Shown here in pieces: positions 1 through 38,360 of a stretch of 38,360 nucleotides of DNA. The notes beneath the pieces are model-generated. The model searched no databases and was not told the DNA's origin. It saw only the letters and a list, made by a program, of their open reading frames with translations. The translations under genes were made by a program, and so were the position numbers. The stretch spans positions 1 through 38,360 of IMG/VR virus record IMGVR_UViG_3300048575_000463. One strand, 5' to 3'. Numbering within the stretch: the first letter of the stretch is position 1; the number at the start of each line of letters is the position of its first letter. This stretch comes from a virus (lineage: Duplodnaviria > Caudoviricetes).

Positions 1-1218
1 TTACTTCGGCTGCAACTCTAAAGTCGCAGGATCATCAGCGGAATATATTGCATGTAAGGGACTATCAAACAGTTTTGATAATCGAATAGAAGCTACCTTA
101 TTACCAATTTTGTGAGGGATGAAAAATACAATACGAGAGTATTGATCTCCTGACTCGCTCCTTGCACACAAAGTCTGTGGCAAACCTTCCCCACTTTCAT
201 CATCTATTTTGGAATATTTCCAATCATCACCAGATCCATATGACATCATATCATTATCAGTCACATTAAACGCTTCAAAAATCAATTCCTCCCATACATA
301 TCCTGACGGCAATGTTTTTAATGCAAAATTACTCTTTGGCCAAGGATTTATGCCATCTTTCTCAGTAAAATCAACCTTACCACCCTGAACAAGCTTGATC
401 TGCTTTAATTTAACTGTTTTCTCATCTTCCAGGGGAATTTCTCCTTTTTCATTCCGGACAATACCCTGTAGCCATTTTTCTTGCCCATTTACTACGTCCC
501 ACTGCCACCCATTCTTCAAAGCAGATTCGAGCGTTTTTTCCCGGTCTGGCAGCGTAGTAACTTTCCCAAGTTCAGCCACCATCTTCCAATCGGTATCAGT
601 CTGGAACTTATTCAAATACATGGAGTACACACTCCCCTCGTCAGTAGTGGGGACTACTTGCTTGACAAGCACGGGTAAAACAAGTCCCGTTTTTTGATCA
701 CCCTCATATATGAAATCTGCATGTTCAGATCCAGCGACAGGAGCATACGAAATTGGTTTTCCGTTTACTTCAGTCGCCAGCGAATATGATCCGTCAGGAT
801 TTAAGGTGAAATAGATTGGCCAATCCATTGCCTTTCCATCCGCATCCATCGGCATAATCGTCTTTCCAGTACTTCTCTCAATCGCCTGCACAGTCCACCG
901 ATATGAATCATTCTCACCCACTGCATAATACTTCAACGTTCCCACGTCAAATCCTTGTTTCTTTAGCCCATCCACAACTACTTGAGTAAACCGCCCATCC
1001 AAATCCTCAGTTGAACTGTACTTTCCAACTTTCATCTCATCAACAGTCGGAGGCCGCCATTCCATTAACTCTGGCTTCTGACCTTCGGGTAGGTTCACCA
1101 CAGCCTCTCTGGGTGGCTCAATGGTCTTGGTTGGCGTTGAAGTCGGTGTGGGTGTGGCGCCTATAAGGGCCGGAGCCAGCAGGATGATTGCAAGTGCAAG
1201 TACTTGTGTTCGTCTCAT
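1..1218 (-). CDS. Secreted hypothetical protein (signal peptide plus P/T-rich linker), outside the prophage
   Basis: 405-aa ORF. N-terminus MRRTQVLALAIILLAPALIGA looks like a signal peptide, followed by TPTPTSTPT. AT-richer than the phage. Confidence 0.7.
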   Translation of the reverse strand: MRRTQVLALAIILLAPALIGATPTPTSTPTKTIEPPREAVVNLPEGQKPELMEWRPPTVDEMKVGKYSSTEDLDGRFTQVVVDGLKKQGFDVGTLKYYAVGENDSYRWTVQAIERSTGKTIMPMDADGKAMDWPIYFTLNPDGSYSLATEVNGKPISYAPVAGSEHADFIYEGDQKTGLVLPVLVKQVVPTTDEGSVYSMYLNKFQTDTDWKMVAELGKVTTLPDREKTLESALKNGWQWDVVNGQEKWLQGIVRNEKGEIPLEDEKTVKLKQIKLVQGGKVDFTEKDGINPWPKSNFALKTLPSGYVWEELIFEAFNVTDNDMMSYGSGDDWKYSKIDDESGEGLPQTLCARSESGDQYSRIVFFIPHKIGNKVASIRLSKLFDSPLHAIYSADDPATLELQPK

Positions 1219-1348
1219 AGGATTTCCCCTTGAAATATGGTGTGGTTTGAATCACAGGTGATTCTACCGCCAATAAGAAGTCGCGGTCACCTGGACCTCG
1301 TACCATGTCTTGGAATATGCTTAAAGTCGTGTCCATGCGCAATCTCAA

Positions 1349-1414
1349 AAACCCTAAGGGTCTTAACGGGTAACTTTTCTACTAATATATTCTCGATTAA
1401 GACCCTTAGGGTTT
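1349..1414. repeat. 18-bp perfect inverted repeat (REP-like)
   Basis: AAACCCTAAGGGTCTTAA (1349-1366) and TTAAGACCCTTAGGGTTT (1397-1414). Confidence 0.8.
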
Positions 1415-1424
1415 GGTTTTCCGC

Positions 1425-1520
1425 GATCCGCCTGCACCTCGATGGTGTGATAGACACTGTTAAGCAAAACAAGACCATCCAGTCGACAGTCTTGTTCCTT
1501 AAAACAATGAATTTTTATAC
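1425..1520 (+). pseudogene. Possible relic 3' end of an older related serine integrase
   Basis: Translates as IRLHLDGVIDTVKQNKTIQSTVLFL, similar to the integrase C-terminus [28 protein letters not shown], and sits in the same position relative to the att repeat. Confidence 0.4.
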
Positions 1521-1541
1521 CTTCGAGAAGGTGCCCCCATC
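1506..1541 (+). repeat. Left att junction (direct repeat of 37577-37612)
   Basis: AATGAATTTTTATACCTTCGAGAAGGTGCCCCCATC versus AATGAATTTTTATAACTTCGGGGAGGTGCCCCCATC, 33/36 identical. The perfect 13-bp core AGGTGCCCCCATC corresponds to the tRNA 3' end. Confidence 0.9.
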
Positions 1542-1626
1542 CCGGTACCTCCCGAACCTCTAACAAATCATTTTCCGCCCCGATCGGGCGAAAACCATAT
1601 GTCTCACTGATCCGCAACGTCCGGAT

Positions 1627-1660
1627 AAAACAGAAGAACCCCGCATGACCTGCAGGGTTC
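1627..1660 (-). terminator. Rho-independent terminator closing the late operon
   Basis: Minus strand GAACCCTGCA-GGTCA-TGCGGGGTTC followed by TTCTGTTTT, just after the endolysin stop. Confidence 0.6.
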
Positions 1661-1703
1661 CCTGTGCTTAAAACGTTCTTCCGGTTTTCCCACGCCAGCG
1701 GTA

Positions 1704-2522
1704 TTACTGACTTTCCTCCTGCGTTGCCGGCGACACTTTCTTCATCAACCAACCCGCACTCCACACCGTGACAGTCACCTGGTGCGGCAGCCAGATCTCC
1801 CCGTTTTTTTTGACCGCATCCGCTGACAGCGTCACCGGCCCGGTCGTATCCCCCACATCCGCCGCACTCGTTGACGGCTGCAGGCGGTCATTCACATAAT
1901 CGCCTTTTGGCTTCCACACTTCCCCGGCTTTGGGGAGATCAGGCGAAGTCTGGCTCTGGCCCCCTTCGGGAAGGGGGTTGGGGGATTCTTGTGCGGGGGA
2001 TTCTGATGTGAACACGCACACCTCATAGATCGCCTCGCTGACATGGTTCTTCCCCTTGCCAAACCGCGCCATCAGTGAAACTGGGCCGCCATTCTCCACA
2101 ATCGGCACCGGATCCAGAATGATGTAATCGTCACCTGCTTTGGTCTCCAGAACCACCCAATGATTTTGAACGCCCGTCTTTACCGGGTCATAATCCACCA
2201 GCACCACAACGACCTTGTCCTCAGACATATACCGGTCGATCAATTCGATCGGCGCCGGGACCGGGTCATAGCACTTTATCCGGTCGACATATACCATGCC
2301 CGGAACGGCATTTGCCAGGCTCCAGAGACCTATCTCAGATCCGCTGAAACCGCCAACCGCGATGAATTTCTGATTGATCGTCGCCGGCGTTTCGCCATAC
2401 CCGAATTTCTGGCAGGCGGTCGCCAGGCCGCAAACCAGGCAGCCCGCCGTTCCAATCGTATATGCGCCCGTCCCCAATTTTTCATTCTTCCACCGCGCGT
2501 CGTTCTGCGAAAATCTGATCAT
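1704..2522 (-). CDS. Putative endolysin: peptidase C39-like domain plus SH3-like C-terminus
   Basis: FSQNDARW...TIGTAGCL (catalytic Cys), HWVV and ILDP motifs; Pro-rich linker; YVNDRLQPSTSA resembles SH3b; last gene of the late operon. Confidence 0.7.
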   Translation of the reverse strand: MIRFSQNDARWKNEKLGTGAYTIGTAGCLVCGLATACQKFGYGETPATINQKFIAVGGFSGSEIGLWSLANAVPGMVYVDRIKCYDPVPAPIELIDRYMSEDKVVVVLVDYDPVKTGVQNHWVVLETKAGDDYIILDPVPIVENGGPVSLMARFGKGKNHVSEAIYEVCVFTSESPAQESPNPLPEGGQSQTSPDLPKAGEVWKPKGDYVNDRLQPSTSAADVGDTTGPVTLSADAVKKNGEIWLPHQVTVTVWSAGWLMKKVSPATQEESQ

Positions 2523-2586
2523 TCTTCCTCACTTTCTTCCACAAACCCCCTCCGGAGGGGGCATTTTGTTGACCCCAACAAAATGG

Positions 2587-3987
2587 TTACAAATACGCGC
2601 ACCGCGCCCAGATCATCGTCCGGGTGTAATCGCCGCGCACACGGAAATTGGAACCTGACGCGGCCATATGGATGACGTAATACGTGGTCTTACTCGTCAG
2701 TAAAACGTCCTGCTCAATGCAAGGATGCACGAGATTTAACCCGTAAGAAGTTTCGGTAAATCGCTTGTCGGAATCTGACGATGCCGATGTTGAAAGGCAG
2801 GACGACAGGAATACGGTGCTGGCACCCTCCAACAGTACAAACGCCTTATATCCCAGCTTCCAGGCGCCGATCGGGATTGACTTTGACAGCCCGGAACAAT
2901 TGCACCATGTCCAGTTACCCGGCCAGCTTCCGTAACTCTTGTTATTGGCGTCGGTAAGCACCTCCGTCCATTTGGCCGGATCCATCGGGAACCCCAGCGG
3001 CGCTTTGGCCAGGCTGTAACAGGGCGAGCTGACGGCCGCGTTGGCCAGCGTGTAATCCGTACCGCCATATACCGTGATCAGCGTCGCGCCGCCCGAATAG
3101 CTGCCCACCGCGGTCACGATGAAAAATTTGGCCGTGGTTTGTGTCAGTTTGATTCGGTACCCGACGCCGATCAGCCCGGTCATGTCCGCGTTGACCGATA
3201 TCACAAACGTCGGGCTATCGGCGGACGAATAACTCCAGGTATTGGTATCCGGGATCCACGGGTCCACATTGCCGCCGGGGATCGTTATATCCGTGGCGCC
3301 GGTCCCGGCATTATCCGCCGCGCTGACGCCTGCTCCCTTGAAATTGATCTTGCTTCGGGCCGTCAGGTCCACGCCCTCATCCTGCACGGTGTGGCCGCTG
3401 CCGCCGCTGATCTGCCCATCCAGATCCGTGTCGTACAAAGCCGCGAGCATATCGCCGCCTGGCACAATGGCCAGCTCCACCGGCAAACTCAACCGGCTCT
3501 GTCTGGCCGCCCCCAGGTAATAGAAATGGACGGTCCTGCTGCCTGTTGACGTGGTTTTGGCGTAAATCTTGACCACCAGACGGTCTGTGAGCGCGCCCAG
3601 ACTCAAAACTCCCTGCGAACTGGTGACCAAATAGCCCGCGCTTGCTGCTGTGAGGCTTCCTGTGGTCACGTGGAAGAGCTCGGTTTCGCTTCCGGCCGCG
3701 CTCCGGGCATACACCCGCGCGATGACCTCGCTCACGCCGTCCACCGTGTCGACAGATCCGAACAGCTCAAAGGTCCAACTACCGGCCGCGATCTCTGACA
3801 GCCCCAGCGCCGGTGAAACCCAATCATCCATCAGCACTTCGCCGCCGGTGTCAATCACGGCTTGTGTCAATTCCACCTCAGCCGCGGCTGCCATGGGCGG
3901 TTTTGTAAGCTGCTTATACCCGCTGATGCCGCTGGCCGTCAGCCCGCTGAGGAAAAGATTACGGCTGCCTGCCGGTTGGTACGTCAT
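2587..3987 (-). CDS. Tail fibre / receptor-binding-type protein
   Basis: 466 aa, Gly/Ser/Thr-rich, with GDMLAALYD and INFKGAGV motifs common in tail fibres; position after the tail genes. Confidence 0.6.
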   Translation of the reverse strand: MTYQPAGSRNLFLSGLTASGISGYKQLTKPPMAAAAEVELTQAVIDTGGEVLMDDWVSPALGLSEIAAGSWTFELFGSVDTVDGVSEVIARVYARSAAGSETELFHVTTGSLTAASAGYLVTSSQGVLSLGALTDRLVVKIYAKTTSTGSRTVHFYYLGAARQSRLSLPVELAIVPGGDMLAALYDTDLDGQISGGSGHTVQDEGVDLTARSKINFKGAGVSAADNAGTGATDITIPGGNVDPWIPDTNTWSYSSADSPTFVISVNADMTGLIGVGYRIKLTQTTAKFFIVTAVGSYSGGATLITVYGGTDYTLANAAVSSPCYSLAKAPLGFPMDPAKWTEVLTDANNKSYGSWPGNWTWCNCSGLSKSIPIGAWKLGYKAFVLLEGASTVFLSSCLSTSASSDSDKRFTETSYGLNLVHPCIEQDVLLTSKTTYYVIHMAASGSNFRVRGDYTRTMIWARCAYL

Positions 3988-4847
3988 GCCACTATCCAGT
4001 TAGCGCCATCAGAAATGATCTCTGCCGTTGCGTATTGTGTGCTCAGCACCTTCGTGGCCGCGCCGTTGATGGTTTCCGCCGAGTATCCGTCAATGGTCAC
4101 CGTGTTGGCCGAGCTGTCCAGTTTGCGGATCAAATACGTGCGCCCGTTGATACCGGCAGCGGTGGGCAGGGTTATCGTGCGGGCCGCGCCACTCGCGTCG
4201 ACATCCACCACGTCGTGAGTGGCGTCGAGTGTTGTGTTGACGGCCACAGAGGTATACGCCCGCCTGCGCGCTTTGGTAAATATTTGTTCGGCCGCGAATG
4301 TGTTAGCCTTGTTGGTCAGCGGCACGTTGGCCGGGCATAATGACGCCAGCCACCTGGATAGTGTGGTGTCCCAGATCAGCACCACAACCTGCGTCGTGTC
4401 GGTAAAAACGATATCCATGCCGCCCGGGCAGGAGATATTCCCGGTGTTGTGTTTGATGGTCACCACCCGGGCGCTGTTGTATTGCCGCAATACCAGAACA
4501 AATCCGTCCGTCAAGCTTGTGGCCGTGATCGTGTCCAGGTCATCGGCTGCTGCCGAGCCCTCAGTGTCCACCGTGTACCAGTTTTTTACCGGCAGGATCA
4601 CCCCGCCGGAAATGCCGATCGTCGACGAATTGGCAAAATCCAGGCGGCCGTACCCATCCAGTGACTGCGCCAGGCGCGTGACCAGGTCCGTTACCGCTCC
4701 CTGCGGTAGCAGGCCGATCACTGCCTCAATCGCCGCAATTGCGTCCTGTAGGTCATTCACATCCTTACAGGCGATCAGTGTCCCCGTATCGTGGCCATCC
4801 ACTTTGTTGGTATAGCTATCCAATGCTGCCGGGTAATTTGTTGTCAT
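3984..4847 (-). CDS. Minor tail / fibre protein
   Basis: MTTNYPAALD...VNDLQDAIAAIE N-terminus; C-terminal TITLPTAAG...TIDG..ETING repeat-type module typical of phage fibres. Confidence 0.65.
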   Translation of the reverse strand: MTTNYPAALDSYTNKVDGHDTGTLIACKDVNDLQDAIAAIEAVIGLLPQGAVTDLVTRLAQSLDGYGRLDFANSSTIGISGGVILPVKNWYTVDTEGSAAADDLDTITATSLTDGFVLVLRQYNSARVVTIKHNTGNISCPGGMDIVFTDTTQVVVLIWDTTLSRWLASLCPANVPLTNKANTFAAEQIFTKARRRAYTSVAVNTTLDATHDVVDVDASGAARTITLPTAAGINGRTYLIRKLDSSANTVTIDGYSAETINGAATKVLSTQYATAEIISDGANWIVA

Positions 4848-4900
4848 AGTTCCTTCCTAACTGCCCCCCTTCGTTCAGGATGAAGGGGGAAAAAGGGGGA

Positions 4901-7357
4901 TTAAAGTATTCCGCTCCCACACACATTCTTCAATCCAGCGTCACCCCAGATGACAATGGATTTTTTCCCCGCCACTCGAGCTGACCGTAAGATGTAATTA
5001 AGACTCCCGGAATTGTCATCCCAGTAATTATCTGAAACGCGCACAGATAATGTCGCACCAGCTTTGAAATACCCACGGGAGTAATTTGTATTGATCCGAT
5101 GAGTCAGCCCAAGAATGCCCAATCCAGTGGTCCCTTGCAAATATCCAAGAGATCCTCCGATGCGGTTCCCACCGATTATTGCCCATCCTAATCCCACATT
5201 CATATCTATGGCATATCCATTACCCCAGGCGCCCTGCAATACGGCAGGCCCCCCGTCACCTTCGACCGAGTAATAATTGCCGATGGTCAGCCCGGTGATG
5301 GTCGCGCCGGTGGACGATGTCACCGGGATGGTTCCGCTGCCGATCTGCGCCAGCGCGGAATATTCATACATCGGGTCGATCCAGATCCTAAATCCAGCCA
5401 CTTCCATGGCCGTGTCCGGAGAGAATGTGACCGTGCGCGGCGAGGTCCTGTTATTCTCCACCACAACGCCGGAGCAAAGCACGCTCTTATCCGCCGCGAT
5501 GGCGTCCACATGCCACCACGAATTGCCAATCTCCACTGTTTGCACGCCCGCTTCCGTCCAGTACGCCCAACCGGCTGATAAAACCAGTGTGGATTTATTC
5601 ACACAACTCTTGGGGCGGAGTGTACACGGGTACCATAGGAAGCTCTCCATCGATCCGCTGCCGTCATTGATCAAGCGTGAAATAGTCGGGGTGACGTGAT
5701 ACGCGCCATTTGTCGGTGCGTCCGTCATCAGGCAGAAATTGGTCGGGTCCAGCGGCGACCCGGGCGGCATGAACGGGATATCGATCGGCGGTGTGACCGG
5801 AATGTCGATCGGCGGCGTTTCCGGGTACGGGATCACCGGCGTCTCAATGGCGCCCGGGATCCATGGATCTGTGGTCAGCACGGTGGTGTCATAAATGCGG
5901 TCCTGCAGGTACAGCGTGGTGATCACGTCCTGGCCGTTGTCGCTCTGCCACTGATGGCGGATCCCGCGGATGGTGGTGGTGATGTCAATTCCGCGCGCGG
6001 CCACCGTCAGGTGCACCCGGTGCATCAGGTCTTTGTTGTATTGGATGTCCGGCCGTTGATGGATCTCCACGGTGGCATTTTTGTGCGGTGTGCTCAAGAA
6101 ATATCGGAGCAAGGCCGCGTACCAACGCGCGTACATCGAATCCTGCAGCCATGGATTGTCCAGCGCGTAATCCCGGGAACCGTAAAAATTGATGATCGCC
6201 GGATCCGCGTTGTCGTTGATGTCATACGGCGCGGTGACGATCTCCGCCCCGCACAGCCGCAAATTGAGCAAATAACCCGGTTCCGCCGACGCCCGGGTGA
6301 TCCGCACCACGCAGCTCGTTGAGGTGATCTCGCTGATGGTCACCGAATAGTCATCCGTCACATCGTTGCCGTTGCCGTCCGCCTGGCTGTTCGCGTAAAA
6401 ATCAGCATGAGGCTGCGGCTGTGTCACCGACGCGGATTTTTCCCATGTGGCGCTGAATTCGTGGTACTCGCCGGCGGTCGACGTTGAGAAGTACACGGCG
6501 CCAGGCATGGTCCAGATGACACTTCCCGGACGTTTCCCGCGCCGGTTGACCCGCACTTTGACCAGCGTGCGCACGGTTTCCCAGCTCTTCGGAAAGGTGA
6601 TCGTTTTCCTGAGTTGCGACTGATCCAACTGGTGGATCGTGGCTTCCTGGGAACTCCGGGGTTGGAACACAGCCGTTCCCCGCCGGTCGCAATAAAAGGT
6701 CCCCAGAGCCGCGCTGGCCAGATCGTTGATAATGTCCAGGGCGCTTTCCTCGCCCGGGTCAAACACATACACCGGCTGGGTGACAGACCCGATGGCCCGC
6801 GATTTTGTGTAGTTTACATTTGCCAAAACGCCAGAAATCGCCTGGCTGATCGTCAGGCCGTACTCCACGCCGGCCTTGTATTTGCGGTCTTTCAGCGAGC
6901 GCAGTTCGTCCTCGATGACAATCGTCACCTCGTTCTCGCCGGATACCTGGGTGATGTCCGTGATAAACCCGCTCATCTGTGGCTCCACCACACCCGTCGC
7001 GTTGATCCGTACGAAGATCTCCACCGGCCGGCCGGGCACCAGGTAGCCGTATAACGGGCTGTCCGTGTTGTATTCGTCATAGCGCCGGTCCGGATCTGAC
7101 AATTTGATCGTGCATTTTCCCGGATCAAATTCCTCAAAACCGTTGCCGTTGGGCGGGATGTAATTCTCAGATCCCCGGAAAAGGTCACAGTCGATCACAT
7201 GGTCCGCCTCATTGACCGGCGTCACCCCGTCCCATTTAATGTTGAAGATCCAGGCAACCTCTCCGACACCGCTGGCTGAGCCTGTCGAAGCCGCGGGGTC
7301 GTCGCCTTCCCCATACCGTGAACCATCACCGTACCGACCGCCGTCACCGTATCTCAT
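4901..7357 (-). CDS. Large minor tail (hub/baseplate) protein
   Basis: 818 aa directly after the tape measure; PGKCTIKLSDPDRRYD..N..SPLYG motif; N-terminal RYG(D/E)G x3; TPPIDIP x2 linker. Confidence 0.7.
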   Translation of the reverse strand: MRYGDGGRYGDGSRYGEGDDPAASTGSASGVGEVAWIFNIKWDGVTPVNEADHVIDCDLFRGSENYIPPNGNGFEEFDPGKCTIKLSDPDRRYDEYNTDSPLYGYLVPGRPVEIFVRINATGVVEPQMSGFITDITQVSGENEVTIVIEDELRSLKDRKYKAGVEYGLTISQAISGVLANVNYTKSRAIGSVTQPVYVFDPGEESALDIINDLASAALGTFYCDRRGTAVFQPRSSQEATIHQLDQSQLRKTITFPKSWETVRTLVKVRVNRRGKRPGSVIWTMPGAVYFSTSTAGEYHEFSATWEKSASVTQPQPHADFYANSQADGNGNDVTDDYSVTISEITSTSCVVRITRASAEPGYLLNLRLCGAEIVTAPYDINDNADPAIINFYGSRDYALDNPWLQDSMYARWYAALLRYFLSTPHKNATVEIHQRPDIQYNKDLMHRVHLTVAARGIDITTTIRGIRHQWQSDNGQDVITTLYLQDRIYDTTVLTTDPWIPGAIETPVIPYPETPPIDIPVTPPIDIPFMPPGSPLDPTNFCLMTDAPTNGAYHVTPTISRLINDGSGSMESFLWYPCTLRPKSCVNKSTLVLSAGWAYWTEAGVQTVEIGNSWWHVDAIAADKSVLCSGVVVENNRTSPRTVTFSPDTAMEVAGFRIWIDPMYEYSALAQIGSGTIPVTSSTGATITGLTIGNYYSVEGDGGPAVLQGAWGNGYAIDMNVGLGWAIIGGNRIGGSLGYLQGTTGLGILGLTHRINTNYSRGYFKAGATLSVRVSDNYWDDNSGSLNYILRSARVAGKKSIVIWGDAGLKNVCGSGIL

Positions 7358-8568
7358 GCGCGTTTTTCCCGGAAAAGATCATCAAAGATCGGTTTGAATT
7401 TTGTTTTGGCTTCCAACCGGTCCATCGTGGAGATAAATGGGGAATAGTTGACGCTGAAATTGTTGATCACCATCGCACCGCCGCCAGCCATGGAAAATCC
7501 ATTCGGCAGGATCATCCCATCGCTGCCGGGAATAAACGGTTCCGGGCCATTCTCCCCGACCATATAAGCCCTTCCGGCTGAAACCTTTCCGCCAGAGGCG
7601 CGCCCGGGAAGTAAATTTCCCCAGGAAGCGGTTGACGCGATGGCATCTCCCAATGCACCAGGCGTGAATAACAATTGCTTGATGAATTCCCAGGTCCCGC
7701 CATTTGCCGCAAGTTGGTTGAACATGCTCCCCAGCATCCCGAAAAATTCAACGAGCTTATAGATCGCATATCCTACAGCCACAATGGCCGCAGCCACAGC
7801 CAGAGCTGGCCCCACAACAGCCCAGGTGCCTACGGCAACACCTTGAAGAGCCGTCCCTGCGGCTGTCAGGCCTCCCGCGGATCCGCCGATCTTACTGAAA
7901 ATGATGGCCAGATCCGCCATACTTGCCAGCGCTCCTCCATTGACCAGTGATCCAATCCCGAGTGTGACATCCTGTATCGGCTTTGGCATTTGTTGAAATA
8001 TCCCTAAAAGAGTGCCAGCCGCTTCATATTTCATTCCCGTCATAGAATCGTTGAATTCATCCAGTGCCTGTTTCGATGCCTGGATCTTTTTGGCTTTTTC
8101 GTCATCAATGATCAGGCTTTCAGACGTAGCCGCAGCCATTTCCCGGATCTTTGAACCTCCCAATTCCAGATATTTGGCCATATCCGGTCCAGCACGCTGA
8201 CCAAACTGATCGATCAAGAATTGTGCCTGCGCTGCTGGATCTTTTATCGCCATGAATTGGTCTGACAGCCGCGCCATGGCTTCAACGGTTGGCTGCACGC
8301 CATTGTCTGCCATGGTTTTCATGGCCAGCCGGAGCGAATTGTAGGAGACGAACGCATCGTCCGTGCTCTGGATGAGCCTGCTGGCTTCTTCGTTGCTGAT
8401 CCGGGTGAAAGAGGACAGATCCTTCACCTGGTCACCGTATTGAATATATTCATCGGTGACCTTGCTGACAGCCCGCGCGGCGTCCGCCAAATTCTTGGTC
8501 AGATCCTTGAATTTAGAAGAGGCTTTGTCATCCGCGTTGATTACAATCTTGACTTCTGAATCTGACAT
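7354..8568 (-). CDS. Tape measure protein (short, 404 aa)
   Basis: VKIVINADDKAS N-terminus, helical and hydrophobic middle, C-terminal RASGG.V...YMVGENGPE motif. Confidence 0.85.
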   Translation of the reverse strand: MSDSEVKIVINADDKASSKFKDLTKNLADAARAVSKVTDEYIQYGDQVKDLSSFTRISNEEASRLIQSTDDAFVSYNSLRLAMKTMADNGVQPTVEAMARLSDQFMAIKDPAAQAQFLIDQFGQRAGPDMAKYLELGGSKIREMAAATSESLIIDDEKAKKIQASKQALDEFNDSMTGMKYEAAGTLLGIFQQMPKPIQDVTLGIGSLVNGGALASMADLAIIFSKIGGSAGGLTAAGTALQGVAVGTWAVVGPALAVAAAIVAVGYAIYKLVEFFGMLGSMFNQLAANGGTWEFIKQLLFTPGALGDAIASTASWGNLLPGRASGGKVSAGRAYMVGENGPEPFIPGSDGMILPNGFSMAGGGAMVINNFSVNYSPFISTMDRLEAKTKFKPIFDDLFREKRA

Positions 8569-8774
8569 ACCATCCTCATTTCAGCGCCGCGTTCTTCCAA
8601 AGGCCGGGTATAGCATTCCCGTTCGATCCATTTCTTTTTGGCCAGAGTTCCGGTCTCACCAGTGATCTCCCAGGGCGCCTTTCCCCAGGCACGCGCTGCT
8701 TGCAAAATCTTTACCCAGGCCGGGGGTTGGGGAGGAAGCTCATCGCCCGTATACGTCGCCCAGGCAATGATCAT
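8541..8774 (-). CDS. Tail assembly chaperone, downstream (GT-like) segment
   Basis: Lies between the chaperone and the TMP, in the -1 frame relative to the upstream ORF; AARAWGKAPWEI motif. Confidence 0.55.
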   Translation of the reverse strand: MIIAWATYTGDELPPQPPAWVKILQAARAWGKAPWEITGETGTLAKKKWIERECYTRPLEERGAEMRMVCQIQKSRL

Positions 8775-9043
8775 CCTCCGCTCGGAGGGTCCATCGTTTT
8801 CAGTTTGTTGACCACCTCCGCGAAAGCAAACAGCGTGTCATTCATCTGTTTGGTCTTCAGCTTGCCCAGGGCTTTGTAACCATCCTCCGGTGACATGCCC
8901 TTTACAAAAACCGAAAGGATCGACCGCGCTTCTGCCGGACTGAGTTTCGGAGCCTTATCTACAATTTCCCATTGCTCCCACGTCAACTCATCCAACCGGT
9001 CCGGCGTGATATCAAGTTCAATCGTGTTTCCTTCTTCAGCCAT
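8771..9043 (-). CDS. Tail assembly chaperone (G-like)
   Basis: 90-aa ORF after the tail tube gene, with AGGAG RBS. Confidence 0.6.
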   Translation of the reverse strand: MAEEGNTIELDITPDRLDELTWEQWEIVDKAPKLSPAEARSILSVFVKGMSPEDGYKALGKLKTKQMNDTLFAFAEVVNKLKTMDPPSGG

Positions 9044-9117
9044 CGCTTACACTCCTTGAGGCAATTAATCAAAATAGAGACATTCCTCCCCCATCGGGGG
9101 AGGTAAGGAGGGGGATT

Positions 9118-10338
9118 CTACGGTAGCGTACTCAACTCGTTGACCACCGTCAGCGTGGCATATAGACCCGCTGTCGAGTTGTATGCGCCCAGGAAAGATC
9201 CTTTGACCACATCATTGCCGTCCAGATCGTCCAGGGCATCAAACTTTTCCCATTTCCCGGCCATATCCACCAGCAATGTTTTCTTTGAGTAATTCGTGCC
9301 GGCCGTCGCCAGGCTGCTACCTTCAAATTTCAGACGGATCTTCCGGCTGAGCTTGTTCCGCCAGTTGATCTTTTCAGCCACGGAAGAACCGTCGTGCTCA
9401 AATGTGATGTCCAGCTTGGCAGACGGTTTATCCATTTTGACCTTGGAGAAATAGAGAAACCCGTCGCCGGTGAAATCTGCCTGCCATCCGGTGGTGACCT
9501 TCAAATTCATCTCCAGGAAAGTCAGGCTTTTCTGCGTGCCGCCAAGAGTGCCGCCCACATCATCAATGTAAAGTTTGCCCAACTGGAAGAGGATCTCTTC
9601 CACCGTTGGCAGGGTCGCGATCACGGTAAACGTCTGCTCAAGCGTTACAGAGGCGCCCAGGCTTTCATTGACCATCGTTTCGTTGACCACAATTTCACCG
9701 GCTACCCCGCCGGTGGCCACTGTGTATGTGCCATCATTGCTCGCGGATCCGGTTACCATGATGGCCATGCCGGTGGTAAATCCCGCCAGGCCATTGGCTG
9801 TATCGGTGATCTTTTTGGTGGCGGCCACAAACGCGATCGTGCTTGCTTTGTACTGGTTGATCGATGCCTGCCTCGGGCGCCAGGTATGTTTCATCTTCAT
9901 CACCTCACCCGCTTTGCCGGTCAGCGTGAGTTCTTCCAAAAACGCATATTCTGCGCGTTCCATCTGCTGGTTGTCACCACATTCCAGCGTGCGCGTTTTG
10001 ATCGCTGGCAGCGTTGTGGTGGGCAATGGATAGGCATAGATCTTTCCGCTTCCGGCTCCATCGGCCACGCCGGTTGTCACGTTTTTGATGCCGGCCGCCA
10101 GCGCGTAAGGCAATTGTTCAAACGTCGCTTCACCGGCCAGTTCGATCTGTGCTTCAACCTTTGGGATGAAAGCCCGGTCAACAGGCGAAATGTAACCAAC
10201 ATCTTCATCCGCGTGTTTGACCTGGCGCTGGTCTTCCAGCGTGCCCGTCATGCGCATGATCGCCGTGGCCAATACCGCTGTCCCGGATGTCGCTTCAGGA
10301 CCCATTTGTACTTTCCGTAAAGCCTTTATGCCGCCCAT
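9118..10338 (-). CDS. Major tail tube protein with an inserted beta-rich domain
   Basis: 406 aa; LRKVQMGPEATSGTAV N-terminus, TLTVVNELSTLP C-terminus; position upstream of chaperones and TMP; strong RBS. Confidence 0.75.
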   Translation of the reverse strand: MGGIKALRKVQMGPEATSGTAVLATAIMRMTGTLEDQRQVKHADEDVGYISPVDRAFIPKVEAQIELAGEATFEQLPYALAAGIKNVTTGVADGAGSGKIYAYPLPTTTLPAIKTRTLECGDNQQMERAEYAFLEELTLTGKAGEVMKMKHTWRPRQASINQYKASTIAFVAATKKITDTANGLAGFTTGMAIMVTGSASNDGTYTVATGGVAGEIVVNETMVNESLGASVTLEQTFTVIATLPTVEEILFQLGKLYIDDVGGTLGGTQKSLTFLEMNLKVTTGWQADFTGDGFLYFSKVKMDKPSAKLDITFEHDGSSVAEKINWRNKLSRKIRLKFEGSSLATAGTNYSKKTLLVDMAGKWEKFDALDDLDGNDVVKGSFLGAYNSTAGLYATLTVVNELSTLP

Positions 10339-10381
10339 AATTTCTCCTTTTTTCTGCTGGCTGAGCTTGTCGAAGCCAGGT

Positions 10382-10795
10382 CTAAATCTTCACGCTCGGG
10401 ACCACAATTTCCCACCCGATTGACGTGATCCCATTGACTGTCTCCGTTGTCAGGGTGCATTTGATCGGAAGTTCGTTGCCGCCATATGTCTGGCAGGTCC
10501 CTCCGATGGATGGATCATTCAAAAAAACCTGGCAGATCTGTTCCGGCAGAGGTAAAAGAAATCGCATCGCTTCAGTCAGATCTTTGCGGGAAACTTTGAC
10601 CTCGAGCTGCAGGTCAAAGAAGGTGTTCGTAAAACCGTCGCTTCTTTTCTTGAAAAGGATATTGTTCGGGTAAGCGATGATGGTCTTCTCAAACCGCTGG
10701 TCTGTTGGCAGCTCAGGCGCGTTCAACAATGACGGGCATGCCGCCAGGATCAATGTCTGTGCTTTGCTGATCACTCCCTGGATGGTTTTGGTCAC
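10382..10795 (-). CDS. Tail completion/terminator-like protein
   Basis: 137 aa between the connector and tail tube genes; FLNDPSIGGTC motif. Confidence 0.55.
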   Translation of the reverse strand: MTKTIQGVISKAQTLILAACPSLLNAPELPTDQRFEKTIIAYPNNILFKKRSDGFTNTFFDLQLEVKVSRKDLTEAMRFLLPLPEQICQVFLNDPSIGGTCQTYGGNELPIKCTLTTETVNGITSIGWEIVVPSVKI

Positions 10796-11397
10796 ATCAC
10801 CCTCAGGTAAGGCTCCAACATAAGCTCAACATCCGGATCCAATTTTGTGATCGCCATCACCTGGCCCATCCCCGCCGATCCTGTGACGCCAAACGGCGCG
10901 TCCTTCCGTGACCACACCCGGTGACTCTGGATGTAACAGGCCTCTTTGATGATGTCCGGCACATTTGCCAATAGACAGAATCCGAACTTTCCGGTGATCT
11001 CCACCGAGCCGGATTGCAGTGGGAAGAAATGCTGCCCGTTCGGTTTGGTTTCCAGCCAGGTCGCCGGCGTAATGTTGGCCACGCGGTTCAACGGTTGAAG
11101 GCGGTAATCTGTCAGCGCCCAGGTCGTTTCATAGGTTCCGTCGCCATCCTCATCCGTTTTCAACGTGGTGATGGACTGAATGTCATCCGTGAAACAGGTG
11201 AACCAATCCGTTGGCGAAAAATACCGTGCCTCTTCGATTGCCGAAGCAAAGAAAACCCGGTTGCACAGCGCATCGATCAGCCGGCTAACGCCCTGGATCA
11301 CCGACTCGACCTCTGCATCCCGGTTTGCATCAGTACCGCCGGTTCCAAACCGCGTTTTGAAACTCGCGAGCGAAGCATATCCATTGGTAATTGCCAT
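10792..11397 (-). CDS. Head-tail connector (adaptor) protein
   Basis: YASLASFK, SRLIDALCNRVF, VPDIIKEAC and LDPDVELMLEPY motifs of the gp6/gp15-like family. Confidence 0.8.
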   Translation of the reverse strand: MAITNGYASLASFKTRFGTGGTDANRDAEVESVIQGVSRLIDALCNRVFFASAIEEARYFSPTDWFTCFTDDIQSITTLKTDEDGDGTYETTWALTDYRLQPLNRVANITPATWLETKPNGQHFFPLQSGSVEITGKFGFCLLANVPDIIKEACYIQSHRVWSRKDAPFGVTGSAGMGQVMAITKLDPDVELMLEPYLRVM

Positions 11398-11468
11398 CTT
11401 TCCTCCTGCTATGACCCCTTCCAGAAAATCTGGAAGGGGTCAGGTTGGTTGGTCATTCGGAGGTCAGA

Positions 11469-11882
11469 TTACCTGACGATCACCTTTTGATCGTCCTGGG
11501 TCCGCTTCTGATTACCGGATCCACCATAACCACGGCCGGTGACGGAGTTAGGGAAGGCAGCGGTGCCTACCACGAGGACAATCTTCTGGAATGGTTTTGC
11601 CGGGTTGACTTTGACATCGATGTTTTCGGTCTTGCTGTCGCCGGCGGCCTTGGTCACCTGGGTGAGAGCTGCGCTGGTGATATCTGTGTAAGTCCCGCCG
11701 GATGTCGCGCATTCGGTCACCTTCATGTCAACAGTTCCGCCCGATGTGGCCACGCCGAGGTTGAGCGTATATTGCACAAAATCGAAGCCGGTCCAGTCCA
11801 TGGCGATGGCCGTCATAGTACCGGCGCCTCCCGCGCTTGGGGCGATGGCCGAAAGGGTTTTATCAATATTATGTCGGTTCAT
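11469..11882 (-). CDS. Putative capsid decoration/cement protein
   Basis: 137-aa beta-rich ORF immediately after the major capsid gene (IAMDWTGFD..ECATSGGTYTDI); ATG at 11882. Confidence 0.5.
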   Translation of the reverse strand: MNRHNIDKTLSAIAPSAGGAGTMTAIAMDWTGFDFVQYTLNLGVATSGGTVDMKVTECATSGGTYTDITSAALTQVTKAAGDSKTENIDVKVNPAKPFQKIVLVVGTAAFPNSVTGRGYGGSGNQKRTQDDQKVIVR

Positions 11883-11951
11883 CTTCTTGCCTTTCTCCTC
11901 AAATTCCCTCTCCACAAATCGCGTGGAGAGGGACAGGGGAAATTGAAATTA

Positions 11952-13607
11952 TTACGCGTGCATGGTCAGGTACTGGAAGGCTTCGCTCTGGGCGACGAAA
12001 CCGCCCATGCGGAAGCGGGCCAGCAGGCCGATCAGGCCATTCGCGGCGCGGTAGGTGTAAGGATCCTGGAAGACTGTGAGGCCTTCACGCACGCCGAATT
12101 CGTAGAAATCGGGGTTGCAAACCATGATCGCCTTATTGGTGGCTGTGGCGGCCGGCATCGCGTCGGTGCAGTACACCGGAACGCCCATGATGGTACCGGG
12201 GTTGATCGGGTTCCCCTCTCCCGAGGGCATGGGCGAGAACTGGAAGGGATTGCCAGTTTTGGCGCGCAGGATTCCGAGAGTAGCCCGGCGCATGACCAGC
12301 GCCAGGTTATCGGCATATGCTCCACCGATGGCGTACAGCAACTGGACAAGTTCTGCCGTGGTGATGTCTGTCGCGCTGGCTGTAGTGATTCCCGATGAAG
12401 AGGCGCCATTCAGCATGGCCTGGGGCATGGAGCTGCCGGTTCCACCGGAGACCAGGTAAAAATTCTCCGCCAGTGCCATGGACCGACCCCAGACCTTTTG
12501 GACGTAGTTGTCAAAATCGGGGGAATCTTCCTGCAGTTCTTCCGCGAATTTGATCAGTTTCGTGAGCTTGTACATGATCCCCAGGCCGGAGGTCATGGTA
12601 GGCTCGTTTTCGTCATAGGCGCCATTTTCCGCGGTGACCACGAATTTGGTGGCAGCGGTATCTTCCAGCGGCACCAGCAACTTGTCGCTGGTGCAGGGCA
12701 CGGGCACTACGCCCATTTTGCGGATGATCGAGATCTCGGTGCGTTTCGCGATGATCCCGGGGATGAACTGATCAGGCACCGAATAACCGCCCTGGGCATC
12801 CACCTGGCCGAGCATTACGGCCTTGTATGGCACCCAGTCGCCGGTGACTATACCATGACGGAAGCTCTTCACCTGCTCATTGGAATTGCCGAGAGTGGTT
12901 TTGGTATTGATGTTCGGCACGGCAATCCCGCCGGCGTTATTCGGGCCCAAGTCCTTGGCGACTTTTTCAATGGCCCGTTCAATGGCAGCGTTGACTTTGG
13001 TATCAATCGCTTTGGTGACGGCCGCTTCGATCTTGGCTTCCAGATCAACTTCTGGGGCCTGAGTTGTGCTTACAGGATCCATATTTCCTCCATTGGTTTT
13101 TCCCTGCGGTTCCGCGGGAAGTAATGTTTTGACCGGCGTCACCATGTTGCGGTATTCAGCCGGGGTTGGTGTCAGGCTGGCTTCAGCAATCGGCCAGGTC
13201 TTGATATGCGTGGACTTCCCAACGCTTTCACGGGTCACCAGGTGACCGGCCGCGCCGGAAGATAATCCAAGCTTTCCCTCTTCGGCCAGTTGGGCGATCA
13301 TGTGCTCGTAATCATCCCTTTGCTCGAGCTGCATCTCGAACCACATGCCGGCATCGTCATATTTCACAATGCCGTAACCGATCCGCTTGGCTTTCATCTG
13401 GCCGTCCATTCCGTGCTGGTAATAGACGGGAAGGCTTCCCCCATCTTTCACACCGAGATCGGTTTCCTTGGAGAAAAATTCCCCTTCAAGGTCCGTGTCT
13501 TTCGGTGTTCCATACCGCACGAGATATCCACCATATTTCCCATCACCCAGGCTTTTTAGGCTCCGGTCTCCAGGAAAAGCGAGGACTTCCGTGATTGCTC
13601 CTTCCAT
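11952..13607 (-). CDS. Prohead protease - HK97-fold major capsid fusion protein
   Basis: N-terminal protease motifs DLEGEFF, YYQHG, GLSSGA, EASLTPTPAE; capsid motifs GGYSVP, GTIMGVPVY, ARFRMGG. AGGAGG RBS before ATG 13607; internal RBS/ATG at 13082. Confidence 0.9.
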   Translation of the reverse strand: MEGAITEVLAFPGDRSLKSLGDGKYGGYLVRYGTPKDTDLEGEFFSKETDLGVKDGGSLPVYYQHGMDGQMKAKRIGYGIVKYDDAGMWFEMQLEQRDDYEHMIAQLAEEGKLGLSSGAAGHLVTRESVGKSTHIKTWPIAEASLTPTPAEYRNMVTPVKTLLPAEPQGKTNGGNMDPVSTTQAPEVDLEAKIEAAVTKAIDTKVNAAIERAIEKVAKDLGPNNAGGIAVPNINTKTTLGNSNEQVKSFRHGIVTGDWVPYKAVMLGQVDAQGGYSVPDQFIPGIIAKRTEISIIRKMGVVPVPCTSDKLLVPLEDTAATKFVVTAENGAYDENEPTMTSGLGIMYKLTKLIKFAEELQEDSPDFDNYVQKVWGRSMALAENFYLVSGGTGSSMPQAMLNGASSSGITTASATDITTAELVQLLYAIGGAYADNLALVMRRATLGILRAKTGNPFQFSPMPSGEGNPINPGTIMGVPVYCTDAMPAATATNKAIMVCNPDFYEFGVREGLTVFQDPYTYRAANGLIGLLARFRMGGFVAQSEAFQYLTMHA

Positions 13608-13627
13608 AAGCACCTCCTAAAGCGCTT

Positions 13628-13672
13628 AAACGAAAAGCCGCGGCAACGTGATCACTCACAATTGCCGCGGCT
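13628..13672 (-). terminator. Terminator hairpin in the capsid-gene leader
   Basis: 11-bp stem AGCCGCGGCAA/TTGCCGCGGCT followed on the minus strand by TTTCGTTT. Confidence 0.6.
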
Positions 13673-13783
13673 GATAAGCCGACAATGGCTGAATTACTAT
13701 TTACTTTTTGTCACTCGCCGCGTATCCGCTCCCTGAGATTGTCGAAGGGATGAACCGCAATGGTCTGTGACAGCTACAGAATC

Positions 13784-13812
13784 AATATAACAAAACATTA
13801 ATTCTATGTCAA
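13784..13812 (-). promoter_or_regulatory. Sigma70-type promoter upstream of the capsid gene, with an overlapping LexA-like box
   Basis: TTGACA-17 bp-TATATT; the spacer contains AAAC-ATTA-ATTC (13793-13804, + strand). Confidence 0.65.
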
Positions 13813-14177
13813 GTAACCTTCTCGATCGCATCTTTGACCCGGTCCGTTGCCTTCGGGCCCCATTCCTCGACCGCGTCCTCATCCGTCAACCAGATGCCCT
13901 GATGCACGGCCGCCTGTTTTTCCGCTGACTGGACGAAAGGGCCATAGCTTCGATTGTTCCCTACTTCCGCCCCCATATCTCCAATTGACTTCACACTCCA
14001 GCTATGGAATAACCCCATCGTCCGGCGGTATAAACTTTCAATCCTTGCAGACGGGTAGGGCGAAATCCATCCCTTGATCTCTAGTGCAACGGCTTTGACG
14101 GCCGCCCCGATCGCACCAGGGATCTTCCCGAATTTGGCTTTTATTTCATCAATGCCATCAATCTCAATGAAGGCCAT
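13809..14177 (-). CDS. HK97 gp10-like virion morphogenesis protein
   Basis: IEIDGIDEI N-terminus, YRRTMGLFHSW and EVGNNRSYGPFV motifs. Confidence 0.7.
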   Translation of the reverse strand: MAFIEIDGIDEIKAKFGKIPGAIGAAVKAVALEIKGWISPYPSARIESLYRRTMGLFHSWSVKSIGDMGAEVGNNRSYGPFVQSAEKQAAVHQGIWLTDEDAVEEWGPKATDRVKDAIEKVT

Positions 14178-14228
14178 CAAGCTCCAATCCCTCTCCCCCT
14201 CGGGGAGAGGTTAGGTGAGGGGCAATTG

Positions 14229-14468
14229 TTACGAATAACAATCACCTTTTGATTTATCAAACAATTCATTTAATCTTTGGATGGTTCCTATCTTCTCACC
14301 TGGCTGATGCATTCTGGTTGACTCGCATCCTTCGCAATATAACAAATAACAAAGTTGACCTTTAACCATTCGATAGTGTTTATGGATATGCCCGCACCCC
14401 ATACATATTGCATACCATCGTCGAAAATTCAAAATATTATCTCTCAACCAAAACATCAACTTTCTCAT
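14229..14468 (-). CDS. Small AT-rich zinc-finger-like hypothetical protein (moron-like)
   Basis: 79 aa with CMGC and CEGC; translationally coupled to MuF. Confidence 0.5.
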   Translation of the reverse strand: MRKLMFWLRDNILNFRRWYAICMGCGHIHKHYRMVKGQLCYLLYCEGCESTRMHQPGEKIGTIQRLNELFDKSKGDCYS

Positions 14469-15241
14469 TAATCAGCGACCTCCCAGCTCACCCCACATCG
14501 GCAATTCGTATGCGCCGGCGGGAAATCATCACCTTCGATCTCTTCTCCATCCTTTGATCCACACACCTCGCAGGTAACATCATCATTGGCCGTCCGCCAG
14601 ATGGCCTTCATTTTGATGCCATAACCTTCGATCTGGTCCACAATTCCGCGGTCACCTTCCACCGCGGCCCGTGTCGTTTCAGTGACGGCGATCATTTCCG
14701 CGCGCCGTTCTCCAAACTCAACCTCCAAAGCACGGCCGATATCATCAATTGTCAGGTGACCATCCGCATAATAACGGCGGATCTCTTCACTGACAGCCTG
14801 GCGCTGAGAATCCGTAATATTCCTCACCAGGTCAAAACTATAATGGCGTGCCCAGTCCACCGCTCCCTGGTTGACTTGCATCCAATCCACACCACCGATC
14901 GGGGCGATCTCCAGGTAGCTTTCCGCCCAGTCCAGTGCGATATCCGTCAAAGTATCCTCAAAGATCCGCCGTAATTCCGCGCTGACCGTATCCCAGAAAT
15001 CAACGGGAATATTGTCAGCTGAAGGCGGATCTCCCAGATGTTCGAGGAGACGCCGCAGCTGGTCCGCGAATTGACCCTTCACCTTCCGGGTCAACCGCTT
15101 TTCCCATTCTTCACGGTCCGGGAAATGCCGATCCTTCTTTACCGCTGGTTCACTGCAGAGGTAAGGCACCGCCATCGGTTCATAAAAAGCGGTTACCTTA
15201 CCCAACACAGTGATCAGGTTTTGCCTGGCAATAATGTCCAT
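14468..15241 (-). CDS. MuF-family minor head (head morphogenesis) protein
   Basis: RAEMIAVTETTRA, IWRTANDDVTCEVC and PPAHTNCRC motifs; directly after the portal. Confidence 0.9.
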   Translation of the reverse strand: MDIIARQNLITVLGKVTAFYEPMAVPYLCSEPAVKKDRHFPDREEWEKRLTRKVKGQFADQLRRLLEHLGDPPSADNIPVDFWDTVSAELRRIFEDTLTDIALDWAESYLEIAPIGGVDWMQVNQGAVDWARHYSFDLVRNITDSQRQAVSEEIRRYYADGHLTIDDIGRALEVEFGERRAEMIAVTETTRAAVEGDRGIVDQIEGYGIKMKAIWRTANDDVTCEVCGSKDGEEIEGDDFPPAHTNCRCGVSWEVAD

Positions 15242-16842
15242 CAGAGTGTCATTTCCAATAAATCATTGGCCCGTTTCAACTCGGCCAACATATCTTTTTC
15301 TATCGGAATGTTTTCTTGTACGGAGGCTGAGCTGCCTGCACTGGATGTTTTCTCCAGTGTCGAAGCCCATCCCCGCGCTTTCCCAAAGACCGAATAAACA
15401 TCCTCCGCACTCTTGCATGTCTTCAAAGCCGCGCGGATCTTCTTGGCCGCGTCATCCGGAATAGACGGGTGATCAAAATCCAGATCCTTCAGATCATGCC
15501 CGGTCTTCACCGCCTTCAATGCCGCCTGCTTCCAGTGAAATAGCGCCGAACGAACAGCGGAGCCATTGTTAGCCTCTCCCTCCCGGGGAGAGGTAGGAGT
15601 GGGGTCCGCCCCATCCTGAGAATTCTGGCCTGCAGTTTGTAAAGCCTCTCCCCCCCGGGGAGAGGCTGGTGTGGGGCCACCCTGCCCAGCCTCCGCCGCC
15701 GCGATCCTCTCCTGGACCTGCATGCGGCGTTCCACCTCTTTGATGATCGCCTCACGCTGGTCACTGGTCAGGTCATACCCCAGCACTTCCAATGCCGTCA
15801 ACAGCGGCATCCCGGCTGTAGTCAACTTGACCACGGAATCAGCCCGGTTGGCTTCATCCTCCTGGAATTCATCCAGCTCTTCAAAGGCATATTCCGCGTA
15901 GATCCCAAAGGCTTTTTTCAAAAACTTATTCAGCTTGCTGCAGATCTTTACCCCATGTGGACGCACACAGGTCTTCCAGAATTGTGAATTATGCTCTGAT
16001 GCCGTCGCGTAATTAGCCGCGTCATCCAGCATGGTCACCGGAATGCCAAAGGCATCGGCCACAGCTTTTCTGGCTTTCGCGTCCAGCTGGGGCATCATCA
16101 ATTCCTTGAGCGGGCTTTGCAACGTATACGGTTGTGCCCCATCCTTACCCACCCGCAGCCCCATGATTGACCAGGCACGCCGGATCCCGGTGGAAAGGGA
16201 CTTCCACATTGTCTCAACCCGTTTGACTTCATCATCGCGTGTGTTTGTGGGCAGCGGAATAATCGTTATCGGCATGGCGCCATTCTCAAAATAATAACTG
16301 GCGAACTTGGTCAGGTAATTCTCGAGGTTCGCGTCATTCATGGCCACACTGGCAGCGCTTGGCCCTGGCAATAACGAGTTGCCGAATTTCAATTCACGGA
16401 TGTAGATCATTTCATCCGCTGACCAGGTATCCCGTTGCCCGCCGATGGCGTTCATTTGCCGGAAGACCAATTGCTTCGAATTACCATCAGGTTGGGCGCT
16501 TATGGTTGTCGGGTCCAGCCATTCAAGCCCCAGGACCCGGTTGCCCAGGCCTTTTAGCGTGATGGTATACGATGCACCCAATAAAAGGATGGAGCTGATC
16601 GTATTCCAGGTCCATTCGACTGTATCGATATCGAATGGCCATTCAACTTCTTTTTTTTCCTTACCTTTGCCCTGGTAAACCTTCAATTCAACAGATGACA
16701 GGCTGTCAGCGATCAGACGGGTGCAGCGGTATACCAGTGGGACGCGTTCATAGGCTTTGACTTCGCTGGTCAGTTTCCCGCTCCCGGATCCGAATGCTTC
16801 AATCCATCCTGGGATATTGATTGCTTTCAAATTTTGATTCAT
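15241..16842 (-). CDS. Portal protein (HK97-like)
   Basis: VPLVYRCTRLIADSLS, YFENGAMP and VADAFGIPVTML..ANYATA motifs; GAGGAG RBS before ATG 16842. Confidence 0.9.
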   Translation of the reverse strand: MNQNLKAINIPGWIEAFGSGSGKLTSEVKAYERVPLVYRCTRLIADSLSSVELKVYQGKGKEKKEVEWPFDIDTVEWTWNTISSILLLGASYTITLKGLGNRVLGLEWLDPTTISAQPDGNSKQLVFRQMNAIGGQRDTWSADEMIYIRELKFGNSLLPGPSAASVAMNDANLENYLTKFASYYFENGAMPITIIPLPTNTRDDEVKRVETMWKSLSTGIRRAWSIMGLRVGKDGAQPYTLQSPLKELMMPQLDAKARKAVADAFGIPVTMLDDAANYATASEHNSQFWKTCVRPHGVKICSKLNKFLKKAFGIYAEYAFEELDEFQEDEANRADSVVKLTTAGMPLLTALEVLGYDLTSDQREAIIKEVERRMQVQERIAAAEAGQGGPTPASPRGGEALQTAGQNSQDGADPTPTSPREGEANNGSAVRSALFHWKQAALKAVKTGHDLKDLDFDHPSIPDDAAKKIRAALKTCKSAEDVYSVFGKARGWASTLEKTSSAGSSASVQENIPIEKDMLAELKRANDLLEMTL

Positions 16843-16849
16843 AGTCTCC

Positions 16850-18409
16850 TCACGCCACGAACGCCAGTAACGGGCCGCCATATTCCGCGATCATCTCAAA
16901 CCCGCCGGACGTCGTATCCACCTGGTCATCATGCTGTCCGGTCGGGAACACCAGCATTTCCCGCAGGTAATCCTCGATCCAATCACCATCATCGATCAGA
17001 TAGATCAAACCCTGTGTGCCGCGCGTCCGTACGGGTAATGCTCGGGTGACCTTGTCCTTTTCCGGCTTTACTTCCACAATGCTCACCCGAGCCAGGCGTT
17101 TATCCTTCATAAACTCCTGGAACACCAGGCTCTGAAACCCGGTCGTTTCAATACCCCATATCGTGCCGCGCTCCGCTGGTGAAAGCATCAGGTCCACTAA
17201 CATCGGCAGAAATTCATTTATGTCATGGATCCGCAGCATCCCACGGCAGAACACCCGCCCCTTATCATCATCCATGGCCTCGGCCAGCGACGTATTCCAA
17301 TCCGACCGTTCACTCTGCCCCATCGCCAGGTCAACATATCGCACCCAGCTCAACTTCTTGGGGATGATCGGGTCATCGCCCTTTATCACCTTGAACATCG
17401 ACCGGTCAAAGAACCCGCCCGTGATCGGCCGCGGCATCTGTTGGTACTGGCATCCGAACTCATAATCACCCACGTTGGACCGGGTTTTTTCGAGGGATAT
17501 TTCGTCATATTTTTCTGGCCATAATGCATGGCCAGCCTCGCGCCCCAGTGGATCCTTGTACGGCACGAAAATTCCCGCCCTCAGATTCGCGTGGTATTCG
17601 GCTTCATTTTGTGGAAAGTCTTTTTCTTCGAGGGCCAGCGCCGGCAGATGTAATACTTCGTAGGTATCCGCGATAGGGTCGCTTTCCGACAGCTTAAGCA
17701 GTGTCCCTGCAAGATCTTCCGGGTGCCACCGTGTATGGACGATAACCACAGCTCCGAAGTCTTCCAACCGGGTATAAGCCGTGCTTTGCCACCAGGTGGA
17801 GACCACTTTGCGGCGGCTTTCGCTCTCCGCTTCTTCCCGGTTCTTCAAAGGATCATCGACGATCATCAGATCGGCGCCAAAGCCCACAAGCGCGCCGCCC
17901 ACACCGGCCGAGTCAACCCCGCCCCTGTGCGGTTTTGCCAAATCCCAGTTGTTTTTGCTCCGGCTGTCATCGCTCAGCGCTACCGGTTCCTTCACCGACG
18001 ACATTTCCCCAAATACCGCCCTGAACCGCTTACTGTCCACATAATCACGAATTGACCGGCTGGCACGTTGCGCCAGATCCGCGCCATATGATGTGATGAT
18101 CACCCGCTTGTCCGGGTTGCGCCCCAGGAACCACGCGGGGAATATCTTCGAGACTGTCTCCGTCTTACCTGTGCGCGGCGGCATAGAGATCATCAGCCGC
18201 CCGATGCCCTGCTTCCCTTTGGTGGCCACATACAATTCAACTTGTTCCAGCTTTTGCGCCACCAGCTCAAGGTGTGCCGCCCTCTGGTATCCGTTGGTCG
18301 TGTTTGTGGTGGGCCAAATATATGTGGCAAAGTCCATCAACCGGAGCCGCGCCAGCTTTCGTTCAATAGTATTGAGTGCAGCCTGTTCAGGCCGGATCAT
18401 TTGGTCCAT
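16850..18409 (-). CDS. terL: Terminase large subunit
   Basis: Walker A MPPRTGKT, Walker B LMIVDDP, HTRWHPEDL, nuclease motifs YVDLA and FPTGQHDDQVD. Confidence 0.95.
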   Translation of the reverse strand: MDQMIRPEQAALNTIERKLARLRLMDFATYIWPTTNTTNGYQRAAHLELVAQKLEQVELYVATKGKQGIGRLMISMPPRTGKTETVSKIFPAWFLGRNPDKRVIITSYGADLAQRASRSIRDYVDSKRFRAVFGEMSSVKEPVALSDDSRSKNNWDLAKPHRGGVDSAGVGGALVGFGADLMIVDDPLKNREEAESESRRKVVSTWWQSTAYTRLEDFGAVVIVHTRWHPEDLAGTLLKLSESDPIADTYEVLHLPALALEEKDFPQNEAEYHANLRAGIFVPYKDPLGREAGHALWPEKYDEISLEKTRSNVGDYEFGCQYQQMPRPITGGFFDRSMFKVIKGDDPIIPKKLSWVRYVDLAMGQSERSDWNTSLAEAMDDDKGRVFCRGMLRIHDINEFLPMLVDLMLSPAERGTIWGIETTGFQSLVFQEFMKDKRLARVSIVEVKPEKDKVTRALPVRTRGTQGLIYLIDDGDWIEDYLREMLVFPTGQHDDQVDTTSGGFEMIAEYGGPLLAFVA

Positions 18410-19058
18410 CAGGCGCCTCGGGGTTTATAGATTTCAATCGTTCAATCAATTCTTTGCTCATGGAACGCAATTCTTTCTCGTCCATCTCGTCAATGTTTTC
18501 TGGATTGAATTCCTTGAGTTGTTCGAGCGTCATCCGCGGCGCGTAATCGCCGGTCATTTCAAAGAATAATTTGCGGTCCGGGTTGGATCTGTGGCTTTTT
18601 TGTGCCGCAGAATAGGCAAGCGCTTCAAACGCGTCACGCCGGTGGTCCATCAACGGAGCCGCCTGCATCACCGAAAGCGCCTTATCGATATCCGGATATT
18701 TCCGCCGCCAGTTCCCGATCGCCCGGTCTGAACTAAGCCCTAAAACCTGGGTAGCTAATTCCTCCTGGCGTTTTGGCCAGCGGTTGTTCTTTGGCGAAGC
18801 AGCCCAGGCGATCCAGGCTGCCACCCGCCAGGGGAAAAAGGCGTGAAGCTGGATGTAATCATCAAACCAACTCCGCCCCGTACTTTCATCGTAAACAGTC
18901 TGAGATTTGCAGCTTTCAAACTTCACCCGGGCTGCCTCAGACAATTTCAAAGCCTCATCAGGGGTAATGCGCAGATCGTCATCATCTGCTGCCTCAATAT
19001 TCGTCAGCCCCAATGACAATTGGAGTAATTCATTGTGCGCATTCATCCTGAGTTTCAT
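18387..19058 (-). CDS. Terminase small subunit (putative)
   Basis: HTH-like QEELATQVLGLSSDRAIGNWRRK and DRKLFFEMTGDY; directly upstream of terL; start uncertain. Confidence 0.65.
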   Translation of the reverse strand: MKLRMNAHNELLQLSLGLTNIEAADDDDLRITPDEALKLSEAARVKFESCKSQTVYDESTGRSWFDDYIQLHAFFPWRVAAWIAWAASPKNNRWPKRQEELATQVLGLSSDRAIGNWRRKYPDIDKALSVMQAAPLMDHRRDAFEALAYSAAQKSHRSNPDRKLFFEMTGDYAPRMTLEQLKEFNPENIDEMDEKELRSMSKELIERLKSINPEAPDGPNDPA

Positions 19059-19059
19059 A

Positions 19060-19500
19060 TCAGCATCCCACACCCTGCAGCCGCTGATTTTCGATCCGCA
19101 ACTGCCTCACTTCATTTTCAAGATCACGGATCCGGCTCTCGTAATCCTTGTTCTTTTTGTCGCGGTCCTTCATCTCATTCGTCAGAAGAGTGATCCGCCC
19201 TTCCAATTCAGCGATCTTTGCATCTTTTGTTTTGTTTGCTTCTGCAAAATCCTCAATTTGATCCTGCAATGGCTTGATCATTGACGACGCTGCGTCCGTG
19301 AGCATTTTTGCCAGTTCCACATTGCCATTCGCCAGGTCAAGCATGGATTTTTCGATCTCAACCCCGATCTTCCGTGTTTCAGCCTTTGACTTCCCGCCAT
19401 CGGCCCGATTTTTGTTTCCCGAGGTGATCGTCAGGTAGATCCCAACCAGTAAAATCAGGAATGAAACAAATCGCTCTACAGTCTCAAACGTCAATGTCAT
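19060..19500 (-). CDS. Membrane-anchored coiled-coil protein (lysis-associated?)
   Basis: N-terminal TM (FVSFLILLVGIYLTI) and long heptad C-terminus; RBS before ATG 19500. Confidence 0.55.
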   Translation of the reverse strand: MTLTFETVERFVSFLILLVGIYLTITSGNKNRADGGKSKAETRKIGVEIEKSMLDLANGNVELAKMLTDAASSMIKPLQDQIEDFAEANKTKDAKIAELEGRITLLTNEMKDRDKKNKDYESRIRDLENEVRQLRIENQRLQGVGC

Positions 19501-19611
19501 CGGCCTTCTCCGCTGCACACGCCCCCATCGGGGAGCATTGCCCCCCTTCGTGAAGGGGGGTAGGGGGGATTCATGCCGGGCGCCAGGCACATTCCCAACG
19601 CCCGGCGTCAA

Positions 19612-20022
19612 TCACTTTTTGCTGATCGCCTTCGTGATTTTCAATTCCAGCCCCTGGTACACCTTCTCAAAGACCAGGTTGTAGATCACCGCCGCAAAGC
19701 CCGCATATGCAGTGATCAAAGCCAGGATCGAACATACGAACTTGAAGCCAATCTCGAAAATAATGGGCAGCCATGCCAGAATGGCCATCGTCACATCGAA
19801 CGGTTCACCGGTGACCGGAGGCGCGGCAGGGAACACCGGCAGCGCAGGAAACACCGGGATGGAAAACACCAATGCCAGCACCACCGAAATGACCACCATC
19901 ACCCAGGTGATCACCTTCCGGTTGATCGGCTTGTTCATGGCCGTCGCGATCATCTTTATGCCCTGCACCAGCACGCTGGCCACAAAACCGATGATCACAA
20001 TTTGTTCAGCTGTAGGACTCAT
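19612..20022 (-). CDS. Holin-like membrane protein
   Basis: Three or more hydrophobic segments, VLVQGIK motif, basic C-terminus; first gene of the late operon. Confidence 0.55.
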   Translation of the reverse strand: MSPTAEQIVIIGFVASVLVQGIKMIATAMNKPINRKVITWVMVVISVVLALVFSIPVFPALPVFPAAPPVTGEPFDVTMAILAWLPIIFEIGFKFVCSILALITAYAGFAAVIYNLVFEKVYQGLELKITKAISKK

Positions 20023-20081
20023 CTTCAACCTTTCCACTTTGGCTCATTCCGTTGGCTGAGCCTGTCGAAGCCCTGGGAGTT

Positions 20082-20124
20082 AACGCAAAAACGCCCGCAC
20101 AGGACGGATATCCTGTGCGGGCGT
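20082..20124 (-). terminator. Terminator hairpin in the late-operon leader
   Basis: 14-bp perfect stem ACGCCCGCACAGGA/TCCTGTGCGGGCGT followed by TTTTGCGTT on the minus strand. Confidence 0.7.
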
Positions 20125-20169
20125 CAATCTCCCGCTTTGGCCCTCAACGTGAGAGGACCGACTAAGAAA

Positions 20170-20198
20170 ATTTTAACACCTTTAGAACATTAATTCAA
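20170..20198 (-). promoter_or_regulatory. Late promoter candidate with a LexA-like box
   Basis: TTGAAT-17 bp-TAAAAT with extended TG; GAAC-ATTA-ATTC at 20185-20196. Confidence 0.55.
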
Positions 20199-20365
20199 GA
20201 GTCAATTTCCCCGTCTGAAAGACCGAAAAATTGAACATATTTGCCTGGAAAGTTTTTTCAAGCCAATAAACATTAAAAACATCACCCCATAGACCGCCAT
20301 CGTCCCTACGATCACAATCAAGATCTTCGCCGCATCCGCCACTGCCAACTGCGCCAGGTATTGGA

Positions 20366-20716
20366 TCATCCCTCCACTCCCACCACTTCAATAAACCCCA
20401 ATAGTTTCGGATCCGCATCGTACCCCGCCAGGTACCGCCGGCGCCCCCAGTATATATCCCGGTCCAGCACCAGATCCTTGTACCCCGTCTCAAAAACCTT
20501 TGACGCATCCGGCTTGTGACCATCCTTCGTCCGAAACCGCCGCACCTCAAGATCCACCGGCCGGCTGACAACCTGTTTCCCACTCTTCCCCCGGTTCACC
20601 TGGAAGAAATACTCCTGCGCGATCCACGCCTTTTCAGCAATGGAATCAATCCGCTCCCCATCGTCAAATAGATCCTTCGCCAGCACAATCTTTCCACCAA
20701 ATTTAGATTGAGGCAT
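20366..20716 (-). CDS. Hypothetical protein
   Basis: ORF in the operon chain, ATG 20716. Confidence 0.55.
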   Translation of the reverse strand: MPQSKFGGKIVLAKDLFDDGERIDSIAEKAWIAQEYFFQVNRGKSGKQVVSRPVDLEVRRFRTKDGHKPDASKVFETGYKDLVLDRDIYWGRRRYLAGYDADPKLLGFIEVVGVEG

Positions 20717-21056
20717 TTTCTTCTCTTGTAATAATTTTGCAATATACAATGGCTTTCAATTTTTCTACAAAACCGACCAGGTAAATTCCATATGGCGTGA
20801 CAATCCTCTTATCGAAAATAATTTCAATTCGCCCGCCAATATAGTCATTTTCATCCTCTTCCAATGACGTACTGAAAGGTATGTCGCTTTCATATACATC
20901 CGGGAACTCTTTGAATTGAAGACTCTTCGGATGCTTTTCCCCCTCTGCGAAATAGTTGCAAAGAAACATCATCAAATCAAAATCGACTTTCGTCTTCATG
21001 CCTAAGAAAAAATCATTCGAAACGAACATATTGCCATAAATTGTTTCTTCAGTCAT
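20703..21056 (-). CDS. Hypothetical protein (AT-rich)
   Basis: GAGGTG RBS before ATG 21056; own TATAAT at 21075-21080 next to GAAC-AATT-ATTC. Confidence 0.55.
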   Translation of the reverse strand: MTEETIYGNMFVSNDFFLGMKTKVDFDLMMFLCNYFAEGEKHPKSLQFKEFPDVYESDIPFSTSLEEDENDYIGGRIEIIFDKRIVTPYGIYLVGFVEKLKAIVYCKIITREENASI

Positions 21057-21370
21057 ACGCTCACCTCTTCTCTTATTATAGAACAATTATTCACCTCCCG
21101 CTCAGCCCGGTGACGTTGCTGCCGGGAAACAATCCTCTCCAATTCATCTTCACCCGGCACCCATGCCCGCTTGCTCTCACACACCGAGCACCGGATCTCG
21201 ATCGCACTATCCACAATGGCCAGCACATCCACATCCGGAATAATTCCCTGGTCAGCTCCGTAATTGATAGCGTACCGGTATAACAGCAAACTCCTGAGGC
21301 CTCGCCCACTCTTGTGGACGATCCCCAGCACATGCCCATTGTCGCATTTAAAATCACGCAGCTCATCCAT
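21053..21370 (-). CDS. Com-like zinc-ribbon protein (candidate late regulator)
   Basis: RDFKCDNGHVLG...IEIRCSVC pattern resembles Mu Com zinc ribbons; GGAGG RBS. Confidence 0.5.
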   Translation of the reverse strand: MDELRDFKCDNGHVLGIVHKSGRGLRSLLLYRYAINYGADQGIIPDVDVLAIVDSAIEIRCSVCESKRAWVPGEDELERIVSRQQRHRAEREVNNCSIIREEVSV

Positions 21371-21384
21371 TCGCGCCTCCGTTT

Positions 21385-21648
21385 TCAACCCCTCTCCCCA
21401 CCTGCCCTGGACAGCTTTTGTTCAGGGTCGGGGAGAGGCTGGGAGAGGGGATACCACACAAACATACAATGCCAGGTCCCCGGGATATTCTCATCCGGCC
21501 AGCCCGCGGTGACAGCCTTCGGATCCGTGATCCGCAGCTCCGCCTTCCATTCGTCAACATCCACCGGGAAACCATCCATCCGCGTTACCTGGTAATGTCG
21601 CTGCCCATCCTTTGAAACAAAATCCAAAGCCATCACTCCTTTAGCCAT
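21385..21648 (-). CDS. Hypothetical protein whose C-terminus is encoded by a REP-like palindrome
   Basis: 87-aa ORF; the last ~20 codons are the palindrome at 21389-21450. Confidence 0.5.
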   Translation of the reverse strand: MAKGVMALDFVSKDGQRHYQVTRMDGFPVDVDEWKAELRITDPKAVTAGWPDENIPGTWHCMFVWYPLSQPLPDPEQKLSRAGGERG

Positions 21649-21824
21649 TATTTATAGCCCTTCCAAAATTCTTTTCTCCCGCATCCTTTTGGATAAAGAA
21701 TAATTTTGAAGAAACCAATGTTCCAAGTTTTTCCCAGGATTCCTTCATGGTCTTTATATTTGAATCCAATCCATTTGGAATAAATAACAAAATTCATTCT
21801 ATTTCCAAGATGGATTATTTTCAT
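21648..21824 (-). CDS. Small AT-rich hypothetical protein
   Basis: 58 aa, ATGA overlap with the upstream gene. Confidence 0.45.
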   Translation of the reverse strand: MKIIHLGNRMNFVIYSKWIGFKYKDHEGILGKTWNIGFFKIILYPKGCGRKEFWKGYK

Positions 21825-22324
21825 TTCGAAGCCCTCACCCGTCTCCACGCCCGCGCGCACTCCGCGCTGTGACACGCCTGCCACGGCACCCGCGGAACAA
21901 ACTCGATCATGCACCCAGGGTTCGCGCACCGGCGGCTGTCCCCCAAAATCAAAGCCCCCGGTGACACCTTCCCGATCGCCAGTACCGAAACCTTCGTGCT
22001 CGCCGCCAGGTCCTCGGGCGCCCCATCGATCAGCGCACCCAGGCGCATCATTGCATCCACCAATTTCGCGCTCGCCTGGAGGTTACCCGTCAACACACCG
22101 CGCAAATATCGGTACGTCCAGGGTGGATCCTTCCGGGCCACGTCAGATAACCGCAAAGCAATCTCCGTCAGCACCGTAGACCCGTCCAAATACGGATCAT
22201 GCCCTGACGCCCGTATGACATCCTCTAACAGGCTTTTCCCATCTTGGGGCAAAGATATCGCCATAGTCCCTCTTGTAGAACCTGACATAGTTCTGACATT
22301 GTCAGACGCTGTTTTATTCATCAT
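21821..22324 (-). CDS. Putative DNA-binding protein (HTH-like plus C-terminal zinc finger)
   Basis: WTYRYLRGVLTG helix motif; CANPGC...CHSAEC. Confidence 0.55.
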   Translation of the reverse strand: MMNKTASDNVRTMSGSTRGTMAISLPQDGKSLLEDVIRASGHDPYLDGSTVLTEIALRLSDVARKDPPWTYRYLRGVLTGNLQASAKLVDAMMRLGALIDGAPEDLAASTKVSVLAIGKVSPGALILGDSRRCANPGCMIEFVPRVPWQACHSAECARAWRRVRASK

Positions 22325-22698
22325 TTCACCTCTTTACTTTTGAATGCCTGGCCCCAACCCCGTCCATCAAGACATGACCGCCCGATTGGATATTTCTCAT
22401 TGGCAAAGGTCATTTGTTGTATTTGAAAATCAATAGGCAATCCGGTCATTTCTTTTCCGAGCGAAGAAAACGCCAGGCATAAAGACTGCCATTTCAGATT
22501 AAGAAATTCTGTATGCTCATTGAATGAGCCGAAAAGATTTTCATATTCCTCATCAGGAAGGATTAACCTGACATCAACATCACGCCATACCTTATTGTTT
22601 ACGGATGATCCGACGTGATATGGAAAGGCCCCAAAGGCTTCAAAAACGATCTGTCCAAAGATCTGCAGGAGAATTCCTGAAGGCATACCAACACCCAT
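22321..22698 (-). CDS. Pol-beta-superfamily minimal nucleotidyltransferase-like protein
   Basis: hGS motif (YHVGSS), DxD (RDVDVRL) and a third Asp (PIDFQ); GGAGGTGA RBS. Confidence 0.6.
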   Translation of the reverse strand: MGVGMPSGILLQIFGQIVFEAFGAFPYHVGSSVNNKVWRDVDVRLILPDEEYENLFGSFNEHTEFLNLKWQSLCLAFSSLGKEMTGLPIDFQIQQMTFANEKYPIGRSCLDGRGWGQAFKSKEVK

Positions 22699-23366
22699 CA
22701 ATTCACCTCCAACAACTTGAACTCAATGACCCAAACCCATGGGTTTACATCCCATCCAAACCCGCGGCCTTTGTTCAGCCGATTCCATAACCGGCGGAAG
22801 TTCGCCTGGTAAGCCCCCATCGGGCCGATATTGAAATCATATCCATCGCTGAAAGCACAGTGCATACCCTCAGCCCTGGCATCCTTATAGGAAATGGATT
22901 GCACCCGTTCAACCCGTATATCAGCGATCTCCAATAAAATCCTGAAAATACTTTTCGGCATAAACCTGGATGACTTCCATGGCAATGGTGTATATCCACC
23001 GCGGCGGCCATACAAAGCCAATTCAATTTCTGAGAAATCAGCTTTATATTCAATCTCAAATTCGTCGGGGCCGACTCTTTGATTTCGCCAGGTTTCCTTT
23101 ACCCACAGCCGATCACCGGGATGACCATATGGGCAATGGATACTAAAAGTCTTATCTTCCCAGCATCCATCACCACGCCGGGAACGCAGAACCCATCCGC
23201 TTTCCGGAACGTCAGTACAGTAATAACCAGTCTCCAGCCCGGAGAATGACAAATTCAATCCTTCTTCGCGCGGTTTGAATTTTGCTATCCGCCGCGTCTG
23301 AGTCTTCCGGCCTTCCAAAATTGCCTTGACCATTTCATTCGAAAATAAAATTGGACTTTCCTTCAT
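22698..23366 (-). CDS. ASCH/PUA-like phage protein
   Basis: PILFSNEMVKAILEGRKTQTRR, GDRLWVKETW and NPWVWVIEF motifs. Confidence 0.8.
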   Translation of the reverse strand: MKESPILFSNEMVKAILEGRKTQTRRIAKFKPREEGLNLSFSGLETGYYCTDVPESGWVLRSRRGDGCWEDKTFSIHCPYGHPGDRLWVKETWRNQRVGPDEFEIEYKADFSEIELALYGRRGGYTPLPWKSSRFMPKSIFRILLEIADIRVERVQSISYKDARAEGMHCAFSDGYDFNIGPMGAYQANFRRLWNRLNKGRGFGWDVNPWVWVIEFKLLEVN

Positions 23367-23626
23367 GCCCTTACCTCTTTTTCATAGGCCTGTTTGAACT
23401 TGTCTGCCAGAACTTCAATATCCATCCGGGAAAAATTATTCAATCCTTTTTGCAGGATAAATATTTTCAGATCTTCAATTGCCTTGAGATAAATTTCGTC
23501 ACAGACATCAGACAAACCATCACGAAAATTTTGTTCATCTTCAATTCCGGCTGGCTCGTTTTCATGGACAAATTTTTCCAAAGCTGTTTCACACAGGTAT
23601 CTCTCTTTATATTCTGGTAATTTCAT
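23363..23626 (-). CDS. Hypothetical protein
   Basis: 87 aa; GGAGGTGA RBS; ATGA overlaps on both sides. Confidence 0.6.
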   Translation of the reverse strand: MKLPEYKERYLCETALEKFVHENEPAGIEDEQNFRDGLSDVCDEIYLKAIEDLKIFILQKGLNNFSRMDIEVLADKFKQAYEKEVRA

Positions 23627-23868
23627 GCCTTCACCTCCATCGTTTCCACCACCTGACTTCTTCCCGCAATCCCCGTCACCCGGCCAACCCGCACCCCCTC
23701 CGGCACCACCACCACACCAGGCGGGAAATTCCCGTTGTCTAAATCGAGTTTCATTTCCTCGCTGGTCAACACTCGCCCGATCCAGTAATCCGGGTAACTC
23801 TCCGGATCCAAAATAGATCCGTGCGGCGCATACCCCACCACCATCCACCGCGGCGCATCCAGAGCCAT
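23623..23868 (-). CDS. Hypothetical protein
   Basis: 81 aa; TGATG coupling to the DUF5131 gene. Confidence 0.55.
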   Translation of the reverse strand: MALDAPRWMVVGYAPHGSILDPESYPDYWIGRVLTSEEMKLDLDNGNFPPGVVVVPEGVRVGRVTGIAGRSQVVETMEVKA

Positions 23869-24923
23869 CAAGCCCCCCTTCGTGAAGGGGGGGAGGGGGG
23901 ATTCGGAAACTCACTCCACTCCTGCCCATCCAACATCCGCCCGGATTTTTTCTTTCCAGATCTATGCACGGCCACAGCAGAACTCATCCGCATCTTCTCC
24001 GTGTATCCCCTGGACTGGCTATCAACATATTCCCCATCCAACGTGACAACCCCATGCCGTGACCACGCCAGGTGAAAATCATGCCTCCACTCGCCCCACC
24101 CCTTGAAGAAGAACCGCACCCCCGCCGCCTGGCATTGATCCCGCAGAGACCGCACCCAATCCGGGTGCATCGGCCGCGCCCCCGGCCCCGTCTCCCCACC
24201 GCATATCACCCAGTCCAAAAGGGGACCAGGTTCTTCCTCTTCATCATGCGGCCAGGTATCCAGTGGACAGTGCCTTCCCGTTTTAATCGGTTCTCCATCG
24301 CGGATCTGCGGGCACCCGGGATGATTACAATCACCGTCCCGGTCAGCATGACACCTCTCCAGATACTTTTGGATATCCATCGCCCCCAACATCGGCTCCA
24401 CGCTGACAAACCTCACCGCCGCCGGTGTCTGCAACAACAGCGGGATCCGCTCATCCGCCATCGCCTGATTTTCCGCCGTCACCCCCAGCCAAACATTCGG
24501 CAGCGGCCAAATAATGGGTAGCCATGCCTCGCCCATTTGCGCGGTCAATCCTGTGTTGGTACTCCTTTTCATATATTCAAGCATCCGTTTTGGACGCTTA
24601 GTGAGAATGATGTACGTAATGTGAGGGGTGAGCATCATTGACGTATTCACTTTATCGATGAAATATTCAGGGACATCTTCATGAAATATATCCCCCATGC
24701 TATTAACAAACACCCTGGCAGGCTTCACCCAACGAAGCGGCTCTTCCAGCTTTTCCGGATGCACCACCACCCGGAACGGATCATCCGCCGGATACCCGAA
24801 CCGCCCCGCCAACCTCTTCGCCATCCTGGCCGCGTAGCAATGCTCACACCCCGCACTCACCGGGTCACATCCCGTCACCGGGTTCCATACCTTGTCACAC
24901 CATTCAATCCGTGTATTTCCCAT
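23868..24923 (-). CDS. Phage Gp37/Gp68 (DUF5131) radical-SAM-like protein
   Basis: IEWCD..WNPVTGC..VSAGCEHCYA, FVNSMGDIFH, LTKRP, WVICGGETG and FFFKGWG motifs. Confidence 0.9.
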   Translation of the reverse strand: MGNTRIEWCDKVWNPVTGCDPVSAGCEHCYAARMAKRLAGRFGYPADDPFRVVVHPEKLEEPLRWVKPARVFVNSMGDIFHEDVPEYFIDKVNTSMMLTPHITYIILTKRPKRMLEYMKRSTNTGLTAQMGEAWLPIIWPLPNVWLGVTAENQAMADERIPLLLQTPAAVRFVSVEPMLGAMDIQKYLERCHADRDGDCNHPGCPQIRDGEPIKTGRHCPLDTWPHDEEEEPGPLLDWVICGGETGPGARPMHPDWVRSLRDQCQAAGVRFFFKGWGEWRHDFHLAWSRHGVVTLDGEYVDSQSRGYTEKMRMSSAVAVHRSGKKKSGRMLDGQEWSEFPNPPSPPSRRGA

Positions 24924-24926
24924 ATC

Positions 24927-25040
24927 TCACCTTTCCACGATCGTAGGAAGAAATCGCACAAAAAAGAAATAATTCACAGCCAGAGCAAAAGCCACCACCA
25001 AAAACGAAATAGCCAGGATTTTCAACGATTCCTTATCCAT
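24927..25040 (-). CDS. 37-aa single-TM membrane peptide
   Basis: MDKESLKILAISFLVVAFALAVNYFFFVRFLPTIVER; GGAG RBS; below the ORF-track cutoff. Confidence 0.5.
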   Translation of the reverse strand: MDKESLKILAISFLVVAFALAVNYFFFVRFLPTIVER

Positions 25041-25092
25041 TCAGCGCTCCATCATTCATTACCAAAAGCACGGCAGAAGCAGGCCTCAAACC

Positions 25093-25432
25093 TATGAACA
25101 TTGAATCGGCAATGTTCATAGAATCGGAATCAATGTTCATACATCGGCCCTCTACCCCTGTCTCGTTTTCTCCCACTTGGCTACTGCATGTTAATAGATA
25201 TTCATTCTTCTTCATGCAATGCCCGCCGGATGGGAAAAAATATTCCGAATAAACCCAAAATATAGGCCGTTTTTGCCTAAAAATCCCCGAAAAATCGGCT
25301 ATGAACATAATGAACATAATGAATATATAAAAGCCGTAGGGCAGAAATAAAAAATTTTTGCCGTTTTTCACGAAAAAATATTTACAACCGGCCAGAAGTA
25401 GTTTTTCGTTCATAATGTTCATAATGTTCATA
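25093..25432. repeat. Iteron-like array (ATGAACAT), probable replication origin
   Basis: About 9 copies in both orientations: 25093, 25111, 25132, a forward tandem trio 25301-25327 and a reverse tandem trio 25407-25431; AT-rich spacers; directly after the primase stop. Confidence 0.7.
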
Positions 25433-28397
25433 CCAGCTTCCCCTGTTCCGCCTTTGGTTTCTTTTCTTCATCCGCGCCAGGCGCCATGATCAACGGATCC
25501 ACGCCATATTGAGTGGACAAACCCTGCAGTTTTGCCTCGTTGAAAAGCACCCAGTAACCGTCCGTCCGCCGGTCCGATCCCTTGAAACCCAGCGTTTTCC
25601 GCAAGATCGATCCGATCGTCCTGGGCTTCATCTTCCGGGTGGTGGGATCCTCTTCATCATCCTCCCGGGTTTTATTCATTTCCGTGATGATGTCATTGGC
25701 CACCGACGTCACAAACCCGATCTTGATCCAGGTCCCGTCCGAATCCACCCGTACGAATTCCTTATCGTTTTTGTAGATCGGGGTCAGCCAGATCTTCCAC
25801 ATCGCCTCAATGATCCGGGCTTCCTTCGTGGTCGATTTTTCGTAGATCGTTTCCTTGTAATATTCCTGCAGTGTCTCCTGGATATCCTTCCGTTGGTCTT
25901 CATCATCCCTGGCAATGGCCAGCAACGGCCCCGCCACCTGGTTGAGCCGGGCCGAGATCTCGAAGTTGTAGAACTGTTTGTCGATCTCTATTTCCGGTAC
26001 CCAGTTTTCCATCCGCCAGCGCAGCAGCATGTTCCGGATGGCCAGCGCCTGTTCGCGCATATTGTTGTTGATCTCCAGCGGAATATTCGCCTCAAACAAT
26101 TCATTGATCACCCTCATCGGCAACTTGACGGTGATGCACCGGCTGCCAACCGCGTCATCTTTGAAGTCTCCGCGCATCGCGATCAGTTTCGGGCCGAAGA
26201 TCTGGAAGGCCTCAGACTCGTATGCCTTGCCGCCCGACTGGTTTTTTGTATCGGTGGACCGCCATATCGGGTTATCCTTCATCGCCCCGGAGTTGTAAAA
26301 CTTGGTCATCTCACCGGCGGCCCCGGGGTCATTCATCAAATCGGCCTCATCAATAAAGACCGTGCATTTGTAGGTTTCAATATTCCGGAAGAGCGGTGAA
26401 AGAGTGGCGCCGCCGCTGGCCGTCATTGTCCGGTAGCACACCAGCCCGGTCCGCCGCATCAATTCACTTTTACCCGCCCCTGCCTCTCCGGTTGCCCTCA
26501 AATAAATGATCGTATTGAACGAGTTGTACATCCAGGTAAGCATCACGTAATAGGCGAACAGCCGCGAGATCTTCTCCGATGGCCACAGGTACACAGACTT
26601 CAAAAAGGTATTCACAATGTTGACCAGCTCGCCGATCGTTTTCTTTTCGCCGAGCTTCGAAGGGAATTGCACCGCGCCGATCCGCATAGCCGTGGTGGGT
26701 GGGTTGGCCTTGTACTTTTTCCCGTTGATCACCACGCTGGGCGCTTCCCAAACCTTTCCATCCGGGTCGCGCAGCGCCAGTTTTGTGGTGTCTTCATCCT
26801 TGTCGTACGTGCACTCTATCAGCCAGTATTCCTTTTCAGTGCTGCCTGGCTTTCGCACCACCACCGTATCGCCGAACGTGTAGATCGGTTCGCCGCCTTC
26901 ATCATCATCCGCCTTCACCGTGGCAGACATCGTGGCCAGCATCTGTTTGAATTCCGTGATCCCCACGCCGATCTTATCGGCCAGGTTCTTCCGGTATTTC
27001 GACAGTTCCAGATCCGTCATCCGCACGATCGTTCCCAGCGCCTGGTTGATCAACTCATCGCGTTCGGCGCCCATAGCCTTGCCAGCCAGGCGGCAGCGGG
27101 TTTCCACGTAGGTTCCAGCCCCGTTCATCGCCGCGTATATCAGAGCCGTCTGTTCTTCAGGGGAAATATTGGCCTGTGCCATGGCTTTGTGCACGTCGTT
27201 GGCGTCTTTGGCATCTTTCTGGCTGCCCTCCTGGTCGACGTAGTGCTGGTGTGAGTGCCCGTAAGTAACATCAAGCAACCGGGCCATGGGGCCGCACAGA
27301 TCAGCCAGCGCCATGTATTCGCTGTTGCCTGCCTTGTCGCGGTCCAGCGAAATGTAGATCACCTGGTGCGAAGTTTTCTTGTTTTCCTTATCCTGGTTCT
27401 TATCGATCTTCGCAAATTCCAACATTTTGCCGGCGTCTTTGATCTTCAAATTCATCAAAGCGACCGCCGGATACCCCCATTGCGCCATCGAAACCGCGTC
27501 CGCCTGCCCCTCAACGATCACCACAGCCTGCGAACTTGGCGTATATTCCCAATTAAAGTACAGCGGTTTTGCACCAACCAACTTCGATGGCAGGTTATAT
27601 TGACCGCGTTCCACACGTTCCTTGCCATTTTCATCCGTAGTTTTCTTCTCAAAAATGCCCCGGGCAGCCATATAAACCACCCGTCCGCGGTCAATATTCG
27701 GGTATATCAGCCGTTCCTGCCCCAACATCGACGGAATGTATCCCTGTTGGATCCATTTATTTGTGGTGCTCGAGTCATTCTGCAGATCATGCGCTCTTAA
27801 CCATTGCGTCACATCCCCCTGGTACCCCAATATCGAAACCACTACCGGCGAATCAAGATCCGCATCATATTTCAGAAGTGTGTCGCGCATTTCTTGCTTC
27901 TGTGAAACAGATCCACCGAAGCCATTTCCGCTATAACCAAGCCTGGCACGTTTTACAGTCTCTTCATTCCACCCCCGAAACCGCACATATTCCATAGCCT
28001 TTTCATCGGCCAGCAACCACCGGGTAAAAACAGTAGCCGCCACATCTAACGTAGCTTCACGCTCCATTGCAGAAATATATTCGTGAGTATTCTCCCCGCT
28101 CCACACCGGCGCCGGCAGATTGCACTTCCTGCAGATCAATTCAGCAGCAGCCTTCACGTCACAATGTTCACGTGCCTGCACGAACGAGAAAATATCGCCG
28201 CTCTCTCCGGCCGAGTGATCAGGCCCTCCCGAGAACCAGGTGTATACCCCCTTCGTTTCATTCACATACAGGCTGTCATGTTCCACGCACTGCCGTTCAC
28301 CACGGCCGGTCCGCAATGTAAAGCCATACAGCAGCAGCACGCGCTCCAAAGACACCTGTGACTTGATATTCTCAAAGATATTCGTTACTTCAGCCAT
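25428..28397 (-). CDS. DnaG-type primase fused to a P-loop ATPase/helicase
   Basis: Degenerate CHC2 finger (CVEH...GDIFSF), TOPRIM (IVEGQAD, LDRD), Walker A GEAGAGKS, Walker B VFIDEAD. Confidence 0.85.
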   Translation of the reverse strand: MAEVTNIFENIKSQVSLERVLLLYGFTLRTGRGERQCVEHDSLYVNETKGVYTWFSGGPDHSAGESGDIFSFVQAREHCDVKAAAELICRKCNLPAPVWSGENTHEYISAMEREATLDVAATVFTRWLLADEKAMEYVRFRGWNEETVKRARLGYSGNGFGGSVSQKQEMRDTLLKYDADLDSPVVVSILGYQGDVTQWLRAHDLQNDSSTTNKWIQQGYIPSMLGQERLIYPNIDRGRVVYMAARGIFEKKTTDENGKERVERGQYNLPSKLVGAKPLYFNWEYTPSSQAVVIVEGQADAVSMAQWGYPAVALMNLKIKDAGKMLEFAKIDKNQDKENKKTSHQVIYISLDRDKAGNSEYMALADLCGPMARLLDVTYGHSHQHYVDQEGSQKDAKDANDVHKAMAQANISPEEQTALIYAAMNGAGTYVETRCRLAGKAMGAERDELINQALGTIVRMTDLELSKYRKNLADKIGVGITEFKQMLATMSATVKADDDEGGEPIYTFGDTVVVRKPGSTEKEYWLIECTYDKDEDTTKLALRDPDGKVWEAPSVVINGKKYKANPPTTAMRIGAVQFPSKLGEKKTIGELVNIVNTFLKSVYLWPSEKISRLFAYYVMLTWMYNSFNTIIYLRATGEAGAGKSELMRRTGLVCYRTMTASGGATLSPLFRNIETYKCTVFIDEADLMNDPGAAGEMTKFYNSGAMKDNPIWRSTDTKNQSGGKAYESEAFQIFGPKLIAMRGDFKDDAVGSRCITVKLPMRVINELFEANIPLEINNNMREQALAIRNMLLRWRMENWVPEIEIDKQFYNFEISARLNQVAGPLLAIARDDEDQRKDIQETLQEYYKETIYEKSTTKEARIIEAMWKIWLTPIYKNDKEFVRVDSDGTWIKIGFVTSVANDIITEMNKTREDDEEDPTTRKMKPRTIGSILRKTLGFKGSDRRTDGYWVLFNEAKLQGLSTQYGVDPLIMAPGADEEKKPKAEQGKLV

Positions 28398-28606
28398 GTA
28401 ATCACCATATTTATAGGATTTTTGTTACCTGATTCTTGGCAAATTGGTCCGAATTTTCAGCACACTGCCTGCCTGGGGGGTGTGTAAGTTTTAGTTTGCG
28501 GTGACACCCCCCACCCTTCCCGGATGCCCGCCCGTGTTATACGCAATGTTTTGACGCCCTTATCGCCCACCTGGACGGCCTGATCTGCCTTGCCTTGCCC
28601 TGATTG

Positions 28607-28634
28607 ACTGCGTATAACAGCCGTTATACGCAAT
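28607..28634. other. dif/Xer-like tyrosine recombinase site
   Basis: ACTGCGTATAA-CAGCCG-TTATACGCAAT (11-6-11, arms 10/11 symmetric); extra arm copy at 28536-28550. Confidence 0.65.
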
Positions 28635-28794
28635 GTTGATAGCCACCCGCCCGCCAGGCATGCACCCTGATTCTCCATGCGCCTCGCCCAACCCGGGGTG
28701 TGGGCGGTAAAACGGGAACTTTGTGAATTCATTTTTCTGCTGCTTTCACTGGTTCCCAGCGCGCGCGTGGACAAGGCTGCTACTGTGCATGTGC

Positions 28795-29022
28795 TCATTG
28801 CATGGCTCCGCCCTCATAGCGTGACTGGATGTCGCGCAAGCGGCGTGATAGGTTGGCCAGATCGTCGGCTGCAGGGCCTAACAGGGAGCGGCATGGCAGT
28901 GTGACGAGCGCCCGGTCGACACGCATGCTGATCATCTCAATGATGACCAGGCATTGGCCAAGGGACGTCCTGCCATTCTCGATCTGTTCTGTACGGCTCT
29001 CATCAGCCAACGTGGGGCGCAT
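28795..29022 (-). CDS. Hypothetical protein
   Basis: 75-aa ORF in the chain, GGAG RBS. Confidence 0.5.
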   Translation of the reverse strand: MRPTLADESRTEQIENGRTSLGQCLVIIEMISMRVDRALVTLPCRSLLGPAADDLANLSRRLRDIQSRYEGGAMQ

Positions 29023-29024
29023 GT

Positions 29025-29387
29025 CTACTGCTCCAGTTTTTCACCACGGAGGATCTGGTTTTCGGCAATTGCGGATTCGCGCCCATCAGTGATCTGGATA
29101 TAGCGGTCGACCATGAGGCAGACGAACTCGATGGCCACGTCAGTGATGGCCATTGCCCAGAAGGCGATGATCCAGGCGCCTGCCTGTGGGATGATGTTCA
29201 TTCGCCAGACTGGGTTATGTCCCCAATCCAGGATCAGGCAGGAGAAGGGCACGAGCAGGCAGGCTAAATGGCAAGTCCACATGACAAGGGACGGTTTGCC
29301 ATTACGAAACAGCCACATCCACGGGATCCAGTGATTCCCTATTACCATCGCCCAACTGAACATTAGGGCCGCCAGGAGCTGCATCAT
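29025..29387 (-). CDS. Hypothetical membrane protein
   Basis: 120 aa with 3 hydrophobic segments; GGAGG RBS. Confidence 0.55.
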   Translation of the reverse strand: MMQLLAALMFSWAMVIGNHWIPWMWLFRNGKPSLVMWTCHLACLLVPFSCLILDWGHNPVWRMNIIPQAGAWIIAFWAMAITDVAIEFVCLMVDRYIQITDGRESAIAENQILRGEKLEQ

Positions 29388-29499
29388 GTTCGACCTCCAT
29401 CAAATATTTGGCCAGTAGATCAATCGCGAAGCGCTGCCGGCGCCGGTATTCCGGCGGGCAAGGGACGATGCGCGATGTGACTACGACCGTGAATTTCAT
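29302..29499 (-). CDS. Small hypothetical protein
   Basis: 65 aa; TGATG coupling to the upstream gene; overlaps the next ORF. Confidence 0.4.
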   Translation of the reverse strand: MKFTVVVTSRIVPCPPEYRRRQRFAIDLLAKYLMEVEHDAAPGGPNVQLGDGNRESLDPVDVAVS

Positions 29500-30572
29500 C
29501 AGCCCAAACCTTCGGGCGTGGCAAGGGCAATAAATGACTTTATTGACTGCGTCCCTTCAAATTCAACGTGGCGGCAGACGTTTGGCGCATCTGGATGGTC
29601 GGGGCTGTCAATGTCGACGCGATGCAGATCAGCAATGGCGGCTTCCGGGCGATATCCATTGACCAGGTCGCCATGATTGACTTCGACGTAGTATCCGGCT
29701 TCATCTGGGACGGGGGCTGTGGTGTAAACGTGCGTGAAGAATGGTTTTTGTTCTCCTGGGATCTGGATGGCCAGGCGTAGGCGGTAGACGGTAAAAGGCC
29801 TGAAAAGGGCGGCTGCCTGTTCTTCGAGCTGTTTCTCTTCAGCCAGAATGGCGGCTGCTTCTTCTTCCGCGGCTTTACGCTGGATGGCGATGGCTATGAT
29901 TTCATCGGAGCGGCGTTTTGAGGCGGCGTTCCAGCGGTCGAGATGATCGGGAAAAACGGTCTGCGCGGTGGCCAGCCATTTCTGGACAGTCGGGATATCG
30001 TGACATTCTTTCAGACCGTTTTCCATCTGCTGCAGATTGGCCAGCATGATGCGCTGGCTTTCGGCCATTGCGTAGCGGCTGACCTTTTCTCGGTGCATGG
30101 CGACTTCGACCAGCAGGCTAGAAAGGGGCGTTTTCTCGATCGGCTGGGCCTGTTCGTCATATTTTCCCGTTGCATTGGGCGAGGCGATCAGCGATGGCAA
30201 TTTGATGTTGACTTTACGCGGCGCTTTTTCGCCCAACGGGTCTACCAGGACGAATTCGATCCAGGATGCGGCTCGTGGATATGTGGACCATCCGATGGCC
30301 CATGGGAAGCTGATAATGTGACCTTCTATGCCGTGCCAGCGGAATACTTTGATGAATTTGACGGAACCGGCAGAAGTGATGACGAAGGTCGCTTCAGCCA
30401 GTTCGTCCATTTCTTTGAGAATGGGATCGAGCCAGATCTCGCAATTGAGTTCAAAAAGGGGCAGACCATCAGTGCCAATCTGCTTGCGCTGTTTCATGCC
30501 TTCTTCGGATCCGGCGTTGATGCTGTCGAAAACGGACTGCAGGAAGTCAGGATTGTTTGTCTGTGCGACCAT
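29499..30572 (-). CDS. Hypothetical protein with a coiled-coil segment
   Basis: 357-aa ORF with GGAG RBS; no family recognised. Confidence 0.65.
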   Translation of the reverse strand: MVAQTNNPDFLQSVFDSINAGSEEGMKQRKQIGTDGLPLFELNCEIWLDPILKEMDELAEATFVITSAGSVKFIKVFRWHGIEGHIISFPWAIGWSTYPRAASWIEFVLVDPLGEKAPRKVNIKLPSLIASPNATGKYDEQAQPIEKTPLSSLLVEVAMHREKVSRYAMAESQRIMLANLQQMENGLKECHDIPTVQKWLATAQTVFPDHLDRWNAASKRRSDEIIAIAIQRKAAEEEAAAILAEEKQLEEQAAALFRPFTVYRLRLAIQIPGEQKPFFTHVYTTAPVPDEAGYYVEVNHGDLVNGYRPEAAIADLHRVDIDSPDHPDAPNVCRHVEFEGTQSIKSFIALATPEGLG

Positions 30573-30783
30573 TGTTTTTCTCCGGGACTAAGGTCAGATA
30601 GACATGGTTGACATCGGGATCTGTTTCGGTGGGCCTGGAACCAGACCAATCAATGGCTTTGCGGCCGATGCTTTCGATGCCGTTGATAATTTCATGCGCC
30701 ACGAGCTGGGGAAGTTCGCCCTCGCCGGTGATGCGGATACGCACGGAGCGCTTGCGGATGTTGTCACGGGTTAGTTCTGTCAT
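30547..30783 (-). CDS. Hypothetical protein
   Basis: 78-aa ORF with GGAG RBS. Confidence 0.5.
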   Translation of the reverse strand: MTELTRDNIRKRSVRIRITGEGELPQLVAHEIINGIESIGRKAIDWSGSRPTETDPDVNHVYLTLVPEKNNGRTDKQS

Positions 30784-31090
30784 TTATTTTTTCTCCATTT
30801 ATCCAGGCGGTTACAGCATCTTTTATTGACTTGCTTTCAATCTGCCGAATGTCGCGCCGTTCGCATTTCAGACGCCTCAGATAAATCTTTGCGTCTTTGA
30901 ACCTTTTCCGGGCTTTTTTCAATTCCCTTTTGGCGTCATATATGGCATCTTCCATTGCCAATTCAGCAGGTGATTTCCTGTCATTCCATAGATATTCCAG
31001 GTGACAATGTTCACAACGTTCTTCATCGATATCGCCAAATTCATCGAGCGGGGTGGGGAGATCACAGCCACAGTCAACGCAGGTTTTCAT
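30764..31090 (-). CDS. Zinc-finger plus coiled-coil hypothetical protein
   Basis: CVDC...CEHC followed by a basic coiled coil; start uncertain (31090 or 31120). Confidence 0.5.
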   Translation of the reverse strand: MKTCVDCGCDLPTPLDEFGDIDEERCEHCHLEYLWNDRKSPAELAMEDAIYDAKRELKKARKRFKDAKIYLRRLKCERRDIRQIESKSIKDAVTAWINGEKINDRTNP

Positions 31091-31493
31091 GGCCCATGTC
31101 CCTGGGGGAATTGTCAACATCAGCTTCTTCCGGAGCGGTGACGTTGCATGAATGAATTTCTTTCGCGATTTTTTCCGCCTCAAGGCGTATTTGTTTTGTG
31201 ACAATGTATTGCACCATGCCAATTCCGCATTTAGGCAGTTTTTTCAATCCAATATCAGCATCAAGACCACCCTGGTTCGCAAAGAACACAGCGTCAGCTC
31301 GTCCAATAATTACTTCAATTGCGCCAAGTATTCGGAAGAATAAAGGGAGCCTGGCCGGACGCTGGAGCCACCATCCATAGTCATCTTTGATTGTGTCTGT
31401 CAAACCATCAACAAAATACACACCATTGATGAAATTCCGATCCTTACGGGAATAATTCAATCTCCAATTTTTGAAATAAATACGCGTCCTCAT
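31074..31493 (-). CDS. Hypothetical protein (AT-rich)
   Basis: 139-aa ORF directly after the recombinase. Confidence 0.5.
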   Translation of the reverse strand: MRTRIYFKNWRLNYSRKDRNFINGVYFVDGLTDTIKDDYGWWLQRPARLPLFFRILGAIEVIIGRADAVFFANQGGLDADIGLKKLPKCGIGMVQYIVTKQIRLEAEKIAKEIHSCNVTAPEEADVDNSPRDMGHENLR

Positions 31494-31494
31494 C

Positions 31495-32472
31495 TCAATC
31501 CCATCCTTTCGGCAGATCCGCGTAAGCGGCGGCTTCCACAGCGGCTCTCAGCTCTTCCTCGCCAGGTGACTGGTAACGCATGGTCTGTTTGACGTTGGTG
31601 TGACGCATCAGCTGCTGGGCCACCGGCAGTGGGACGTTGGCGCGGTCCAGCTTTTTGCCAAAGCAATGGCGCAGCATGTGCGGCGTCAGTCCGTCGATCT
31701 GGCAATCACGGCCGGCCTCGACCACAATGTTCTGCAGCTGGCGTTCTTTGATAGGAAATAAGATGGCGTCTGCCGGCAGATCCGCACCGTCAAGAAAAGC
31801 GCTGAGGTAATGGCGCAATTCGGAACACAGCGGGACTTTGCCGTATTTCTGGCCCTTGCCGTAAACAAAAACGTGCCCGCTGCGTTCGTGGATCTCGATG
31901 TTTGAACGGCGCAGCTTGCAGACTTCGAATTCACGCAGGCCGGCGTAGGCCATGAGGGCCAGCATGGCCACATTGCGGCGTGCCATGGATTTCTGCCGCG
32001 GTGTGTGGGCGGCGTCTTCAGCATGTTCCAGCCAGCGTTCGAGCCTGTGAAATTTCGACTGGTCGATCCAGCGCGGCGCGTCTTCCTTCTGCTGTTTGGC
32101 CCGGTCGACGCCGCGCAGCAGATCTGTCGAATTGATGCCCTGGGCGCGAAGGTAGCGGCTGTAAACGGCCACGAATGCGCGCCGGCGGTTCCAACTGGCG
32201 GGCGCCCATCCGGCAACTTCCAGCGCGTGATGGCGCCAGGCGCGGATGTCACTGGAGGAGAGCAAGCGCGCGTCAAATTTCTCCGGGCGGTTGTGCTCTT
32301 CGTACCAGGCAGTCAACACGGCCAGATCTGATTGATAGGATTTCCCGGTTGTGCCCGGGACGCCCTCTGTGTTGAGCCAGGCGCCGAAGGTGACCGGGGA
32401 GGCAATCACCTTCGGGCTGGCATGAGAGGGACGGATATGTTTGTGGTAAGTGGGGATGGTGGCGATGGTCAT
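31495..32472 (-). CDS. Tyrosine recombinase (XerC/D-like resolvase)
   Basis: SAM-like N-domain; catalytic R (AGLREFE), K (GKGQK), HxxR (HMLRH), H (MRH) and Y (TMRY). Confidence 0.9.
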   Translation of the reverse strand: MTIATIPTYHKHIRPSHASPKVIASPVTFGAWLNTEGVPGTTGKSYQSDLAVLTAWYEEHNRPEKFDARLLSSSDIRAWRHHALEVAGWAPASWNRRRAFVAVYSRYLRAQGINSTDLLRGVDRAKQQKEDAPRWIDQSKFHRLERWLEHAEDAAHTPRQKSMARRNVAMLALMAYAGLREFEVCKLRRSNIEIHERSGHVFVYGKGQKYGKVPLCSELRHYLSAFLDGADLPADAILFPIKERQLQNIVVEAGRDCQIDGLTPHMLRHCFGKKLDRANVPLPVAQQLMRHTNVKQTMRYQSPGEEELRAAVEAAAYADLPKGWD

Positions 32473-32696
32473 CAGTGCACCATGATCCCGAGAATGATGC
32501 CGGCAACAAAAACGACGGCAAAGGCTATGATCATGATCAGGCCAAAAATGCCATTTCCGGCTTCTTCATCTTCATTTACCGGAGTAGTCGGGGTTTTCTT
32601 TTGCGGAATGTTGTATAGATCAGATCCGCAGTCTGGGCAGGCTCCGTCAGAATCGACAAATTTTTGGCAATTTATGCAATACGCAATCTCTGTCAT
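32472..32696 (-). CDS. Zinc-ribbon plus C-terminal TM protein
   Basis: CINC...CPDC followed by a hydrophobic helix. Confidence 0.6.
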   Translation of the reverse strand: MTEIAYCINCQKFVDSDGACPDCGSDLYNIPQKKTPTTPVNEDEEAGNGIFGLIMIIAFAVVFVAGIILGIMVH

Positions 32697-32986
32697 TTGG
32701 CACCTTGCCGGGCCAGCGAGATGACGCGGCTGACCAGCGCGGACGGATTATTGATCTGCATATGCGGCCCAAACGGGTGACGGGCTGCAGAGAGGCACAG
32801 GCTGAAAAGAGCTTGATCCAGCCCGAGCAAATTGCGAAATTCCACGGCATTTGTCAGGTTGAGGTTGGCCACTTTGATCAGAGCGCGGGCCTGAGCGTCA
32901 ACCTGTGCCTCGCCTGATTTCTTGGAGGCTGCTTTGCACAGATTGCGGGCTTCATCCAATTTTTGAAGCGCGGAGACGGTGGTCAT
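32693..32986 (-). CDS. Hypothetical protein
   Basis: 97 aa; ATGA overlaps on both sides. Confidence 0.55.
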   Translation of the reverse strand: MTTVSALQKLDEARNLCKAASKKSGEAQVDAQARALIKVANLNLTNAVEFRNLLGLDQALFSLCLSAARHPFGPHMQINNPSALVSRVISLARQGAK

Positions 32987-33978
32987 TTGCCACCGGCCTT
33001 CGCTATATATTTGAAAACATGAAAGACCCGACCGAAAACTGATTCACCAAGAGAGGCTGCCACCATGGCGCCGAAATAACCGATGCGTTCATTACCGACA
33101 TTGAGAGGGCTTAATTCGCCATTTAGACTAACTGGGTGCCAAATGCGCCAGGTGAGGATATTATTCCGGATCTCTTGAGCTTCTTTATGAGCTTCCGGCG
33201 GGAGAATGAAAGGAATTTCAGCCCGTTGCAGGTCAATCATTTTGACCGGGTTTAAATTAAGAATGACTGACCTGGTTTGAACTGATCCGCCCAATTTAAA
33301 GCGTCTGGAAAGGATAATCTTCGGGCCAAAAACGCTAAAAGCCTTAGATTCATATGTTTTTCTATTCCCGAATATCTTTTGAACAACCTTGAATAACCAG
33401 TTCGATCTTGTAGCACCAAGATTCAGGACTTTTAAATATTCCTGATCAATTTCTGGATTGATTACATCATCAAAGATAACGGTTGCCTTGTATTTATCAA
33501 CCGCTTTCATAACCCGTCTTTCAGAGTGGCCCCCTTCAGCAAAAATTGGGCGATAGACAATGAGGCCAAGTAATTCAGACAACCGGGTTTTCCCAGATCC
33601 CGCATACCCATCGATATCTACATAAAAACAAGTCCCAAAAATATCGGCCTGCCAGGTATAAAGAGAATATTGGGCCAGAAACATTCTCTGTTCTGGAATA
33701 GTGAAGAAGAAATATTTTGCATAAAAGGCTTCGATCTGGGAAAGTAAAACATCAGTTGAAACCAATTTCCCAAGACCGGATGCTGATTTGATGATCCCAT
33801 TCCGGATGATAAAACCTGGTTCGGCTGCCTTGTAGGTGATGCCATCGCGTTCGATAGTCTCCCCACTGACCACTTTGCCATAATGCATTGTCACCAGGCT
33901 GGCTTTCCCGGTACTCGGATCAAAGATATATTCGATCGATTCGCCATTTGGGAATCTGACACCATATGTTTCTTCCAT
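32983..33978 (-). CDS. P-loop ATPase paralogous to the primase C-terminal domain
   Basis: Walker A GYAGSGKT, Walker B VIFDD, YESKAFSVFGPKI; collinear with the C-terminal half of the 989-aa primase; GGAGGG RBS before ATG 33978. Confidence 0.8.
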   Translation of the reverse strand: MEETYGVRFPNGESIEYIFDPSTGKASLVTMHYGKVVSGETIERDGITYKAAEPGFIIRNGIIKSASGLGKLVSTDVLLSQIEAFYAKYFFFTIPEQRMFLAQYSLYTWQADIFGTCFYVDIDGYAGSGKTRLSELLGLIVYRPIFAEGGHSERRVMKAVDKYKATVIFDDVINPEIDQEYLKVLNLGATRSNWLFKVVQKIFGNRKTYESKAFSVFGPKIILSRRFKLGGSVQTRSVILNLNPVKMIDLQRAEIPFILPPEAHKEAQEIRNNILTWRIWHPVSLNGELSPLNVGNERIGYFGAMVAASLGESVFGRVFHVFKYIAKAGGK

Positions 33979-34121
33979 AGAACCCTCCAGAATGAAAAAG
34001 AAAATTGTTTGTTTCAAGGTTGGCGGCTTTGAGGTGATCGTCACCGCCAATTGGTTGACAAGACTAGGCTTTGGACGTGTTGCTGATCAGACTTTCAAAC
34101 GAGTCACCTCCTCCCAAGAAG

Positions 34122-34158
34122 AAAACAAAACCGGCGTGACGAATAACTCCCACACCGG
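34122..34158 (-). terminator. tR1-like terminator after the cro-like gene
   Basis: CCGGTGTG...CACGCCGG followed by TTTTGTTTT on the minus strand. Confidence 0.5.
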
Positions 34159-34169
34159 GAAAAGCCGTG

Positions 34170-34364
34170 CTATTCTGTTTTTGCGGGCGCGGGAATGACC
34201 ACCGCTTCGCCCAGGAGTACCGGATATGCAATCTCTACAGCTTTATCAAGCACCCATCCCTGGGAGCGATCTTCACGCTTGCAGATCTCCGTGACACGAT
34301 CTTCCGTCTCGACAAGAATTTTTCGGGTGACAATTACCTTTTCGCCTCTACTGATTTTGGCCAT
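34170..34364 (-). CDS. Cro-position ribbon-helix-helix (Arc/CopG-like) regulator
   Basis: Beta strand VIVTRKI, helix ending KREDRS, second helix QGWVLDKAVE; divergent from the repressor; AGGAG RBS. Confidence 0.65.
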   Translation of the reverse strand: MAKISRGEKVIVTRKILVETEDRVTEICKREDRSQGWVLDKAVEIAYPVLLGEAVVIPAPAKTE

Positions 34365-34375
34365 GTGTGCTCCTG

Positions 34376-34463
34376 AATATACATTACTAATGTAAATGTA
34401 TATTACAAGAGTACTAGTAATTTGTCAATAGGTCTATTTATGAATATTTACAGTTGTTATAAT
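34376..34463. promoter_or_regulatory. Divergent promoters/operators of the genetic switch
   Basis: Minus strand TTGACA(34423-28)-17-TAATAT(34400-05); plus strand TGn-TATAAT(34458-63); palindromes TACATTA-C-TAATGTA and AATATACATT/AATGTATATT. Confidence 0.7.
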
Positions 34464-34469
34464 GAACGC

Positions 34470-34892
34470 ATGTCTTTCGACCGCCAATTTTTTATAAGAT
34501 TTATTTCGGATGAATTCTATAAGTTCCGTGGCAATACAGACAAGTCATGGTCTGATTTTGCTGATTTTCTTGATGTAAGCCAGCAGACTATGGCTGCATG
34601 GAAGAACGGGTATTTGAAAAGGGTCCCGTCCCAGGAAAATATCAACAAATTGGTTCTTCATTTTGGCCCTATTGTTTATGAAATTTTAGGCATTGAAAGG
34701 CCACCTGAAGATCGAATAGATGACCTTTTGGCTGTTCTGCCAGATGAATTACATTCATCCATCAAGGAAGCTCGAGCAGAATATATTTCAGAGTTTGTTA
34801 AAAGAGGAATTTCAAAAGATTCGCCTGAAGCCAGGCAGATTGTGATTGAAGCATTTGAGAAGCGCGGCATAAAAGTCAATGTAACTGAGTGA
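34470..34892 (+). CDS. XRE-family HTH repressor (CI-like, no S24 peptidase domain), leaderless
   Basis: SWSDFADFLDVSQQTMAAWKNG...PSQENINKL; ATG 6 nt after TATAAT with no RBS. Confidence 0.8.
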   Translation: MSFDRQFFIRFISDEFYKFRGNTDKSWSDFADFLDVSQQTMAAWKNGYLKRVPSQENINKLVLHFGPIVYEILGIERPPEDRIDDLLAVLPDELHSSIKEARAEYISEFVKRGISKDSPEARQIVIEAFEKRGIKVNVTE

Positions 34893-35083
34893 TCCATAAA
34901 ATCCCCTTCATGTGATGAAATTGATGTTTACTATGTAAAGGGTTTTATCGACCAAAATTTAAGTGATGATAATTATTCAGAGCCATTCAAATTTCCTTTT
35001 CGTGTCATTTAGTAAATACGTTCTATATAGAACGATAATAGCACGACGAGGACGATAAAACAAGTGCCCTAAGGGAGGAAATT

Positions 35084-35500
35084 TTGATAACTTCATGGGA
35101 TGATTACCCAAAACTAAATTCAATTCAAATGAAGACTTTCAAATTAGCACTTCATGAATATGAAACAACAAGCAAAACTGTCGGATATGTTGCAAAAATG
35201 TTGATGGAATATTTTTCCAAAGAGGATGCCAAAATCATCGCGGCAACTGAAATAACTCGTTATTATGCGAATAAGGACATGAAAGAAGCGATGGGTATTT
35301 ATCATGAATTAAGTAAGAACCCATCTTTTCATATGAATAAAATTTGGCAAACTGCAAACGACAATTTCAGATGCCCTGTATGTAAAGGCCTTCATGGCGT
35401 TAGCGTCCCACTCATCGAGAACTTTCCAGGTGGAATTTTCCAACCTCCGGCCTGCCCTGGTTGTCGGTGTGATTTGACATTCCATCATTATTTTAAATAA
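35084..35500 (+). CDS. Stand-alone truncated MuF-domain protein in the lysogeny module
   Basis: [32 protein letters not shown] and PPACPGCRC motifs; GGGAGG RBS 5 nt before the TTG start. Confidence 0.8.
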
Positions 35501-35513
35501 CAGGGAGGAATAT

Positions 35514-36053
35514 ATGAAAAAATGTCCATATTGTGCCGAAGAAATTCAAGACGAAGCGATCGTCTGTAAACACTGCGGACGGGATTTTCGCATGATACAA
35601 CAGCCACCACGACAGCCCTCCACTCCGCCAAAATCCGGAAATAGCAATCGAAAATTATTGTGGATATTAATCGGTTGCCTCAGCGTTTGTGTTTGTTTAC
35701 TTTTTTCTTTTATGTCTTCAATGTCATCAAAAAATCCAAACAACTTTACTGGAACCCAGGCATCCAACCCGGGCCTCTTTACCAAAGAAGTTATTTATGA
35801 AGTCACCGGATCCGCCACCGGAATATCTGTGACACTTGAAAATGCTGATGCCGGCACAGAACAGGGAGAATTCGCCCTGCCATTCAAAAAGATCTTCCGC
35901 ATGAAAGTAGGTTCATTTATCTACATTTCTGCCCAGAACAAAGGCGAGACGGGTGACGTCACCTGCACGATCTATCTGGACGGTCAGAAATATAAAACCG
36001 CAACATCCTCCGGAGCATACACAATTGCCAGTTGCAATGGCCTGGTGGAATGA
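35514..36053 (+). CDS. Zinc-ribbon / TM / MmpS-like membrane protein (candidate superinfection exclusion)
   Basis: [21 protein letters not shown]; TM helix; VIYEVTG...ISAQ...VTCTIYLDG...ASC. Confidence 0.7.
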
Positions 36054-37591
36054 CCCAAACTAAATCCCCATTCCCTCGGTCCTCTTCGGTCGCCGCTTAT
36101 TTACGTGATTCTGGCGGCGACGATCAGGACCTGTCCGTGGGACAGCAGGAACGGTCCATCAGGGATTGGTGCAACAAAAATGATATAGAACTCACCCAGA
36201 TCTTCCGTGATGAAGCCCGCCCGGGCAGCTCCACCATCGGCCGCAATGGCTTTGACGAAATGATCGCCTATTTCCGGGCGGCCAAGAAGGTCAGGGAAGC
36301 CGGTCTGGTCATCTGGTCATTCGCGCGCTTCTCGAGGTCGCAGGATGACAGCCAGTATTTCAAGGCAGATCTCCGCCGGCGCGGCTATATCATCCACTCA
36401 ATGACCGATTCCCTTCCGGAAGGCACGATGGGAAAATTCTTTGAGGCGGCCGTCGAATGGAAGAACGCGGATTTTCTCGAGACCCTTTCGCGCGAGACCA
36501 AGCGCGGCCAGCAGGACCTGGTCAAAGAACACAAAGCCCTGGGCGGCACCCCACCGGCCGGGTTTCGACGCGTGCAGGTCACCCTGGGCAAACGCCGGGA
36601 TGGATCAGCGCATATTGTCCACCGGTGGGATATCGACCCCGAGACGATCGACCGGGTGCGGCTCGCCTGGGAAATGAAAGCGGGCGGCGCCAGTTACAAA
36701 CAGATCCACGCGGCCACCCACATCTACAACTCGGTCAACAGCTATGTCACTTTCTTCCGCAACCGCCTTTACCTGGGGGAAATGAAATTCGGCGAGACTA
36801 TTATCCCCAACTATGTTGAGCCGGTGATTGACCAGGATACCTGGGACGCCGTACATGCCCGGATGCAAAATGGCCGCGGTCACATTCAGCCCGAGATGGA
36901 TCCATTGGACAATCCACGCCGGGCATACAGCCGGTTCCTGCTCAGCGGATTGCTCTGCTGCCAGGAATGCGGCGCGCCGATGAATGGTATCAGCATCCCG
37001 TCAAAGACCGGGCCATCCCACGAATATTATGAATGTTCGCGGGCCAAACGCAGCGCGGGCTGCCAGGCCAGGCCGGTGCCCAAGATGACCATCGAAAAGG
37101 CTGTGCTGGACGAATTCAGGGAATACCTGGTCACGCCTGAAGTGATGGCCGCGGTCCGTCAGAGGGCCAAAGAGCGCAGTGAGGAAGTTACCAACGAAAC
37201 ATCCGAAAAAATAGCCCAGGCAAACCAGCGCCTGGGAAGTGTGCATCAACGCATCACGAACATTGTCAACGCCATCGAGACCACTCCAGACAGCGAATTT
37301 TTAGCCAAACGGCTGCTGGATCTCGAGCAGGAAGAACGGGATATCCGCCGCCAGGTCAAAACTCTGGAAGAGGACAAACGCGCCACCCGTCACGCTGTGG
37401 ATATCGAAATGCTCTCAAAAGTGCGTGGATTGGTTGAAAATATCGAAAATATTCACCCGGATGACCTGAAATCGATCTTGATCGGGTCAATTTCGAAGGT
37501 TTTGGGAAGCAGAAAAGACAGGACCGTTTATGGCGAAGTCCTGTTCTTGCCTGCTCCCGAGCTGGTTTTTGCGGATAATGAATTTTTATAA
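36050..37591 (+). CDS. Large serine recombinase (integrase)
   Basis: AYLRDS catalytic Ser, [25 protein letters not shown] zinc ribbon, YYEC, coiled coil; ends within the att repeat. Confidence 0.95.
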
Positions 37592-37612
37592 CTTCGGGGA
37601 GGTGCCCCCATC
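37577..37612 (+). repeat. Right att junction (overlaps the integrase stop and the tRNA 3' end)
   Basis: Direct repeat of 1506-1541. Confidence 0.9.
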
Positions 37613-37675
37613 GGGATTCGAACCCGAGTTTTGGCCTTGAGAGGGCCACGTCCTGGGCCACTAGACAATGGGGGC
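37601..37675 (-). tRNA. tRNA-Glu (anticodon CTC)
   Basis: GCCCCCA/TGGGGGC acceptor stem, TGGCC-CTCTCAA-GGCCA anticodon arm, TCGGG-TTCGAAT-CCCGA T arm; ends ACC followed by T. Confidence 0.97.
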
Positions 37676-37684
37676 GGGACGAAA

Positions 37685-37713
37685 AATATACCATGCCACC
37701 GGCCGGTTGTCAA
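37685..37713 (-). promoter_or_regulatory. tRNA promoter
   Basis: TTGACA-17-TATATT with extended TG. Confidence 0.7.
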
Positions 37714-37742
37714 AGGATTGGGCGCAGGCTATAATCCACCGC

Positions 37743-38360
37743 ATGCCCGCAGGCATCCCACCCTCCAAACGAATCTTTGACCTGGTCCTAACCGTCCCGG
37801 GGATCATCCTCATCTCACCAGTGATCCTGATTCTGGCTGTCCTCGTGCGCGTCAAACTGGGCAGCCCGGTCCTCTTCCGGCAAGTGCGGCCCGGTTACAA
37901 AGGCCGACTGTTCACCCTGAACAAATTCCGCAGTATGACGGACCAGCGCGGCCCGGATGGCACCCTGCTGCCTGACTCCGTTCGCCTCACGCCGTTCGGC
38001 CGGTTCCTGCGCGCCTCCAGTCTCGATGAACTTCCTGAACTTTTGAATGTGCTCAAGGGCGAGATGAGTCTGGTCGGTCCCCGCCCACTGCTGGTGGCCT
38101 ACCTTGACCGCTACTCCCCCGAACAGGCCCGCCGGCATGACGTGCTGCCCGGGCTCACCGGGTGGGCGCAGGTCAACGGGCGTAACGCCCTCACCTGGGA
38201 AGACAAGTTCACGCTGGATGTCTGGTACGTGGACCACTGGTCTCTCTGGCTGGATATTAAAATCCTCGCGCTCACCTTTCTCAAGGTATTCAAGCGCGAG
38301 GGGATCAATCAGCCTGGTTCGGCTACGGCCGAAGAATTTAAGGGTTCAGCCCACGGTTAG
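37743..38360 (+). CDS. Host sugar transferase (Bac_transf; PglC/EpsL-like phosphoglycosyltransferase)
   Basis: KRIFD, KFRSM, LDELPEL.NVLKGEMSLVGPRP and PGLTGWAQVNGRN motifs; TATAAT 7 nt upstream (leaderless). Confidence 0.9.
   Translation: MPAGIPPSKRIFDLVLTVPGIILISPVILILAVLVRVKLGSPVLFRQVRPGYKGRLFTLNKFRSMTDQRGPDGTLLPDSVRLTPFGRFLRASSLDELPELLNVLKGEMSLVGPRPLLVAYLDRYSPEQARRHDVLPGLTGWAQVNGRNALTWEDKFTLDVWYVDHWSLWLDIKILALTFLKVFKREGINQPGSATAEEFKGSAHG

Follow-up and report, generated by a model that had tools for sequence, protein, structure and literature searches.

About a third of tailed phages carry MuF genes, and 85% of these genes lie near the portal or terminase, the remainder not being discussed in the text of that survey, from which the words 'repressor' and 'integrase' are also absent (Jamet 2017; PMC5576092). 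The functional studies that we found in the literature concern only two MuF proteins, gp7 of SPP1 and gp44 of 80alpha, both recruited by the C-terminal part of the portal (PMC6316719, PMC12889711). Of SPP1 virions without gp7, only ~25% are infectious (PMC6316719). As a dimer, the 80alpha protein protects blunt DNA ends and has been proposed to bridge them; it works in trans from the cytoplasm of the infected cell, and removing its residues 1-32 abolishes function (PMC7290940).

Here we describe a MuF gene in another setting, found in a provirus record of 38,360 bases, the whole of which we refer to as the window. The gene, at 35084-35500 on the plus strand, encodes a free-standing C-terminal domain and lies in the lysogeny module of a phage that has a full-length head MuF as well. 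Judged from sequence, this short MuF is a real and conserved gene that varies a known family of proteins, and it would likely act against competing phages.

A MuF gene between repressor and integrase

The gene, its surroundings and the counterparts needed for comparison are as follows.

34170-34364, minus strand: Cro-like small ORF, first of the early genes (assigned from its position)
34422-34892, plus strand: predicted CI-type HTH repressor, start uncertain, upstream of the MuF gene (HTH_3 E 5e-4, below the cut-off)
35071-35079, plus strand: Shine-Dalgarno-like AAGGGAGGA (from the sequence)
35084-35500, plus strand: free-standing MuF C-terminal domain, 138 aa (Pfam over cut-off; AlphaFold2; BFVD)
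35514-36053, plus strand: zinc ribbon, one hydrophobic segment and an MmpS-like domain, 179 aa (Zn_ribbon_3 over cut-off)
36050-37591, plus strand: large serine integrase (Resolvase, Recombinase and Zn_ribbon_recom over cut-off)
37577-37612, plus strand: right-hand copy of an att-like repeat, reaching into the 3' end of tRNA-Glu (37601-37675, minus strand)
1506-1541: imperfect twin of this 36-bp att-like direct repeat (from sequence comparison)
14468-15241, minus strand: full-length MuF of this phage's head module, 257 aa, next after the portal gene and of a different MuF lineage

The product of 35084-35500 matches PF04233 (Phage_Mu_F) with 34 bits (E 5e-8), the curated cut-off being 29.6; searching the genome gave 33.5 bits. 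Its TTG start has GGAGG at 35074-35078, five bases 5' of the start codon, and relatives P0005, L112 and L124 share the start point, marked by a 'YP.L' motif; because these relatives start at the same motif, we prefer the TTG over the ATG at 35129 of the public 123-aa call. An earlier reading of this DNA, made from the sequence only, had described an ORF with a good ribosome-binding site between repressor and integrase, on the strand opposite all virion genes and devoid of a toxin extension, and all of this holds: the frame is intact, the portal, terminase, capsid and head MuF genes are all on the minus strand, and the protein terminates 9 residues past its last Cys, with no C-terminal extension of at least 100 aa. 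At about 18-20 kb from the portal gene, the short gene is beside neither portal nor terminase. The AT-richness that had also been remarked upon is real (36.9% GC against 52.5% for the whole window), but the repressor gene is equally AT-rich (38.0% GC), so that low GC marks the module and not the MuF gene specifically.

The repressor gene gave weak matches to phrog_4 and phrog_8 and is divergent from the 64-aa Cro-like ORF, which had no Pfam or PHROG match. Its frame stays open for 39 codons past the TGA stop (34893-35012, plus strand), which may reflect either a lost C-terminal part or chance. Downstream, a gap of 13 bp separates the MuF gene from 35514-36053, whose product is PF05423-like by predicted structure (TM 0.83). 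These two genes are likely on the same transcript, and from the arrangement we infer co-transcription with repressor and integrase. A sigma-70 scan of 34300-36200 yielded three sites against 5.6 expected, with none on the plus strand; plus-strand hairpins comprise a weak one within the repressor gene and another at 36077.

The 36-bp repeats at 1506-1541 and 37577-37612 are likely the attL and attR that bound the prophage. The serine integrase apparently targets a tRNA gene (tRNA-Glu). A tyrosine recombinase is encoded besides it among the early genes (31495-32472, minus strand), and a related prophage, L083, likewise carries both recombinase types (L169, 16583-17668). Two named genome matches (Anaerolineales and Pelolinea) and a 39%-identical integrase in an Anaerolineales genome make an Anaerolineae bacterium the likely host.

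A separate lineage of short MuF genes

The short protein had been taken for a second, truncated copy of the phage's own MuF. The similarity itself is sound, with 33 of 103 positions identical to the head MuF (32%, E 1e-13) and all three of the motif pairs quoted in support present in the alignment. The descent is not: the two proteins stand apart in the tree and a shared clade is rejected (AU test, p=0.007), which refutes a recent duplication of the head gene.

No close relatives of 35084-35500 were listed; it is a singleton at 90%, and viral contigs gave no pattern match. A phmmer search of 1.84 billion representatives nevertheless returned 779 matches at E<=0.001, the best eight non-self matches all being 125-184 aa long (top P0005, 42%). 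With a 7-row profile we obtained 54 matches, the top 27 of which are 108-187 aa and all score above the first full-length MuF; most profile matches come from short contigs without context, and 20 matches were called putative short genes on length and N-terminus alone. By these comparisons 35084-35500 belongs with other free-standing MuF C-terminal domains, 108-187 aa in length, in a family that is apparently one of Anaerolineae. GenBank phages and plasmids gave distant matches only, mostly to annotated head, portal or protease genes, and viral scans with P0009 and P0027 as queries gave no loci.

For IQ-TREE, 68 rows were subsampled from 228 over 156 columns and the bootstrap was unsettled; 17 probable fragments were excluded from the trees, L156, L158 and L163 were discarded as contig-end or split genes, and L159 was left unclassified. 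In this tree 35084-35500 falls inside a 22-row clade made up entirely of short forms (89/88, not starred) and, within a starred four-row clade, groups with P0005, L019 and L124 (100/86), while the head MuF belongs to a separate starred clade (100/94). In FastTree, 35084-35500 and P0005 fell outside the short clade and sat on a long branch; the branch of 35084-35500 is long, at 1.2 changes per site. Short forms have at least three independent origins in the IQ-TREE topology, and their lengths grade from 187 to 80 aa.

Substitution rates could be compared in two pairs of short genes. L112 and L124, which are 87% identical, gave dN 0.056 and dS 0.233 (dN/dS 0.24), and L161 and L162 gave dN 0.23 and dS 1.5 (dN/dS 0.15); for 35084-35500 itself dS is saturated. 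Purifying selection, as read from these codon comparisons, is acting in the sister lineage L112/L124, and this together with the intact frame agrees with the view that 35084-35500 is a kept, intact accessory gene.

A complete short gene was present in 1 of 80 viral, 4 of 70 metagenome and 2 of 2 genome loci, the others being full-length or open at a contig end. Genome searches over overlapping sets of 401, 401, 67, 401 and 19 genomes gave 13, 22, 1, 21 and 3 positives respectively, mostly with full-length MuF, and part of their loci were fetched, with short frames as the main ground for selection. At least 3 kb of flank is available for eight distinct short relatives. The repressor-integrase layout occurs in one of these eight, L083, where a divergent small gene, an HTH repressor, a 62-aa membrane ORF, the short MuF, a lipoprotein, a Panacea pair and a serine integrase follow one another; the context thus recurs in a related prophage. 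Another contig of the same genome bears a head module with its own MuF. The Panacea (SocA-like) antitoxin of the L083 lysogeny module (8412-9496, minus strand) has an unannotated 138-aa partner. L019/L112 represents an island that also encodes tyrosine recombinases and a methylase-endonuclease, the gene for the latter adjoining L112. Six of the eight (L124, L084, L160, L161, L162 and L164) lie among housekeeping genes, the last four being more distant and outside the main clade; an Mrr gene is found near L160.

Portal, terminase and capsid queries had no match in any of 17 short-gene loci, which are partly redundant and include four of <2.2 kb, and were positive in all three controls. PF04860 likewise had no match in five of five host genomes, all incomplete, whose chromosomes carry a short gene. 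Since head genes are absent around the short genes, the short MuF appears to be kept without a head module.

What the short domain keeps and what it has lost

The AlphaFold2 model of the short protein (pLDDT 94.9) consists of a three-helix bundle (residues 13-76) followed by a beta-hairpin that bears a Cys cluster (C97, C100, C124, C127 and C129). Among predicted models, BFVD returned 41 matches at E<=0.001 with TM up to 0.76, the named ones being head-morphogenesis, minor capsid or portal(-fusion) models, and an Atlas match reached TM 0.82; no solved MuF structure exists to compare with, Foldseek at E<=0.001 and sequence comparison against solved structures both giving no match. We are confident, from the models, that the predicted fold is MuF-like. 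The best VIA Z scores (5.6 for the short model, 8.0 for the hairpin of the full model) are both at background level, and the resemblance of the N-terminal half of the short model to three-helix HTH/homeodomain folds is weak (Z 5.6, rmsd 2.1, 47 aligned residues).

In its model the full head MuF has a helix at 3-20, a helical hairpin at 43-112 and a low-confidence linker at 113-119, followed by the part kept in 35084-35500. The loss of the N-terminal region, claimed earlier, is confirmed in that the short protein begins after this linker and lacks the full-length N-terminal helical region of about 120-135 aa. Because the truncation point coincides with the linker, the cut lies at a predicted domain boundary, and a naturally kept free-standing C-terminal domain marks that boundary for MuF proteins.

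The core residues T55, E56, K86, W88, T90, D93 and the cysteines are conserved in both sets of rows compared, 22 short and 45 full ones. All 45 full rows have an Arg that 10 of the 22 short rows retain; 35084-35500 has Asp in its place. A conserved His is replaced by Cys at residue 124, as had been noticed. Of 30 short rows, 10 show the same replacement (one is ambiguous), and of 189 readable full rows none does (9 of 198 were unreadable); as a disabling mark of the family, however, it fails, being present in only 2 of the top 27 members. Cys is able to ligate metal in place of His, and the change is a recurrent, tolerated one, probably at a metal ligand. Net charge is +2 in 35084-35500, with medians of -5 in 196 full rows and -2 to -3 in 25 short rows; a neutral to acidic core does not favour DNA binding.

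An amphipathic N-terminal segment of the Gly-Leu-Phe-Gly type has been gained in P0085, P0157, P0169, P0173, P0175, P0177 and P0090, suggesting membrane association of these proteins. The MuF Cys knuckle occurs alone (84-85 aa) or fused to other domains in L164 (6549-7253), L161 (6044-6301), L162 (7127-7381) and L177 (4220-4795), and in the first three of these the gene sits among housekeeping genes.

In the portals of these phages a flexible linker leads to a conserved C-terminal domain of ~90 aa that PF04860 does not cover (window 15244-15609, minus strand; L028, L009, L018, L060, L157 and others). Where the portal has a terminal helix, the partner MuF has 18-74 residues before the shared core (23 loci and the window), and where it ends at 'W..Y(P)', the partner has 1-13 (six loci). 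Although it belongs to the second lineage, the head MuF of the window carries the extra N-terminal helix and is paired with a portal that bears the terminal helix. This co-occurrence suggests that the MuF N-terminal helix, absent from 35084-35500, is a latch for the portal, although with two lineages involved linkage of adjacent DNA could be an alternative explanation, and portal tail length, a crude measure, showed no significant rank correlation with MuF length (rho 0.28, p 0.19, 23 pairs).

The head module at 14468-16881 (minus strand) is mosaic, with portal and capsid closest to L028 among the fetched loci (44% and 41%) and the head MuF closest to L060 (43%) and only 32% identical to that of L028. 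The head MuF may have been swapped, and such a swap could give immunity to the short gene. The capsid gene (11952-13613, minus strand; 553 aa) encodes an HK97-type capsid domain at residues 275-550, and the N-terminal part of the protein resembles a putative fused prohead protease.

Possible functions and comparison with known systems

The reading that we favour, tentatively and with somewhat less than even confidence, is that the free C-terminal domain competes with the full-length MuF of incoming related phages. The short MuF is likely made in the lysogen along with the repressor. The lost N-terminal helix and helical hairpin would carry portal docking and dimerization, and the free domain would occupy the binding target of the MuF C-terminal domain, whether genome end or protein partner, and once bound would neither bridge nor dock. 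MuF that had been ejected or newly made would fail, and the rival genome or its progeny would lose infectivity, an effect that would be partial because MuF is helpful but not essential. By the gp44 data, a free C-terminal domain that is present before infection would be in a position to compete with an incoming MuF. Against competition it counts that one relative in eight shows the repressor-integrase layout, that the housekeeping contexts of six suit passengers no less than defence, that without the invariant Arg the shared binding site may itself be gone, and that the neutral-to-acidic core does not favour DNA binding; the unsettled placement of 35084-35500 in the trees and its saturated dS weigh on the same side. 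PADLOC 2.0 gave no credible match to a known defence system, its one alignment, to 53 of the 592 positions of PD-Lambda-5_A at 17.4 bits, being judged chance. The broader proposition, that prophages and hosts have repeatedly kept the cut-off end of a virion ejection protein as a dominant-negative anti-MuF weapon, which spread from lysogeny modules into chromosomes, is possible, and we advance it more cautiously still.

A newly acquired role that has nothing to do with phage heads, such as that of a small regulator that binds metal or of an accessory protein associated with the membrane, would accommodate the HTH/homeodomain resemblance, new amphipathic N-termini in nine short proteins, the confinement of the His to Cys replacement to short forms, the chromosomal copies and the fusion of Cys knuckles to other domains (L164). 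We nevertheless consider it unlikely: Z scores of 4-5.6 are at background level, the MuF-specific core residues are conserved, and no conserved neighbour points to a regulon.

Lower in our estimation is a helper of the phage's own establishment, produced early with repressor and integrase, which would protect or help circularise its own genome. Full-length gp44 in the cytoplasm complements a deletion in trans, but N-terminally truncated gp44 fails to do so, and although the short gene is co-oriented with repressor and integrase in two prophages, the phage already has its own head MuF, and chromosomal copies survive where no portal gene was detected.

Another role, ranked lower again, is that of a portal decoy, as the sequence-only reading had proposed, in which the short MuF would attach to a rival's portal or procapsid and exclude the rival's MuF, leaving poorly infectious virions. 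The conserved core surface and the recruitment of gp7 and gp44 by the C-terminal part of the portal (PMC6316719, PMC12889711) speak for such binding. The putative latch, however, is the N-terminal helix missing from the short gene, as the split between 18-74 and 1-13 residues indicates; because the lost N-terminal helices are likelier to be the portal-docking and dimer part, a decoy is less likely than competition for the target of the C-terminal domain, and portal binding by the short MuF is, on this reasoning, doubtful.

We think it improbable that the short genes are neutral or decaying passengers, that is, MuF fragments often captured and lingering. Rarity in genomes, the long branch, the multiple origins and the graded lengths are what such a process would leave behind, but the frame and ribosome-binding site are intact, dozens of diverged members are intact too, dN/dS is low in both pairs, and all Cys and core residues are kept. 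Very improbable is the sensor half of a two-gene system that triggers abortive infection with the adjacent membrane protein since, despite the short gap to 35514-36053 and the membrane or lipoprotein genes flanking L083, L084 and L150, the neighbouring products differ in type (zinc-ribbon/MmpS-like in the window, Thr/Pro-rich lipoproteins at those three loci) and L112 and L124, the closest relatives whose context is known, lack a co-oriented partner of this sort, which leaves the once suggested fixed partnership with the membrane gene unsupported.

If the short MuF interferes with rivals, a virion protein would here have been turned into a phage defence that strikes at the ejection-protein step. 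The short MuF is in any case a ready tool for finding which half of the protein docks on the portal and which acts after ejection. It also carries a warning for annotation: calls of 'head morphogenesis protein' of 110-190 aa in Anaerolineae are often not head genes.

Free-standing MuF genes are not described in the open-access literature that we found, although supplementary tables S4-S5 of the MuF survey, which cover all MuF proteins, may contain some (PMC5576092). The 'short MuF' named in that paper denotes the lack of a C-terminal extension and not N-terminal loss, and its 614 muf genes in 611 phages compare with a second muf gene in one phage here. With MuF1, SPP1 gp7 and 80alpha gp44 (PF04233) the protein shares the same predicted fold, the TE.TR, W.T..D and Cys motifs and the lack of a toxin extension, but 35084-35500 is without the N-terminal helix and hairpin, far from the portal and on the other strand; DNA binding by gp44, moreover, maps to a basic tail that is absent from the MuFs compared here. 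MuF polymorphic toxins, as described in PMC5576092 and PMC5512222, also set a MuF domain in a temperate phage, whereas 35084-35500 has no C-terminal extension, lies outside the packaging module and is followed by a gene with a 179-aa product rather than a small (<150 aa) immunity-type gene. Tab (PMC10884400) and Tai (PMC11364771) offer a possible analogy as prophage accessory proteins that lower the infectious progeny of rivals, but they target tails and, in the accounts cited, are not described as derived from virion proteins. In prophage FimU mimics (bioRxiv 10.1101/2024.03.29.587342) a look-alike protein expressed from the prophage likewise defends, but by imitating a host pilus protein at the cell surface and not a cytoplasmic phage head protein.
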